64,000 nucleotides of DNA from NCBI GenBank assembly GCA_036501665.1, contig DASXZW010000023.1:7181-71180 (forward strand). The letters run 5' to 3'. Origin of the DNA: Verrucomicrobiia bacterium. GTDB taxonomy: Bacteria; Verrucomicrobiota; Verrucomicrobiia; Limisphaerales; Palsa-1400. The notes under the pieces were generated by a model. The model was not told the DNA's origin and searched no databases. It saw only the letters and a list, made by a program, of their open reading frames with translations. Numbering within the stretch: position 1 is the first letter of the stretch; the number at the start of each line of letters is the position of its first letter. The position numbers were made by a program, and so were the translations under genes. Below, in pieces: positions 1 through 64,000 of this stretch.

Positions 1-234
1 GATTTGAGCGCACTGGCAGCCACAGCGACCTGTTTAGTTAGCAACCTGAATATCGAAGGCGGCCTGTCAGTTTTCTTTGCAACCGAAACGATGGAAATGA
101 GGAAGTCGCGTTATCGCTTAAGCATTGCGCAGGAAGCGCGTTCAATGACGAGCCGGAAAGCGGGGGATTGCCAAAACTCATAAAAATGTTAGGTTGGTTG
201 CAACCCGGACGATAAGTTGGTGTTAATCCTAAAA

Positions 235-552
235 ATGACTATGAAAAAACTATTGGTAGCGCTTGTCGCGACGGCATTTGTCGCATTTGTATCCACCACG
301 GTCCGCGCGGCGGAGGAAGTTGTCCTCAAAGGCAAGGCCCTTTGCGCAAAGTGCGAATTGCATGAATCGCCCAAGTGCCAGACCGTAATCAAGACTGAAG
401 ACGGCACGCTCTATTACACGAAGGAAAACGACGTCGCCAAGGAATTCCACAAGAACATCTGCCAGGCGCCCGCGAAAGTCGTCGCCAAAGGCACTGTCAA
501 GGAGAAGGATGGAAAGAAATACATCACCTTGACGAAGATCGACGTGGAATAA
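235..552 (+). CDS. small secreted Cys-containing protein (hypothetical)
   Basis: ORF 217..552; the first ATG is at 235. N-terminus MTMKKLLVALVATAFVAFVSTTVRAAEE looks like a signal peptide. The mature part is Lys-rich with 4 Cys. No family recognised with certainty. Confidence 0.5.
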   Translation: MTMKKLLVALVATAFVAFVSTTVRAAEEVVLKGKALCAKCELHESPKCQTVIKTEDGTLYYTKENDVAKEFHKNICQAPAKVVAKGTVKEKDGKKYITLTKIDVE

Positions 553-573
553 CTTATTCTTGACATCCCTCTC

Positions 574-1746
574 GTGACTTTTCGCGCGCTTATTGCAATG
601 GCGAAGGCCGAGGGGGCCAGTGATCTGCATCTTGAGCCGGGATTGCCGCCGACGTTGCGCGTCCGCGGCAATCTCCGCCCAGCCGGCGAACCGGTCGCCG
701 GCGCGATGACCCAGGAATGGGCGCGCGAAATTATTGCCTCCGAAGAGTGGCCGCAATTTGAACTGCGCCGCTCTGTGGATTTCTCACGGAAAATGGAAGG
801 CGCGCGCTGTCGCTTTAACGTTTTTTACACTTCGCGCGGAGTAGGTTTCGCAGTCCGCCTTTTGCCCGCTTCATCGCCGACCATCGAGGCGTTGAACCTT
901 CTCCCGGACCTGAAAAATCTTGTCAAACATTCCACCGGTTTGGTTCTTATCAGCGGGCCGACCGGTTGCGGAAAATCGACGACACTGGCTTCCCTGATTC
1001 AAACGATCAATTTAGCCGAAGCCCGGCACATCGTCACGATTGAGAATCCCATCGAGTTCACGTTTCGGCCCCAGCGTTCGTTCATACGCCAGCGCGAAGT
1101 CGGGCGTGACACTCCTAGTTTCGAGCAGGCCCTTTTGGACAGCCTCCGCGAAGACCCGGATGTTCTGATGGTCGGCGAAATGCGCGATCCTGAGACGATG
1201 CGGCTCACGCTCACCGCCGCGGAAACCGGTCATCTCGTTTTGGCGACGGTCCATTCCTCGAATTGCGCCGAGGCGTTGCAACGCGTCGTCGGGGCTTTTC
1301 CCGCTGAAATTCAAAACAACGTCGCTGCGCAATTGGCAGATTGTCTCATTGGGGTGGTGTCGCAACGGCTCCAGTTTCGACCGACCTTGAACATTTGCAT
1401 CCCCGAATGCGAAATCCTGATGGCGACGCTGCCGATCAGGAATTTCATCCGCACCCGTGAGTTTTTCAAAATCATGACGTCGCTCGAAACCGGCGCTGAG
1501 TTCGGGATGTGGACTTTTCAAAGGTACCGATCCTGGATCGATAAACGCGCCAATTTCAATTACGCCGCGCGCGACGTGGAAGTTGAAGAAGACGAGGCAG
1601 TGGCAACAAAAACCCCCGTGTCCGTCCCCACGCCGAATTCCCCAGTTGCAGCCTCTCCAGTGCAACGACCAGCCTCAACCGGTTCAAGCCGCATCGAAAT
1701 CGAGCCCACAGAAATATTCGAACGAATCCTGAAACGTCCTTCCTAA
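574..1746 (+). CDS. pilT: type IV pilus twitching-motility ATPase PilT family
   Basis: GTG start. Walker A GPTGCGKSTT, Asp box/Walker B DPDVLMVGEMRD, His box TGHLVLATVHS. The N-terminal ASDLHL..G.PP..RV motif is typical of PilT/PilU. It has an extra ~50 aa low-complexity Pro/Ser C-terminal tail. Confidence 0.85.
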   Translation: MTFRALIAMAKAEGASDLHLEPGLPPTLRVRGNLRPAGEPVAGAMTQEWAREIIASEEWPQFELRRSVDFSRKMEGARCRFNVFYTSRGVGFAVRLLPASSPTIEALNLLPDLKNLVKHSTGLVLISGPTGCGKSTTLASLIQTINLAEARHIVTIENPIEFTFRPQRSFIRQREVGRDTPSFEQALLDSLREDPDVLMVGEMRDPETMRLTLTAAETGHLVLATVHSSNCAEALQRVVGAFPAEIQNNVAAQLADCLIGVVSQRLQFRPTLNICIPECEILMATLPIRNFIRTREFFKIMTSLETGAEFGMWTFQRYRSWIDKRANFNYAARDVEVEEDEAVATKTPVSVPTPNSPVAASPVQRPASTGSSRIEIEPTEIFERILKRPS

Positions 1747-1784
1747 TCACGCTCATCCGTCTAATGTCAGGGTGAGGAATAACT

Positions 1785-2150
1785 ATGAAAACCCGCGTTG
1801 GTTCCAAGGCGTTCTGGATCGCCGCAGCGCTTTTTGCGGTGTTTGCAGCTTTTTGGGGGTCAATGGAACTGATTGGTTTTAAGCAGCGCAGGGATAAGGC
1901 TGCGGTTCGCGCTTATATTGACAGAGTTCAGCCCTTGTTGCTTGCGGACACTCGTTTTAAATATGTGCGGTTGTTGGGCTATAGTTGTGATAGTGTGTGG
2001 TCGCCGTACATGCCCATTTCCGGGACCGTGCCATCACAGGCCGATTGGGATGCTCTCCAATATCTTATCCAAACCTCACGACCCCCGGTGTTCGCGAGCG
2101 TGGCGGTAGTTGTAGTTGACTCAAATAACAAAGGACCAAAAACCCCGTAG
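1785..2150 (+). CDS. hypothetical membrane-anchored protein
   Basis: ORF with an N-terminal hydrophobic helix (AFWIAAALFAVFAAFWG). No recognisable family. Confidence 0.4.
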   Translation: MKTRVGSKAFWIAAALFAVFAAFWGSMELIGFKQRRDKAAVRAYIDRVQPLLLADTRFKYVRLLGYSCDSVWSPYMPISGTVPSQADWDALQYLIQTSRPPVFASVAVVVVDSNNKGPKTP

Positions 2151-2165
2151 GTTGACGGATTTTGT

Positions 2166-3524
2166 CTATGCGTTCGCAATCGCGCGTTCGAGGATCGCGA
2201 GGGCCTGGTCCATTTCGGCTTGGGTCAATGTCAGCGCGGGAGTAAGGGTCAAAATATTTCCCTGGGTGATTTTAAAATTCAAGCCTCCGCTCAGGGAGTT
2301 ATACATGACGCGTTCCGCTTCGTCCCTGGCCGGAATCAATTTGGCCTTATCTTTCAGCAGTTCGACGCCGAGGATCAAACCAAGGCCGCGCACGTCGCCG
2401 ATCAGAGGTTGACGTTTCGCCATTTCCCGAAGGCGTTCGAGGGCGTATTGGCCAAGCTTTCTTGCATTGTCAACAAGATGTTCTTCCTCGATCACCTGAA
2501 GCGTGGCAAGAGCGGCGGCGCAGGCGACCGGATTTTTTTCGTGCGTGTAATGGCCCAACGCGGTGTGCTGCGCGACGTTCAGCGCTTCGCGGCACAACAT
2601 CGCGGCAATCGGCATAATGCCGCCGCCCAGACCTTTGCCGACGACCAGAATATCCGGGACGACATCATAATGCTCGCACGCGAACATTTTTCCTGTGCGT
2701 CCGAGGCCCATTGGAATTTCGTCAAGAATCAGAAGCGCGCCGTGTTTGTCGCAACTGGCGCGGATGCGTTTCCAGTAATCGGGCGGAGGAATGAATGGGA
2801 TCGAGCGAATTGTCTCGCCGATGACCGCTGCGACGTCGCCTTCTTTTTCCAGCACGTAATCAATGTAGTCGGCGCATGCGAGCGAACACGATGCTCCGCA
2901 TTTGAACGGGCAATGGCGATTGTCCGCAGGCGGAACGTGTTCGCAGCCGGGCAGAAGGGGACCGATGTCCTTGCGAAACACGGCTTCGCCTCCGACGGAA
3001 ATGGCATCGAGCGACGCGCCGTGAAATGAATCCCACATCGAAACAAATTTAAAACGCCCCGTGGCGACCCGCGCCAGCTTGAGCGCCATTCCGATTGCGG
3101 TGGTTCCGCCCGGCGCGAGCAAAACACGGTCGAGGCCGTTCGGCGCGATCTGGACAAGTTTTTCGGCGAGGGCGATTGCTGGTTCGCAGGTGTAGCGTCG
3201 GGTGCAAAATGATAGTTTATCCAACTGGGCTTTGATCGCTGCAACGACTCGCGGGTGAGCGAAACCAACATTGTGGACATTATTGCCGTGAAAATCCAAA
3301 TAGCGGCGTCCTTCAGTGTCTTCAAAAGACGCGCCGGAAGCGGATTTGATCACGTTCAGGCACGGCGTGGAAAGCGATTGGTGAAGAAATACTTCGCTGT
3401 CGCTCTCCAACGTTTGCCGCGTCTTCGCGTGGATGTTATCTGCGGACCATTTGTTGCGGTGCGGGGAAAGGTTGATGTCTCCCTCGGTCTTCAGCCCTTC
3501 GAGCGATTTATTTGTGTCTGACAT
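2166..3524 (-). CDS. PLP-dependent class-III aminotransferase-fold enzyme (candidate PbfA-like lyase or aminophosphonate transaminase)
   Basis: 452 aa. Class-III signatures are [15 protein letters not shown] and the PLP-lysine context VVGKGLGGG. It is the last gene of the phnW/phnA/phnY strand-run. Confidence 0.8.
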
Positions 3525-3528
3525 TAAA

Positions 3529-4953
3529 TCACCAGGGGAGGCTGAAGGTTTTGACGAAGCTGAACCCTTTCATGGATTCGATAACGCCTTCCTTTAAGCC
3601 CAACCCACTGTCTTTGATGCCCCCGAACGGACTGCTCTCAATTCGGAAACCAGGAACTTCGTTAATATTGACTGTCCCGCAGCGCAACGCTTTGATCGCT
3701 GTGAGCGCGCTTTGCAAATTCGTTGTCACGACGCCGGAGCTAAGGCCGAAGGCGGTTGAATTGGCGAGTTCAAGAGCATCTGCGAGATCACGCACTTTCA
3801 AAATCGGCGCGAGCGGGCCGAAACTTTCGCAGACAATCATCCGGCAATCGCGCGGAACATCGGCGATGACGGTTGGTTCCAGAAACGCGCCGCGTCGGTT
3901 TCCGCCGATGAGCACTTTGGCCCCGGCGGCGACGGCTTCTTTGACGACGTTTTCCAAGTTTGTGGCAGAGGCTTCGTCGATTACGGTTCCGACGAATGTT
4001 TTTTCATCAGTTGGATCGCCGCACTTGTATTCCTTTGTTTTTTCGACGAGACGTTTTGTGAATTCATCCGCGATGCCTTCCTGGACGAGAATCCTCTTTA
4101 CAGCGGTGCAACGCTGGCCGGAATTTCGGTAACTCCCTTCCGCGGCGAGGGTGATCGCGAGGTTCATGTCGGCGTCATTAAGAATAATCAACGGATCATT
4201 GCCGCCGAGTTCGAGGACGAGTTTCTTGTAGCCTGCGGTGGCGGCGATTTTCTTGCCGATGGCAATGCTCCCTGTAAATGCGACAACTTCCACGTCGGGA
4301 TGGGAAACCAACGGTTCTGCGACTTCGTTTGTCGCGCCAACGAGAACGCTCAGCATGGGACCCGGGAGTCCGGCGGCGAAAAGGAGTTCGGCAAACTTGA
4401 AGGCGGTCATCGGCGTTTTTTCGGACGGCTTGAGAATCAACGGTGTGCCGGCGGCAATGGCGGGCGCGACTTTGTGCGCGACCTGGTTCAGCGGATGATT
4501 GAAAGGCGTAATCGCAACGGCGCAGTGGAGAGGCTCGCGGGTTGTGAAGATGCGTCTGTTCTTGCCTTGAGGCGATACGTCGGCGGAAAAAATCTGGCCG
4601 TCGTCGCGGAGAGCTTCCATTGCGGCCCAACGAAGTACTTCGATGGTCCGGCCAACTTCATATCGAGTTTCGCGCATGGCGAGGCCGCTTTCGCTCGTGA
4701 TGAGACGGGCGATTTCTTCGCGTTGCGCATCAAGGGCAGCGCGGACGGTGTTCAGGATTTCGGAACGCTGGAAGCGACTTGGTGTGTCGCGAAAAGTTTT
4801 GGCGGCGGTCACGGCGGCTTCGACATCGGCGCGGGTTGCCGTCGCGACGCGGCCGGCTTCAGCGCCGGTGTGTGGGCTACGGACGATCAGTGCGTTGCCG
4901 CCGCCGCTCACCGGTTTGCCGGCGACTAGACTGGAGTAATTGTTCCGTTGCAT
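3529..4953 (-). CDS. phnY: aldehyde dehydrogenase, probable phosphonoacetaldehyde dehydrogenase
   Basis: 474 aa ALDH. Catalytic Glu context LELGGNDP and catalytic Cys context GQRCTAVKR. The gene lies between phnA-like and aminotransferase genes, and its start overlaps the phnA stop by 28 nt. Confidence 0.7.
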   Translation of the reverse strand: MQRNNYSSLVAGKPVSGGGNALIVRSPHTGAEAGRVATATRADVEAAVTAAKTFRDTPSRFQRSEILNTVRAALDAQREEIARLITSESGLAMRETRYEVGRTIEVLRWAAMEALRDDGQIFSADVSPQGKNRRIFTTREPLHCAVAITPFNHPLNQVAHKVAPAIAAGTPLILKPSEKTPMTAFKFAELLFAAGLPGPMLSVLVGATNEVAEPLVSHPDVEVVAFTGSIAIGKKIAATAGYKKLVLELGGNDPLIILNDADMNLAITLAAEGSYRNSGQRCTAVKRILVQEGIADEFTKRLVEKTKEYKCGDPTDEKTFVGTVIDEASATNLENVVKEAVAAGAKVLIGGNRRGAFLEPTVIADVPRDCRMIVCESFGPLAPILKVRDLADALELANSTAFGLSSGVVTTNLQSALTAIKALRCGTVNINEVPGFRIESSPFGGIKDSGLGLKEGVIESMKGFSFVKTFSLPW

Positions 4954-6245
4954 GTGTAATCGAAAATGTCAAAGTTTCGGACGTCGGCTTTTGCCCGCAT
5001 AAAATAATCGGGCTTCAGCGGCGCGCTTAAAATAAATGGAACCATTTCTTCGTATCGCCCGCCATGTGACCGCAAGGCGCCTTTCAAGGCGGACAAGTCG
5101 TGCCATTTCGGCGTGCGGCCCAAGGTTACATCACGTTTGGCGCAAACCACAAGATCACCCATGCGATCTTCGGGAAGTTCCATCCACCTCGCGGCTGTCG
5201 CGCGTTCGAGGACTTCTGTCACGCCTGGTAATTCCTGGATGAAGGCAATGGCTTCGTTGATGGCGACTCTGTATGCCGACGGCAGCAGAATCTTAACTTT
5301 ATTTCCCTCTTGCGGCGCCGATTTGACGAGGACGCTGGCATCGATCCCTGGCGGCAGATGCACCTGTGCGAACGATCCAAGGGCACCGTGATGGGCGACA
5401 TAGGGATCAGTAATGGGCAAAATGACGCGGAAGCCGGGGCCGAAACGCTGTTCCAATGCGGATTCGAGGTAGGTGACGTTCGGCGAGCCGTCGGGCTTTT
5501 GTTTGGCGTTCATGCCGTGATCCGCGGTGATGCCGATAACCGCGCCGAGCGCCAGCAATTTCCCGACTTGTTCGTCGATTCCAGCGTAAAATTCAAGTGC
5601 CTCCGGGGCGTCGGGCGCGTAGGCGTGCTGGATGAAATCGGTTGTTGTCAAATAAAGGAAATCGGCAAGACCGCGCTCGATCAGTTTGACGCCGGTTTTC
5701 AGAACATAAAGCGAGGCGTCGCCGCTGTAAATGGCCGGTGTCGGTCCGACGAGTGATTCGACGGCGTCGATCCCGTGCGTGGCGCGCACGGCTTCAGCGG
5801 CTTTTTCGGACGAGAGGGCAATTCCGCCCAGAGGAATCAGGCCGCTTGCGAAATAATCACGAAGTTTTTCCTTTGCGGTGACGACGGCGACACGGCGTCC
5901 GGCGCGTTGGGCGGCGGGAAAAATCGTTTCGGCGCGAAGGAATGACGCGGAATTCATCATCACTTCCTTGCCGCTTTTGGTGTCGTAAAAATAGTTGCCG
6001 ACAATGCCGTGGACGCATGGCGGAACGCCAGTCGTGATGGAAGCATTGTTGACGTTGGTCAAGCTCGGCATCGCTCCGCGCGCAAGGCCACGATGCCCTT
6101 CGACGCTGAGACGTAGGAGGTTGGGCATTCGCCCGCGCACCATGGCGGTGTCGAGGTATTCATCAGCGGAACCGTCGAGGCAGATTACGACGACGGGCTT
6201 CGCGGGCGGCCTGTATTCGCGGCCATTAACAGTGAAATTGCTCAT
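4926..6245 (-). CDS. phnA: alkaline-phosphatase-superfamily hydrolase, probable phosphonoacetate hydrolase
   Basis: 439 aa. Metal-binding N-terminus VVVICLDGSADEYL and nucleophile-Thr context PSLTNVNNASITTG, as in phosphonoacetate hydrolases. Operon context with phnW and phnY. Confidence 0.7.
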   Translation of the reverse strand: MSNFTVNGREYRPPAKPVVVICLDGSADEYLDTAMVRGRMPNLLRLSVEGHRGLARGAMPSLTNVNNASITTGVPPCVHGIVGNYFYDTKSGKEVMMNSASFLRAETIFPAAQRAGRRVAVVTAKEKLRDYFASGLIPLGGIALSSEKAAEAVRATHGIDAVESLVGPTPAIYSGDASLYVLKTGVKLIERGLADFLYLTTTDFIQHAYAPDAPEALEFYAGIDEQVGKLLALGAVIGITADHGMNAKQKPDGSPNVTYLESALEQRFGPGFRVILPITDPYVAHHGALGSFAQVHLPPGIDASVLVKSAPQEGNKVKILLPSAYRVAINEAIAFIQELPGVTEVLERATAARWMELPEDRMGDLVVCAKRDVTLGRTPKWHDLSALKGALRSHGGRYEEMVPFILSAPLKPDYFMRAKADVRNFDIFDYTCNGTITPV

Positions 6246-6262
6246 TTAAATTTGGTTCTTTC

Positions 6263-7222
6263 TTACTCACCGCTGTCTTCATCGCGCGGCTCTATTTTGG
6301 CTACCACTGCTGATCTGTTGACCAGCGACCACAGGTCGTCAAATAAGAAATAATCAAATGTCCGAATATGATCTTTTAGAATCTTCTCCGTCAGCATATT
6401 GGGACGAATATCAAAATAGTAAACCCCGTCCAGCGGGTTCAACTTAACGGTATATCCTTTGAAATGTCCCGGCAAGAATGTCGCGTTTACGCCATATTCC
6501 TTTGGACTCTTGCCCTTTCGCTGGACGTCGTTAAGAAATATTGCGACATGGGGGACATCCTTGCCCGTCAATCTCGCCAGAAGAAATTTGTCGATGAATA
6601 TTTTATCAAGCCGGTCCTTGCTGCTTGTCTTAACGGAGCCAATAATTTTCACGAAATTCCCGGATTTGATGACGAGATCGTGCTGGTAGCACATCAAGAA
6701 CTCTTCCTGGCCATCAATTTCGACAGGAACATTGACTATACCAGCCGTGCAATCCACACCGACGCGAACAAGAATCAGGCGAATGAGCCTCTCAAACAAA
6801 TCTCCATTAATTTTCCGCGCGGTGTTTGACTTTCCCACAGGCAAAGCATCCAGTGAAGCGCCGATGGCTTGCTGAATTGTGTAGATGCCCCTATTTACCA
6901 GTTCCCGATTGGCTGGTGTATCTACGTTGACGCGTGACGATTTGACTGTGTTGAGAATTGTGAGGAATTTTTTGGTCGCTGCCCTCGCTGATTTTCCAGA
7001 ATAGAGCAAATTAAAATTTAACGGACGTGTGACGTTAAACGATCCATTTTCCTTATACTGAAGAAATCGATAATGCGTTTCATTTCTCGAAACAATTTCA
7101 GCTTGAATTGATCCGGGTTGGCTGACGAAGTCCCAAAACGAGTTGCAAAAATCAATGTAATCCGACAGTTCCGCAAAATTCGTTTTGTTGGATGCTCGGC
7201 TGACGAGTTCGGTCAACGTCAT
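6263..7222 (-). CDS. putative type II restriction endonuclease
   Basis: 319 aa ORF whose ATG overlaps the methyltransferase stop (ATGA at 7219..7222). It is AT-rich compared with the flanks. No family is recognisable from sequence, so the call rests on position next to the MTase. Confidence 0.5.
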   Translation of the reverse strand: MTLTELVSRASNKTNFAELSDYIDFCNSFWDFVSQPGSIQAEIVSRNETHYRFLQYKENGSFNVTRPLNFNLLYSGKSARAATKKFLTILNTVKSSRVNVDTPANRELVNRGIYTIQQAIGASLDALPVGKSNTARKINGDLFERLIRLILVRVGVDCTAGIVNVPVEIDGQEEFLMCYQHDLVIKSGNFVKIIGSVKTSSKDRLDKIFIDKFLLARLTGKDVPHVAIFLNDVQRKGKSPKEYGVNATFLPGHFKGYTVKLNPLDGVYYFDIRPNMLTEKILKDHIRTFDYFLFDDLWSLVNRSAVVAKIEPRDEDSGE

Positions 7223-8175
7223 CGTATGCTCTCCCTGCGCTGGGCCGTTTCGGCGTCAAATTGTATCCAATACGCAACGGACCGGCCTCCGACGTTTTCA
7301 AGCCGCTTTACCGCCCACGAATTGTATTCCGCATTTGTGTCGCAGCCCAACCATCGCCGGCCCAACTGTTCAGCTACGACCAAGGTTGTTCCTGAACCGG
7401 AAAAGGGATCCAACACGGTGTCGCCAGGATTCGATGAAGCGAGCAACAGTTTGCGAAGCAATTCCTCGGGTTTTTGTGTCGGGTGGGGTGTCTTTTCTCC
7501 CATGCCATTTGAAGTCGTCGGAATGTCCATTACATCCTTGGGTTTTGCCCCTTTTGGATTTGGAACCCAGTGATCCCGGTTCTTGCCATTGCTGTTTCCC
7601 CCGTACTGACTTGTTTCAGCCTGGGGATGGACGGGATATTTCAATGTGTGTGCTCCGTAGGGAATCCGCACATCGTCGATGTTGAAAGTAAAATCCTTGC
7701 TTTTGCGGAAGTGAACGATGCTCTCATGCGACCTTCCCCAGTCACCGCCAAGATTGGCCTTATTCTTGTAGTGCCACACAATCCAACGGCACCCCTTAAA
7801 AAAAGGCATCGCGGCCACTTTAACATCTGCCAAAATTTCTGAAAAACCACACACGTAAAGTGTACCTGTTTTCCTCAAAACCCTGGATGCTTCCTTGAGC
7901 CATTCGCGCGACCATGCGACATAATGCCCGTGGCTCTCAAAATCGTCCCAATCCGCTTTTTTAATGTTGTAGGGCGGATCGGCAAAAACGAGGTCAACGG
8001 ATTCTGCGGACATTCCTTTAAGCCAGTCGATCGAATCTCCGAAATACAAACGACCATGATTATGTTCGTATTGTAATTGAATTCCGTCAGCGAGACCCAC
8101 AGGATTTATGGTCCCATTTTGGTGTTTCACTTCCAACTCCATCTGAGAAGTCGATTCCTTGACCTTCACCGGCAT
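7219..8175 (-). CDS. beta-class DNA methyltransferase (N6-adenine or N4-cytosine)
   Basis: Motif IV VFADPPYNI lies N-terminal. HPTQKPEELL and motif I VLDPFSGSGTTLVVAE lie C-terminal. This is the permuted beta-class order. Confidence 0.9.
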   Translation of the reverse strand: MPVKVKESTSQMELEVKHQNGTINPVGLADGIQLQYEHNHGRLYFGDSIDWLKGMSAESVDLVFADPPYNIKKADWDDFESHGHYVAWSREWLKEASRVLRKTGTLYVCGFSEILADVKVAAMPFFKGCRWIVWHYKNKANLGGDWGRSHESIVHFRKSKDFTFNIDDVRIPYGAHTLKYPVHPQAETSQYGGNSNGKNRDHWVPNPKGAKPKDVMDIPTTSNGMGEKTPHPTQKPEELLRKLLLASSNPGDTVLDPFSGSGTTLVVAEQLGRRWLGCDTNAEYNSWAVKRLENVGGRSVAYWIQFDAETAQRRESIR

Positions 8176-8253
8176 AACTTATTCAAAACGGAAAACCATT
8201 TGGACTCAAGCACATGCTGATTCAAGGTTCGACGCGCTTTAGGATTTGAACGC

Positions 8254-9375
8254 CTATTTGTTGGAAACGGCGACGCCGATGGCGAGGACGAGTTGGTCCA
8301 TGTCCGCGGGGAAGAGGCGGCCGATGTTGGCGATGCGGAAGGTGTCCACTTTAGTCAGTTTGCCGGGATAGATGAGGTAGCCCTGGCGGCTGAGTTCGTT
8401 GTAAAGTTGATCAAAACTGAACCGGCCTGACGTCGGAAATAAAAACGACGTGATGATCGGGGCTTGGACTTCGGGCTTTAAATAGCTTTGAAATCCGAGC
8501 CGCTTCATGCCGGCCAAAAGTGTTTCGTGATTTCGTCGGTAGCGCTGGTTTCGTCCGGGCACTCCGCCTTCAAGGTCCAATTCGTCGAGGGCTTGCTTGA
8601 AGCCGAGGATGCTGTGCGTCGGCGGCGTGTAACGGAATTTGCCGTCTTTTTCAAAGCCCTTGAGCTGTGCCAGCAAATCGAGGCTCAGGCTGCGCGCCCA
8701 TCCTTCGCTTGCAAGAAGAAGAGCGCGGCGACCAAGGACCAACGAGAAACCGGGAACGCCCTCGATGCATTTGTTTGCCGATGAAATGAGGAAGTCGATT
8801 CCGCAAGTTTCAACGTCGATGGGGATTCCCGCGAAACTGCTCATGGCATCGACGACGTAAATTTTGCCGAATCGCTTTGCGATGCGGCCGATTTCCTCAA
8901 TTGGATTGAGCAGGCCGGTTGTGGTCTCGCAATGAACCACGGCGACATGCGTCACGGAGGGATTCTCGTCAAGGCACGTTTCGAGTGCGGCGGGGTCCGC
9001 CGTAACGTCCTCGCCAGTTCGCAAAACACGGTGATTGATCCGGGCATGTTTCAGCATTTGCGCCATGCGCTCGCCGTATGCGCCGTTCGCAAGGACAACG
9101 ACTTCGCCGTTTGGTGGCACGCATGTTTGAAAAACGGCTTCGACTCCAAAGGTGCCGGAGCCTTGCATGAGAATGGCTTCCCAACCGGCTTCGCGCGAAA
9201 CGCCCGCCAAAGCAAGCAGACGAGAGCGGATGCTGGCGACGAGGGCATTGAAATCGGTATGCCATGAACCGGCGTCACGGAGCATCGCGTGTTTGACGCT
9301 AAGGCTGGTGGTCAGCGGGCCGGGAGTAAAGAGCAGTTTGTCCCGAGCCGCGGGAATTTCAGGAGTGAGGTGCAT
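8254..9375 (-). CDS. phnW: 2-aminoethylphosphonate--pyruvate transaminase
   Basis: 373 aa class-V aminotransferase fold with PLP-lysine context SSANKCIEGVPGFS, typical of PhnW. Confidence 0.8.
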   Translation of the reverse strand: MHLTPEIPAARDKLLFTPGPLTTSLSVKHAMLRDAGSWHTDFNALVASIRSRLLALAGVSREAGWEAILMQGSGTFGVEAVFQTCVPPNGEVVVLANGAYGERMAQMLKHARINHRVLRTGEDVTADPAALETCLDENPSVTHVAVVHCETTTGLLNPIEEIGRIAKRFGKIYVVDAMSSFAGIPIDVETCGIDFLISSANKCIEGVPGFSLVLGRRALLLASEGWARSLSLDLLAQLKGFEKDGKFRYTPPTHSILGFKQALDELDLEGGVPGRNQRYRRNHETLLAGMKRLGFQSYLKPEVQAPIITSFLFPTSGRFSFDQLYNELSRQGYLIYPGKLTKVDTFRIANIGRLFPADMDQLVLAIGVAVSNK

Positions 9376-9744
9376 GGAATTAAGTGGAAAAAGTGTGAGT
9401 TACAAAAGCAAATGAAGGTAACGAAGAGTTCGGTGTGCGTTCGTTGCATCAGTCATGGCGAATCAAGCGATAAATCCAGTTTGTTCCTGAGGTTTTATTT
9501 TCCCGGTTTCCAGAACTGTGGCAAGAGGTTTTGTTCGCGCGCCTTGTAAATTTTGAATGGCGATTCAGGTCATGCTCCGCATCGCTGTGACTTCCGAGGC
9601 GAAGGGTGTTTGGTGCAAAACGCGCTTACGGGGCAGGGGCATCCCGAAATGGGCGAGTGCAAATCAAACAAGTGGCAATTACTCCCGCCGCCTCAAGCAG
9701 GGCAATTGATGGTTGTTGAGTGTGGACGGCCCTACGGATGCCGT

Positions 9745-10119
9745 TTACCTGCTGAAAGAGGCAATAGCCTGTTTGGCTTTTTCATCACCGTTGTCAGCGG
9801 CGTCGTGCAGTTTTTGGGATGTTGTCCTCAACGATCGAGCGACTACGACTCTCTGTTCTTCCGTAAGGCTCGGAGTATGGAGGAGTTGCTGAATGTCGTC
9901 GAAAGCGGCGGGCAGGTCGTGGTTTTTTACATCGGTGACGTAGCGATTTGCGGCATCCTGTGTTTCTTTGTCTGAGTTTTTGAATTCCGTGGAAAAGGCT
10001 GCGGGAATTTCTTCTTCAGACAATGGTGGCGGAGCGCTGGAAGAATTCCGTCCGCAATTGCAGAACAAAAGCCCTGCCAATGATGCAACGAATGTAAACT
10101 TCAGGATTTCCAATTTCAT
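9745..10119 (-). CDS. small secreted/lipoprotein-like hypothetical protein
   Basis: N-terminus MKLEILKFTFVASLAGLLFCNCG, followed by an acidic helical region. It sits directly downstream of the pseudopilin-like gene on the same strand. The overlapping + strand ORF 9553..9975 looks non-coding. Confidence 0.45.
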   Translation of the reverse strand: MKLEILKFTFVASLAGLLFCNCGRNSSSAPPPLSEEEIPAAFSTEFKNSDKETQDAANRYVTDVKNHDLPAAFDDIQQLLHTPSLTEEQRVVVARSLRTTSQKLHDAADNGDEKAKQAIASFSR

Positions 10120-10142
10120 ATCATCAGGGCGAAACTTACAAT

Positions 10143-11018
10143 CTAGAATGTCGGGGGAATGCGGTCTGGCGTTTCCCCTGTATAACAGCGGTAATCAATT
10201 CCCACATTTAGTGGCATTCTCTTAATTCGGCTGACATTTCCGGGAACCCATACCGTTACAGAAGCATTATCGTGACGAAACCAGCCCTTCGTTAAATCGG
10301 TTCCCGGATAAAGGGGTTGATACGAGCTATGCGAGTCCCATTCTTGAAGAATCGACGGACTGCCCGGGAACAGGCCAAGCGTATCGTCTGAACCTTCACA
10401 CATTTGTTCGGTTGCATCCTGACAAAAAATCGTCGTCGCGGGACTTGAGTATGAAGCCCGTTTTAGAGCGCTGCTTGTCCCTTTATATGTTGAACCAGAC
10501 CCGTGGTAAGGAACGACAAGATACTGACAAATGCCATAACAGGAATTGAGCCAAAAGTCGATTGGGTAAAAGTCTCCCGCATCGCGCCATTGATCGAGCA
10601 CGGTGTTCGGACCTTCCGGATCAGCAAACAACTTTTTTTGGTTGCCAAAATATCCGCTGTAGCCCAAAGCCCAGTACGCGTAATTCAGGTCCTTGATAGT
10701 TTCCGGTATCTGAGAGGTTGGCGTCGTGAACCATTGACCTCCGTTGGGAACCACCACTTGACCGTCCGAATACTCACAAAAGTAGGTGTCCTTGTTATCA
10801 TCCGCGTAAAGTGTGCTCATAATGCCAATTTGCCTTAGGTTGTTCATGCATTGGGCCGTTTTGGCGTTTTCTTTCGCGCTGGCCAGTGCTGGCAAGAGCA
10901 TGGCAGCCAGAATGGCGATAATCGCGATAACAACGAGAAGTTCGATGAGCGTGAAGCCTTTGCGCGTCGCGCGGCATTGGGAATTTCTAAACCCTGTCAA
11001 TGTGCCTGTGAATAACAT
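10143..11018 (-). CDS. prepilin-type N-terminal cleavage/methylation domain protein (pseudopilin-like)
   Basis: [25 protein letters not shown] is the class III signal/methylation motif. The size and C-terminal region resemble the abundant PVC-group pseudopilin-like family. Confidence 0.85.
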
Positions 11019-11283
11019 AGTTTGGGCTAATTGGATTTTGGCCGTTTAATGGATCAGAAATGGATTTTCTGATTTTGACCGGTTACAGACCCTCTTCAAA
11101 ACAACGAGATACTAAGACCCCGTTTTGCGTCCACTCAAGCAACCAATTGTTAAATATTGGCGGCTAGAGCGTTACGAAATTGAAAACCGTTGTCAACCCG
11201 ATTTGTTGAATAGTTACACTTTTGCACTTTTGCAACCGATTCTTACCGTCTGGAAATGTTAGAATCTGAACGCGTCTATTTGC

Positions 11284-11574
11284 ATGTTTCAAGAAGTTCG
11301 GCCAACTTCAATTATGAAAGACCTGACCGATCCTCGATGGATAAAAATCAAGGGTATTCTGTTCTTGTTCGTTGGATTGATTGCCGCCGTGCTGCTCTAT
11401 TTGGAACAACCGGATTTGAAAGTTGCGGTGCTTTTGGCAATAGCGATTTGGTGCTTCTGCCGGTTTTATTATTTCGCGTTTTACGTCATCGAACATTATG
11501 TCGATCCATCCTACCGGTTTTCGGGACTTTGGTCTTTTGCTCATTACTTATTGAACCGACGAAGAGAGCGTTGA
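11284..11574 (+). CDS. small two-TM membrane protein (hypothetical)
   Basis: 96 aa with two clear hydrophobic helices (IKGILFLFVGLIAAVLLYL; VAVLLAIAIWCFCRFYYFAFYVI). Confidence 0.5.
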   Translation: MFQEVRPTSIMKDLTDPRWIKIKGILFLFVGLIAAVLLYLEQPDLKVAVLLAIAIWCFCRFYYFAFYVIEHYVDPSYRFSGLWSFAHYLLNRRRER

Positions 11575-11633
11575 GGAAAAGCATTTATCCCGGAGACGCC
11601 ATCGCCACAAAAAATTAACTTGAGTGAGATTTT

Positions 11634-12728
11634 CTAGTTTCGACTGCCGGATTCCGTTCCTGGAATTCTAGGTTCTGGAGTTGCCGGCGTGTGCAGCAGT
11701 GGGGCGTATTCAGGGTAAAGGCGGTCCATGCATTCCGGGCAGATCGAATGAGAGAATTCCGCGCTGGAATGTTCTTTCACGAACGTCTCGACTTTTTTCC
11801 AGTAGCCCTTGTCGTCGCGGATATTTTTGCAGGAGGCGCAAATGGGCAGCAGGCCGCTCAACGTCTTTACCTTCGACAGCATTTCATTGAGGTGCGCGAT
11901 GAGGTGAGTCCGTTCCGCCTCCATCCGCTTGCGCTCAGTGATGTCGTACGCAATCGTGGAAATTCCGATGATCTTGCCAGAAGTGTCGCGAATGGCTGAC
12001 ATAGTCAAACACACATCCACGATCGTGCCGTCCTTGCGGCTGCGCGAGGTGTCCACCTGGTCCACTGGTTTGCCTTCCAGCAGTTTTGTGAGAAGGTCCG
12101 CGGACTCCTGGCGGCCAAATTCCGGGATGACGATCGAGGTTGGTTGTCCAATAGCCTCAGCAGCCGTGTAACCGTAAAGGCGCTCGGCGCCCGCGTTCCA
12201 CGTCGTGATGACTTCGTCCAGCGTCTTGCCGATGATCGCGTCGTCAGCGGAATCGACGATTGCGGCGAGGTAGGCGAGCTTCTGACGCGCCAACGCTGTT
12301 TCCCGCCGCGATTCGGCATCGCGCAGTTCGCGTTGAATCGCCGGAATCAGGCGGCTCAGCTTGCCCTTGTTGATAAAATCATGCGCTCCGGCTTTCATCA
12401 GTTCGACCGCCAATTCCTCGCCGACGATGCCTGAGACGACGATGAACGGGAGATCGAACCCGTGCCGCCGCATCAGTTCCAAAGCCGGCAGCACGCCGAA
12501 TTCGGGCATTTGGTAATCGCAAAGAATCAAGTCCCACGGCTCCCGAACAAGCGCCTCGGCCATCGTCGCCTGATTCCAAACCCGCAAATGGCTCGCAGGG
12601 CAGCCGTGGCTTTGCAAATATCGGATCAGGAAAATCGCGTCGAAGTCTGAATCCTCCACGATAAGAACACGAAGGACGCGTTCTGGATTCTGATTGACAG
12701 TTGCAGACTGAGTTGAATCGCAGTTCAT
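11634..12728 (-). CDS. response-regulator receiver + PAS protein with a C-terminal Cys4 module
   Basis: REC domain (VLIVEDSDFD...DLILCDYQMPE...SG...KAGAHDFINK), PAS domain, then LPICASCKNIRDDKGYW...FSHSICPECMDRLYPE. The ORF is open to 12905. I chose Met-60 (12728) to avoid overlap with the divergent CPXCG gene. Confidence 0.75.
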   Translation of the reverse strand: MNCDSTQSATVNQNPERVLRVLIVEDSDFDAIFLIRYLQSHGCPASHLRVWNQATMAEALVREPWDLILCDYQMPEFGVLPALELMRRHGFDLPFIVVSGIVGEELAVELMKAGAHDFINKGKLSRLIPAIQRELRDAESRRETALARQKLAYLAAIVDSADDAIIGKTLDEVITTWNAGAERLYGYTAAEAIGQPTSIVIPEFGRQESADLLTKLLEGKPVDQVDTSRSRKDGTIVDVCLTMSAIRDTSGKIIGISTIAYDITERKRMEAERTHLIAHLNEMLSKVKTLSGLLPICASCKNIRDDKGYWKKVETFVKEHSSAEFSHSICPECMDRLYPEYAPLLHTPATPEPRIPGTESGSRN

Positions 12729-12838
12729 ACTTTTTGCCCAACTTAAAATTGCAGCATCGCGTATGCCACGGGTTGACAAGGCGTCTCCAAGGGTTGACCC
12801 TGCATCCGTTAGGTGACATTCGCGCACAAGTTGTAAAA

Positions 12839-13018
12839 TTGCAACCGTTTGAATCAATTCAGTGCCCATTTTGTGGGCAGGCTTTCGATGTCGCCTTTGA
12901 GTCACAGGAAGGCACTCAAAGGCTTGTCATTGATTGCGAGATTTGTTGCAGACCGCTGGATGTCACGGTTGAATGCGAAGGCGGCGAAGTTCTTAACGTG
13001 GATGTCCGCGCGAATTGA
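12839..13018 (+). CDS. CPXCG-motif cysteine-rich small protein
   Basis: CPFCGQ...DCEICCRPL is the pattern of the ~60 aa CPXCG family. The ORF is open from 12701, but an in-frame TTG at 12839 gives the family-typical length. Confidence 0.55.
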   Translation: MQPFESIQCPFCGQAFDVAFESQEGTQRLVIDCEICCRPLDVTVECEGGEVLNVDVRAN

Positions 13019-13033
13019 TGAAAAGAGAATAAG

Positions 13034-13336
13034 ATGAGCTCAAATATATCTGTATTGGTTTTGTGGATTTACATTGTGCTGCTGCTGGCCGGCGGACTGA
13101 TGGGACTGATCAAAGCTGGAAGCAAAATCTCGCTTGTCACGTCGGCAACTTTTGCTTTGCTGCTGGCGCTTTGCGCGCTGGGGATCATCCGGCCTTTTTA
13201 CGTGGCAGACATTATTCTCGGCGCGCTGGTGCTGGTCTTTGGGATTAGGTTTGCAAAAGGCAAGAAGTTCATGCCGTCCGGAATGATGCTCGGGCTTTCG
13301 GTCGTAGTTTTGGCGGTGTTATTGTTGGTGAAGTAA
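13034..13336 (+). CDS. TMEM14-family small membrane protein
   Basis: 100 aa, 4 predicted TM helices, GGLMGLIKAGSKISL motif typical of TMEM14/UPF0136. Confidence 0.6.
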   Translation: MSSNISVLVLWIYIVLLLAGGLMGLIKAGSKISLVTSATFALLLALCALGIIRPFYVADIILGALVLVFGIRFAKGKKFMPSGMMLGLSVVVLAVLLLVK

Positions 13337-13341
13337 AGTAA

Positions 13342-15900
13342 GTGCAATTCTCTCTTCCGATCTGGGAAATTCACGACTCCATCGTGAATACCCTGCGGAC
13401 CGGGAACCGTCTGGTCCTGGTCGCGCCAACTGGTTCCGGCAAAACGACGCAGGTGCCGCAGATGCTTCTCGACTCTGGTCTTGGCAATGGGCGAATCGTG
13501 GTGTTGCAACCGCGCCGTGTTGCCGCCCGGACTGTTGCCGCGCGGGTCGCTTGGGAACGGCAGGGCAAACTCGGCGCGGAAGTCGGTTATCAAATTCGCT
13601 TCGAGGACCGCACGAGTCTCGGCACGCGCATTTGTTTTATCACAGAAGGAATTCTCCTGCGCTGGCTTCAGGATAATTGCGATCTGAGCGGGATTGACGC
13701 GGTGCTGTTCGATGAATTTCACGAGCGAAATTTGTTGAGCGACGTTGCGTTGGCGCTCGCGAAAAGATTGCAGGAAACGCGACGCCCCGATCTTCGCCTT
13801 GTCGTCATGTCCGCGACGCTTGAAGCCGAGCCGGTCGCGAAATATTTGGGCGATTGCCCGATTGTGGTTTCCGAAGGGAAGGCATTTCCCGTGGAAATCC
13901 GCCACATCGCGACGAACGACGAACGTCCGCTTACCGAGCAAGCCGCCGATATCGTCGGGTACATCGCCGCTTCCGGTGATCCAGGCGATATTCTTGTTTT
14001 CATGCCTGGAATGGGGGAGATCAATGCCACCATCGCCGCTTGCCGGGCCACTGTCGGGACGGAAAAGCTTGCGCTGATTCCGCTTCACGGAGAATTGCCG
14101 CCGGAGGAACAGGACGTGGCGTTTTCGCCGAATCGATTGCGGAAAGTTGTCGTCGCGACAAACGTTGCTGAAACGTCCGTGACCATCGATGGCATCATTC
14201 ACGTCGTCGATAGCGGCGTGGCGCGAGTGGCGCGTTACGACCCGGAGCGCGGCATCGGCACGTTGTTCATCGAGCCGATCAGCCGAGCTTCAGCCGAGCA
14301 GCGCGCGGGCAGGGCGGGTCGCACAGCGCCGGGCGTCTGTCATCGGCTCTGGACCGAAAGCGGGCACTTGAACCGCCCGGCGAAGAATACGCCGGAAATT
14401 CAACGGACCGATCTTGCGGAAGTCGTCCTGCTGCTTCACTCGCTTGGTGTGAGGGATGCGGCGCATTTTGATTGGCTGGATCGCCCTGATCCGCAAGCGG
14501 TCGAGCGGGCAGAGAAATTGCTCAGGACGCTCGGCGCCCTGACTCCGGCTGGAGGCGACGGTGAACATTCGGACATGACGCCGATCGGCTGGGAGATGTT
14601 GAGGCTTCCGATGCACCCGCGTTATTCGCGAATGCTTGTCGAGGCCGCGCGGCGCAACTGCTCTTCTGCGGCGGCGTTGTGCGCGGCGCTCGTCAGCGGA
14701 CGCGATTTGCTGGTTCGCCTGAGCCGAGACGACAAACATATCGCGGAGGCACGGGAGTTATTCGAGGCAAGCGCGGAGTCCGATTTCTACACGTTAATGC
14801 GGGCACATCAATTTGCCCGGAACAATAATTTCAATCCCGACCGATGCCGCCGTTACGGCGTTCACGCGCAAGTCGCCACCCAGGTGCAACAGACTTTCGA
14901 GCAAATCGCGCAAATCGCCCGCGCGGATAAAAACGCCGCGCCGCCGACAGACGATGCGCTCGCGCGCTGCATCACAGCGGGCTTCATCGACCAGCTTTGC
15001 CGCCGTCGCGATCAAGGGACGCTGGACTGTGACGTGGCGGATGGCCGGACGGGAACGCTGGCGCGCGAAAGTGTCGTGCAGAACTCGCCGCTGTTTGTTG
15101 CCGCGAGCATTCGCGAAATTACTGGGCGAACCGGCAATCTCACGCTGCTTGGGTTGGCGACCGCGGTAAAGCGGGAATGGATTCAGGAGATGTTTCCCAC
15201 CCAGGTTTCCGTGCGCGTTGAACACCTTTATGATCGAACCCACAAAAGGGTCAGCGCCGTCAAGTTGGAGCGGTTCCACGATTTGCTGATTCATCACGAA
15301 CATCAGCGCGAATTGGATCCAGCGGCATCGGGGCGGTGTCTCGCGGAAGCTTATGCTGCGCAATATTTCGAATTGCCGCTCTTCAACCATCAACTCAAGC
15401 AGACGATTGCGCGGATCAATCTTGTTTGCGCGGTGATGCCGGAATTGGAATTACCTGCGGCCGACAAAACGTTCATCACGAGCTTTCTCTCGCGCGCATT
15501 TGCCGGGTTGAGTCTTGCGAAAGAGGCGCAAGCGACGCCGTTGGTCGATTCATTTTCCGAATTCTACGGCAAGGAGCGAATCGAATGGCTTGATGAATTG
15601 GCGCCCTTAAATGTCACGTGGCCGGATGGAAAAAAACTCAAGTTGCTCTATTCTGAGGAAACTCTTGATGACGACAGCCATCCGAATCCGCCGGAGTTCC
15701 AAGCGAAGTTGCACGAGTGTTTCGTCTTAAAGGAGCACCCCACAATTTGCGACGGAAAGTTGCCAGTCAAACTCTGGCTCGCGTCGCCGGACGGAAAGCG
15801 GATTGAGTCAACGTTGAACTGGCCGGGCTATCGGACGACCGGTTATCCAAGAATTAAAGCCAAAATGCAGAAAGCATTTCCGTCCTTCACATGGCTGTGA
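13342..15900 (+). CDS. hrpB: ATP-dependent DEAH-box helicase HrpB
   Basis: 852 aa, GTG start. Motifs APTGSGKTTQVPQ, DEFHER, SATL, TNVAETSVTIDG and QRAGRAGR, plus an HrpB-type C-terminal domain. Confidence 0.9.
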   Translation: MQFSLPIWEIHDSIVNTLRTGNRLVLVAPTGSGKTTQVPQMLLDSGLGNGRIVVLQPRRVAARTVAARVAWERQGKLGAEVGYQIRFEDRTSLGTRICFITEGILLRWLQDNCDLSGIDAVLFDEFHERNLLSDVALALAKRLQETRRPDLRLVVMSATLEAEPVAKYLGDCPIVVSEGKAFPVEIRHIATNDERPLTEQAADIVGYIAASGDPGDILVFMPGMGEINATIAACRATVGTEKLALIPLHGELPPEEQDVAFSPNRLRKVVVATNVAETSVTIDGIIHVVDSGVARVARYDPERGIGTLFIEPISRASAEQRAGRAGRTAPGVCHRLWTESGHLNRPAKNTPEIQRTDLAEVVLLLHSLGVRDAAHFDWLDRPDPQAVERAEKLLRTLGALTPAGGDGEHSDMTPIGWEMLRLPMHPRYSRMLVEAARRNCSSAAALCAALVSGRDLLVRLSRDDKHIAEARELFEASAESDFYTLMRAHQFARNNNFNPDRCRRYGVHAQVATQVQQTFEQIAQIARADKNAAPPTDDALARCITAGFIDQLCRRRDQGTLDCDVADGRTGTLARESVVQNSPLFVAASIREITGRTGNLTLLGLATAVKREWIQEMFPTQVSVRVEHLYDRTHKRVSAVKLERFHDLLIHHEHQRELDPAASGRCLAEAYAAQYFELPLFNHQLKQTIARINLVCAVMPELELPAADKTFITSFLSRAFAGLSLAKEAQATPLVDSFSEFYGKERIEWLDELAPLNVTWPDGKKLKLLYSEETLDDDSHPNPPEFQAKLHECFVLKEHPTICDGKLPVKLWLASPDGKRIESTLNWPGYRTTGYPRIKAKMQKAFPSFTWL

Positions 15901-15985
15901 GAGTTGCGAAAGATTTGTCAACAAGCGGAAGCGATTTCTGACTTCACCATTTTGAATTCTGGATTCCGAGTCTTGAATTCCGTCC

Positions 15986-17158
15986 TTATTTAATCTTTGG
16001 CACTGTGACCCAGCGGCGTGTGACGCTGGATTCAGCAACCGCTTCCATCACGGCCATGCAGCGGACGCCGTCCAAAAAGTCCGGGTGGATCGGCTTATTC
16101 GCGACGACTGCGTTGACGTAATCCGCAAAAGTATTCACGAAAGTGTGCTCGTAGCCGACGATGTGCCCCGGCGGCCACCAATTCTTCCCGTAAGGATGCA
16201 CCTCGCGGTCGGTCACGATGATGTCGGTGAATCCGCGTCGAAGTTGGGCGTCCTTCGCGCTGTAAAATTTCAACCGGTTCATATCTTCAAAATCGAAGTA
16301 AAGGCTTCCCTTGTCTCCGTTGATCTCGAACACGATGTTGTTCTTGCGCCCCGTTGCAAAACGTGTCGCCTCGAGATTCGCCATCGCTCCATTTTCAAAG
16401 CGACCGATCCAACTCACCGCGTCATCCACTGTGACTTTGCCTTTTTTGCCACTCTTTGCTGCTCGCGGCGGAACGCTGCCGGGTTCCATCAGCGGACGCT
16501 CTTTGACAAACGTTTCCATCATCCCGCAGACCTCTTTAATTTCGCCAAGCAGGTAACGTCCCAGGTCGATGATGTGCGCGTCGATATCGCCATGTGCGCC
16601 GGAACCGGCCAGTTCTTTCTGCATCCGCCACGTCAATGGAAATTCCGTATTGACAAGCCAGTCCTGAGCGTAACGCGCGTGAAAATGCCGGATGTTTTCG
16701 CCCAACTCGCCACTTCCAACAATTTGTTTCGCCAGTGCGACTGCGGGGATTCTCCGGTAATTATGGCAAATGAGATTCACTGTTTTTGCCTTGCGCGACG
16801 CCGCGAGCATCTTCTGCGCCTCGGCAAGATCGCGCGCCAGTGGTTTTTCGCACAAGACCGCTTTTCCCGCGCTCAACGCTGCCAGCGCAATTTCGCAATG
16901 CGTATCGTTCCCAGTCGAAATATCAATAATGTCAATGTCCGGCGCTGAGACAATCTTCCGCCAATCCGTTTCCGCGCGTTCCCATCCGAAAATATTTCGC
17001 GCGTGTTCAACGGCGTCAGGATCGCGCCCGCAAATCGCCGCCAGCTCAACCCGTGCGGGAAGTTCCGGAAAGAAATGATTGACCTGCCGCCAGGCGTTCG
17101 AGTGCGCCTTGCCCATGAACTTGTAACCGATCAGCCCGACTCGCAGTGTTTTCTTCAT
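15986..17158 (-). CDS. Gfo/Idh/MocA family oxidoreductase
   Basis: N-terminal Rossmann motif VGLIGYKFMGKAHS, EKPLA motif, 390 aa. Confidence 0.85.
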   Translation of the reverse strand: MKKTLRVGLIGYKFMGKAHSNAWRQVNHFFPELPARVELAAICGRDPDAVEHARNIFGWERAETDWRKIVSAPDIDIIDISTGNDTHCEIALAALSAGKAVLCEKPLARDLAEAQKMLAASRKAKTVNLICHNYRRIPAVALAKQIVGSGELGENIRHFHARYAQDWLVNTEFPLTWRMQKELAGSGAHGDIDAHIIDLGRYLLGEIKEVCGMMETFVKERPLMEPGSVPPRAAKSGKKGKVTVDDAVSWIGRFENGAMANLEATRFATGRKNNIVFEINGDKGSLYFDFEDMNRLKFYSAKDAQLRRGFTDIIVTDREVHPYGKNWWPPGHIVGYEHTFVNTFADYVNAVVANKPIHPDFLDGVRCMAVMEAVAESSVTRRWVTVPKIK

Positions 17159-17161
17159 TGT

Positions 17162-18325
17162 CTAAGTATCCAGCGAAGTCCACTTCGCGTTTTTCGATGA
17201 CGACTTCAGCACGGCGTCGATAAAAGCCATTCCGCGCACTCCGGCGTCGATCTTCGCGTAATCCAGCGCCGGATCGTCAGCGGCCAGTTTGCGGCCTTCC
17301 TGATATGCGCGAATGTGATTGGCGAAATTCCGATAAATATTTGCGAACGCCTCCAGGTATCCTTCCGGATGCGCGGCCGGAGTACGTGTCGCCGATTTTG
17401 CGGCAGTGCCGAGATATGGATTTGCCGTGCGATAAATTTCCGTCGGGCGATCCCGCCATTTGACCAGCATTGTGTTCGGTTCTTTCTGGTGCCATTCGAG
17501 ACCGCCGATTTCGCCCCAGACGCGGATGTTCAAATTGTTTTCCTCTCCAACGCAAATTTGGGACGCATGCAGGACGCCTTTTGCGCCATCGTCCAGTCGC
17601 AGGAGGACATTGATGTCGTCGTCGAGCCGTCTGCCTTTGACAAAAATCGTCGCGTCCGCCGCCAATTCCTTGATCTCCAAGCCGGTGATGTATTCCACGA
17701 GATTCTCAGCGTGAGTGCCGATGTCGCCCACGCATCCGCCCGCGCCGCATTGCGAAGGGTCGGTTCGCCAGACGGCTTGTTTCTGACCGGTGGCTTCGAG
17801 CAATGTGGCGAACCAGCCTTGCGGATATTCCACAACGACTTTTCGGACCTTGCCGATTTTCCCTGCACGAACGAGTGCGCGAGCTTCTTTGACAATTGGG
17901 TAGCCGGTATAAGTATAAGTCAGTCCGTAGAGCAACTTGGTCTTGGCGATCAAGTCGCGGAGCTTCTTTGCTTCGGCAAGATTCAACGTCGCCGGTTTGT
18001 CGCTCAAAACGTGAAAGCCGTGCTGCATCGCCAATTTCGCCGCAGGCCAATGCACATGATTCGGCGTCACAATCGAAACAAAATCCATCCGTTGATCGGC
18101 CGGCAAAGCGGCCTCCGCGCGAATCATCTCCTCGTAAGAACCGTAACAACGGTCCGGCGGCAAAAAGAGGTCCGCGCCGCTGGCCTTGCTGCGTTGGGGG
18201 TCGCCGCTGAACGCGCCGCAAACCAGTTCGATTTCCTGATCCAGCGCCGCCGCGATCCGATGCACGCCTCCAATAAACGCGCCTCTCCCGCCGCCAATCA
18301 TGCCATACCGGATTTTTCGCCTCAT
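17162..18325 (-). CDS. Gfo/Idh/MocA family oxidoreductase
   Basis: N-terminal YGMIGGGRGAFIG Rossmann-like motif, SDKPAT motif. 387 aa, in tandem with the previous gene. Confidence 0.85.
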   Translation of the reverse strand: MRRKIRYGMIGGGRGAFIGGVHRIAAALDQEIELVCGAFSGDPQRSKASGADLFLPPDRCYGSYEEMIRAEAALPADQRMDFVSIVTPNHVHWPAAKLAMQHGFHVLSDKPATLNLAEAKKLRDLIAKTKLLYGLTYTYTGYPIVKEARALVRAGKIGKVRKVVVEYPQGWFATLLEATGQKQAVWRTDPSQCGAGGCVGDIGTHAENLVEYITGLEIKELAADATIFVKGRRLDDDINVLLRLDDGAKGVLHASQICVGEENNLNIRVWGEIGGLEWHQKEPNTMLVKWRDRPTEIYRTANPYLGTAAKSATRTPAAHPEGYLEAFANIYRNFANHIRAYQEGRKLAADDPALDYAKIDAGVRGMAFIDAVLKSSSKNAKWTSLDT

Positions 18326-18428
18326 AAAAGGATTAAAGTTGGGATTGAATTGTTAATTTCCGCGCCTTTATAGTGACACCTGAATTTCAAGTCAATCGGC
18401 GACTTTGAAGCCCGAACCCAAATAATAC

Positions 18429-19475
18429 ATGTTGACAGCCGCAGAAATCGCCAAACAACTGGATGGCCAGGTTGTCGGAAACCCCGACACGCAACTCACC
18501 GGTTTTGCTCCCGCCGCCGCCGCCCGCGAAGGCGACCTCACGTTCGCCGAAAACGAACCGTTCTTCCGCAAGGCTGAGCAAAGCGCCGCTTCGGCCATTC
18601 TCAGCGATGGCCCGTACGAGTCCGCGATAAAGACGGTGATCCGCGTGTCCAATGCGCGGGTCGGCTTCGCGCGAGTGCTGCCATTGTTCTTCCCGGAACC
18701 GACGTTTGTGCCGGGGATTCACGCGACTTCGGTCTGTGCAGCCTCGGCCAAAATTGATCCTTCCGCCCATGTTGGCCCGTTCTGTGTCGTCGGCGAGAAA
18801 GTCTTCATTGGCCCCAACGCGGTGCTGCGCGGAGGAAATCACGTTGGCGATAACAGCGCCATCGGAGAGCGTTCCGAACTTTTTCCAAACGTTGTTCTTT
18901 ACAGTCAGACGCAAGTGGGCAGCCGCGTCCGCATCCACGCCGGCGCGGTGATTGGCGCGGACGGATTCGGTTACGTCCCGGACAGCGGCATTCACAGGAA
19001 AATTCCGCAAGTCGGCCAGGTCGTCATTCAAGATGATGTTGAAATCGGCGCCAACGTGACGATTGACCGCGGCGCGCTTGGCCCGACTGTCATTGGCAAA
19101 GGCACCAAAATCGACAATCTTGTGCAAATCGCCCACAACGTTTCGCTCGGAGAAAATTGCCTGGTCGTCGCACAGGTTGGAATTGCCGGCAGCACAAAGA
19201 TTGGCAGCGAGACAACTCTTGCCGGGCAAGTCGGCATCGCGGGCCATTTGAAAATTGGGAACAAAGTGATCGTAGCCGCTCAATCCGGAGTCATGCACGA
19301 CATTCCTGACGGCGGCAAATGGCTTGGAGCGCCTGCGCAGCCTGATCGTCAAGCAAAACGACAAATGATCGCCATCCAACATCTTCCAGACCTCATTCGT
19401 CGCGTGAGTGAACTGGAACGCCGTCTCGCAGCCGCATCTGGTGACTCTGCAAATCCGAAACCCGGCCAATTGTAA
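18429..19475 (+). CDS. lpxD: UDP-3-O-acylglucosamine N-acyltransferase
   Basis: 348 aa with the LpxD N-terminal domain, followed by left-handed beta-helix hexapeptide repeats. Confidence 0.85.
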
Positions 19476-20853
19476 AACAATCAAACTTGCAAACAGCGAG
19501 TAGCGCGATACGATGACCGGGCCAAAAGCGGGTGTGGTTCAATGGTAGAATGTGGGCTTCCCAAGCCTGAGACGAGGGTTCGATTCCCTTCACCCGCTCC
19601 AATTGACAGGTTGCGACACCTTCCGCCAAATAACGACTATCGCCTTTGTTTACAGGGGTTTCGTGAGCCTTTGACCCTCCATTCACCGCGTCAGGATGCG
19701 ACCCGTTTTGACCTTCCACGCCTAAATTCTGTGCGCGTATTTGTGTATAGCTTGGCACGGCATCCAACCGCGGCAGATTCTTGATCGCATCGTAAATCGG
19801 CAATTGCATTTCATCGGTGTAAACCTTGGAAGTCAACTTGATGTCGCTGTGGCGCATCAATTTCATGGCGAACCGTTGCGCCACTCCGTTGCGTTGCAGG
19901 AACGTCGCCCAGGTGTAGCGCAACGCGTGGAAATCACCGTAACGGCCCAATTCATCCCGATAGGAAACGCCATTGGCTTCCGCGTCCTTTTGCAATCGTC
20001 GCGCCCTCGGAATGCCGTTCGGGAAGACCAAATCCGTCCCCTTGCATCCCGTTGGCCGATGAGCCTTCAATGCCTCGACGATCTCCGGCACCAGTTGCAC
20101 TGATTCCTCTTTCTTGTTCTTGGCAACGCAGTCCCGCACAACCACAAACGGCACTTCCGGATCCAAGTGAAGATCACCCCAAGTCAATTGCTTTAGCTCC
20201 TCTTGACGCAAACCCGTCCGCGCCGCCGCAAAATAAATGATGCCCCGATCTTCCGACCCAGCCACCAGCTTGCGCAATTCCTCATCCGTGAATGCGCGGC
20301 GAACCCGCTTCGGCTTGCCCCGTTCATCCGCCCTGCCGACGTTCTTAAGCGGGTTGGTCTTAATCCTGTTTCCCTTTTCCATCCAGTTTAAAAAAGAAAT
20401 CATTCCTTGCAGGTAATGGTTCAGCGTTCGTGGCGAGCAGATTTGACGGTTGCGCCACACGAGGAAGGAATCGACTGTGATATTGCACGGCACCTGCCAA
20501 TCACATTCTTTCAGTAAAACCCGGATGCGGGATGCAACCAACCGGGCACCGCGACCGCCGCGACCATTGCGCCCGCGTGTCGCTAAGTCGGCCACGTAAT
20601 CGTCAAGGTGAGCCGTCAGAGCCTTCCGTGCGGACTCACGGATGGCCTTTGGTTCAAGAATGCCCGCAGCCTCGCGTTCCCGCTCTTGGACGAAGTCATG
20701 CGCCCTTTTGTCCGCAACCTGTTTGTCTGTTGCGCCAAGCGATTTCCACTTGTCCACCGGCATTTCGCCAATCCGATACCGCAAATAATAAGAGCGCGTC
20801 TCACGAAGCTTTCCGCCTCGACGAAACCGCCGTTTTTCAACGCTGAAAATCAT
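19393..20853 (-). CDS. int: tyrosine-type site-specific integrase (3' end runs through attL and the tRNA)
   Basis: Catalytic-domain motifs [10 protein letters not shown] (Arg), [11 protein letters not shown] (H-x-x-R), [14 protein letters not shown] (His, catalytic Tyr). The ORF has no stop until 19393. It therefore crosses the att core (read as ERVKGIEPS), the antisense of the tRNA, and the lpxD 3' end. Confidence 0.8.
19528..19601 (+). tRNA. tRNA-Gly (anticodon CCC), CCA encoded
   Basis: Hand-folded cloverleaf: acceptor GCGGGTG/CACCCGC, D arm GTTC/GAAT, anticodon stem TGGGC/GCCTG with loop TTCCCAA, T arm GAGGG-TTCGATT-CCCTT, discriminator T, then CCA. Confidence 0.9.
19577..19601 (+). repeat. 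attL core (tRNA-Gly 3' end)
   Basis: Identical 25-mer to 24046..24070. Confidence 0.8.
19729..19751 (+). repeat. 23 bp direct repeat, candidate integrase arm-type site (attL side)
   Basis: CTGTGCGCGTATTTGTGTATAGC matches 23964..23986 at 22/23 positions. Confidence 0.55.
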
Positions 20854-21056
20854 ACTGCTCCTTTCACAATAATTTGCTCAATGTCTCCCAACCGAAAACG
20901 CACCGCACCCCGGATTTTAACCGTCGGCAGCTTCCCTGACGCCACCAGTCTTTCCACCATCCGAACCGAGCAGGCCAGCAAACGCGCGACCTCTTTCTTG
21001 GTCAGCAATTGCAGCCCCGCTGGTTTCACCGCCTCGCTTTCTCCTCCATTTGGCAT
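20850..21056 (-). CDS. xis: excisionase-family helix-turn-helix DNA-binding protein
   Basis: LLTKKEVARLLACSVRMVERLVASGKLPTVKIRGAVRFRLGDIEQI fits the MerR-like excisionase HTH. Its stop overlaps the int start. The ORF is open to 21083, and I used the Met at 21056, next to the upstream stop. Confidence 0.7.
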   Translation of the reverse strand: MPNGGESEAVKPAGLQLLTKKEVARLLACSVRMVERLVASGKLPTVKIRGAVRFRLGDIEQIIVKGAV

Positions 21057-21058
21057 TT

Positions 21059-21466
21059 TTAATCCTCCCCCGAATCTGTCCACTTGCCCCGCTTGGTTTT
21101 GTTTTCTTTGGCTTTTTTGATCGAACGCTCGGAGATCATTACGATGTAGTGCCCGTCCCGGTCATAGACGCTCTTTTCCAGAATCCCACGCTCGGCAAGT
21201 TTGTCGATCATGCTGCGGTCACAATGCAACTCCGCCACCGCACCACCGGGAGACGGCCCCCACTTGCCCTCTTTATGGACATCGTCCATCCAATCCTGAA
21301 ACGCCAAAAGGCTCCTCTCTGTCTTGCCCAGATTCCGCAATGGCTTCATTTCGCCACCGCACAGCGGGCACCACGGACTATCCGGGGGACTGTCCTCGTG
21401 GGGAAAATTCGCCTGCCCGCACTCGTTGCACCAGAATCGCTCGCGCTCGTTTTCGTCCATATTCAA
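21059..21466 (-). CDS. zinc-ribbon hypothetical protein (element-encoded)
   Basis: CNECGQ...CPLCGG zinc-ribbon pattern. First gene of the minus-strand hyp-xis-int run. Confidence 0.5.
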   Translation of the reverse strand: MNMDENERERFWCNECGQANFPHEDSPPDSPWCPLCGGEMKPLRNLGKTERSLLAFQDWMDDVHKEGKWGPSPGGAVAELHCDRSMIDKLAERGILEKSVYDRDGHYIVMISERSIKKAKENKTKRGKWTDSGED

Positions 21467-21477
21467 AGACTTCGACT

Positions 21478-21586
21478 ATTCACAACAATAGAATATTCAA
21501 ACGTTGTGAATTGTCAATCGCGATTCTCGACTTTCCTCAATCGCCTTTACAAAGCTCTTGACATTTGCGTTTTTATAGTCGAATAT
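21478..21586. promoter_or_regulatory. divergent control region of the element (inverted repeat plus promoter-like hexamers)
   Basis: ATTCACAAC-N16-GTTGTGAAT at 21478..21511. TCGACT occurs three times (one inverted). TTGACA at 21558..21563, then 17 nt, then GAATAT at 21581..21586, just before the ATG at 21595. Confidence 0.3.
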
Positions 21587-21594
21587 TTGTGCAT

Positions 21595-22149
21595 ATGAAA
21601 ATTATTAAACTTCCGTTGTCGGATTCCGCGTATCAGAAAGCCTTAGACTTGGCCGCCGCTACCGCCATCCCGGTTGAGGCGTATCTCTTGACGGAGATTC
21701 AGGATATGCTCGACAAAAGAACCTATACTCCAACAACTTCCAAACATTCTGCCGAGAACTCGCCCTCACTCCTTCCACCCGGCCCAAATTTTCGCGCCAC
21801 CATGCCAGACACGCTTGAACAAGTACTTGCGGTATCTGAGTACGTGTACAAAGACAAAGTTGTACCTGTAAGTGAGATGTACGCAGGCAACTTGTTTAGG
21901 CAAGCAGTACTAGTTGTATCCGAAAAGCGGGGAATTAACGCGACCACAGTACGGGACAAGTTTAACGAAAGAAGGCTCGGATTACCGGACGTGAACTTGA
22001 ATTTGGATGTGATCATTTCATGGTTCTGCAAGCCGGAGATGCTCCGCGATCACTTGTGTCGGAAATTTCCAAACTGTGTATCGACTATCCAAGAACGCTT
22101 TGCCAAGTTTCTCCCGGGCCGGTTCGACGACGCAAATGATCTGAATTAA
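21595..22149 (+). CDS. hypothetical protein (element-encoded)
   Basis: ORF 21565..22149, first ATG at 21595. No family recognised. Confidence 0.5.
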   Translation: MKIIKLPLSDSAYQKALDLAAATAIPVEAYLLTEIQDMLDKRTYTPTTSKHSAENSPSLLPPGPNFRATMPDTLEQVLAVSEYVYKDKVVPVSEMYAGNLFRQAVLVVSEKRGINATTVRDKFNERRLGLPDVNLNLDVIISWFCKPEMLRDHLCRKFPNCVSTIQERFAKFLPGRFDDANDLN

Positions 22150-22162
22150 CCACAGGAAGAAT

Positions 22163-22432
22163 ATGAGCATTGATAAAGATGATATGGAGCAAGCGCACTT
22201 CATTAAGGAACTTATTGCTGGAAATCATCTCGAAGGCAAAGCACTCGAAATCGCGCAACAGGCTATAAACAAGGGGCCTGACAGTCTGAGTGCTGCACAG
22301 GAATCTGTCCTGAGACGGGCGATGAGCGACTTCTCACCAGAAGAATGCGGTTCATGTGGAAATTCAATCCCTTGGACAGAACGGTATCAGGCGGCCACGA
22401 CGGGCCGGTGCCTGGGCTGCATTGTCAGTTGA
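22163..22432 (+). CDS. small zinc-finger protein (element-encoded)
   Basis: The C-terminal CGSCGN...GRCLGC four-Cys pattern is reminiscent of TraR/DksA-type zinc fingers. Confidence 0.45.
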   Translation: MSIDKDDMEQAHFIKELIAGNHLEGKALEIAQQAINKGPDSLSAAQESVLRRAMSDFSPEECGSCGNSIPWTERYQAATTGRCLGCIVS

Positions 22433-22456
22433 ACGCCTCAACGAATAATACACGAA

Positions 22457-22771
22457 GTGATGATGATGAAAATTGCATGGTTAAGTTTTATTGCAGGCGT
22501 CGTTTTGGGTGTTGCCTCCGCTCTATCGTTCAAATGGTTTGATCGGCCAGCAATTCAGCGGCCTCCCACAGAATTGGAAGGTAATTTCGAGATACACAGC
22601 CTTCCAAGCGATGCGCCATATTGGGCTATAAAAATAGATCGGAAGACGGGCAAAACGTGGGGCATGTCTCAAGAGGGAGCATGGCTTAACTTGCGTGACG
22701 TAAACATTGAGTCTGCAGGGGACTGGCTCAAGAAACACGGCACGGAAACGAACAAAATGATTTCAAATTAG
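22457..22771 (+). CDS. small membrane-anchored hypothetical protein (element-encoded)
   Basis: N-terminal TM helix KIAWLSFIAGVVLGVASALSF. 104 aa. Confidence 0.45.
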   Translation: MMMMKIAWLSFIAGVVLGVASALSFKWFDRPAIQRPPTELEGNFEIHSLPSDAPYWAIKIDRKTGKTWGMSQEGAWLNLRDVNIESAGDWLKKHGTETNKMISN

Positions 22772-22819
22772 CACACCATCAATTTGTGAACGCGCTAAAA
22801 GCTAAGGTAAGATGGAAAA

Positions 22820-23875
22820 TCAGACACTGACATTCCACACCCTCTTTCCCAAGCGAACACCGTCCAACAGAGACGACCGCGCAAACTGGCGCGCCGAATC
22901 TTCAACGGCCAAAGCCAACGACGGGTAAACCGTGCCCGGTGGCAACGCCGTATGAAGGATCGCGTCCTGAAAAATGTAACACCACCGAGGCCCGCACCTC
23001 TTCTTGAAATCCTCCATGTCAGTAATCCCGTAGTAACTGGCAAATGCGTTGACCTTCTGCCGCCAGAGCCAAGCGTGTTCGGAATTGAACATCATGTGAG
23101 GATGAAACGACCGCTCACCTCTTCGGTAACCCAGGTAGCGAACCAGCCTTGCCCCCTTATCCGCCTCGATCCTCGCGTCAATGTGCTTGGCGATGTATTT
23201 GCCAACGTATTTCGAGATGCCTTCCGCAGTCGATTTAATGGGCAGCAATTCCGTCCGACCGAAACCGTAACGCGGTGCAGTCTCAAGCCAGAATGACCAC
23301 TCGGACTTAAGTGCCGCCGAAGCTGTATGATAGTCCCGCCTTGCGACCGCCTCAAAGTCCAACCCCGTCCGAATATCAGCGTCCAGCACCACGAGGCAAT
23401 GAAAATGCAGCCTGCCGCTTTTCTGACGCTCTGGCACGGCCACTATGCGCTTGTAACGGCCTTTCAATACGCGCCGGTTGAGATTGTTGAACCGACGCGA
23501 CGCTTCCTTAATCGCGGTGACGTGGTCAGAAAAAGTCAGCGTCAGGAAGCCGAGCCGTTCGATTCCGAATTGCTCGACAAGTGCCATGATTTCGCCTTTC
23601 AAACAGAACGCGACTTTTCGATGCGCTCCGGTGAGCAGATTCCACGGACTCGCTGACGCGTTGTCTGAATTGTTACTATTTAGACAAGGAAGGCCGGAGG
23701 CGGGCGGCGCTTCGCGCCGCACCGCCCCCGGCCCTCCAACGTCGCCGGCTGACAAATCATTCGACCGCAGAACCGACGAGCTGTTGGCTCGCAGCATCGG
23801 TTCTGCTAGCTTTAACTTGCCACCCTCGGTCTCTTCTTGCACTGGCCCCTCCTCATTCAACCGCCGAGTTGACAA
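22820..23875 (-). CDS. rep: HUH-superfamily rolling-circle replication initiator (Rep)
   Basis: Motif I GFLTLTFSD, motif II (HUH) RLHFHCLVVL, motif III with catalytic Tyr ISKYVGKYIAKHI. The true start may be internal (for example MALVEQF). Confidence 0.7.
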   Translation of the reverse strand: MSTRRLNEEGPVQEETEGGKLKLAEPMLRANSSSVLRSNDLSAGDVGGPGAVRREAPPASGLPCLNSNNSDNASASPWNLLTGAHRKVAFCLKGEIMALVEQFGIERLGFLTLTFSDHVTAIKEASRRFNNLNRRVLKGRYKRIVAVPERQKSGRLHFHCLVVLDADIRTGLDFEAVARRDYHTASAALKSEWSFWLETAPRYGFGRTELLPIKSTAEGISKYVGKYIAKHIDARIEADKGARLVRYLGYRRGERSFHPHMMFNSEHAWLWRQKVNAFASYYGITDMEDFKKRCGPRWCYIFQDAILHTALPPGTVYPSLALAVEDSARQFARSSLLDGVRLGKRVWNVSV

Positions 23876-23963
23876 TCGCGAGGATTGCAGCTTTCAGCGG
23901 TGGAGGAAGGTCAGGCCATGCTTTGACTACTTGCGACAGGCCGCGCCCATCACTGCCCTGAAT

Positions 23964-23986
23964 CTGTGCGCCTATTTGTGTATAGC
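23964..23986 (+). repeat. 23 bp direct repeat, candidate integrase arm-type site (attR side)
   Basis: CTGTGCGCCTATTTGTGTATAGC matches 19729..19751 at 22/23 positions. Confidence 0.55.
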
Positions 23987-24045
23987 CCCTGTCGCCTTCT
24001 GAGGGAGTTTGTTCTGATTCAGCAACTTGCGGATTGGACGGGGAA

Positions 24046-24070
24046 GGTTCGATTCCCTTCACCCGCTCCA
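24046..24070 (+). repeat. attR core (duplicated tRNA-Gly 3' end)
   Basis: Identical 25-mer to 19577..19601. There is no upstream tRNA body. Confidence 0.8.
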
Positions 24071-24242
24071 TTGATAATCAATGGCTTACGAACAGTGTTG
24101 CCAGTGGGTGGTTAAACTGGATTGAGCGTCTGTGGGCTGAATTTCCTGCATCCCATGGATCCTTGTCGAAGAGTTTTCCATTTACTAATTTCGCCAACCG
24201 GGAAAATATTTTATTGGCGATTGCCCTGATTAGCCTAGATCG

Positions 24243-24944
24243 ATGATTTCAAAATTGCCACGCTGGGTTTGGTTGTGCGGCTGGATTCTGGCTTTTATCG
24301 CCGGCATAATAAATGCCGTAGGCTTCATTGGCATTCAGCATCAGTCCATCACACATTTGACGGGTAATACGACTATGTTCGCGGTTGCCGTGGCGAATTT
24401 GGATAGGGCGTCTGCATTCCGATATTGCGCCGTGCTGGGCTCATTTGTGGGCGGGGCCAGCGTGAGCGGTTTTATTATCCAGGACAACGCATTGCAGTTA
24501 GGCAGACGTTATGGCGTCGTTTTGTTTCTTGAGGCCACGTTTCTTGCTATTGCCGCCTTATTACTGAACCGAAACAATGTTTGCGGACTCTATTCCGCTG
24601 TTTTTGCTTGTGGCCTTCAGAACGCAATGGCGACGACTTACAGCGGCACGGTGATTCGCACCACGCATGTTTCCGGAATGTGGACCGATCTTGGCATTTT
24701 TCTTGGGCATGTCTTACGCGGCTTGCCAGTGGATGGTAAGCGCGGAAGAATGTGTTTTCTGATCATTTCGGGGTTTATTTGTGGCGGCGTCACTGGAGTC
24801 TTTACTTTTCGCGTGATGGGATTCTCAACCCTTTTCATCCCGGCATCAATCACTGCCGCAGCTTCCCTCGGCTACGCCATTTATCAAATGCGCAAAATCG
24901 ACAAGCGAAATTGCCGCAGCCACGAAGGATCGTTACGGGGATGA
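24243..24944 (+). CDS. YoaK/DUF1275-family membrane protein
   Basis: 233 aa, multi-TM. The N-terminal AGIINAVGF...ITHLTGNTT motif is typical of DUF1275. Confidence 0.7.
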   Translation: MISKLPRWVWLCGWILAFIAGIINAVGFIGIQHQSITHLTGNTTMFAVAVANLDRASAFRYCAVLGSFVGGASVSGFIIQDNALQLGRRYGVVLFLEATFLAIAALLLNRNNVCGLYSAVFACGLQNAMATTYSGTVIRTTHVSGMWTDLGIFLGHVLRGLPVDGKRGRMCFLIISGFICGGVTGVFTFRVMGFSTLFIPASITAAASLGYAIYQMRKIDKRNCRSHEGSLRG

Positions 24945-25013
24945 ATTCGAGATGGACGCCAACAACGGTTTTGTCAATTCTTACAACATTTCGATGCAAG
25001 AAACGTCGTCTTT

Positions 25014-25445
25014 ATGAATGCCAAGAACGCTTTGGAACAAAACAGGGTTGAAGTTGAAGGCCTGACTAGCATTTCGAGCGACTTCGGGCCGGACGAAACG
25101 ATGGCTCGCCTGGAGAAGGCTCTCATCGCTCATGGCATGAAGGTCTTTTGCCGAATCAACCATGCCGAGTTGGCGTCCGAGGCAGGTATGAAATTGCGTC
25201 CAACGGAAGTCATACTTTTTGGCAATCCGCGCGGCGGAACATCTTTGATGCAGGCCAGCCAGACACTGGGAATTGATCTACCGCTCAAAGCGCTCGTCTG
25301 GCAGGACGCTTTGGGCAAAACATGGCTTTCCTATAATGAACCGTCTTGGCTGGCAAAGCGGCATAACGCCGGCGGTTTAGAAGAGAAAGTGTCAGCGATG
25401 CGCGCAGATCTCAGCGCAACGGCTGCGCAGGCGACTAAGCAGTAA
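25014..25445 (+). CDS. DUF302 domain protein
   Basis: 143 aa. Pattern FGNP..GT.LM......G.DLPLK.LVW.D..G...LSYN typical of DUF302. Confidence 0.65.
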   Translation: MNAKNALEQNRVEVEGLTSISSDFGPDETMARLEKALIAHGMKVFCRINHAELASEAGMKLRPTEVILFGNPRGGTSLMQASQTLGIDLPLKALVWQDALGKTWLSYNEPSWLAKRHNAGGLEEKVSAMRADLSATAAQATKQ

Positions 25446-25480
25446 TAAATTACGCCTAACGGCCTGATGGGAATAATGAG

Positions 25481-25508
25481 AAGGGTTCGGTTCCTTCCAC
25501 CTGCTTCA
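25481..25508 (+). repeat. degenerate third copy of the tRNA-Gly 3' end (decayed att site)
   Basis: AAGGGTTCGGTTCCTTCCACCTGCTTCA matches the tRNA 3' end GAGGGTTCGATTCCCTTCACCCGCTCCA at 21 of 28 positions by hand alignment. Confidence 0.4.
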
Positions 25509-25646
25509 CTCTAATCTATCGCGCTTAATCTCTCGAAATGGGGATAGGAACAAGACTCGGCACAGCATAACTTATAGCTTTTCTTTGCGGCGGTATAGCT
25601 TGTAATCCACAACCTCACAATATGCAGATTTGTGTACGGCATGGCC

Positions 25647-25670
25647 TATAGTCCATTACCTTACAAATAT
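25647..25670. repeat. 24 bp motif, inverted partner at 35227..35250
   Basis: The reverse complement of TATAGTCCATTACCTTACAAATAT matches ATATTTGTAAGGTTATAGACTATA at 22/24 positions. Confidence 0.6.
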
Positions 25671-25782
25671 GTAACTTGTGGTGTTTTACATTACAACGGG
25701 TCGATATTAACTCGTTGTAGCGCATATATTTAGTCCTAATTAGTCCTTGCGTTTTCATTTCTAGCTTCTGTAGGGTTGCCTC

Positions 25783-27750
25783 GTGATCCCAAGACTGCTT
25801 CAGGCAGCGTCAGTCATAACTATTTTCTTGTTTTACGTGACGTTTTCATGGTCGGTTCGGGCTGACCAAATTCCCAGTCAGGAGTGGCATCAGGAAGGGG
25901 CTTGCAAGTGGGTGCAATTATCCATAGAGCCTTCAGTGAAAACAGGATTCGTCCGGCTTCCATCGGCGGAAACCGGCATTCTCTTCACTAACTCTGTGGA
26001 TGAAATGAGTTCGGCGGCCAATCGCGTTTTGGACATCGGTTCCGGGGTCGCCGCCGGAGATTTCGATGGGGACGGTCTCACGGATCTCTTTTTTTGCAGC
26101 TTGAGCGGAGAGTGCAAACTTTATCGGAACCTGGGCGGCTTCCGTTTCAAGGACGTGACCGTCGAGTCTGGGATCGCGTGCCCGAATCGAATCTGCATGG
26201 GCGCGGTGTTTGCCGACATTGATGGAGACGGCAAACTGGACCTGCTTATCTCCACCTGCGGCCATGGCGTTCTTTGCTTCAAGAACGACGGGAAGGGACA
26301 CTTCACCGACGTGACACGCTCGGCCAACACGGCAAGTCCGTTCGGAGCCACCACGCTGGCGCTGGCGGACATCGACGGCAACGGGACGCTGGATTTATAT
26401 GTGACCAATTATCGCAGCAACGATTTTCGGGACGCGGGACAAGTCTCCTTGCAATCGGTTAATGGCCAACTGGTAGTTCCGCCCTCGTTGCGGCGCCGGG
26501 TGTTGCTCGTTGATGGCAAGGTCCAGGAATATGGGGAACCGGATCTTCTATACCTCAACGATGGCTCGGGACATTTCACCCCTTCATCCTGGGTGGAAGG
26601 AAGGTTTCTCGACGAGCAAGGCGCTCCGCTGAAACATGCCCCCGCAGATTGGGGTTTAACGGCGGCTTTCCGTGACCTTAATGGCGATGGTTCTCCAGAC
26701 CTCTATGTCTGCAACGATTATTGGACCCCGGATCGCATCTGGACAAACGACGGCGCCGGCCATTTTCGGGCTATGTCCCGGGCCGCAATTCGGCACACCA
26801 GCGCCAGTTCCATGGGGGTGGATTTCGCTGATATCGACCAGGACGGTCATCTCGACATTTTTGTTGTCGATATGCGTAGTCGCCAGTCTCGGAAGCAACT
26901 GACTCAGGTTCCGTCCTATACTCCACCATCGTTCCGTGTGGGAGACATATTCGATCGTCCGCAGATCAATCGCAACACGCTGTTTCACAATCGCGGCGAC
27001 AACACTTACGAGGAGATTGCTGAATTCAGCGGGCTGACTGCTTCCGGTTGGTCCTGGCAACCGTACTTCCTTGATGTTGACCTGGATGGCTTTCCTGATT
27101 TGTTAATCATGACCGGCCATAGAAAGGACGTCCAGGACTTGGATTCAACCGAAAATGCCGAGTCGCGGCACCCGCATTGGGTCACGACCAACAACATGGT
27201 TGTCATTGACGGCAAACTGATTCCGTTTCAAGAGGCCTTCACGGCCGAACGCGCCGCAGAACTGCGCAATTACCCCAGTTTGGAAAGCCCCATCGTGGCC
27301 TTCCGAAATTTGGGCAATCTGAAGTTCGAGGAACAGACGGAGAATTGGGGCCTCAATCAACCGGCCATTCGTCACGGCGCAGCCCTGGTGGACCTGGACA
27401 ATGACGGCGATCTGGACCTGGTGGTGAATGTGCTCAACGGCCCGGCCGAGATCTGGAAGAACGTCGGCGCTGCCCCCCGCGTGGCAGTCGATTTAGTGGG
27501 TTTGGCCCCAAATACAGCCGGAATCGGCGCAAAAATCACTTTGCGCGGAGGCGCAGTGCCCAGCCAGAGCCAAGAAGTCGTATGCGGCGGTCGGTATCTT
27601 TCCGGCTCACAAACGCGAGTGGCTTTTGCGACTGGCGCAACTCAAACCGGAATGGAACTCGATGTCAGATGGCGCAACGGTGCGCGGTCACAGATTGCCG
27701 GAGTTGCCGCCAATCGATTGTATCGCATCACCGAACCCGCCGCGAAATAA
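25783..27750 (+). CDS. FG-GAP/VCBS repeat + ASPIC/UnbV domain protein (CRTAC1-like), 'N-half' module
   Basis: GTG start with a signal peptide. Repeated FG-GAP motifs (GDFDGDGLTDLF, ADIDGDGKLDL, ADIDGNGTLDLYV, DLNGDGSPDLYV, ...). C-terminal ASPIC motif GIGAKITLRGG...CGGRYLSGS...VRWRNG. Confidence 0.85.
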   Translation: MIPRLLQAASVITIFLFYVTFSWSVRADQIPSQEWHQEGACKWVQLSIEPSVKTGFVRLPSAETGILFTNSVDEMSSAANRVLDIGSGVAAGDFDGDGLTDLFFCSLSGECKLYRNLGGFRFKDVTVESGIACPNRICMGAVFADIDGDGKLDLLISTCGHGVLCFKNDGKGHFTDVTRSANTASPFGATTLALADIDGNGTLDLYVTNYRSNDFRDAGQVSLQSVNGQLVVPPSLRRRVLLVDGKVQEYGEPDLLYLNDGSGHFTPSSWVEGRFLDEQGAPLKHAPADWGLTAAFRDLNGDGSPDLYVCNDYWTPDRIWTNDGAGHFRAMSRAAIRHTSASSMGVDFADIDQDGHLDIFVVDMRSRQSRKQLTQVPSYTPPSFRVGDIFDRPQINRNTLFHNRGDNTYEEIAEFSGLTASGWSWQPYFLDVDLDGFPDLLIMTGHRKDVQDLDSTENAESRHPHWVTTNNMVVIDGKLIPFQEAFTAERAAELRNYPSLESPIVAFRNLGNLKFEEQTENWGLNQPAIRHGAALVDLDNDGDLDLVVNVLNGPAEIWKNVGAAPRVAVDLVGLAPNTAGIGAKITLRGGAVPSQSQEVVCGGRYLSGSQTRVAFATGATQTGMELDVRWRNGARSQIAGVAANRLYRITEPAAK

Positions 27751-27755
27751 CAACC

Positions 27756-29606
27756 ATGAATCCGGTCAAGCTTTCCCGGCAATTGCGGCGCAGGATTCCG
27801 CCAGTGATGAGCCTGCGCGCAGCCGCGTTGCTCGCGCTTGGCGTAGTTGCAAACGAGCGTCCCTGTGTGTGCCAGCAAAGTCCAATATTTGCGGGAGTCA
27901 ATCCGCCGTTGGCGCACAAACATCACGAAGAGTTGTTTGATGACTATCAACGCCAGTCGTTGCTTTACCATCGACTCAGCCAGCTTGGCCCTGGTGTCAG
28001 TTGGCTCGGCTTGGAGGTCGGCTCGCCCGATGTCCTCGCAATTGCTTCAGGAAAGGGTGGCTCGCTTGCGGTTTTCGATTTTCTTGGAGCGAGTGGCTTC
28101 CAAGTTCGGACTCTGCCGCCTTTTACGCAACCCGTTGAAAGCGATCAAACCACCGTCCTTGCCTTTACTGACGCCGACGGCAGCCCCGCATTGCTTGTGG
28201 GATTTGCCAATTATGAAGATCCCAGCATCCGCGATGCCTGTGTGCGAGAGTACCATCTTAAGCAAGGTACGGTTAAGGACGTGGTTCCCGCACAATCGTT
28301 CAGTGTCGGCCCGCTGGCTTTGGGAGATTTGTACGGCGATGGCAACTTGGACCTCTTCGTTGGGGGGCGTGTCGTGCCGGGGCGTTATCCGGAGCCCGCG
28401 TCTTCCCTGATCTACCGTAACCGTGGTGGTAAATTAATTCTTGACGAAGCAAATACTGCCGCGCTCAAAGACGTGGGGCTGGTCAGCGGCGCAGTGTGGA
28501 GCGATTTGAACGGAGACGGTTATCCCGAGCTGGTGCTGGCTTGCGAATGGGGACCGGTGAAGATTTTTCATAATGACAAGGGGCGCTTGCATGAGGTTAC
28601 GCAGAATTGGGGATTGGATAAAAAGATCGGCTGGTGGAATGGCGTCACGGCGGGAGATTTCGATGGTGATGGGCGGATGGATCTGGCCGTTTCAAATTGG
28701 GGCCTTAACAGTCCGTATCAAGTTCGCAATGGACACGGCCCACGGATTTATTATGCGACGTGGGGCGTTGACGACGAGATCGAGCCTGTCGAAGCCGAAT
28801 TCGATGACGAACTGAAAAAGTGGTTGCCGCGCCGCGATTTCAAAACGGTTCGCAAAGCCCTGCCGTGGATCAGGGAGAAAATTGCCACTCACCGCGCCTA
28901 TGCTGAGGCTGGCGTTGAGGCCATTCTCGGGGGGCGCCTTAAGGACGCCAAGATGCTTGAGGCCAATTGCCTGGAGACCACGGTCTTTCTAAATCGCGGC
29001 GACCATTTTGAAACGGCGTCGCTTCCCGCAAGCGCGCAATTTAGTCCCTCTTTCGGCGTCAACGTTGCTGATTTTGACGGTGACGGCAACGAGGACCTCT
29101 TCTTGAGTCAAAATTTTTTTGATGTTCTGCCGGAAATGGCGCGAAACGACGCCGGCCGCGGCTTGTTGCTCAAAGGAGACGGCAAGGGGAATTTTCGGGC
29201 GTTGGAGGCCAGCGCCAGCGGGATTCGCGTGTATGGAGAACAGCGCGGCAGCGCGGTTGGAGATTTTGACGGAGATGGCCGCCCGGACCTGATTGTCACC
29301 CAGAATGGAGCGGAGACGAAGCTCTTCCGCAACATCGGCGCTCGACCGGGCTTGCGTGTACGGCTGAAGGGGGCTCCGGGCAATCCGAATGGAATCGGCG
29401 CCATCATCCGCGTCAGTTTTGCGGGACGCCTAGGACCCGCCCGGGAAATCCATGCCGGATCGGGCTACTGGTCGGAGGATTCCACCGTTCAAGTCATGGC
29501 CACCCCGGAGCCGCCGACTGAAGTTCAGGTCCTGTGGCCCGGCGGCAAGAAAACCGTAACCCAAGTCCCCCAAAAAGCGCGGGAGTTGGAAATCTCGCAG
29601 CCATGA
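27756..29606 (+). CDS. FG-GAP/VCBS repeat + ASPIC/UnbV domain protein, 'C-half' module
   Basis: ATG at 27756 gives a signal-like N-terminus (MSLRAAALLALGVVA). The longer ORF from 27582 overlaps the upstream gene. FG-GAP repeats plus GIGAIIRVSF...HAGSGYWSEDS...VLWPGG. Confidence 0.85.
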   Translation: MNPVKLSRQLRRRIPPVMSLRAAALLALGVVANERPCVCQQSPIFAGVNPPLAHKHHEELFDDYQRQSLLYHRLSQLGPGVSWLGLEVGSPDVLAIASGKGGSLAVFDFLGASGFQVRTLPPFTQPVESDQTTVLAFTDADGSPALLVGFANYEDPSIRDACVREYHLKQGTVKDVVPAQSFSVGPLALGDLYGDGNLDLFVGGRVVPGRYPEPASSLIYRNRGGKLILDEANTAALKDVGLVSGAVWSDLNGDGYPELVLACEWGPVKIFHNDKGRLHEVTQNWGLDKKIGWWNGVTAGDFDGDGRMDLAVSNWGLNSPYQVRNGHGPRIYYATWGVDDEIEPVEAEFDDELKKWLPRRDFKTVRKALPWIREKIATHRAYAEAGVEAILGGRLKDAKMLEANCLETTVFLNRGDHFETASLPASAQFSPSFGVNVADFDGDGNEDLFLSQNFFDVLPEMARNDAGRGLLLKGDGKGNFRALEASASGIRVYGEQRGSAVGDFDGDGRPDLIVTQNGAETKLFRNIGARPGLRVRLKGAPGNPNGIGAIIRVSFAGRLGPAREIHAGSGYWSEDSTVQVMATPEPPTEVQVLWPGGKKTVTQVPQKARELEISQP

Positions 29607-29610
29607 CCCA

Positions 29611-32600
29611 TTGATAATTAACGCTCAAATTTTACTGTTGACTGGTAGGGACGGCTCAGCATCCGCGAGCGGTGCATTCCACTCTGTTCTGACTCCGAGG
29701 CGTCCGCGGACGGCTCGGCGAGCCGTCCCTACCTCGAAGTTAACGTGCTGTTGTCTTGTTGCGATTCGCCAATGTTTTGCATTTATTGGGCTATTAGTTT
29801 TCTTATCAATTCCTGTCCGGGCGGCGGATTGGGAAACCAATGGCGCGTCCCGCGGCATCGCGCTGACTCTGGGATCCGATCATCCGGCTGGTTTTACTCG
29901 CCTTGAATCGAGCCAGACTGGGATCGCCTTTACGAACTCGCTAAGTCCTTCGCGAGGCGTCACCAACCAGATTTATTTCAACGGCTCGGGTGTTGCAGCA
30001 GGCGACATTGACGGCGATGGTTGGTGCGATCTCTTCTTCTGCAGCCTGGATGGTACGTGCGCGCTTTACCGCAATCTCGGCCACTGGCGATTCGAAGATA
30101 TCACTCAGAAAGCGGGTGTGTCATGCACAGGACTCGCCTGCACCGGTGCTGCCTTCGCAGATTTGGAGGGGCAGGGGAATCTGGATTTAATCGTCAATAC
30201 TATTGGAGGCGGCACGCATATCTTTCTTAATGACGGCCACGGGCACTTCTCCAAAGGGCCGGTGCTCAATGAATCTCGCGGCGGGATGTCAATGGCCCTG
30301 GCCGATATCGACGGCGACGGCCTGCTCGACATTTATATTGCCAATTATCGTACCGAGACCTTGCGCGATCAGCCTCGGACCAACTTCCGGGTTGATTACG
30401 TCAATGGCAAACAGGTCATCGGCGCTGTCAACGGCAAGCCGACTTCAGCCCCGGAATTGCAAGGGCGATTCACATTAGGCGCTTCGGGTCAAGTACATGA
30501 ACATGGAGAGCCGGATGCTCTGTATCACAACGACGGGCACGGAAAATTCTCACTCATTCCTTTTACCAACGGCGCGTTTCTGGATGAGGCCGGCAAACCG
30601 CTTAACAGCCCGCCTTACGACTGGGGCCTTTCGGTGATGATGAGGGATTTGAATGGTGACGGCGCGCCTGACATTTACGTCTGCAACGATTTCCAGTCTC
30701 CTGACCGCATCTGGCTGAACGACAGACACGGCCATTTTCGCGCCATGCCTGCGCTCGCCATGCGCAACACCAGCAAGTTCTCCATGGGCGTGGACGTTGC
30801 AGATATTAACCGCGACGGCTATGACGATATTCTGGTGCTTGACATGCTCAGCCGCAATCACACCACCATGCTGACCCGCGCGGATAAATTCATGGAAGCC
30901 ACGCCTCCGGGAGTCATTGACAACCGTCCTCAGTTGACGCGTAATACACTGCAACTTAACTGCGGTGACGGGACTTACGCGGAGGTCGCGTATTACGCCG
31001 GACTCGCCGCGACGGAATGGGCCTGGACGGCGATTTTCCTGGATGTCGATTTGGATGGTTACGAAGACTTGCTCGTCAGCACCGGCCATCCTCGCGATGA
31101 TAATGACATCGACAACGGACTTCGCATTGAACGCACACGCCGTTCCCACAAAATGTCCATAGCGGACGAACTTGCTCTTCGATTAAACACTCCCAGCCTT
31201 CCTTCGCCGACACTGGCTTTTCGCAACCAAGGCAATCTGAAATTTGAGGAAGTGGGCGCGAAATGGGGCTTTGACCAGGTCGGCATTGCTCGCGGGATGT
31301 GCCTGGCAGATTTGGATAACGACGGGGACCTTGATGTTGTCGTGAATAATCTTAACTCGCCTGCCGCTGTATATCGCAATGAGACCAGCGCTCCGCGAGT
31401 TGCCGTTCGCTTGCGCGGCACTGGCGCGAACACTCGCGGCATCGGCGCAAAAATCAAACTCTTCGGCGGCGCGGTCCCCATGCAAAGCCAGGAAATGATT
31501 TGCGGGGGAAGGTACCTGTCAAGTGATGATGCAATGCGTATCTTCGCCGCCGGAGGGTTGACCAACGACATGCGGATCGAGGTGACTTGGCGGAGTGGCA
31601 AGCGGAGCACGGTGGAAGGTGTTCGAGCGAATCGCCTTTACGAAATAAGCGAATCCGGCGCGACTGAACCGCCCCAGCCTAAAGCAAAGGACATCGCTCC
31701 CTTGTTTGAGGATGCCAGCCACTTGCTTGGCCACACACATCACCAGCAACCGTTCGATGACTTCGAACGCCAGCCTCTCCTTCCAAACCGCCTCAGTCAG
31801 TTTGGCCCAGGAATCGCCTGGGCCGATTTCGAGGGAAGTGGCCACGAAGACCTGGCAATCGCTGCCGGTCGCGGCTTTCCCATGGCCGTTTTCCAAAATG
31901 GCGGGGCGAGCGGCTTCAAACCGCTGACGTCGCCGTCATTTGCACAAGCTGCAGCCTCCGATCAAACCGCGATCATTGGCGTTCCTCAAACAGACGGGCG
32001 CAACCTTTTGCTTGCTGGAGTTTCGTCTTACCCGATGTCGGCGGAAACAGACGCTGCTGTTGATGAGTTTGATATTCACGCTGGAACGGTGCAAGATGGC
32101 GTTGCGCACCAAAACTCCAGCACAGGGCCTCTCGCTCTGGCAGACTTGGACGGCGCGGGTCACTTGGAGTTGTTTGTCGGTGGGCGGATGATTCCAGGCC
32201 GATATCCTGAACCAGCGTCGTCGGAACTTTTTAATTATCGACAAGGCAAGTGGGTGCGGGATGAAACGAATTCTGCTGTCCTTGAAGGAGTGGGGTTGGT
32301 GAGTGGCGCGGTGTGGACCGATCTTGATGGCGATGGTTTTCCCGAATTGGTGCTGGCCTGCGAATGGCAACCGCTACGCATTTTTCACAACGATCATGGT
32401 CGCCTCATTCCTTGGGACCCACCCGTTACTCTGTCGTCTGGCGTCGATTCCGGCTCCTTGCCCGGCTCCCGGCTCAGCGACTTGAAAGGATGGTGGAACG
32501 GGATAACTGCCGGGGACTTTGACGGGGATGGTCGGATGGATCTGGTGGCCGCGAATTGGGGATTGAATACGAAATACCAGACTTCTCCCGGTCACGGGCG

Positions 32601-33489
32601 GCGTCTTTATTACGGCCCTTGGGGAAATGGCGGCGAGATCGAGCAACTTGAGGCGTACTTTGATCCGGAAATGAACAAATGGGTGCCGGAGCGAGACCTC
32701 AATTCCACGGGCAAGGGCATCCCATGGCTCCGTGAAAAATTTGCGCTGCACCGGCAGTACGCAGAGGCTGGAATCGAGGACATTCTCGGAGAACATCTCA
32801 AGGAAGCGCATGTGCTGGAAGTCAATTGGCTTTCCACTACAGTGTTCCTCAATCGCGGCGACCACTTCGAGTTGCGCACTCTTCCCGTGGAGGCGCAATT
32901 CAGCCCCGCCTTTGGCGTAAACGTCGCTGATTTCGATGGCGACGGAATCGAAGATATTTTTTTGAGCCAGAATTTCTTTGCAGTCCAGTCTCAGACTTCG
33001 CGAAATGACGCCGGGCGCGGCCTGTTGTTGAAAGGGGATGGGCACGGCGATTTTGCCGCTGTGCCCGGCTCTCTGTGCGGTATTAAAGTTTATGGCGAGC
33101 AGCGGGGAAGCGCAGTCGCCGATTACGACGGCGATGGACGAGTTGATTTGGCGGTCACTCAAAATGGAGCCGAGACCAAGCTCTTTCATAATCTCACCGC
33201 GAAACGCGGTTTGCGCGTCAGGTGCAATGCAGGACCGGCCAACCCGCAGGGCATTGGCGCCGTCCTTCGCTTGAGCTTCGGCGAGAAGTGGGGACCTGCG
33301 CGCGAAATTCATGCTGGAAGCGGTTATTGGTCGCAGGATTCTCCGGTTCAAGTGATGGCCCTGCCGCAACCTGCTTCCCGGGTTCAAGTGCAATGGCCGG
33401 GAGGAAAGATATCCACTTTTTTTTCGATTCCCACCAACGCGCTGGAAATCAGCGTTGACATCTCGGGAACAGTCCAGATCATCCGCTGA
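29611..33489 (+). CDS. fused double-module FG-GAP/ASPIC protein (CRTAC1-like)
   Basis: 1292 aa, collinear with 25783..27750 plus 27756..29606. The only canonical in-frame starts are TTG at 29611 and 29638, both upstream of a palindromic repeat that lies inside the 5' end. Confidence 0.8.
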   Translation: MIINAQILLLTGRDGSASASGAFHSVLTPRRPRTARRAVPTSKLTCCCLVAIRQCFAFIGLLVFLSIPVRAADWETNGASRGIALTLGSDHPAGFTRLESSQTGIAFTNSLSPSRGVTNQIYFNGSGVAAGDIDGDGWCDLFFCSLDGTCALYRNLGHWRFEDITQKAGVSCTGLACTGAAFADLEGQGNLDLIVNTIGGGTHIFLNDGHGHFSKGPVLNESRGGMSMALADIDGDGLLDIYIANYRTETLRDQPRTNFRVDYVNGKQVIGAVNGKPTSAPELQGRFTLGASGQVHEHGEPDALYHNDGHGKFSLIPFTNGAFLDEAGKPLNSPPYDWGLSVMMRDLNGDGAPDIYVCNDFQSPDRIWLNDRHGHFRAMPALAMRNTSKFSMGVDVADINRDGYDDILVLDMLSRNHTTMLTRADKFMEATPPGVIDNRPQLTRNTLQLNCGDGTYAEVAYYAGLAATEWAWTAIFLDVDLDGYEDLLVSTGHPRDDNDIDNGLRIERTRRSHKMSIADELALRLNTPSLPSPTLAFRNQGNLKFEEVGAKWGFDQVGIARGMCLADLDNDGDLDVVVNNLNSPAAVYRNETSAPRVAVRLRGTGANTRGIGAKIKLFGGAVPMQSQEMICGGRYLSSDDAMRIFAAGGLTNDMRIEVTWRSGKRSTVEGVRANRLYEISESGATEPPQPKAKDIAPLFEDASHLLGHTHHQQPFDDFERQPLLPNRLSQFGPGIAWADFEGSGHEDLAIAAGRGFPMAVFQNGGASGFKPLTSPSFAQAAASDQTAIIGVPQTDGRNLLLAGVSSYPMSAETDAAVDEFDIHAGTVQDGVAHQNSSTGPLALADLDGAGHLELFVGGRMIPGRYPEPASSELFNYRQGKWVRDETNSAVLEGVGLVSGAVWTDLDGDGFPELVLACEWQPLRIFHNDHGRLIPWDPPVTLSSGVDSGSLPGSRLSDLKGWWNGITAGDFDGDGRMDLVAANWGLNTKYQTSPGHGRRLYYGPWGNGGEIEQLEAYFDPEMNKWVPERDLNSTGKGIPWLREKFALHRQYAEAGIEDILGEHLKEAHVLEVNWLSTTVFLNRGDHFELRTLPVEAQFSPAFGVNVADFDGDGIEDIFLSQNFFAVQSQTSRNDAGRGLLLKGDGHGDFAAVPGSLCGIKVYGEQRGSAVADYDGDGRVDLAVTQNGAETKLFHNLTAKRGLRVRCNAGPANPQGIGAVLRLSFGEKWGPAREIHAGSGYWSQDSPVQVMALPQPASRVQVQWPGGKISTFFSIPTNALEISVDISGTVQIIR
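29645..29732. repeat. 88 bp MITE/REP-like palindromic element
   Basis: Terminal inverted repeats GTAGGGACGGCTC (29645..29657) and GAGCCGTCCCTAC (29720..29732). Internal hairpin GGACGGCTCG-G-CGAGCCGTCC (29708..29728). A related copy lies at 48268..48327. Confidence 0.7.
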
Positions 33490-33507
33490 GAAAATTCGTT
33501 CTTGAGA

Positions 33508-35151
33508 ATGCCTTCCATACGGCGGATATCTCCTGCCCGGAGAAAACCCCCATCCGGTTTTCGGATGTTCGTTGCCGGCCCAAGAACCTACACGAAATCT
33601 CTCGTCTTGGTTTTAGTCTTGGGACTGAGGTTCGCTCTTTACGCTCAGGAAAAAAATCCCACGTCCTCCGACGCTCCCGATGGCCATGCTACTGACACGT
33701 TCGCCGAGGTGAAACAAGGCGAGAAATTTGCGCATTCCGTTTGCGCGGCTTGCCATATGTTTCCTGAACCGGAAATGCTTGACAAGAAAACCTGGGAACA
33801 CGGCGCTTTTATGAGAATGGCGCCACTTCTTGGCGTGGGACGTCTCAATCTCGACAAACGACCCGACGGCGCGATCTTGAAGGCATCCGGGATCTTTCCG
33901 AAAGAGCCTATGATTACGGAAACGATGTGGCGCGACATCTGCCTGTACTATTTGGAAACCGCGCCTGTCAAAACGCCACCCCAAGGCCCACGCTCCAAAA
34001 TCCAGAATGGCCTGCCACATTTCAAAGCCCATCCTTTGCGATACCCGGGAGCGACTCCGCAGACGAGCATGGTTCAGATCGACCCAGTCGCCAAACGCAT
34101 CTACGTCGGCAACGCAGGCGCGCGCACCCTCGACATATTAAACGCCGCAGGAGAATTAATTTCGCGCGTGCCTGTGGAGAGTCCACCCGTGAGCATCACT
34201 GTTCGACCTGATGGATTGTATGTGACGCTGATCGGCAACCTTTTGCCTTCGGACGAGAAAAATGGCCAGGTGGTGCTTCTGAAAAAGGACGGACAAGGCT
34301 ACAAATCCAAGGTGCTCCTGCAACATCTCCAACGCCCCGCCAGCGCGCTTTTTGCCGATCTCAACGGCGACGGACGCGAGGACATCGCCGTTTGCGAGTT
34401 TGGCAATTATCTTGGAAGGTTTTCCTGGTTCGAGAATCGCGGCGGCTCGGAATATACCGAGCATCCGCTCATCGAGTTGCCGGGCGCATTGAATTCTTGC
34501 GTCTGTGGCGCTGGCGCAGGTGGGTTGCCTAACCTTGTTGTGCTTATGGCCCAGGGGCGGGAGGGAATCCACTTTTTTCAAAACCTGGGCGCGGGCGATT
34601 TCCAGGATGAAGTCGTTACGAACTTTCCTCCGGTTTACGGCTCTTCGCATATAGAAGTGGCCGATATTAATGGCGATGGCTTTCCTGACTTGCTAGTGAC
34701 GTGCGGCGACAATGGCGAATACCCGTCTCCCTTCAAGAATTATCATGGCATCCGTATTTTCCTCAATGACGGGCACAACCGCTTCTCGCTCGCCTGGTTC
34801 TTTCCGATGAACGGGGCTTACAAAGCCCTCGCCCGCGATTTTAACCGCAACGGCCATTTGGACATCGCAGCCATCTCTTACTTTCCCGATTACAACAAGT
34901 CACCAGATGAGAGCTTTGTCTATCTGCGAAATAAAGGCGGCTTCTCCTATGAGGCGTTCTCTCTCCCTGAATGCACTTCTGGCCGGTGGATCGCAATGGA
35001 TGCGGGAGACCTTAAAGGCGATGGCTGTCAAGACATCGTTCTTGGGTCCCTTCCAGCAGGGCCGAAGTCGATTCCCATCCCCGATGCGTTGCAAATGGCC
35101 TGGCACACAAACGGATTCTCAGTGCTGTTGCTGGAAAACCAGCGCAACTAA
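33508..35151 (+). CDS. CxxCH-motif + FG-GAP/VCBS repeat protein
   Basis: First ATG at 33508 (ORF from TTG 33502). Contains HSVCAACHMFPEPE (a CxxCH motif) and FG-GAP motifs (ADLNGDGREDI, ADINGDGFPDLLV, GDLKGDGCQDIV). Confidence 0.8.
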   Translation: MPSIRRISPARRKPPSGFRMFVAGPRTYTKSLVLVLVLGLRFALYAQEKNPTSSDAPDGHATDTFAEVKQGEKFAHSVCAACHMFPEPEMLDKKTWEHGAFMRMAPLLGVGRLNLDKRPDGAILKASGIFPKEPMITETMWRDICLYYLETAPVKTPPQGPRSKIQNGLPHFKAHPLRYPGATPQTSMVQIDPVAKRIYVGNAGARTLDILNAAGELISRVPVESPPVSITVRPDGLYVTLIGNLLPSDEKNGQVVLLKKDGQGYKSKVLLQHLQRPASALFADLNGDGREDIAVCEFGNYLGRFSWFENRGGSEYTEHPLIELPGALNSCVCGAGAGGLPNLVVLMAQGREGIHFFQNLGAGDFQDEVVTNFPPVYGSSHIEVADINGDGFPDLLVTCGDNGEYPSPFKNYHGIRIFLNDGHNRFSLAWFFPMNGAYKALARDFNRNGHLDIAAISYFPDYNKSPDESFVYLRNKGGFSYEAFSLPECTSGRWIAMDAGDLKGDGCQDIVLGSLPAGPKSIPIPDALQMAWHTNGFSVLLLENQRN

Positions 35152-35226
35152 ACCGGCTATATCTATGATATGCCGCGACGATGACTTGATACTTTAGATT
35201 GTGTAGGGGCTAATACTACATTTTGT

Positions 35227-35250
35227 ATATTTGTAAGGTTATAGACTATA
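35227..35250. repeat. 24 bp motif, inverted partner of 25647..25670
   Basis: ATATTTGTAAGGTTATAGACTATA. See the partner entry at 25647..25670. Confidence 0.6.
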
Positions 35251-35766
35251 TAACGTGTTATAGGTCCTTGTTATAAAAATAGAAGGGGGTCGGTAACTTC
35301 CGTTGTGTTACTTCGGCAATGACTGACAGTAAGGGGAAAATGTTCAAATTATTTTCTGTCAAACAGTCAATCACCCAATCAAAACTGGTTTTTTAACGAC
35401 TTATTTGATAAATTGGCTTTGGCTGATTTTGCGGGAGATCAGTTATCATCGGCAACGCCAAGTGGTTATGCAAGTCATACATAATCAAAAGTTTACATCT
35501 GATGATGTTTGCTCGCTGTTAAAGCGATGCTGAGGTGAAATGCCGGGATAAATCGCTTTCAACAATAAGAAGCATAAAAGTCACAGAAATGTTTAAAATT
35601 CTCTTGACGATCCCCTGAGCGGCTGTCTAGAGTGGGCTTTAATGAGCCTCGTTATCTCGCCGCGCAATCGCTGCACACCTTGCGCAGTTAGTGCGCACAG
35701 CGCAATTGGGTTTCCCGGTAACATCTCGTCCATGAACCAAAGCAAGAAATAAGAGTCCCTACCAGT

Positions 35767-38700
35767 ATGAAAAAAACACCTCACTTCAGTGGTCTACAGT
35801 CAACTAACCCCGATAGGGGAAGGTCAAAATCTAACTCTCTGCTGCGTAAGTTTTTCCGTGCTGGAGTTGCGTCTTTGATCGCTGTCGGTTTCGCAGCCGT
35901 TACAGCGAAAGCAGCGCCGCCGGCCACCCCGCAAGGGATGATCACCGCGAAGGTGTACATGGGAGATGGGACAGGCAATACTTCAGTTGCCACGCTCACC
36001 AACTATATCAATACTCCGAACAGTCCCATCCTTACTTATCACCCATCGTACTTTGAGAGTTGGGCCACGGGAGACATTACGACGCCTCCGATGACTGAGG
36101 CGGGTGACGGTTACGGAGACGATCTCATGGGGTACTTCTATGCACCCACCAACGGCAATTATACCTTTTGGATCGCTTCGCAAGACAACTCGGCGTTATA
36201 CTTGAGCCCTGATTCCACTGCGGCGAACAAAGTTCTCATCGCGCAAGTCAGCAGTTCAACTGGCGTTCGTGGTTATACAAGCGAAACTGGAAATACTGCC
36301 AACACTCCCGAGATGGATTCAGCGACCTTTACCGGCACTCAATGGGCAACCAAGGACACCAACGTTGGCGGTGCCGTAATCACATTGACAGCGGGCAAGG
36401 CCTACTATATCGAAGCGCTGCACCAGGCGGCTGCCGGAGGTGATCACTGTTCAGTGTCGATCGACGGCGTGGCTCCGATCCCGGGCAGCATGTTGTCCTC
36501 TGTCGATGTTGCCGGCGGTGCGCCAACTGTAGTCTCGGTCACTGGTTCGGCCCTTTTCAAATCGGTTACGGTTGTTTTCTCGGAACCTCTGGATCCTGTG
36601 AGCGCAACCACCGCTGCCAACTACAGCCTTAACAACGGAGTAACGATTTCGTCTGCGACACTTCACTCCACTTCGGGTGAAGGTGACTCCAATACGGTAG
36701 TGCTGGTGACCAGCTTGCAGCCAACCAATACCGCGTTTACTTTGACAATCAATAATGTCAAAGACGTGTCTAGCAATACTATTGCTGCAGCCACAAAAGC
36801 CAACTTCCAAAGCTACGTGTGGGTTCCAGGTTGGATGACCTACGAGCAGTGGACAGCAGATACAATGGCGCAAGATGTCGCGACTTTTGAGACAGACATT
36901 TCAAATAATGTTGAGAATTTGTCCACCTTCACCGTGGCTGAGCCTAAATTTGACGGCCCTTGGCTCGCAAATGAACCCGGAATTCAGTGGAACACTCTTA
37001 ATTCCATCAGTTACGCATGGTTTACTGCTCCAACCAACGATGATTACGTGTTTTTCCTGGCCAGCGACGATGCCAGCGATTTGTTCCTGAGCACGGATAG
37101 CACTCCTGAAAACAAGAGGTTGATCGCCCAGGAAGCTGGCTGGAGCAACGAATATAATTGGGAGACCATAGGCGGCGGCAGCGTGGCTTCCGACAAGAGG
37201 TCAGATACGTTCGCTGTAAGCGCATGGCCCAATCCAAATGTCATCACGCTCACGAACGGCCAGGTTTACTATATTGAAATTGACCATCATCAAGGCGGTG
37301 GTGGAGCAGGGGCTGGCGCTACTTACATGCTGGCGGATGATCCCAACATTACTGCCGGACCGGCGCAAAGCGCTTCTGGTGAGACCTTGACAGGCAACGT
37401 TATCGGCACTTATGTGGATATCGCCGGCGCGTCAGTGGCCATCAGTAAGCAGCCATCTTCTGTGAGTGTGGTTCAAGGTTTCTTCGCGAGTTTCCAAGTC
37501 GTTGGCACTGGAGTTAGCCCCTACTCCAGCACGCTACTGTATCAGTGGCAAAAGGCCGCTCCGGGTAGCGGCACGTTTGCAGATCTTCCAGGCGCCAACG
37601 GAACCACCTTAACCACTGGCGTCCTAGGGCTGGCCGATACCGGCACACAATTCCGAGTGATCGTCTCGGTGCCAGGCGCGAGCCAAACCAGTTCCGCTGC
37701 AACTGTAACTGTAACGGCAGACACGACACCGCCTACACTCGTCAGCGCCGGTGCCATATCGAACGCATTGGCTGGCACGGAAATCGGGGTCGTATTTAAC
37801 AAACCAATGGGTGCTGGCATTACTACCTTGGCCAACTATTCTGTGGATAATGGTGCCACCATTACGGCAGCCAATTATTGGTCAAAGGCCGCCGGAACTC
37901 TCGCTGTTGACGCAAATGGCAACCGTGAGCCCGATTATGATTCAGGCATAGTGCTGAGCGTCAGCACTCTGGATCCTTCCAAGTCCTATCACGTCACGGT
38001 GTCGAATGTTAAGGATGCATTCGGCAATCTTATCGCCGCCAATTCGTCCATTCCTGTTTCAATCAGTCCGTTTACTTGGGAATCTATGGGTGAAACCGTC
38101 ACGAACAGCGCCAATCCGACGGGTGCTACAAACGCAGCCTTCGCGACTGGCACCAACAGCTTCAACCTCATCAATGGCGGCAATGCCTTCTGGGCCACTG
38201 AAGACGATATCACGATGGTTTACGAAACGGTCAAAGGTGACTTTGATCGCACGGTGCAGGTTGAATGGAACGAACCATCCAGCCATTGGGCTCGCGCCGG
38301 CCTCAGTGCCCGTGCCAGTGTGGCTATCGCTGATGACTTTGGTCCCACTGTGCCGCAGTACCAGACCGTCCTCTCCGATCCGGAGACGAATGTCGTCTAT
38401 GGCAGCGTGGACGATAGTCCTGCTAACGACCAATATGAAACCAACCGGCGCTTGGCTACAGGTGATCAAACCGATGGCAATAACTCCGAAGGCAATCCGC
38501 ATTATCCCGGCTCGTGGGTCCGACTCAAGCGTGTTGGTCAGACGATCAGCATGTTCTACAGCAGCAGCACCAACGATGTGAAGTGGTGGTATCCGATCGG
38601 CACAACCGACTTCGACGGAGCAACGAATATTGTCGCCGATGTTGCGGATCCTTTGCCGGAGACGCTCTTCGTCGGTCCCACGTATGGTTGTGAAAACGGC

Positions 38701-39741
38701 AATATTGCTGGTCAGGGTGGAACCGATGCTCAGACGGGTTACTTTGTAGCTCGTTTTAAGAACTACCTGCCCTTCCCGCAAAAGCCTCGTGGCACGGCGA
38801 CCGCCGCAATCGGGTTCCACTTCGGCGAAAGTTCTCCGTCAGGAACGGGGGCTGGAAACGTCGCGGCCGAATCTCCGGGTGCGTACCTCTCTACCAACGA
38901 TGTCGCTGGTGTCAACGCCGTGGCCCAGGATAATTGGAATAACCTGTTTGACATCACAGCTACCAACCATGTCGGCTATGTTGTTGAGGAAAACGAAACT
39001 ACCGGTGGCACGACAATTCTCACGAACGTGTTTGTGGGAGCTTCCGGTTCCGGTAACCTGTGGCAGTCACAAGGGCCGGGCAGTGATAATACTACTCCCG
39101 CTGGAAATGGCGCATCGATGACTGGCGAAGACGCTATTCTGATGACCAGTTACCTGGATTCTGGCAACGCGTCAGCCACTGATGTCGGAATCACGAACAT
39201 CCCGGCGAACATGGTCGCTGAGGGATACGACGTCATAGTTTACACCTTGGGCGGCGTCGCCGGTCGCGGCGGTGCATTTGCCGTCCTCGATACGAGCACC
39301 AACGTTCTTGAGGGTTACTATGCGGTGCAATCCCCAGCCACTCCAACGGGCTTCGTTCAAGCCATCCCAGATGCGTCTTATGCGGCCAGTGCGACTCCAA
39401 CAAGCTGGGCGACTGGCAACTTCGTGGTATTCACCAACCTAAAGGCTTCCGCAATTATAGTGGAAGGCAGCACACTGGGCACGTTAGGATTCAGCGGCAC
39501 GCCGCGCGCGCCTATCAACGCAATCCAGTTGGTCAGTCCATCTGGCATAATTGGCGGTTCGCCAATCATCATTAACCATCCGACCATCGCAGTTACGTCG
39601 GCAGGTGTCATTACCTACAACGGAGTGCTCCGATCATCATCTAGTGTTCAAGGGCCGTTCACGATCGTAAGCGGTGCGACCAGCCCGTACACGATTCCGT
39701 CGGCCGGAGGCACCCGGTTCTTCGTAGCCACGCAAAATTAA
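35767..39741 (+). CDS. large secreted surface protein with two PA14-like domains, Ig-like domains and a lectin/LamG-like region
   Basis: 1324 aa with a signal peptide (VASLIAVGFAAVTAKA). Two PA14-like segments (YFYAPTNGNYTFWIASQDNSALYLS...GKAYYIEALH and WFTAPTNDDYVFFLASDDASDLFLS...GQVYYIEIDH). Ig-like segments start with DTTPPTLVS. Confidence 0.8.
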   Translation: MKKTPHFSGLQSTNPDRGRSKSNSLLRKFFRAGVASLIAVGFAAVTAKAAPPATPQGMITAKVYMGDGTGNTSVATLTNYINTPNSPILTYHPSYFESWATGDITTPPMTEAGDGYGDDLMGYFYAPTNGNYTFWIASQDNSALYLSPDSTAANKVLIAQVSSSTGVRGYTSETGNTANTPEMDSATFTGTQWATKDTNVGGAVITLTAGKAYYIEALHQAAAGGDHCSVSIDGVAPIPGSMLSSVDVAGGAPTVVSVTGSALFKSVTVVFSEPLDPVSATTAANYSLNNGVTISSATLHSTSGEGDSNTVVLVTSLQPTNTAFTLTINNVKDVSSNTIAAATKANFQSYVWVPGWMTYEQWTADTMAQDVATFETDISNNVENLSTFTVAEPKFDGPWLANEPGIQWNTLNSISYAWFTAPTNDDYVFFLASDDASDLFLSTDSTPENKRLIAQEAGWSNEYNWETIGGGSVASDKRSDTFAVSAWPNPNVITLTNGQVYYIEIDHHQGGGGAGAGATYMLADDPNITAGPAQSASGETLTGNVIGTYVDIAGASVAISKQPSSVSVVQGFFASFQVVGTGVSPYSSTLLYQWQKAAPGSGTFADLPGANGTTLTTGVLGLADTGTQFRVIVSVPGASQTSSAATVTVTADTTPPTLVSAGAISNALAGTEIGVVFNKPMGAGITTLANYSVDNGATITAANYWSKAAGTLAVDANGNREPDYDSGIVLSVSTLDPSKSYHVTVSNVKDAFGNLIAANSSIPVSISPFTWESMGETVTNSANPTGATNAAFATGTNSFNLINGGNAFWATEDDITMVYETVKGDFDRTVQVEWNEPSSHWARAGLSARASVAIADDFGPTVPQYQTVLSDPETNVVYGSVDDSPANDQYETNRRLATGDQTDGNNSEGNPHYPGSWVRLKRVGQTISMFYSSSTNDVKWWYPIGTTDFDGATNIVADVADPLPETLFVGPTYGCENGNIAGQGGTDAQTGYFVARFKNYLPFPQKPRGTATAAIGFHFGESSPSGTGAGNVAAESPGAYLSTNDVAGVNAVAQDNWNNLFDITATNHVGYVVEENETTGGTTILTNVFVGASGSGNLWQSQGPGSDNTTPAGNGASMTGEDAILMTSYLDSGNASATDVGITNIPANMVAEGYDVIVYTLGGVAGRGGAFAVLDTSTNVLEGYYAVQSPATPTGFVQAIPDASYAASATPTSWATGNFVVFTNLKASAIIVEGSTLGTLGFSGTPRAPINAIQLVSPSGIIGGSPIIINHPTIAVTSAGVITYNGVLRSSSSVQGPFTIVSGATSPYTIPSAGGTRFFVATQN

Positions 39742-39766
39742 AGTGCGCTAACGGTTGGTATTGCAA

Positions 39767-39803
39767 GGGGCCGGAGATTGTTCTCCGGCCCCTTTTTTGT
39801 TTT
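39767..39803 (+). terminator. rho-independent terminator
   Basis: Stem GGGGCCGGAGA, loop TTGT, stem TCTCCGGCCCC, followed by TTTTTTGTTTT. It sits 26 nt after the stop at 39741. Confidence 0.85.
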
Positions 39804-39904
39804 CCACGAACCTCTTGTCTTCGCTTTGTGCTCATGCCATTCATGTTCAGATGCCCGGTTCTGTAGCTAACGCTCGCCATATCCAGTTTTCGCTACCGGT
39901 GAGG

Positions 39905-42900
39905 ATGATAGGCTGCAAAAGGTGGGCAACTGTATTGCCGCGTCTTCTCGGCTTGGTTTGGCTTGTTTTGATTGCCTGCGCAGCCCAAGGCGCTGAAGGT
40001 TACCATTGCTTTCCTCTTCAGGTTCCAAAGGACGGCGCAGCGGGTTTTACGCTCTTGGACCCAGCGCAAACCGGCATTTACTTCACCAATCAACTCAGTG
40101 ATGAACACGCCTCCCAAAATCAAATCCGGCTCAATGGATCTGGCGTAGCTTTGGGAGATGTTGATGGCGACGGTCGGTGCGATATCTTCGTCTGCTCCCT
40201 CGAAGGCCATGTGGCGTTGTTTCGGAACCTCGGCGGATGGCATTTCACGAATGTAACGGCCGAGGCGGGCTTGGATTTTCCGGGCAATTACTCCACGGGC
40301 GCGACCTTCGCGGACGTCGATGGCAACGGGACCCTCGACCTTCTGATCAACGGCATTGGCACCGGCACGCGGCTTTTCTTGAATGACGGTCGCGGGCATT
40401 TCACTGAGTCTGTTAATTCAGGACTGCTGCACGAATATGGGGCTATGACGTGTGCGCTTGCGGACGTGGATGGCAACGGCGCACTCGATCTTTATGTAGC
40501 CAATTATCGCACAACCACCGTGCGCACCAGCGGATTTCCCTTGATGATCGTGGGTGGCAAGCGCGTCATTCGCCCGCAAGACCGCGGTCACCTGGAAATG
40601 ACACCGCAAGGAAAGGTGTTGGAAAATGGCGAGCCGGACGTGCTCTATCGAAACGACGGGCATGGACATTTTACGGCGGTCTCGTGGACGAACGGAACTT
40701 TTTTGGATGAAGCCGGCAAGCCTCTGGTGGAAGCACCGCTGGATTGGGGGCTGACTGCCGCCTTTCATGACTTGAATGGCGACCATGTTCCCGATCTTTA
40801 CGTTTGCAACGATTTCCAATCCCCTGACCGCATTTGGTTGAACGACGGGCATGGGCATTTTCGCGCCCTCGCAAGCACGGCGATGCGCCACACCGCGACG
40901 TTCTCGATGTCAGTAGATTTTGCCGATATTGACCGCGATGGCCACGACGAAATCCTGGCGTCCGACATGACCAGCCGCCGGCATGGACGGCGCATGATGC
41001 AACTCGCCGGAATGGATCCTTATGAGAACGAGATTGGCAAGTTTGAGGAGCGCGAGCAAGTGGAGCAAACGACTTTGCAATGGAACCGGGGGGATGGCAC
41101 TTACGCTGAAATCGCCCATTTCGCCGGGCTGGAGAATTCGGAGTGGAACTGGTCCGTTGTTTTCTTGGATGTGGATCTGGACGGCTACGAAGATGTGCTG
41201 GCCACGACGGGCAATCTTTTTGATCCGCAGGACGAAGATGCGCAAGAACGCATCCGGACGCACGGTCCATTTCCGCAGAGCTTGATCCCTACAAAGCTGC
41301 TGATGCTTCCTCGTTTGCCCGATGCCAAACTTGCCTTCCGCAATCGAGGGAACCTGACATTTGAAGAATGCGGCGCTGCCTGGGGTTTCAACCAATCTGG
41401 CGTTTCGCACGGCATGGCCCTCGCAGATCTTGATAATGACGGCGATCTTGATGTTGTCGTCAATAATATGAACGGAGCCCTTGGGATTTATCGAAATAAC
41501 ACTTCGGCCCCGCGAATTGCGGTGCGCCTGCGCGGACAAGCTCCCAACACTCACGGCATCGGCGCGCGCATCAAGGTGACGGGCGGACCTGTCCCGCAAA
41601 GCCAGGAAATGATGTGCGGCGGGCGTTATTTATCTTGCGATGACACGATGCGAGTCTTCGCAGCGGGGAATGTTACCAACCGTTTGCGCATTGAAGTCAC
41701 TTGGCGCAGCGGCAAGCGCAGTGTGGTGGAAGGAGCACAGCCCAATTGCCTCTATGAAATCGACGAGTCGGGAGCTGCGGACAACTCAATTTCCCCGCCG
41801 ATTCACATTGCGCCGATCTTTGAAGACGCAAGCCAGCAACTGGCCCACGTCCATCAAGACGACCTTTTTGATGACTTCCAACATCAGCCGCTCTTGCCCA
41901 AAAAGCTCAGCCAGTTGGGTCCTGGCGTTTGCTGGTGGGACGTCAATGGAGACGGCTGGGAAGACTTGATCATTGGCAGCGGCAAAGGCGGGAAATTGGC
42001 CTGCTATCAAAACAACGGCAAAGGCAGTTTTGAAATCGCGACACAATCTCCGCAGACGGGAATTGTGGAGCGCGACCAGACTGCCATCGTCGGTTGGACG
42101 GGCGGCGCTGTGCTTGTCGGGAGCGCCAATTATGAGGATGGCCAGCCGAATGGCGCTTCAGTTTCGCGCTGGGTTGCGACATCGAACCAGCTGTCTGGCG
42201 AAGTTCCCGGATGGGATTCCAGCGTGGGCCCTCTCGCGGTGGCGGATTATGATGGCGACGGCGAACTTGATTTGTTCGTCGGCGGGCGGGTCAAACCCGG
42301 AAGATACCCGGAGCCGGCGACCTCCCGTCTCTATCACCGCCGTGCCGGCAAGCTGGTTCTGGACGAAGCCAACAGTCAACAGTTGCGTGACGTTGGAATG
42401 GTGAGCGGGGCGGTGTGGAGCGATCTGGATGGAGACGGTTGGCCGGAGTTGATTCTCGCGTGCGAATGGGGGCCGATTCGTATTTTTCGTAATGACCATG
42501 GGCGGCTTTCGCCTTGGGACCCGCAAGTTTCGGTGCCATTTTCCAAAGGCGGCGGCGCGTCCACTCTTCCGCTCCACGCCTTGACCGGTTGGTGGAATGG
42601 CGTGACCACAGGCGACATCGACGGGGACGGTCGGCTGGACATCATCGTCAGCAACTGGGGGCGGAACTCCAAGTATCGCGCCAGCCAGGAGGCTCCGCGC
42701 CGGATTTACTTTGGCGATTTCAATCAACGCAACGAACCGGCCTTGATCGAAACTTGCCGCGACGATGTTTCCGGCAAAGAAGTTCCCGACCGAGACTTCG
42801 ACGCTGTCGCCGGGTCGCTCGGTTTTCTCAGGGGACGCTTTCCTTCCTATGCTTCCTATGGCGAGGCTACGATTTCGGAAGTTCTTGGGGACGCTTTAAA

Positions 42901-43570
42901 GACCGCCGGGAAAGTGGAAGCCACTGTGTTGGATTCGATGGTCTTTTTCAATCGCACGAACGGTTTTGTAGCGGCGCCACTTCCGCGCGAGGCTCAATTT
43001 GCCCCCGCTTTTGCCGCTTGTGTCGGCGATTATGACGGTGACGGGTTCGAGGATGTTTTTCTGAGCCAGAATTTTTTTGACATGGAACCCAAAACTCCGC
43101 GATGCGATGCAGGACGCGGCTTGTGGCTGCGCGGCGATGGCCGAGGCGGTTTGCAGCCGGTGCCCGGGCAGATCAGCGGCGTTACGGTGTATGGCGAGCA
43201 ACGCGGCGCTGCGCTCTGCGATTACGATCATGACGGGCGGGTCGATCTGGTGGTGACGCAGAACGGAAATCAAACGCGGCTCTTTCATAACGTGGGTGCG
43301 AAGCCTGGGTTGCGAGTGCGCTTACACGGGCCATCTGGGAACCCGGAGGGGATTGGCGCTGTCATGCGGCTCGATTTTGGCGACCACCTCGGGCCGGCGC
43401 GTGAAGTCCATGGTGGATCGGGTTACTGGTCTCAGGATAGCCCTGTGCAAGTGATGGGATTTGCCGAGCCGCCTACTGGTGTTCAGGTGCTATGGCCGGG
43501 GGGGAAAGTTACTTCAACAAAAGTGGAAAATGGGAGTAAAGATATCAGGATTGAGTTTCCGACACAGTAA
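39905..43570 (+). CDS. fused double-module FG-GAP/ASPIC protein (CRTAC1-like), second copy
   Basis: The ORF is open from 39755, but that part contains the upstream terminator. The ATG at 39905 gives the signal peptide MIGCKRWATVLPRLLGLVWLVLIACAAQG; the ATG at 39851 is an alternative. Collinear with 29611..33489. Confidence 0.85.
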   Translation: MIGCKRWATVLPRLLGLVWLVLIACAAQGAEGYHCFPLQVPKDGAAGFTLLDPAQTGIYFTNQLSDEHASQNQIRLNGSGVALGDVDGDGRCDIFVCSLEGHVALFRNLGGWHFTNVTAEAGLDFPGNYSTGATFADVDGNGTLDLLINGIGTGTRLFLNDGRGHFTESVNSGLLHEYGAMTCALADVDGNGALDLYVANYRTTTVRTSGFPLMIVGGKRVIRPQDRGHLEMTPQGKVLENGEPDVLYRNDGHGHFTAVSWTNGTFLDEAGKPLVEAPLDWGLTAAFHDLNGDHVPDLYVCNDFQSPDRIWLNDGHGHFRALASTAMRHTATFSMSVDFADIDRDGHDEILASDMTSRRHGRRMMQLAGMDPYENEIGKFEEREQVEQTTLQWNRGDGTYAEIAHFAGLENSEWNWSVVFLDVDLDGYEDVLATTGNLFDPQDEDAQERIRTHGPFPQSLIPTKLLMLPRLPDAKLAFRNRGNLTFEECGAAWGFNQSGVSHGMALADLDNDGDLDVVVNNMNGALGIYRNNTSAPRIAVRLRGQAPNTHGIGARIKVTGGPVPQSQEMMCGGRYLSCDDTMRVFAAGNVTNRLRIEVTWRSGKRSVVEGAQPNCLYEIDESGAADNSISPPIHIAPIFEDASQQLAHVHQDDLFDDFQHQPLLPKKLSQLGPGVCWWDVNGDGWEDLIIGSGKGGKLACYQNNGKGSFEIATQSPQTGIVERDQTAIVGWTGGAVLVGSANYEDGQPNGASVSRWVATSNQLSGEVPGWDSSVGPLAVADYDGDGELDLFVGGRVKPGRYPEPATSRLYHRRAGKLVLDEANSQQLRDVGMVSGAVWSDLDGDGWPELILACEWGPIRIFRNDHGRLSPWDPQVSVPFSKGGGASTLPLHALTGWWNGVTTGDIDGDGRLDIIVSNWGRNSKYRASQEAPRRIYFGDFNQRNEPALIETCRDDVSGKEVPDRDFDAVAGSLGFLRGRFPSYASYGEATISEVLGDALKTAGKVEATVLDSMVFFNRTNGFVAAPLPREAQFAPAFAACVGDYDGDGFEDVFLSQNFFDMEPKTPRCDAGRGLWLRGDGRGGLQPVPGQISGVTVYGEQRGAALCDYDHDGRVDLVVTQNGNQTRLFHNVGAKPGLRVRLHGPSGNPEGIGAVMRLDFGDHLGPAREVHGGSGYWSQDSPVQVMGFAEPPTGVQVLWPGGKVTSTKVENGSKDIRIEFPTQ

Positions 43571-43696
43571 AATATACTTGACAATATTATTGAGTTTCGA
43601 GGGTTTAAAATATAATTGACGTTATGCGCGGCGAGTAAGCGGTTTTGAGGTTGATGTTTGAGGTTATGCTTGGCGAATGAACGGGTTTGATTTTTG

Positions 43697-45400
43697 ATGA
43701 AAGTGCGGCTGAAGAATTTGATATCCGGGGCAGGGCGGCTCTTTGTGGTTGCGTTATGCGGGCGCGGCACGGCAGCGCCTTCGCAGGGGGCTGTGACTTT
43801 TGACAAGGATATTGCGCCGATTGTTTACCGGAATTGCTGCACTTGCCATCGGAGTGGGGAATCGACGCCGTTTAACCTCCTCACTTACAACGATGTAGCG
43901 AAGCGGGCGAAGCAAATTGCCGAGGTTACACGGCTCCGTTACATGCCGCCGTGGCCGCCTGATGTTGGCGGCGGTTATCCACGGTTGATTGGCGAGCGGC
44001 GGTTGAGCGATGGCGATCTGGAGCTGATCCAGAGATGGGCTTCGGGCGGTGCGATTGAGGGCGATCCGACGGATTTGCCGCCTGCGCCGGAGGCATCCAG
44101 CGAATGGCAGTTGGGGCCGCCTGATTTGGTTGTGGAAATGGACAAGAGCTACAATTTGCCCGCCCAGGGGAAGGATGTTTACCGCAACTTCGCCATATCG
44201 GTGCCAGGGACGGTGCGGCGCTATGTGCGGGCTATTGAGTTTCGTCCGCAAAGCAGCGCTGTGCATCATGTGTTTATCGAGACCGACAGGTCCCGCCAAT
44301 CCCGCTTGCAGGCGACTTCCGGGGCGGAACCGGGGTTTCCGGGGTTGGCCGTCCCGGGCGCATCGAAGCCGCCCGGACAATTCCTGACTTGGCAGCCGGG
44401 CAAGAGAGCCTCGATTTCTCCGCCGGGGATGCCTTGGACGCTTGAACCTGGGACTGATTTGGTGATCGAAGCTCACTTGCGCCCGACGGGAAAAATTGAG
44501 CCGATCCGCTTTAAAGTCGGACTTTACTTCACCAATCAACCTCCCGAACGGACCGCGTTGAACGTGCTCCTGACGTCCCTTATGATCGACATTCCGACTG
44601 GCGCGACGAACTTTCCGGTTGAATCATCTTTTACTTTGCCTGTGGATTGCGAAGCGCTGGGGGTGCTGGCGCATTGCCATTTTCTGGGTCGCGAAGTTGA
44701 GGGGCACGCGGATTTGCCGGGCGGTTCCAGGATTCCGTTGCTGCTGATCACGAATTGGGACTTCAATTGGCAGGGGGACTATCGCTATCAGACTCCGGTG
44801 GAGATTCCGAGGGGGGCGATTTTGAGAATGCGGTTCACCTACGACAATTCCACCAACAACCCGCGCAATCCGAACAATCCTCCCAAACGCGTCCGATACG
44901 GCCCGCAAGCCACGGACGAAATGGCGGAACTTTCCTTTCTCATGCTGCCAAAGCGCGTCGAGGACGAAAAAGTTTTGAAGGACGCATTTGCTGGTCTTGT
45001 GGAGGAAAGGATGGAGGAATACGACCTGGCTCAAGTGCGCGAAAATCCGGAGGATGCGCAGGCGCGGTTGAACCTGGGGAACGTCTGGTTCGCGCAGCGG
45101 AGGTTTACCGACGCCAAAAAGCAAATAGAGCGCGCCATCGAACTTGACCCCAATTTAGCCGAGGCCCATTATTATGCGGGGTTGATCGCCCGCATGGAGA
45201 ATCGGTTGCCTGACGCGGAGCGCGAATTCCAAAGTGCGACGCGATTGGACCCGACCAGCGGAAAAACCTGGGGAAATCTTGGTTTGGTCCAAATTGGACG
45301 CAATAATTTGAAGGGCGCGCGCGAAAGCATGCAACACGCTTTGGAAATTGATCCGACTGATGGCATCGCCCGCTCGATGCTGGACAAACTGCCCAAATAA
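43697..45400 (+). CDS. copper type II monooxygenase-like protein with N-terminal CxxCH motif and C-terminal TPR repeats
   Basis: N-terminal FDKDIAPIVYRNCCTCHRSGESTPFNLLTY...MPPW. His clusters AVHHVF, EAHLRP, AHCHFLG and a later Met (ILRMRF) resemble the PHM/DBH CuH/CuM ligand pattern. The C-terminal ~130 aa are TPR-like. Confidence 0.65.
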   Translation: MKVRLKNLISGAGRLFVVALCGRGTAAPSQGAVTFDKDIAPIVYRNCCTCHRSGESTPFNLLTYNDVAKRAKQIAEVTRLRYMPPWPPDVGGGYPRLIGERRLSDGDLELIQRWASGGAIEGDPTDLPPAPEASSEWQLGPPDLVVEMDKSYNLPAQGKDVYRNFAISVPGTVRRYVRAIEFRPQSSAVHHVFIETDRSRQSRLQATSGAEPGFPGLAVPGASKPPGQFLTWQPGKRASISPPGMPWTLEPGTDLVIEAHLRPTGKIEPIRFKVGLYFTNQPPERTALNVLLTSLMIDIPTGATNFPVESSFTLPVDCEALGVLAHCHFLGREVEGHADLPGGSRIPLLLITNWDFNWQGDYRYQTPVEIPRGAILRMRFTYDNSTNNPRNPNNPPKRVRYGPQATDEMAELSFLMLPKRVEDEKVLKDAFAGLVEERMEEYDLAQVRENPEDAQARLNLGNVWFAQRRFTDAKKQIERAIELDPNLAEAHYYAGLIARMENRLPDAEREFQSATRLDPTSGKTWGNLGLVQIGRNNLKGARESMQHALEIDPTDGIARSMLDKLPK

Positions 45401-45421
45401 AATTGGCGAAACAGATACATC

Positions 45422-45515
45422 TTTAACAGGAGCAAACAGAGGGAAGAGAGGAATAAAAAGATAGTGCAAGAATTGAGACGGGAAAATTTGGGAATTTAAC
45501 CACGGATTTCACGGA
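45422..45515 (+). repeat. ~95-100 bp direct repeat, copy 1
   Basis: TTTAACAGGAGC...GATAGTGCAAGAATTGAG.CGGGA.AATTTGGGAATTTAACCACGGATTTCACGGA. It aligns to 45725..45825 with one 7 nt indel and 5 transitions. Confidence 0.8.
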
Positions 45516-45724
45516 GGACACAGCGCGGCATAGCAGCAACCCAAATCTTGAACAGAAGGAAACAAAGGAAACGAAGAGGATAAAATTTTGCCAAAAATGC
45601 GCAATTTCTGGCGATAGCACTGCGGATGGAGAGGAACAAGAATGGTAAAAGAAATTAGCGGAAACAGTTCAACCCCGAATCAACGAAAAGGCATAGCACC
45701 GAATAGCCGCGACTAACGAAGAAG

Positions 45725-45825
45725 TTTAACAGGAGCGAGCAGAGGCAGCAGAGAAGAGAGGAATAGAAAGATAGTGCAAGAATTGAGGCGGGAGAATTTG
45801 GGAATTTAACCACGGATTTCACGGA
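45725..45825 (+). repeat. ~95-100 bp direct repeat, copy 2 (followed by an extra CACGGATTTCA unit)
   Basis: See copy 1 for the alignment. The downstream GGATGGAGAGGAACAAGA (45833..45850) is also present after copy 1 at about 45624..45641. Confidence 0.8.
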
Positions 45826-46082
45826 TTTCACGGATGGAGAGGAACAAGATGATTCGGCTCTTGTTCCGCTTCCTCCAACAGGTCATCCGGGAAAGGACGG
45901 AGGTTTGAATTTGCATCCGCGTTGCCAAAAGTTGAAGGCCAAGGCGGATGCAACGCGCGAACACTCCGCCTCGACAAAATGTCAAGTCGTGGCGTCATTG
46001 CCGTCAGGATTGCGCCCCCAACTCCCCGCCGCAACACCGGTACCGACGTCGCCACCACCAGTTTTTATTCGACGGGGATCTG

Positions 46083-46817
46083 TTAGTGTAAGCCGGAACC
46101 GCGATCCGGTGATCCTGATTGGAAAAATAAGTGAAGTAACGCATTATTGCTGACGCCCATTCGTAACGGGACATTGGTTGAATAAACCAATTCCCGCTGA
46201 TTAGTAACGACTAAATACGTACGATCGCAAAGTGACGCGTCTTCAATGGTGAGCCCCATCATTTGCTTGGTTGGACCAAAGATTCCCACTTTGGCGGCGG
46301 TGTAATCCCCTTTGCTCCAGCTAACGTAATACAGAGGAAGGGTTGTTAAATTGCTCCCTTGCTCGCCAAAACGCGCGGGAGGGTCCCGCCAAAAAGACGG
46401 CTGGCCAACGGTCGCTTTGTACTTGGCGTTTAACGCAGCAACATCGACATACACCCGAGACAACCACTGCGTTGCCAGCTGGTAAGCTTCATTTGAGTTA
46501 ATGAGCGAAGGAGTTCCTGCCCACTCGTGATAGCGCTCCACCTCCTCAATGTTAGTTTTTGAGTTCATCACCAAATACAGCTTCCCACTTCGGAAGATGA
46601 ACATAAAGTTGCTGGTTTGGAGGTTTACTGTAGGCATGACCGGCGTATCAAACTGGCCGGGAGGAGCAACGAGGCATCCCGTGATGTCTTTCTGCTCGAC
46701 TGGTTGCGTTGACAGGTTCAACCGCACAGCAATATAATTCGCCGCCGCTACCGCCATTCCAGCCACCACCAACTTGTATGCGACTGAGGTTTTGAGGTGA
46801 CTCAGAATGTCATCCAT
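46083..46817 (-). CDS. hypothetical membrane-anchored protein, tandem paralog A (244 aa)
   Basis: N-terminal TM helix. Collinear and gap-free with 46968..47702, with a nearly identical block GEQGSNLTTLPLYYV.W.KGDY.AAKVGIFGPTKQ. Confidence 0.6.
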   Translation of the reverse strand: MDDILSHLKTSVAYKLVVAGMAVAAANYIAVRLNLSTQPVEQKDITGCLVAPPGQFDTPVMPTVNLQTSNFMFIFRSGKLYLVMNSKTNIEEVERYHEWAGTPSLINSNEAYQLATQWLSRVYVDVAALNAKYKATVGQPSFWRDPPARFGEQGSNLTTLPLYYVSWSKGDYTAAKVGIFGPTKQMMGLTIEDASLCDRTYLVVTNQRELVYSTNVPLRMGVSNNALLHLFFQSGSPDRGSGLH

Positions 46818-46967
46818 GTCAATAATTTCCTATAAATCTCTTTGAGGCTAAATCTCCTTCAGCTTTTTGAATGGGAGTAAGCGGCATGGATCAAAGAAAG
46901 CACGTTATGGCCACGAGCGGGGGATGGCGGAAAGAGAGAGATGTCTGTGTTGGCGCTCATCTGACTA

Positions 46968-47702
46968 TTACCGTGTGTCGTTTGTCGGAGACGGCGTGTG
47001 TGGAACGATCTGATTCAACAGGTCACCATTCTTCTCGATCAGCCTCAACGGGAAATTAGTCATTCTCAGAAGTTCCAGCTTATTAGTTACGCATATATAA
47101 GTATGGTCAGTCAGCGTGGGATCCTCAATTGTCAGGCCCGTGAACTGCTTGGTCGGGCCGAAAATTCCAACTTTAGCAGCCTGGTAGTCTCCTTTATCCC
47201 AAGTCACATAGTAAAGCGGCAGGGTGGTCAAATTGCTCCCTTGCTCACCCCATACGGCGGGTGGTGTGGCCCAAAACTGTGGCTGTCCGACATGCATCTT
47301 ATACTTCCTATTGAGCGCGTTTACATCCACGAAGACATGGGAGAGCCAATTGGTCGCAAGATGGTACGCGTCATTCGAGTTGATAAGCGAGGGAATATGC
47401 GCCCATTCGCGATGATGCTCCACAGATTCAATGTTTGTTTGTGTATTCACCACGCCATGCAGCTTTCCGTCCCGGAAAATAAACGTGAATTGTGTCGTTT
47501 CAAAGTTTACCACGGAAGGGCAACCTGGAACGCTATCCAAACGCGGAGACGAGATATATGTGCCAATAATATCTTTTGGTTCGATGCCTTTTGGGCAAAC
47601 TCCAGGCCACTCAACAATGTGGTTCATCGCCGAAAGCACCAATCCTGTCACCGCCATCTTGTAAGCGATGGTAGTCTTGAGTGTTGCAAACGAATTTGTC
47701 AT
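46968..47702 (-). CDS. hypothetical membrane-anchored protein, tandem paralog B (244 aa)
   Basis: Same length and architecture as 46083..46817. Confidence 0.6.
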   Translation of the reverse strand: MTNSFATLKTTIAYKMAVTGLVLSAMNHIVEWPGVCPKGIEPKDIIGTYISSPRLDSVPGCPSVVNFETTQFTFIFRDGKLHGVVNTQTNIESVEHHREWAHIPSLINSNDAYHLATNWLSHVFVDVNALNRKYKMHVGQPQFWATPPAVWGEQGSNLTTLPLYYVTWDKGDYQAAKVGIFGPTKQFTGLTIEDPTLTDHTYICVTNKLELLRMTNFPLRLIEKNGDLLNQIVPHTPSPTNDTR

Positions 47703-47705
47703 ATC

Positions 47706-48035
47706 TCATGAGTTGGAGATAAACATGTTCGTCGCTCCATTGATGAACGCGCTCGAGTCCATCGGATAATTGGGGTCGTGTTGAGCGTTCGTCACGCAGT
47801 AGTTGATCGACCGCTGGCCAAACCAATTGTTATAGAAATTCAACAACATGCTGGCGCGAAGCGCCCATTGATCCGGACTAAAACTTATTTCCTTTTTGTA
47901 ACCCACGCACGCCCGAGCCCTGATACCGGCGAGAGCGAAGAAATTCGTGTCACGCTGGCCAGACGGAATTCCGAATGCTTCGCAGAGCGGCCCTCCTCCC
48001 GTCATACAGCCATCGAGAAATGCAACGCTACGCAA
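47706..48035 (-). CDS. small Cys-containing hypothetical protein
   Basis: The ORF ends 3 nt before the start of paralog B. TTG start at 48035; first ATG at 48005. No family recognised. Confidence 0.35.
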   Translation of the reverse strand: MRSVAFLDGCMTGGGPLCEAFGIPSGQRDTNFFALAGIRARACVGYKKEISFSPDQWALRASMLLNFYNNWFGQRSINYCVTNAQHDPNYPMDSSAFINGATNMFISNS

Positions 48036-48267
48036 AATTTAAACTTTTGAAGGAACTGATTGATTATTCAACCGACTTCTTGAAAAAAGCAAGTCGTATC
48101 TGTAAAAGCTCTTAGGATGTCAAATTCAGAAGAAGCAATGATATCGCCCCAGGTAATAGCGCCCTTCTGCCCAAGCAAAATTGGACCTCGGTCCCTGGAA
48201 AAAGGCGTGAAACGTGGCTTTTGTAGCTGAATTTCGGCCATTTAACTTTTGAGCGGCCCACGTACGA

Positions 48268-48327
48268 CTCGGAGTCAGAATAGAGTGGGATGCTGTGATC
48301 GCGGACGCCTCGGCGAGGCGTCCCTAC
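48268..48327. repeat. partial, inverted copy of the MITE/REP-like element
   Basis: The reverse complement of 48268..48293 matches 29674..29699 at 24/26 positions. Hairpin GGACGCCTCG-G-CGAGGCGTCC plus CTAC (48303..48327) matches 29708..29732, with a compensated G/C swap in the stem. Confidence 0.7.
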
Positions 48328-48454
48328 CAAAATGTGGGGATTGATTTCAAGTGAGGGGCAAATGTGCCATTTGTACCTGAATTTTGACCGATTACCCCTT
48401 TTTAGGTGCATTCGTTCGGGAAGTCTGTATGGTCGGTGACGAAATGACTAACTC

Positions 48455-50800
48455 ATGCTGCGTTTACTTCTTCGTTTCTGGCTAGTGAGGCTTTTTGCTG
48501 GCTGCCTTTCACGGAGAGGCGTTGGTTTTCTGGCAGGGCCCATGTTGGCGGCGATGGTTCACGCCGCCAACGTGGGGGCCAGCGAGGTTTCGTCCACTAC
48601 CAATCTGCCGACCGCGCGCGCAAATCCTCTGCCTCCGGGCACGGTTCGGATGATTGACAGGCTTCAGAAAATCCGCAGTTCAATCGACCCCAGTGCGAGC
48701 CGGTTTATGAATTTCGAAATGGTGAAAATTCTTCAGACACGTTTCGCTCAGACCGTCAATGTGCAACAGAAGGCGACCGTCGGATTTCAACTCGCGGAAC
48801 AACAATTAATCATCGGGCAATCGGATGCCTGCCTGAAACAAATATCGGATTGTGAATTTCTCCTCACAAACAATAACTTCCGCCTCAACGGCCAGTCGGC
48901 ATCCAAGGTGCGAATGATGATGGCAACGGCGATGCTTCGCATTGGTGAACAGGAAAACTGCCTGAACATGCACAATGCCGAGTCGTGTATTTTTCCGCTT
49001 TCGGCAGCCGCGGTTCACAAACTTCCACGCGGTTCGCAAGGCGCGATTGGTCTGCTCGACCAACAACTTCAGCAATATCCAAATGACCTTTCGGCGCGCT
49101 GGCTTCTTAATGTGGCTTATATGACGCTCGGCGAATATCCCGAGAAGGTCCCTGCGCCGTTGCTGATTCCGCCAAAGACTTTTCAATCGGATTATGACTT
49201 GCCGCGCTTCACGGATATTGCCGGCCCGCTCGGAATCAATGTGAACGGCCTTGCGGGAGGTTGCATTTTGGATGACTTCGACAACGATGGTTTTATTGAC
49301 ATCGTGACTTCGTCCTGGGGGTTTGATGGCACCTTGCATTATTTTCATAATGTCGGCGACGGCCATTTCTCGGATCGCACGGATGCGGCTGGTCTTGGGC
49401 AGTTGATGGGCGGGCTTAACATTTTGCAGACGGATTACAACAACGACGGCCTCCTCGATATTCTGGTACTTCGCGGCGCATGGAATGGCAAAGCGGGGCG
49501 GGTCCCCCCGTCTTTGCTGCGGAACAATGGCGACGGGACTTTTACGGATGTGACCGAGGAGGCGGGGCTTTTGAGCGCGCACCCGGGCCAGACGGCGGTG
49601 TGGTTTGATTACGATGGCGATGGCTGGCTTGACTTGTTCCTCGGACATGAAAGCTCAGATGCCAAAGATCCGGATTTGTCGGAGCTTTATCATAATAATC
49701 ATGACGGGACTTTCACGGAGGTTTCCGCGGCTTGTGGTTTGAATATCAATCGCTTCGTCAAAGGGGCGACCACCCTGGATTACGACAATGATGGCAGGCC
49801 CGATCTTTACGTCTCGTGTCGCGGCGGCGTGAATCTGCTTTTACACAACGATGGGCCGGATGCTTCAGGCCAGTGGAAGTTCTCCGATGCCACCAAAAAA
49901 GCCGGAGTGGCTGCCGCCCTGACCTTTCCCTGCTGGTCGTTCGATTATGACAACGACGGATGGGAAGACATTTTCGTATCAGGTTATTCGGTGACGGGCG
50001 TCGGCGATGTCGCGGCGGATTATCTCGGCTTACCGAATTCGGGGGTGCCGCCCAAGCTCTACCATAATAATCACGATGGCACGTTCACCGATGTGACTGA
50101 GCAGATGGGGCTCAATCACGTCTTCCTCACGATGGGATGCAATTTCGGCGATCTCGACAACGACGGGTGGCTGGACTTTTATCTGGGAACGGGAAATCCT
50201 GATTTGACGATGCTCGTCCCCAATCGGATGTTTCGCAATGACGAGGGGAAAAAATTCCAGGATGTGACGACTGCGGGGGGCTTTGGCCATTTGCAAAAGG
50301 GGCATGGCGTTGGGTTCGCGGATTTTGAGAATAACGGGAACCAGGATGTCTATGAAGTCATGGGCGGCGCGTTTGTCAGCGACACTTCCTTCAACGTGCT
50401 TTACCACAATCCGGGCAGCACCAATCGCTGGCTCAAGTTGAAACTGGAAGGGATCAAATCCAACCGGGCCGCCATCGGGGCGCGCATCAATGTCACGGTT
50501 CAGACGCCGAATGGGCCGCGGCATATTTACAGGACTGTCACGAGCGGCAGCAGTTTTGGCAACAACCCGCTTCGCCAGGAAATCGGCCTGGGGAATGCGA
50601 CGAAAATTGAAAGCGTTGAAGTCAAATGGCCGGCCTCGGGAATTCAGCAGGACCTGACGGGATTGGAACTCGACCATTTTTATCACGTTCGCGAAGGCGA
50701 CGCCAAAGCAACGCTCGTTGAACTCAAGCGGATGCACTACGATCTGACTGCCGCGCCAAAGGTGGCGCCGATGAAGATGGCGATGCCGGGGATGCAGTGA
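48455..50800 (+). CDS. CRTAC1-family protein: N-terminal helical/TPR-like region + FG-GAP repeats + ASPIC/UnbV
   Basis: 781 aa. FG-GAP motifs (DDFDNDGFIDIV, DYNNDGLLDILV, DYDGDGWLDLFL, DYDNDGRPDLYV, DYDNDGWEDIFV, GDLDNDGWLDFYL). ASPIC motif AIGARINVTV...SGSSFGNN...VKWPASG. Confidence 0.85.
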   Translation: MLRLLLRFWLVRLFAGCLSRRGVGFLAGPMLAAMVHAANVGASEVSSTTNLPTARANPLPPGTVRMIDRLQKIRSSIDPSASRFMNFEMVKILQTRFAQTVNVQQKATVGFQLAEQQLIIGQSDACLKQISDCEFLLTNNNFRLNGQSASKVRMMMATAMLRIGEQENCLNMHNAESCIFPLSAAAVHKLPRGSQGAIGLLDQQLQQYPNDLSARWLLNVAYMTLGEYPEKVPAPLLIPPKTFQSDYDLPRFTDIAGPLGINVNGLAGGCILDDFDNDGFIDIVTSSWGFDGTLHYFHNVGDGHFSDRTDAAGLGQLMGGLNILQTDYNNDGLLDILVLRGAWNGKAGRVPPSLLRNNGDGTFTDVTEEAGLLSAHPGQTAVWFDYDGDGWLDLFLGHESSDAKDPDLSELYHNNHDGTFTEVSAACGLNINRFVKGATTLDYDNDGRPDLYVSCRGGVNLLLHNDGPDASGQWKFSDATKKAGVAAALTFPCWSFDYDNDGWEDIFVSGYSVTGVGDVAADYLGLPNSGVPPKLYHNNHDGTFTDVTEQMGLNHVFLTMGCNFGDLDNDGWLDFYLGTGNPDLTMLVPNRMFRNDEGKKFQDVTTAGGFGHLQKGHGVGFADFENNGNQDVYEVMGGAFVSDTSFNVLYHNPGSTNRWLKLKLEGIKSNRAAIGARINVTVQTPNGPRHIYRTVTSGSSFGNNPLRQEIGLGNATKIESVEVKWPASGIQQDLTGLELDHFYHVREGDAKATLVELKRMHYDLTAAPKVAPMKMAMPGMQ

Positions 50801-50913
50801 CATTCTTGATAGCAAGCTGCGGTGCAATGCTGGGTGTAGTTGCCTAAAGGGACGCTCAGCGCGCTGGCGGAAAAAGCGAGCGTCTGGTGAAACTGTTGCA
50901 TTGAGCAAACCAA

Positions 50914-51639
50914 ATGCATCGAGTATTCGGAAGATTAGTGAATACGCAGACAAAACCCCGTCATCATGCGCCATACGCAGTCTGGCTGGCGCTGGCTGTG
51001 TTGGCTGGCACTGTAACATTCATTTTGGCCTTCCAGACGTCGCATCCCAGACTGCCAGTTTACCAGGGCAGGAATCTTTACGAATGGATCGCGCTTCTTG
51101 ACAAGGCCGCCGATCTTCATCCCGCTGACTTTGAGGCAGCGGCGGCGGCCCAATCCGCCATTCGAGCCATCGGAACGAACGCGATTCCGTTTGCAATGGC
51201 GAATCTTGATACGCGCGTCACGGGTATTGATCTGCTGCTCGGCTGGTTGGCCAAACATGCGCGGTTCGTCAACGTCCAACGTAGAGATGTGAGTGAACGA
51301 TGGAAGCTTGGCGCTCAGATCCTCGACATTCTTGGTCCCATTAACGAGCCATATCTGCCGCAGTTGATCGCGAGAGCGACCAATAATCCCGGCTATTCCG
51401 AAGAAGCCATGCTTGCCGTAGGTGAAGCGGCTTTACCGGCATTCACTAATCTCGTCCGTAAGACGCAGTTTCCGGAAACGGGCATTTTGATCAGAACTTT
51501 TACGCGAACCTATTTTTTCTCCGGGCTAAAGCCTGGCTCGGCGGCTGTAGTTTTGCCGTGTCTAACGGACATGGCGCAATCCAAAGATCCAGACGCGGCC
51601 AGAGCTGCCTCTGAGGCCATAAATGCCTTTCGGCATTAG
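50914..51639 (+). CDS. hypothetical membrane-anchored helical-repeat protein
   Basis: N-terminal TM helix (AVWLALAVLAGTVTFILAF), then an alpha-helical, HEAT-like region. Confidence 0.45.
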   Translation: MHRVFGRLVNTQTKPRHHAPYAVWLALAVLAGTVTFILAFQTSHPRLPVYQGRNLYEWIALLDKAADLHPADFEAAAAAQSAIRAIGTNAIPFAMANLDTRVTGIDLLLGWLAKHARFVNVQRRDVSERWKLGAQILDILGPINEPYLPQLIARATNNPGYSEEAMLAVGEAALPAFTNLVRKTQFPETGILIRTFTRTYFFSGLKPGSAAVVLPCLTDMAQSKDPDAARAASEAINAFRH

Positions 51640-51686
51640 TTTAGAGCATTTTAAGTGCAACTGTAGCCACAAATTTTGGTGCGGCA

Positions 51687-51823
51687 GGGGAGCGCGACCG
51701 TCTCGGTCGCATCCGTCGGCGTCTCGCCGACGGAACAATCCAGCACTGCTGCGGCGTGTAAAATATTCGACAAGAGCGTCTGGCGAGACGCCAGACGCGG
51801 CGGTCGAGACGACCGCGCTCCCC
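51687..51823. repeat. 137 bp nested palindromic intergenic element
   Basis: Outer imperfect inverted repeat GGGGAGCGCGACCGTCTCG (51687..51705) and CGAGACGACCGCGCTCCCC (51805..51823). Inner perfect hairpins CCGTCGGCG-TCT-CGCCGACGG (51713..51733) and GCGTCTGGCG-AGA-CGCCAGACGC (51776..51798). Confidence 0.7.
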
Positions 51824-52170
51824 CACAGGCCGTCCGAACCGGGCTGCTACAGCTTAAGTTAAACTGCTCTAGACACAGGGTTTCTCGCGTCTTCGCTTGC
51901 CACCGCAATTGAACTTCTTGAATCGCCGCGGCGTGAAAATAATAGCTGCAATCCACCTTCAGATTGGGCGAAGTCGAGGCACGTGGCATTCCTTATTCTC
52001 AATACTTACAGAAATGATGGATTCGGGCTTTTCGTTGACTGCATGCACAAGTATGATCGCGACTAGCGAAGCCAAACTGCGATGAACATTTGGGAACTTG
52101 CGCCTCAAAATCCTGACCTAGCCTTCGCGAAAGGCTGGTCAAGGCTTTGAAGTCTCACTAATCTCGCGGG

Positions 52171-53580
52171 ATGCTGCTGACGTTGACGACAACGCATCAA
52201 CCTGCGACCGATTTGGGTTATTTGCTGCGCAAAAATCCAGCGCGCCCGCAGTCGTTTGAGCTTTCGTTTGGCAGAGCGCACGTTTTTTACCCCGAAGCAA
52301 GCAACGAACGGTGCGCTGTTGCTTTGCTCGTTGAAGTTGATCCCGTTGGATTGGTGCGGAACCGTCGCGGGCCCTCTGGCGAAGGCGGCGCTTTGGAGCA
52401 ATACGTCAATGATCGACCCTACGCGGCTTCATCGTTTTTGAGTGTGGCGATTGCCGATGTATTTGGCACTGCGTTGGCCGGCAACAGCAAGGAACGGCCG
52501 GACTTGGTGGACGCGCCAATACCACTGCATGTTGCGTTTTCCGCGCTGCCTTGCCGTGGAGGCGAGCAGTTTTTAAGAAAGCTGTTTGAGCCGCTTGGCT
52601 ACAACGTCACTGCAACGCGTTTGCCGTTGGATGACCGATTTCCTGATTGGGGTGAAAGCGCCTATTTTCGGGTTGAATTGGCTGCGACTTTGCCGCTTAA
52701 ACAACTTCTCAGTCACCTTTACGTCCTTGTGCCGGTGCTGGACAACGACAAGCATTATTGGGTTGGCGATGATGAAGTGACGAAGCTGATGCGCCACGGT
52801 GAAGACTGGCTGGGCGCGCATCCCGAACGCGAGGCCGTTGCGCGCCGCTATCTTAAACATCAACGCAGTCTTGTGGATGACGCCCTTACTCAACTGGGTG
52901 ATGAAAGCGAGCCGGACCCGGATTTTGTTGCTGAGTCTCATGCGCAAGAAGAAGAGGCCATAGAAAAGAACATCAGCCTGAACGAACAGCGGCTTGGTTC
53001 TGTAATCGCAGCGCTCAAAGGCAGTAATGCGGCGCGAGTTTTGGACCTGGGCTGCGGTGAAGGCCGGCTCTTGCAATTGTTGCTGAAGGAAAAGCAATTT
53101 GCCGAAATCATCGGCATGGATGTTTCTCATCGCGCGCTGGAAATCGCCAAGGACCGTTTGCATTACGACCGTATGCCTCCCCTGCAAAAGGAACGCCTGC
53201 GCTTGATGCACGGTTCATTAATTTACCGGGACCAGCAACTGGCGGGTTTTGATGCCGCCGCAGTGGTGGAGGTTATTGAGCATCTTGACCCGCCTCGGTT
53301 GGCTGCTTTTGAGCGAGTGTTATTTGAATGCGCGGGGCCTGCGACCATCGTGGTTACGACGCCCAATCGTGAATACAACGTGAAATGGGAAACGCTGCCT
53401 GCGGGCAAATTCCGTCATCGCGACCATCGGTTCGAGTGGACGCGAGCGGAGTTTCAGGAGTGGGCGAACCGCGTGGCTGCTAATTCAGGCTACAAAGCTC
53501 GATTCCTCCCAGTTGGCCCGGAAGATTCGACCGTTGGTTCACCGACGCAAATGGCGATTTTCACCCGGTTCGTGCAATGA
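52171..53580 (+). CDS. hen1: 3'-terminal RNA ribose 2'-O-methyltransferase Hen1 (bacterial type)
   Basis: 469 aa. Characteristic bacterial Hen1 N-terminus MLLTLTTTHQPATDLGYLLRKNP...F.LSFG.AHVFYPEA. C-terminal SAM-MTase motif VLDLGCGEGRLL and EVIEHLD. Confidence 0.85.
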   Translation: MLLTLTTTHQPATDLGYLLRKNPARPQSFELSFGRAHVFYPEASNERCAVALLVEVDPVGLVRNRRGPSGEGGALEQYVNDRPYAASSFLSVAIADVFGTALAGNSKERPDLVDAPIPLHVAFSALPCRGGEQFLRKLFEPLGYNVTATRLPLDDRFPDWGESAYFRVELAATLPLKQLLSHLYVLVPVLDNDKHYWVGDDEVTKLMRHGEDWLGAHPEREAVARRYLKHQRSLVDDALTQLGDESEPDPDFVAESHAQEEEAIEKNISLNEQRLGSVIAALKGSNAARVLDLGCGEGRLLQLLLKEKQFAEIIGMDVSHRALEIAKDRLHYDRMPPLQKERLRLMHGSLIYRDQQLAGFDAAAVVEVIEHLDPPRLAAFERVLFECAGPATIVVTTPNREYNVKWETLPAGKFRHRDHRFEWTRAEFQEWANRVAANSGYKARFLPVGPEDSTVGSPTQMAIFTRFVQ

Positions 53581-55205
53581 AACGGTTATCAAAACAAACC
53601 TGGGATTTGATTCACAAATTGCATGACGATCGAGGTTTTCTGGGTAAGTTGATCGGACGGCAAGAAGCACCGTTATCTGTATTCGATGAAATTGCGTCAT
53701 CAAATGAGTCTCTTGCCATTCCATATCTCACTTCATTTTTGTTAAATAAACAAAACGATGTTCGCAACGCGGCGGCTAGAACGATAGGCCATTTAATTGA
53801 CAACCTGAAACTGAGTGACTTTGCGCAATTAGATGAGGCTTCCAGAAAATACTGGCCGTGCGAATCGTCTGAACCGTCCCAATGGCGTCACATAAAACCA
53901 CATGAGGTAAAACAATTGTGGCGCCTTCCGAATCCAACATCCGTAATTGGCATAACGAGCTTTCATGGTAGCGGATACATTCGTGAGGCAGCAGTTAAAG
54001 AGTTGGCAAATAATTTCGATGGTTCAGAAATGCCTTTTTTGCTCATTCGTTTGAATGATTGGGTGAGTGAAGTTCGTGAAATGGCGGAAACTGCAATTTT
54101 GCAACGCATTCGGTCAGAGTATGCGAGGCACTTCCTGAGAAATTTGCATCTCGTTTTTCGACTGCGTTCATGTGGGCGCAGCCACGATGCTAAAATTGTT
54201 TCTGGCGTCATTGCCTTGCTTCAAGAACCCGGACTCGCACCAATACTTCGCGAAGGCACTCTGTCAACCGACGGTTGGCTTCGCCGTGAATCTTTTAAAA
54301 TAGCGCTCGCGGTAAAATCAGAGCACCGCATAGCTCTTCTCAAAGAGGTGCTTTCGGATGCAGACCCAACAATGCGGCTTTGGGCTGCGCGCCACGTCCT
54401 GCCGCAATTAAATGATGTTGACTTGTTGCCGGTTGTGACTGGCCTAACTCAAGACCGTTCCATGCCTATCCGTTGCGAGGCATTGAGCGTTTTTGTGCAA
54501 CGTTTTCCGAGTGAAAGTCCAGGGAAGCTAAACATCGCCTTGTTGGATGCTTCCTCGTCGGTCCGTGCTACCGCGCGCTTTTGGATCAAAACACAAAATC
54601 CACAATTTAACTTTGCCGAGGTATATAGGAAGTCACTGACCGACTGCACCTCAAAACAGGTGCGCGCCGCGATTCTCGGTCTCGGAGAAACGGGAACTGT
54701 TACTGATGCAGAAGCCGTATTGCCATTTATTGAGGGCCCCGCAGTGGGCATTCAAAAAGCTGCGATTCATGCGCTTGCGGCTCTCGACGGAGATCGCAAT
54801 GTGCCCCACTTTCTCACTGCATTAACGAATGAACATCCCGGAATTTCCAATGAGGCTTCGCGTGCGCTTGACAAAAGAACCTTTTCAATTTTGGATCAAC
54901 TTTACTCGATTTTTAGGAGTCAAAAAACGCTGCACGTCAGAACAAATGTTTTTAAGCTGATGATGAATCTCAACTTTTGGGAGCGAGGTGTTTTTCTGTT
55001 TGAGGCGCTTCGAGATCGGGATGAAAAAATTATCGAGCTTGGGAGTCGTGCATTACGACTTTGGCTCCTCAAATCACGAAATATTGCGACGCCTCCCAGT
55101 AAAAGCGTTCTTAAGCACCTTAACAACGCGCTGAAAGCATCGGCAGGAATGCTCGAATCCCCTGACGTTCGAGAATTTGAATTTTTACTGCGCAGTTTCA
55201 AATGA
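53577..55205 (+). CDS. HEAT/ARM-like repeat protein of unknown function, translationally coupled between hen1 and pnkp
   Basis: 542 aa. ATGA start/stop overlaps occur at both ends (53577..53580 and 55202..55205). Recurrent HEAT-like helical motifs: DVRNAAARTIGHL, IREAAVKELAN, DPTMRLWAARHVL, MPIRCEALSVF, SSSVRATARFW, QVRAAILGLGE, IQKAAIHALAAL, ISNEASRAL. Confidence 0.75.
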   Translation: MKRLSKQTWDLIHKLHDDRGFLGKLIGRQEAPLSVFDEIASSNESLAIPYLTSFLLNKQNDVRNAAARTIGHLIDNLKLSDFAQLDEASRKYWPCESSEPSQWRHIKPHEVKQLWRLPNPTSVIGITSFHGSGYIREAAVKELANNFDGSEMPFLLIRLNDWVSEVREMAETAILQRIRSEYARHFLRNLHLVFRLRSCGRSHDAKIVSGVIALLQEPGLAPILREGTLSTDGWLRRESFKIALAVKSEHRIALLKEVLSDADPTMRLWAARHVLPQLNDVDLLPVVTGLTQDRSMPIRCEALSVFVQRFPSESPGKLNIALLDASSSVRATARFWIKTQNPQFNFAEVYRKSLTDCTSKQVRAAILGLGETGTVTDAEAVLPFIEGPAVGIQKAAIHALAALDGDRNVPHFLTALTNEHPGISNEASRALDKRTFSILDQLYSIFRSQKTLHVRTNVFKLMMNLNFWERGVFLFEALRDRDEKIIELGSRALRLWLLKSRNIATPPSKSVLKHLNNALKASAGMLESPDVREFEFLLRSFK

Positions 55206-57742
55206 AAATTACCGTTCCCGAGCTTTCCTTCGTTGTGTTGATCGGGGTGTCCGGTTCGGGCAAAAGCACGTTTGCTCGGAAACATTTCAAAACCACGGAA
55301 ATTCTTTCTTCGGATTATTGTCGGGGCCTGGTGTCGGATGATGAAAATTCGCAGGCGGCGACACGCGACGCATTTGAAGTTTTGCATTTTATCGCCCGCA
55401 AACGGTTGGCGGCCGGGAAACTTACCGTGGTTGATGCGACGAATGTGCAACCTGAATCGCGCAAATCACTTGTTCAAATTGCGCGTGAGTTTCATTGCTT
55501 GCCAGTGGCCATTGTCCTTGACGTGCCAGAGAGGGTGGCGCACGACCGGAACAAGACTCGTCCTGACCGCAATTTTGGCCCGCACGTCATTCGGCAGCAA
55601 GCGCAGCAGTTGCATCGTTCCATGCGCGGGCTTGAGCGCGAAGGGTTTCGCCATGTCTTCGTTCTCAGATCATTGGAAGAAGTCGAGGCCGTGGTCATTG
55701 AGCGACAGCCGTTGTGGAACAACTTGAAGAACGAGCATGGGCCGTTCGATATCATAGGCGATGTGCATGGGTGTTTCGATGAACTTTTCGAATTGCTTGC
55801 CCTGTTGGGTTACGCGGAGCAACCGGGGGGAGGCTGGAACCATCCTGACGGACGCAAGCTCGTGTTCGTCGGTGATTTGGTTGATCGAGGCCCCAAGATT
55901 CCCCAAGTCCTAAAATTGGCGATGAGCGCTGTTGCAAGCGGAGGGGCTTTTTGTGTTCCCGGCAATCACGACGTAAAGCTGATGCGGAAGTTGCGCGGGA
56001 AAGATGTTCAAATCACGCATGGGCTTGGCGAATCTCTGGCACAACTTGCCGCCGAGTCTGATGAATTTCGCAAACAGGTTGGCGATTTCATTGACGACCT
56101 GGTCAGTCATTATGTTTTCGACGACGGCAAGCTCGTAGTCGCGCACGCAGGCATGAAGGAATCCATGCAGGGGAGAGGCTCCGGCGCTGTGCGGGAATTC
56201 GCGCTCTTCGGTGAAACTACCGGCGAGACCGATGAGTTTGGATTGCCGGTGCGTTATAATTGGGCCGCCGAATATCGAGGGGCAGCGATGGTGGTTTATG
56301 GACATACGCCGGTCCCGGAACCTGCGTGGCTCAACCGGACAATCAACATTGATACGGGTTGTGTTTTTGGGGGAAAGCTGACGGCTTTGCGGTATCCCGA
56401 AAAGGAACTGGTTTCAGTTCCTGCAAAAAATACTTACGCGGAATCGCGCAAGCCATTTTTGCCTGCCGAAACACAGGCGCCGGTTTTATCCGCGCAACAG
56501 CAGCAGGACGATTTGCTTGACCTTGCCGATGTGACGGGCAAACGGATCGTCGGGACGCGTTTGCATGGCAATGTAACCATTCGCGAGGAGAACGCCACTG
56601 CGGCTCTGGAAGTGATGAGCCGGTTCGCCGCGAATCCAAAGTGGCTGATTTATCTGCCGCCCACGATGTCGCCGAGCGAAACAAGCAGTGCGCCGGGTCT
56701 TTTGGAGCATCCTGCCGAAGCGTTTGCTTATTTTCGCCATGCCGGTGTGCCGCGAGTTGTCTGCGAGGAAAAACATATGGGGTCGCGGGCGGTGGTTATC
56801 GTCTGTCGTGATGAGGAGGCTGTGCGGAAAAGTTTTGGGGTGACGGGCGAAGGCATTGGCATCTGTTATACGCGCACGGGCCGGCGTTTTTTTGACGACG
56901 CAAACCTGGAGCGGGAATTTCTCACCCACGTTCAAACTGCCGCCACCTCAGCCGGATTTTGGGATGAATTCAAAACCGGATGGCTTTGTCTCGATTGCGA
57001 ACTCATGCCCTGGTCTGTAAAAGCGCAGGAATTGTTGAAACAACAATACGCCTCGGTTGGCGCATCGGGGCGCGCTTCGCTAACGGAAGAAGTTTCCACC
57101 CTTGAACGAGCCGCATCATCCGGCCTGGACGTGAGTGAGTTGCTTGCCCGCACGATTTCTCGCCGACAAATGATGGGCGATTACATTGAAGCCTATCGTC
57201 GATATTGCTGGCCGGTAAAATCGGTGAACGATCTCAAACTCGCGCCGTTTCATTTGCTGGCAACCGAAGGCTCAGTTCATGCGGACAAACCGCACACCTG
57301 GCACATGGAAATGCTCGCGCGGCTGGCTGGAGGCATCATCGTTGCCACACCGTTTCATGTCATTGATTTGACTGATTCCAAGAGCGAAGCGGAAGGCGTT
57401 CATTGGTGGGAACAACTCACCGGGCGCGGCGGCGAAGGGATGGTCGTCAAGCCGCTTGATTTCATTGTCAAGGGACGGCGCGGTCTTGTCCAACCCGCTG
57501 TGAAGTGTCGTGGCCGCGAATATCTCCGTATTATTTATGGCCCGGAATACACGGCGGAGGAGAATTTGGAACGGCTCCGTTCCCGGGGACTTTCGACAAA
57601 GCGGTCGCTGGCTTTGCGGGAATTCGCGCTCGGCATCGAGTCGCTTGAACGCTTTGTCCGAAAGGAACCGTTGCGACGTGTTCACGAGGCCGTGTTCGGC
57701 GTGCTTGCTTTGGAAAGCGAACCGGTTGACCCGCGATTGTAG
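55202..57742 (+). CDS. pnkp: polynucleotide kinase-phosphatase with C-terminal ligase/adenylyltransferase domain (Pnkp)
   Basis: 846 aa. Kinase P-loop GVSGSGKST. Calcineurin-type phosphatase motifs GDVHGC, GDLVDRGP, GNHD, GHT. Nucleotidyltransferase lysine motif CEEKHMGSRAV. Confidence 0.9.
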   Translation: MKITVPELSFVVLIGVSGSGKSTFARKHFKTTEILSSDYCRGLVSDDENSQAATRDAFEVLHFIARKRLAAGKLTVVDATNVQPESRKSLVQIAREFHCLPVAIVLDVPERVAHDRNKTRPDRNFGPHVIRQQAQQLHRSMRGLEREGFRHVFVLRSLEEVEAVVIERQPLWNNLKNEHGPFDIIGDVHGCFDELFELLALLGYAEQPGGGWNHPDGRKLVFVGDLVDRGPKIPQVLKLAMSAVASGGAFCVPGNHDVKLMRKLRGKDVQITHGLGESLAQLAAESDEFRKQVGDFIDDLVSHYVFDDGKLVVAHAGMKESMQGRGSGAVREFALFGETTGETDEFGLPVRYNWAAEYRGAAMVVYGHTPVPEPAWLNRTINIDTGCVFGGKLTALRYPEKELVSVPAKNTYAESRKPFLPAETQAPVLSAQQQQDDLLDLADVTGKRIVGTRLHGNVTIREENATAALEVMSRFAANPKWLIYLPPTMSPSETSSAPGLLEHPAEAFAYFRHAGVPRVVCEEKHMGSRAVVIVCRDEEAVRKSFGVTGEGIGICYTRTGRRFFDDANLEREFLTHVQTAATSAGFWDEFKTGWLCLDCELMPWSVKAQELLKQQYASVGASGRASLTEEVSTLERAASSGLDVSELLARTISRRQMMGDYIEAYRRYCWPVKSVNDLKLAPFHLLATEGSVHADKPHTWHMEMLARLAGGIIVATPFHVIDLTDSKSEAEGVHWWEQLTGRGGEGMVVKPLDFIVKGRRGLVQPAVKCRGREYLRIIYGPEYTAEENLERLRSRGLSTKRSLALREFALGIESLERFVRKEPLRRVHEAVFGVLALESEPVDPRL

Positions 57743-57763
57743 ATTCTTTCATGTTCATCACCC

Positions 57764-58942
57764 ATGGGAATCCTTCGTTTATATCTGGCTCTTTGCGTGG
57801 TCGCTGAACATGGAAACGGGCAGATACTTCCCTGGACGATGTTGCAGGGTGAACAGGCGGTGCAAATCTTTTATGTCATCTCCGGGTTCTATATGGCGTT
57901 GGTGTTATCGACTCGTTATTCCAAGGCGCGCGATTTTTATGTCAGCCGATTTTTGCGAATTTTCCCAACTTATTGGGTTATCCTTCTCGGCACTGTCGTT
58001 GTGAGTTTGGCGGGTGGGTTGCTTTTCAACCGTTGGCTGATGTTGAGCCGTTATGTTAGTCATCCTTTGGCTCACAACGGGTTATCAGGCGTGTCGCTGG
58101 CTGCCTTGTTTAACCTTACCATAATTGGCCAGGACTGGATCATGTTTTTCAAACAGGATCCCGGGCAATCGCTTCAAGTTACATTAAAATTTTGGACCTT
58201 TCCCAACCCGCTTTATTGGTATCTATTGTTGCCGCAGGCGTGGACTCTGGCGGTGGAACTGACGTTTTATGCCATCGCTCCGTATCTGAATCGGCTGAGG
58301 AGTTCCTGGCTGATTGGCTTGACGATTGGCGCATTGGTTCTGCGATTCATTTGCTATCAATACCTGGGGACGGCCACTGTTCCCTGGACTTACCGGTTTT
58401 TCCCGCTTCAAATCGGGTTTTTCCTTTGCGGCATGTTGGCGTATCGGCTCTATGTCAGAATGAGTCCTCATCCGTCGTTACAACGCTGGCGAAGCACATC
58501 TTGGCGGTCCTATATCGTCGGCTGCGCGATCCTTTTGGCGTTTCTGTATTTGCACGCCCGAGCTTTTGAGTTCCTTAAAAGCGTCGCCAGCGAGCACGTT
58601 GCGGGCTTGGTTACGTCCCCGGTCTTTATTTTGGCGATTCCGATTCTGTTTCTGGCGTTTGAGAAACACAAATTTGACCGTCTGACTGGCGAAATGTCCT
58701 ATCCTGTTTATCTGGTCCATTTTCTTGTTTTGGTGGTTATTGGCAGTGCGCTGGGCATCCAGCCCGGGGTTGCTCTGGCTCGAGCGGCCGCGCTGGCCTC
58801 AATTATTTTAGCAGCGATCCTTTACGCCGTGTTCATTGTTCGTATTGACATAAGGCGGCACCGGCTAAGGACGAAAAACAGCCCAATTGACGGCGACGAA
58901 AAGCAGTCGGGGCCGGACTTTCAAAAAGTATCGTCGCCATAA
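57764..58942 (+). CDS. acyltransferase family 3 membrane protein
   Basis: 392 aa, about 10 TM helices. N-terminal LRLYLALCVVAEH and FYVISGFYMA motifs typical of acyltransferase_3. Confidence 0.8.
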   Translation: MGILRLYLALCVVAEHGNGQILPWTMLQGEQAVQIFYVISGFYMALVLSTRYSKARDFYVSRFLRIFPTYWVILLGTVVVSLAGGLLFNRWLMLSRYVSHPLAHNGLSGVSLAALFNLTIIGQDWIMFFKQDPGQSLQVTLKFWTFPNPLYWYLLLPQAWTLAVELTFYAIAPYLNRLRSSWLIGLTIGALVLRFICYQYLGTATVPWTYRFFPLQIGFFLCGMLAYRLYVRMSPHPSLQRWRSTSWRSYIVGCAILLAFLYLHARAFEFLKSVASEHVAGLVTSPVFILAIPILFLAFEKHKFDRLTGEMSYPVYLVHFLVLVVIGSALGIQPGVALARAAALASIILAAILYAVFIVRIDIRRHRLRTKNSPIDGDEKQSGPDFQKVSSP

Positions 58943-59109
58943 TAAATTCGCCGGCGAAGAGGCTAACAGCGGGCCGTATTCTCATTTCTCCCCGGGTCTG
59001 GCTTAAAACCATCGCCAAAAATGTTGTTTGAAGCTTGACATAAAGATCGAAAATGTTAGCGTCGAATTCGCGTTTGTCTCTCCCCCACGAGACGAAAGTT
59101 GAGTTTAAA

Positions 59110-62100
59110 ATGAAGAAAAACCACCGAGCGCGGAACACTCCGCGAGTCTTCAATTTATTGAATTGCCGCGCCCGGCTTGGAAGATTTTTTTCGACCTTCA
59201 TCCTTTACGTGACATTGGTGACGGTTGTCGGCGCTGGTGCGGCTGAGATTCCCCAGTTTTTTCATGAGGCGCTGGTTGCGGTGGGCGGCACGCCTGCACA
59301 AAGTGAAACGGATGATCTGAAAAGTGCGCTCACTGCTTTTTCCGCTTCCAAGTCAAGTGGGCAGCCGGATTGGAGCACACTTTCCAGCTTTCTCGCGAGC
59401 CATCCGCAATCGCCTTGGAACGCCTCGTTGCTTCTGAACCTTGGCGAGGAATATTATCAGAATGGATACTTTTCCCGCGCGATGGACGCGTGGCAACAGT
59501 CCTGGAATTCGTCAAAATCGGCCCCCGACCCCATAGGACAGGCTGTTGCGAATCGCGCGGTGGCGCAGCTTTTGAGAATGCAGTGCCGCATCGGTCTTTT
59601 GCAGGATGTGAAGTCATTGCTGGGGCAAGTCGGAGATCGGAACTTTCGCGGATCCACGGCGGAAATGATCGAAACTTCGCGGCAAAGCCTTTGGATGATG
59701 GAGAACCATCCGGAGGTGACCTATCGTTGCGGTCCTCACGCGCTTGAACGAATTTTGCTTTATTCCAAACCGCAGGATGCCGCGCCGTTGGAGTTGGTGA
59801 AATCGGTTTCCGGCACGAACGGCATTCCTCTTTGTGACGTTGCTGTTTTGTCCAAGAAAGTCGGACTTAATTACCAAATGGCGAAACGAACCGGCAACGC
59901 CGCCATTCCCGTACCGTCGGTCGCGCATTGGAAACTCAACCATTACGGGGCTGTGCTTAAGCATGAAGGCGGGCGTTATCTGCTGGATGACCCGACCTTT
60001 GGCAATGGCTTGCTCTGGATAACGCAGGATGCGCTGGATTCTGAGAGCGACGGCTATTTTCTCATTCCAAACGGAGAATTGCCACGAGGCTGGAACGCGG
60101 TGGATGCGACTGAAGGCGGGCAAGTTTGGGGGCGCGGATATCCGCCGGACGATGATCCGGGTTCGGATGGCCCCCCAGACACCAGCATCCCCGTTAAGCC
60201 CAAAAAAAATCCTCCGCCCGGAACCCCGAATGATCCCTGCAAAAAGGGCATGGCGCAGTGGAACATTTTCCTGATGATGGCGGATCTGGCCATGTCCGAT
60301 TCGCCTGTTGGCTATAATCCGCCTGTCGGTCCGCCTATTTATTTTAATGTGCAGTATAGCCAGCAGGCATCCGATCAACCCGCCGTCTTTACTTACGGGA
60401 ATCTTGGACCGCTTTGGAATTGCGATTGGATCAGTTCGCTCACTTTTGACACGGCCAATGCCTATTACCATCGCGGACAGGGCGGCGTGGAACAGTTTCC
60501 TGGTTACAATCCCGCAACGCAGACTTATCAACAAAGCCTCGAAGAGGCGGATAGCCTGGTTCAAATCAACGCGACGAACTACCAGATATTGCGCCCTGAT
60601 GGCGGCAAACTCATTTTTTCGTTGCCGGACAATCCCGGCGCGCCTTCGCGGATTTTCATGACGGCGGTGGTGGACCCTCAAGGAAATGCCGCGACGTTGG
60701 CCTATGACATGTATTTCCGCCTGACGGGAATTACTGATGCCATCGGCCAGACCACCACGATTTCCTACGGCAGCGGCACCAATTCCTATCTTGTTCAGAA
60801 AGTCACTGACCCGTTCGGGCGTTTCGCCACGTTCTCATACAACTCCGCCGGCGAATTGACGAACATCACCGACGTGCTTGGCATGAGTTCGGCCTTTACG
60901 TATGGAACCAGCGATGCGCTTCAAACATTAACCACGGGCTACGGCATGACAACCTTCGCCGTGGGAACGACCAATAATAATCGCTTCGTTGAAATCACTG
61001 AACCCGACGGCGAACAGGAACGGGCGGAGCAGGGGAATGGCGCGACACCGGGAGTCTCATATACGGACCCATTGAACACAGTCCCTGCGGGGATTTTGGC
61101 GTTTAACCAATATCTCGATGGCCGCGACACCTATTTCTGGGACCGCGCGGCGATGGCTCAGGCTCACGGAATTTATTCCGACGCGAAAATTTATCATTTC
61201 ATGCATCAGGATTTGAATACCCGTTCGCCTCTTCTTGAAAGCCTCAAGATGCCCTCGCAAAACCGCATCTGGTACAATTATCAGGGGCAAAACAGCAGCG
61301 CGTTCTACAACTACGGAATGTTCGGCGGCGCGCCGTCGAAAATCGGCGTTGTGTTGGACGACGGGCAGACGCAATTGACGCAGACCAGTTTTAACTCGCT
61401 GGGCGCGGTCACTCAGGAAGTTGATCCTGTTGGCCGCACTCAAAACTACATCTACGCGTCAAATAACATCGACCTGGTGCAAGTCCAGCGGTTGACCGGC
61501 CCAAGTCAGCTTGAACCAGTGGCGAGCTTTACGTGGAACAGTTCGCATCTGCCGTTGACAATAACCGACGCCTCCGGCCAGACGACGACTTACACCTATA
61601 ACTCTCAAGGTCAGCCGTTGACAGCCAGCAATGCCAAAGGTCAAACCACGACTTTTGGCTACAATTCGAGCAACTATCTTGTTTCGATCCAGGGGCCGCT
61701 TGGCGCTACGGACATCGTGAATCTCACTTATGACGCATTTGGAAGGGTTCATACGATCACGGATGTCGGAGGGTATATTTTGACCTACGGTTACGACGCC
61801 CTCGATCGACTTACCAACGTAAGCTATCCTGATGGAACTTTTGTTGCGCGGACCTACAATCTGCTTGATCCAGCTACCTACAAGGATCGGCGCGGTCGAT
61901 TGACCTCCTATGCCTACGATTCGCTTCGGCAACTGGTGTCACTTAGTGATCCTTTGGGGCGCGTCACTCATTATCAATGGTGCGGTTGCGGTTCGTTAAG
62001 CTCCGTCATTGATCCGTTGGGCCGTATAACACAATGGACGCATGATCCGTTTGGTCGGTTGACAGCCAAGATTTATCCTGATGGAAACGCCGAAACTTAT

Positions 62101-63918
62101 AACTACGATTCAGCCGGGCTGTTGAAGTCCATAACAGATCCGAACGGCTCAACCAAATTGATTGCTCACGGCCTGGATAATTTAGTGACTTCAATTTCTT
62201 ACGTAAACTCGGGGGTTCCGACGCCCACCGTTGAGTATGTCTATGATCCCTGGTTTCCTCGCGTGTCAGAGCGCATTGATGGCGCTGGGATAACATTGTA
62301 TAACTACAACCCGATCACTGGCTCGACTTCCCTTGGCGCAGGCCAGTTGCAATCCATCGACGGCCCGCTCCCAAACGACACCATTACTTACAACTACGAT
62401 GAATTGGGCCGCACAACGACCCGGACAATCGGCGGTGTCGCTGAGAATGTGGTTTACGATGCCTTGGGCCGCATCGCATCTGATAATAATGCCCTTGGCA
62501 TGTTCACTTATGCTTATGTTGGGGCAACACCCCAATTAGCATCTATTTCCTCTCCCAACGGGCAAAGCACGCAGTTCAGCTATTTTCCAAATATCGCGGA
62601 TCGCCGTCTTAAAGAATTGTGGAATCAGGGGCCAGCCGGCGTGACCTTGTCGAAGTTTGACTATGTATACGACTCGGATGGCTTTGTGACTACATGGACA
62701 CAACAGAATGGCTCTGGAATCCCGACGCAGGCCACCCCCTCCTATGATCTTGCGGATCGGTTGACGGGCGTAACGACCGGCAGCGCGACTTACAGCTACA
62801 CCTACGACAACGCTGATAATCGCCTGACTGACACCACTAACGGAATGGAAACCACATGCTCCTACAACTCCTTGAACCAGCTCATTAGCCTGTCAACAAA
62901 TATTGAGACTGGCCGCGTCTATCAATGGGACGCAGAAGGCCGCCTCACCTCGATCGATTACCCACCCACAGGGAAGAGCACCGAATTCACCTACGATGGT
63001 CTGAGTCATTGCGTGCGCGTGGTCGAAGAATCTGATGGAAACATCACCAGCGACAAGCATTTCATCTGGTGCAACGAACGCATTTGTGAAGTCTGCGACG
63101 CGACCGGCGCTGCGACGAATCTTTACTTTGCTCAAGGCGCTCAAATTGTTTCCGGCCCGAACGCCGGCAAATATTATTATGCACTGGATCGCCTGGGTAG
63201 CATCACTGAATTGACCGACTCTTCCGCCAACGTGCGGGCTGATTATCAATATGATCCGTGGGGACAGCGAATAAAGCTTAGCGGCAATCTGGATGCCGAT
63301 TTTGGATTTACAGGCTACTATTTTCACGCGCCTAGTGCGATGAACTTTGCGCCATTGCGCGTTTATGATCCCGCGTTGGGGAGATGGCTTAGCCGTGATC
63401 CGGTGCTCAGAATGGGAGGAGGCGCGAACACCTATGCCTATGCCGATAACAATCCCATTAACAAGTTAGATCCTTTAGGCGCGGACACTGTTTATGTAGG
63501 AGTTTATAATACGACAATCGGCGGCGTCCCAATCCCGGAAGGCCACGCCTCGATCGATACCGGAGATGGATACACAGGATTTTATCCTGACCCGAATGTG
63601 GGCGCGTTTAATGCAAATGGCGCCCCAACTTCCACCGGGTTGGTCCGGGATCCCAATAGCGGCGAGAATCAATCGCCGCAGTTTGTCATCCCTATTTACA
63701 ACGTGACGCCCGACCAAATCCAGAAAATGAACGATTACATAAAGCAGGTGCAGAGTGACCCCTGCTTGAGGCAATACAATCTGCTGAACAATAACTGCGC
63801 GGGCTTTGTTCGCGCCGTCCTTGGCGCGGGCGGGATCAACATCGGCGGGTCGCAAAGTCCGCTGGGTGTTTTGATTGGCGGCAGCATCCAAAGCGGTCTT
63901 TCATCATTGGGACCCTAA
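59110..63918 (+). CDS. RHS/YD-repeat polymorphic toxin with N-terminal C39-like cysteine peptidase domain
   Basis: ATG at 59110 (ORF open from 59053), with an N-terminal TM/signal segment. C39-like triad context: YRCGPHAL, NHYGAVL, LDDP. Many YD repeats (YDALGR, YDSLRQ, YDELGR, YDGLSH ...). RHS core end is YAYADNNPINKLDPLG, followed by a 144 aa tip. Confidence 0.9.
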   Translation: MKKNHRARNTPRVFNLLNCRARLGRFFSTFILYVTLVTVVGAGAAEIPQFFHEALVAVGGTPAQSETDDLKSALTAFSASKSSGQPDWSTLSSFLASHPQSPWNASLLLNLGEEYYQNGYFSRAMDAWQQSWNSSKSAPDPIGQAVANRAVAQLLRMQCRIGLLQDVKSLLGQVGDRNFRGSTAEMIETSRQSLWMMENHPEVTYRCGPHALERILLYSKPQDAAPLELVKSVSGTNGIPLCDVAVLSKKVGLNYQMAKRTGNAAIPVPSVAHWKLNHYGAVLKHEGGRYLLDDPTFGNGLLWITQDALDSESDGYFLIPNGELPRGWNAVDATEGGQVWGRGYPPDDDPGSDGPPDTSIPVKPKKNPPPGTPNDPCKKGMAQWNIFLMMADLAMSDSPVGYNPPVGPPIYFNVQYSQQASDQPAVFTYGNLGPLWNCDWISSLTFDTANAYYHRGQGGVEQFPGYNPATQTYQQSLEEADSLVQINATNYQILRPDGGKLIFSLPDNPGAPSRIFMTAVVDPQGNAATLAYDMYFRLTGITDAIGQTTTISYGSGTNSYLVQKVTDPFGRFATFSYNSAGELTNITDVLGMSSAFTYGTSDALQTLTTGYGMTTFAVGTTNNNRFVEITEPDGEQERAEQGNGATPGVSYTDPLNTVPAGILAFNQYLDGRDTYFWDRAAMAQAHGIYSDAKIYHFMHQDLNTRSPLLESLKMPSQNRIWYNYQGQNSSAFYNYGMFGGAPSKIGVVLDDGQTQLTQTSFNSLGAVTQEVDPVGRTQNYIYASNNIDLVQVQRLTGPSQLEPVASFTWNSSHLPLTITDASGQTTTYTYNSQGQPLTASNAKGQTTTFGYNSSNYLVSIQGPLGATDIVNLTYDAFGRVHTITDVGGYILTYGYDALDRLTNVSYPDGTFVARTYNLLDPATYKDRRGRLTSYAYDSLRQLVSLSDPLGRVTHYQWCGCGSLSSVIDPLGRITQWTHDPFGRLTAKIYPDGNAETYNYDSAGLLKSITDPNGSTKLIAHGLDNLVTSISYVNSGVPTPTVEYVYDPWFPRVSERIDGAGITLYNYNPITGSTSLGAGQLQSIDGPLPNDTITYNYDELGRTTTRTIGGVAENVVYDALGRIASDNNALGMFTYAYVGATPQLASISSPNGQSTQFSYFPNIADRRLKELWNQGPAGVTLSKFDYVYDSDGFVTTWTQQNGSGIPTQATPSYDLADRLTGVTTGSATYSYTYDNADNRLTDTTNGMETTCSYNSLNQLISLSTNIETGRVYQWDAEGRLTSIDYPPTGKSTEFTYDGLSHCVRVVEESDGNITSDKHFIWCNERICEVCDATGAATNLYFAQGAQIVSGPNAGKYYYALDRLGSITELTDSSANVRADYQYDPWGQRIKLSGNLDADFGFTGYYFHAPSAMNFAPLRVYDPALGRWLSRDPVLRMGGGANTYAYADNNPINKLDPLGADTVYVGVYNTTIGGVPIPEGHASIDTGDGYTGFYPDPNVGAFNANGAPTSTGLVRDPNSGENQSPQFVIPIYNVTPDQIQKMNDYIKQVQSDPCLRQYNLLNNNCAGFVRAVLGAGGINIGGSQSPLGVLIGGSIQSGLSSLGP

Positions 63919-63923
63919 AGCGC

Positions 63924-64000
63924 GTGAAGATTTATAATTTACATCGCCGCATTTGCCTGGGGATTCTGCTTTTGGCTGCGTCCACGCTGTTGCTGCGTGC
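63924..64000 (+). CDS. partial ORF, candidate cognate immunity protein (5' end only)
   Basis: GTG at 63924, 5 nt after the RHS stop. It reads VKIYNLHRRICLGILLLAASTLLLR and runs off the window. The call rests on position only. Confidence 0.3.
   Translation, partial: MKIYNLHRRICLGILLLAASTLLLR

Follow-up and report, generated by a model that had tools for sequence, protein, structure and literature searches.

A family of HEAT-repeat proteins of about 540 aa, which we call HEAT-540, is encoded beside two mechanistically unrelated RNA-repair systems, Pnkp/Hen1 and RtcB/RtcA, in a recurrent and polyphyletic pattern, and probably serves RNA repair as a helper that has so far gone unrecognised. One member lies between hen1 and pnkp in the 64,000-nucleotide stretch of Verrucomicrobiia DNA analysed here (the window). 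The sequence-only reading had described three co-directional genes joined by ATGA overlaps, and their coordinates and lengths proved exact, with both overlaps directly visible in the sequence:

51640..52170, + strand: upstream non-coding stretch of ~530 nt, 5' of hen1
52171..53580, + strand: hen1, first of the three genes, 469 aa (ORF listing with translation)
53577..53580, + strand: ATGA overlap of the hen1 stop and the HEAT-gene start (read from the sequence)
53577..55205, + strand: HEAT-repeat gene, middle of the cassette, 542 aa (ORF listing; generic HEAT models)
53958..54107, + strand: the family's most conserved block, residues 128-177, SFHGSGYIREAAV...LLIRLNDWVSEVREMAETAILQRIR (invariant columns of alignment A1)
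54336..54917, + strand: PBS-lyase-type HEAT repeats, residues ~254-447 (PDB profile search, Pfam HEAT_2)
55202..55205, + strand: ATGA overlap of the HEAT-gene stop and the pnkp start (read from the sequence)
55202..57742, + strand: pnkp, last of the three genes, 846 aa (ORF listing; Pfam, NCBIfam)

The middle gene is real, conserved, co-oriented and ATGA-joined to both neighbours; the co-translation that the earlier reading had also asserted is suggested by the 4-nt overlaps, a signature of translational coupling that points to co-expression of all three genes. The hen1-stop/HEAT-start overlap recurs in loci L001 and L008/L009, and the HEAT-stop/pnkp-start overlap in L001 and L007. The upstream stretch holds no + strand ORF of 80 aa or more and no Rfam or tRNA match, and a sigma-70 consensus scan of its + strand returned nothing beyond shuffle expectation; presumably it is the promoter or regulatory region of a three-gene operon. 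An RHS-repeat protein is encoded 1.3 kb downstream in the window.

Both flanking enzymes look complete. Hen1 matched Pfam Hen1_L (378 bits, residues 1-242), Methyltransf domains and NCBIfam TIGR04074 bacter_Hen1 (726.5 bits versus a cut-off of 340), and its translation contains the motifs VLDLGCGEG and EVIEHL. The Hen1_L and TIGR04074 matches uphold its earlier description as a bona fide Hen1, a predicted RNA 3'-terminal ribose 2'-O-methyltransferase with an N-terminal Pnkp-ligase-activating Hen1_L and a C-terminal SAM methyltransferase domain. Pnkp, likewise described as full length, matched AAA_33 (kinase), Metallophos (phosphatase) and PNKP_ligase (610 bits) in Pfam and TIGR04075 bacter_Pnkp end to end (1447 bits). 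With the motifs GVSGSGKST, GDVHG, GDLVDRG, GNHD and KHMGS, it is by sequence a trifunctional polynucleotide 5'-kinase, 2',3'-phosphatase and adenylyltransferase (ligase). The pair is the standard bacterial RNA-repair enzyme set that heals, seals and 2'-O-methylates.

The middle protein matched only generic HEAT models in Pfam (HEAT_2, 55.5 bits); Pfam, NCBIfam and PADLOC offer no model specific to its family, and none of the sources consulted gives the family a functional name. It has 38 close homologues; a Verrucomicrobiae MAG encodes a protein 100% identical to it, and homologues aligning over the full length reach down to ~30% identity. The identical protein and these distant homologues show that it is not a chance ORF. 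The family is large, with 2,422 representative clusters at E<=1e-30, and none of the top homologue matches is a fusion to a repair enzyme. An AF2 model (pLDDT 90.2, all-alpha, ~35 helices) confidently predicts an all-helical solenoid and, with the HEAT_2 match, supports the HEAT-like repeats proposed from sequence. Foldseek searches with this model returned generic HEAT scaffolds only (TM 0.3-0.4, 11-17% identity), the whole-model alignments being to PR65 (the PP2A A-subunit), SF3B1, CAND1 and karyopherins. Scaffolds of these types are acidic, whereas the middle protein is basic (pI 9.41), as is the family, with a median pI of 9.1-9.6 in every context class. HEAT scaffolds are not usually basic, making such a pI unusual for the class, and it is consistent with nucleic-acid binding. 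Residues ~254-447 resemble alphaRep/PBS-HEAT designed proteins (E 1e-36 to 1e-11 in the profile search). This region is also the only one that the PDB profile search matched; the family's most conserved block falls in the N-terminal half, to which no solved structure corresponded by sequence. Across 62 members, conservation falls on the same residues in each of the three context classes, suggesting one family with one likely activity. The 100% conservation of LLxRLNDWV is partly ascertainment, since this motif seeded the genome scan that collected the family's loci, and many of the invariant arginines are no evidence for RNA binding, being the structural 'VR' arginines that PBS-type HEAT repeats canonically carry.

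Unbiased clustering of neighbours at 66 loci recovered as recurrent only RtcB (14), Hen1 (9), Pnkp (7), RtcA (6), Ro, RtcR and HNH. Against a generous background, and with events that are not fully independent, rtcB at 14 of 62 loci corresponds to P ~3e-19 and hen1 at 6 of 62 to P ~2e-8. Gene order varies: hen1>HEAT>pnkp (L001, L010, L011, L022, L042, L079), rtcB>rtcA>hen1>HEAT>pnkp (L008), hen1>MoxR>VWA>HEAT>pnkp (L007) and Ro>HEAT>hen1>pnkp (L041, L052). At L014, L018, L046, L063, L015 and L052, tRNA arrays of 3-17 genes adjoin the HEAT gene. On an NJ tree, at least five lineages show Pnkp/Hen1 linkage and at least four show linkage to RtcB, with the hen1-linked L006 nested within an RtcB-linked clade. 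The concern that homologues might show no conserved linkage to hen1 or pnkp elsewhere is answered by the persistence of that linkage to ~30% identity in at least five lineages. The earlier suggestion of an accessory subunit gains from this recurrent linkage to repair genes but loses its restriction to Pnkp/Hen1, given rtcB/rtcA neighbours at 14 loci of the genome sample versus hen1/pnkp at 6. RNA-repair operons house about a third of the loci in that sample; the remaining two-thirds or so stand alone among heterogeneous neighbours, so no repair enzyme has HEAT-540 as an obligate subunit.

Recurrence of relatives beside two unrelated repair systems and tRNA arrays is what makes a helper role in RNA repair probable. 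The best reading is of a fast-evolving, predicted non-catalytic protein common to different ligase systems, and we tentatively favour an accessory adaptor or scaffold, general to RNA-repair ligase systems, that would hold substrate RNA. The HEAT protein would be made together with Hen1 and Pnkp through coupled translation, its extended helical surface would hold either broken RNA, tRNA being the likeliest, or an RNA-protein particle, and it would present this substrate to whichever repair enzyme adjoins, Pnkp/Hen1 here and RtcB/RtcA elsewhere. We thereby infer that it associates physically with the enzymes, binds RNA and selects substrates.

The hen1|pnkp junction itself is a variable slot. 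At 75 informative hen1 loci, hen1 directly abuts pnkp in 56, and 19 carry an insert of some kind, drawn from at least nine unrelated kinds. HEAT-540 is present at only 2-3 (~3-4%), so Pnkp/Hen1 need no HEAT-540. The RlaP nucleotidyltransferase (PF10127) lies in or flanking the slot at L087, L089, L106, L113 and L135, and upstream in L001; MoxR-VWA does so at L115 and L007; other inserts are PIN toxins, a HicB antitoxin, a minus-strand DGQHR gene, a DUF2268-type protein and unknowns. Because such unrelated cargo also occupies the junction, slot position alone proves little. In the cassette closest to that of the window (L073), whose flanks are not syntenic with it, the same slot is filled by an unrelated 285-aa HEAT protein, as also at L078 and L080, suggesting that this position requires a solenoid-type partner.

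The HEAT gene also differs from its neighbours in composition and rate. The earlier count of 19 G+C in 53701-53760 was exact, and the AT-richness it illustrated holds for the whole gene (GC 0.468 versus 0.552 and 0.551 for the neighbours; GC3 0.433 versus 0.572 and 0.582) but is not peculiar to the window, GC3 being lower in the HEAT gene in 13 of 13 cassettes examined. The HEAT gene diverges faster than the adjoining enzyme genes: identities for Hen1/Pnkp are 91/88% against 66% for HEAT in L010, 77/77% against 51% in L001, and 80/83% against 40% in L008. Fast divergence, low GC3 and the replacement of HEAT-540 in the closest cassette by an unrelated HEAT protein are jointly typical of conflict-interface genes, raising the possibility, which we consider unlikely, that it is a ribotoxin (secreted RNase, VapC-type tRNase or anticodon nuclease), not RNA, that the solenoid binds, senses or neutralises, so that damage prevention would be encoded beside damage repair. 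PIN toxins and HicB in the same slot elsewhere, two of four sampled stand-alone copies in TA-rich islands and the nearby RHS-repeat gene fit this idea. However, typical immunity proteins are far smaller than 540 aa, and toxin genes were not recurrent neighbours, either in the neighbour clustering or at stand-alone loci. Alpha-solenoids evolve fast anyway, conservation of the same residues across phyla argues for a conserved rather than a diversifying ligand, and a basic pI suits RNA better than basic RNase toxins.

Tight overlap-coupling to both enzyme genes could instead indicate a protein acting on the enzymes, as an activator, a damage-gated ligase inhibitor or a complex-assembly chaperone. 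Archease, a small activator of RtcB encoded with this ligase (PMC3973293), is a precedent, and the top fold matches include PP2A-A, scaffold of a calcineurin-type phosphoesterase of the Pnkp-phosphatase superfamily. We regard this as quite unlikely: the PP2A-A match is generic to HEAT solenoids (TM ~0.3), most Pnkp/Hen1 and RtcB operons lack HEAT-540, and an enzyme-specific cofactor would hardly be expected to serve both ATP-dependent Pnkp and GTP-dependent RtcB, which share neither fold nor chemistry. Equally improbable is a passenger gene, with hen1|pnkp and like operon junctions acting as hot spots for insertion and the HEAT gene as cargo unrelated to RNA repair. The many kinds of junction insert (one of them minus-strand), the non-syntenic flanks of L073, the low GC3 and the stand-alone majority fit a passenger. 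Chance insertion, however, leaves unexplained why the family recurs independently beside rtcB, rtcA, Ro, RtcR and tRNA arrays in other phyla, why its position varies (ahead of hen1, between hen1 and pnkp, either side of rtcB) and why the 4-nt overlaps are conserved on both sides.

The adaptor we favour can be set against known systems. With the two-protein Pnkp/Hen1 type of Clostridium thermocellum and Anabaena variabilis, the window shares full-length TIGR04074/TIGR04075 enzymes with all domains and catalytic motifs, and hen1 upstream of and co-oriented with pnkp, as in the 56 related loci; in the canonical form, however, hen1 abuts pnkp and the system was reconstituted from two proteins only (PMC4411300, PMC12776372), whereas here a third 1.6 kb gene is intercalated and overlap-coupled to both. 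The Pnkp1-Rnl-Hen1 system of Capnocytophaga gingivalis is also a three-gene variant of Hen1-containing machinery, but its third protein is a ligase split from Pnkp and its hen1 is unlinked (PMC4411300). Assignment of the window to that type was rejected: as the sequence-only reading had argued, Pnkp retains its ligase domain, and the third protein is a predicted solenoid. RlaP and MoxR-vWA, accessory genes associated with several ligase types (PMC12776372), share a slot or flank with HEAT-540 but are enzymes or ATPases of named families. Likeness to PBS-lyase HEAT proteins and PR65 is of repeat or fold class only (TM 0.3-0.4).

A parallel in gene neighbourhood comes from the tRNA L-array/HNH/rtcB loci of PMC8421152, where rtcB, the array and hen1-pnkP are reported to be co-induced under translational stress. 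The tRNA array - HNH - HEAT - rtcB - rtcA surroundings of L014, L015, L018, L046 and L063, verrucomicrobial members included, match this neighbourhood; the window, by contrast, has no array, its tRNA content being a single tRNA-Gly 33 kb off. The available text of that paper makes no mention of a HEAT protein, and all4315, a candidate in it, showed no detectable relation to HEAT-540. Ro is an RNA-binding HEAT-repeat ring of rtcBA operons that binds damaged or misfolded RNA (PMC3854526). Pfam and NCBIfam searches gave no TROVE or vWA match for the middle protein, and Ro60 is not among its top 50 fold matches; nor is HEAT-540 a substitute for Ro, since the two share operons at L041, L052 and L067. 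As helical-repeat, non-catalytic proteins encoded in repair operons, Ro60/Rsr (TROVE ring plus vWA, in rtcR-ro-rtcB-rtcA operons) nevertheless offer the best functional analogy for what HEAT-540 may do.

The RNA-repair genes of the window form three consecutive ORFs on the plus strand, at the positions the sequence-only reading had assigned to them, with ATGA start/stop overlaps legible at both junctions. The first product is a genuine Hen1, combining an N-terminal Pnkp-ligase-activating domain (Hen1_L, 378 bits, residues 1-242) with a C-terminal 2'-O-methyltransferase (domains at residues 283-434) and scoring 726.5 bits against TIGR04074, whose cut-off is 340. The last is a full-length, trifunctional Pnkp whose single chain carries kinase, metallophosphoesterase and adenylyltransferase/ligase domains (AAA_33, Metallophos and PNKP_ligase, the latter at 610 bits; TIGR04075, 1447 bits over residues 1-846); the P-loop, GDxHG, GDxxDR, GNHD and KHMGS catalytic motifs are present in its translation. 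The two enzyme genes share a strand and an operon and are indeed not adjacent, being separated by a 1,629-nt gene; because canonical cassettes have hen1 and pnkp immediately side by side, this one is a variant of the Pnkp/Hen1 arrangement. The features of this part of the window are:

46083-46817, minus strand: 244-aa protein, hydrophobic N-terminal segment, no Pfam match
46968-47702, minus strand: tandem 244-aa paralogue of the preceding, 57% identical (E 2e-94), likewise with a hydrophobic N-terminal segment and no Pfam match
50914-51639, plus strand: 241-aa ORF ending ~530 nt upstream of hen1, hydrophobic N-terminal segment, no match in Pfam, NCBIfam or PADLOC
52171-53580, plus strand: hen1, 469 aa
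53577-55205, plus strand: HEAT-repeat gene, 542 aa
55202-57742, plus strand: pnkp, 846 aa
59053-63918, plus strand: 1,621-aa RHS-repeat protein, 1.3 kb downstream of pnkp

The cassette is surrounded by ordinary chromosomal genes (FG-GAP/ASPIC, TPR, acyltransferase and RHS-repeat proteins). Neither Rfam nor ARAGORN found structured RNA near it, and a promoter and terminator scan yielded nothing above shuffle expectation. A PADLOC search with the component proteins gave no significant defence-system match, only weak partial ones: HEAT-ARM_XIII for the HEAT protein (24 bits, covering part of a model of 1972 positions), mad2 for the Hen1 methyltransferase domain (44 bits) and mad3 for the P-loop (17.5 bits). 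The RHS protein is possibly a polymorphic toxin whose tip has yet to be described: the ~200 C-terminal residues after its DPLGA-type motif have no significant Pfam match (PPPDE/Peptidase_C97 at E 0.009).

The middle protein, an identical copy of which is recorded from a Verrucomicrobiae MAG, belongs to a large family that we call HEAT-540. No dedicated Pfam, NCBIfam or PADLOC model exists for it, and sources label its members 'HEAT repeat protein' or 'hypothetical'; the window protein matches generic HEAT-repeat models only (HEAT_2, 55.5 bits). A word-indexed search returned 38 matches, comprising itself at 1215 bits and 37 relatives at 849 to 132 bits, whereas an exhaustive profile search retrieved 2,422 representative clusters at E<=1e-30, the top 150 nearly all full length. 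Length is conserved at ~540 aa, and the window protein, all-helical and of that size, carries every residue invariant in the family alignment. The family is marked by the N-half block SxHGxGxxREAA...LLxRLNDWV and by W468, W496 and P507 near the C terminus, and residues 128-177, in the N-terminal half, form its most conserved block. Carriers include Verrucomicrobiota, Acidobacteriota, Planctomycetota, Gemmatimonadota, Myxococcota, Paenibacillus, Clostridium and Cyanobacteria, among others.

The AlphaFold2 model (mean pLDDT 90.2) comprises ~35 helices and no strands, and Foldseek against the PDB found generic HEAT solenoids only (PP2A-A, SF3B1, CAND1 and karyopherins, TM 0.3-0.4). Residues ~254-447 are tandem PBS-lyase-type HEAT repeats by alphaRep/PBS profile matches, a membership that denotes repeat class only and is uninformative on function; sequence comparison of the N-terminal half with solved structures matched nothing. 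The protein is basic (pI 9.41; family medians 9.1-9.6). Its invariant arginines are not evidence of RNA binding, being mostly the canonical 'VR' arginines of PBS-type repeats. A bilin lyase function or phycobilisome context was rejected on model scores (NblB and lyase models, 22 versus 300 bits), the verrucomicrobial host and the RNA-repair neighbours. A Ro/TROVE-like ring was likewise dismissed: the protein has no TROVE, vWA_Ro60 or VWA match, Ro60 lies outside its top 50 Foldseek matches, and it is helical to its C terminus, whereas the true Ro of a comparison locus (L067) scores TROVE/vWA models. Ro and HEAT-540 genes moreover co-occur, which argues against a Ro-like identity. Phage or plasmid origin also found no support, with no phage matches, a single borderline viral contig, and megaplasmid copies that were all orphans.

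The sequence-only reading had tied the middle gene to hen1 and pnkp. This linkage is kept in other loci down to 33% identity, but the restriction to these two genes is not, as rtcB and rtcA are partners too. At 50% identity, locus L001 reads RlaP-hen1-HEAT-pnkp with the same 4-nt overlaps as the window; further relatives occur in rtcB-rtcA-hen1-HEAT-pnkp (L008, 40%), hen1-HEAT followed by a contig end (L006, 35%) and hen1-MoxR-VWA-HEAT-pnkp (L007, 33%). A motif-seeded scan of species-representative genomes yielded 63 family loci, with hen1/pnkp beside the HEAT gene in 6 (two of them Ro>HEAT>hen1>pnkp) and rtcB and/or rtcA in 14 (one being rtcR<Ro>rtcB>HEAT..rtcA). Unbiased clustering of all neighbouring ORFs revealed no recurrent neighbour besides RNA-repair genes, the genes tightly coupled to the other copies being heterogeneous. 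Four more members, sampled independently of the motif, all stood alone. Overall, ~26 of ~72 family loci, about one third, are linked to hen1/pnkp or rtcB/rtcA and about two thirds are stand-alone. Against generous backgrounds this linkage has P ~3e-19 for rtcB and ~2e-8 for hen1, although the events are not all independent. In a neighbour-joining tree the association is polyphyletic, with Pnkp/Hen1 linkage in at least five lineages, RtcB linkage in at least four, and one hen1-linked member nested inside an RtcB-linked clade. Identical residue positions are conserved across all context classes. HEAT-540 is a single family, and its members presumably share one molecular activity.

Among stand-alone copies, two lie in toxin-antitoxin-rich islands (L158:1-12096 and L160:1-15536, coordinates here and below being local to each locus; RES-Xre, PhdYeFM, PIN, HicB and HTH genes). 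Two from Gemmatimonadaceae adjoin Ada/AlkA-type DNA-alkylation repair genes (L057:8450-9925 and L058:8312-9790), and three are within a few kb of DinB (L029, L040 and L050). Any nucleic-acid-damage theme here is weak and may be coincidental.

Six HEAT-540 genes adjoin arrays of 3-17 tRNA genes, as called by ARAGORN, at which HNH endonuclease genes are frequent; these members are linked to rtcB or, in L052, to Ro-hen1-pnkp. The arrays are:

L018, 4114-9211: tRNA array
L046, 1374-3595 and 11604-15096: tRNA arrays
L014, 2798-5593: tRNA array
L063, 8647-9303: tRNA array
L015, 69-482: tRNA array
L052, 1196-1524: tRNA array

They resemble the published tRNA L-array/HNH/rtcB neighbourhood, whose expression in Anabaena rises under translational stress along with that of hen1-pnkP and VapC tRNases (PMC8421152). 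The same paper lists a hypothetical gene, all4315, as co-regulated with the tRNA array and rtcB (PMC8421152); its membership in HEAT-540 is unsupported, a search with a cyanobacterial member having returned no Nostoc or Anabaena protein. ARAGORN found no tRNA array of that kind in the window.

In the converse survey, we collected 80 metagenomic hen1 loci at 63-93% identity to the window Hen1, 75 of them informative. hen1 directly abuts pnkp (gap <200 nt) in 56, and the junction holds an insert in the other 19. HEAT-540 accounts for two of these, probably three: L079, L137 (confirmed by hhalign at 98.9%) and L083, a 17-aa trace at the locus end. The other inserts, by number of loci and then by position where located, are:

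RlaP: 5 loci
MoxR-VWA: 1 locus
PIN toxin: 2 loci
HicB-like antitoxin: 1 locus
SWIM zinc-finger protein: 1 locus
DUF2268-type (GldB-like) protein: 1 locus
Minus-strand gene with a DGQHR (DndB-like) motif: 1 locus
Short HEAT protein, 230-285 aa: 3 loci (L073, L078 and L080)
Unknown kind: 2 loci
L104, 3494-3919; L110, 4737-5180; L076, 3025-3249: PIN-domain (VapC-type) toxin and HicB-like antitoxin inserts
L073, 9407-10264; L080, 9407-10099; L078, 4585-4923: short HEAT genes, PBS-type
L075, 1800-3729 (minus strand); L074, 1769-2956; L129, 5879-7255; L127, 2257-3336: other cargo, in turn the DGQHR-motif gene, a 396-aa protein without a Pfam match, the SWIM zinc-finger protein and the DUF2268/GldB-like protein

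The PIN inserts place a potential tRNA-cutting toxin inside a tRNA-repair cassette. The gaps of L074 and L075 hold other genes and no decayed HEAT genes. The short HEAT protein fills the slot in the cassettes most closely related to that of the window. Nearest of all those known is L073 (Hen1 93% and Pnkp 89% identical in protein, 87% and 83% in DNA), with a different middle gene and flanks that do not align; an exchange of the middle gene has thus taken place, and the cassette occupies different genomic places. Its short HEAT protein is not a truncated HEAT-540 relative (hhalign probability 8.6%). The hen1|pnkp junction is therefore a variable accessory slot, which changes how such cassettes should be annotated. 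Two loci combine repair systems more extensively: L115:1869-13048 is a co-oriented 'mega-operon' (Ro - YrlA - rtcB - rtcA - RlaP - hen1 - MoxR - VWA(DUF2201) - pnkp) uniting both ligase systems, with a Y-RNA-like YrlA (Rfam, 77 bits at 3646-3757) found only there, beside Ro; L143 reads Ro-rtcB-rtcA-hen1-pnkp.

The HEAT protein diverges far faster than the enzymes in every cassette, with Hen1/Pnkp identities of 91/88, 77/77, 83/84 and 80/83% against HEAT identities of 66, 51, 57 and 40%. The AT-richness noticed in the window gene is likewise real: 53701-53760 contains exactly 19 G+C, and the gene has GC 0.468 and GC3 0.433 against 0.55 and 0.57-0.58 in its neighbours. It is no peculiarity of the window, since HEAT-gene GC3 lies below the neighbouring values in all 13 cassettes compared, whose GC backgrounds span 0.47 to 0.72, and the unrelated short HEAT gene is similarly low (0.406 versus 0.57); AT-richness is a general property of the slot gene.

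We tentatively favour the reading that the middle protein is a non-catalytic, basic alpha-solenoid serving as an adaptor or scaffold for RNA-repair ligase systems of either chemistry. It would be co-expressed with the repair enzymes, associate physically with them and bind RNA, with broken tRNA or some related particle as the likeliest ligand. Confidence is limited by the roughly two thirds of copies that stand alone and by the majority of hen1-pnkp operons that have no HEAT-540. A sensor or neutraliser facing the toxin would fit the fast evolution, the swapping and the toxin-antitoxin-rich surroundings, and we regard it as unlikely though worth keeping in view. Regulation of the enzymes appears improbable, being hard to reconcile with ligases as unrelated as these two. 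A passenger role at an insertion hot spot seems equally doubtful: both the recurrent, independent association seen in other architectures and the coupling conserved on both sides contradict it. A bolder extension of the adaptor reading, which we put forward as speculative, is that HEAT-540 is a module dedicated to recognising broken tRNA, or else translation machinery that has been damaged, and is common to ATP-dependent Pnkp/Hen1 and GTP-dependent RtcB, travelling with tRNA L-arrays and acting in trans from stand-alone copies.

If so, the RNA ligands of HEAT-540 would show what bacterial RNA repair acts on physiologically, a long-sought answer in a field in which Pnkp/Hen1 and RtcB enzymology is well worked out and in-cell targets and target finding are largely open. 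Being non-catalytic and repeatedly, independently recruited to operons of both ligase types and to tRNA arrays, the family offers a natural handle on substrate choice. The family runs to thousands of clusters and has neither name nor dedicated model; with cultured Paenibacillus, Archangium and Hydrogenophaga as sources for cloning its members, the adaptor hypothesis is directly testable. What is new here is a Pnkp/Hen1 cassette with an extra, uncharacterised and widely shared accessory; full-text literature searches turned up no earlier description of a HEAT partner, although a passing mention may exist in Burroughs & Aravind 2016 (NAR 44:8525), the principal comparative study of such operons.

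Canonical Pnkp/Hen1 cassettes heal, seal and methylate ribotoxin-cleaved RNA, an activity predicted for the window cassette. The latter does not fit the Pnkp1-Rnl-Hen1 system, in which Rnl is a separate ligase and Pnkp1 lacks a ligase domain: as already argued from the sequence, the middle protein is not the Rnl partner, since Pnkp retains PNKP_ligase (residues 467-841) and no ligase or nucleotidyltransferase model matches the middle protein. The best parallel for the proposed role is Ro, as encoded in rtcBA operons (PMC3854526); HEAT-540 is not homologous to Ro and co-occurs with it.
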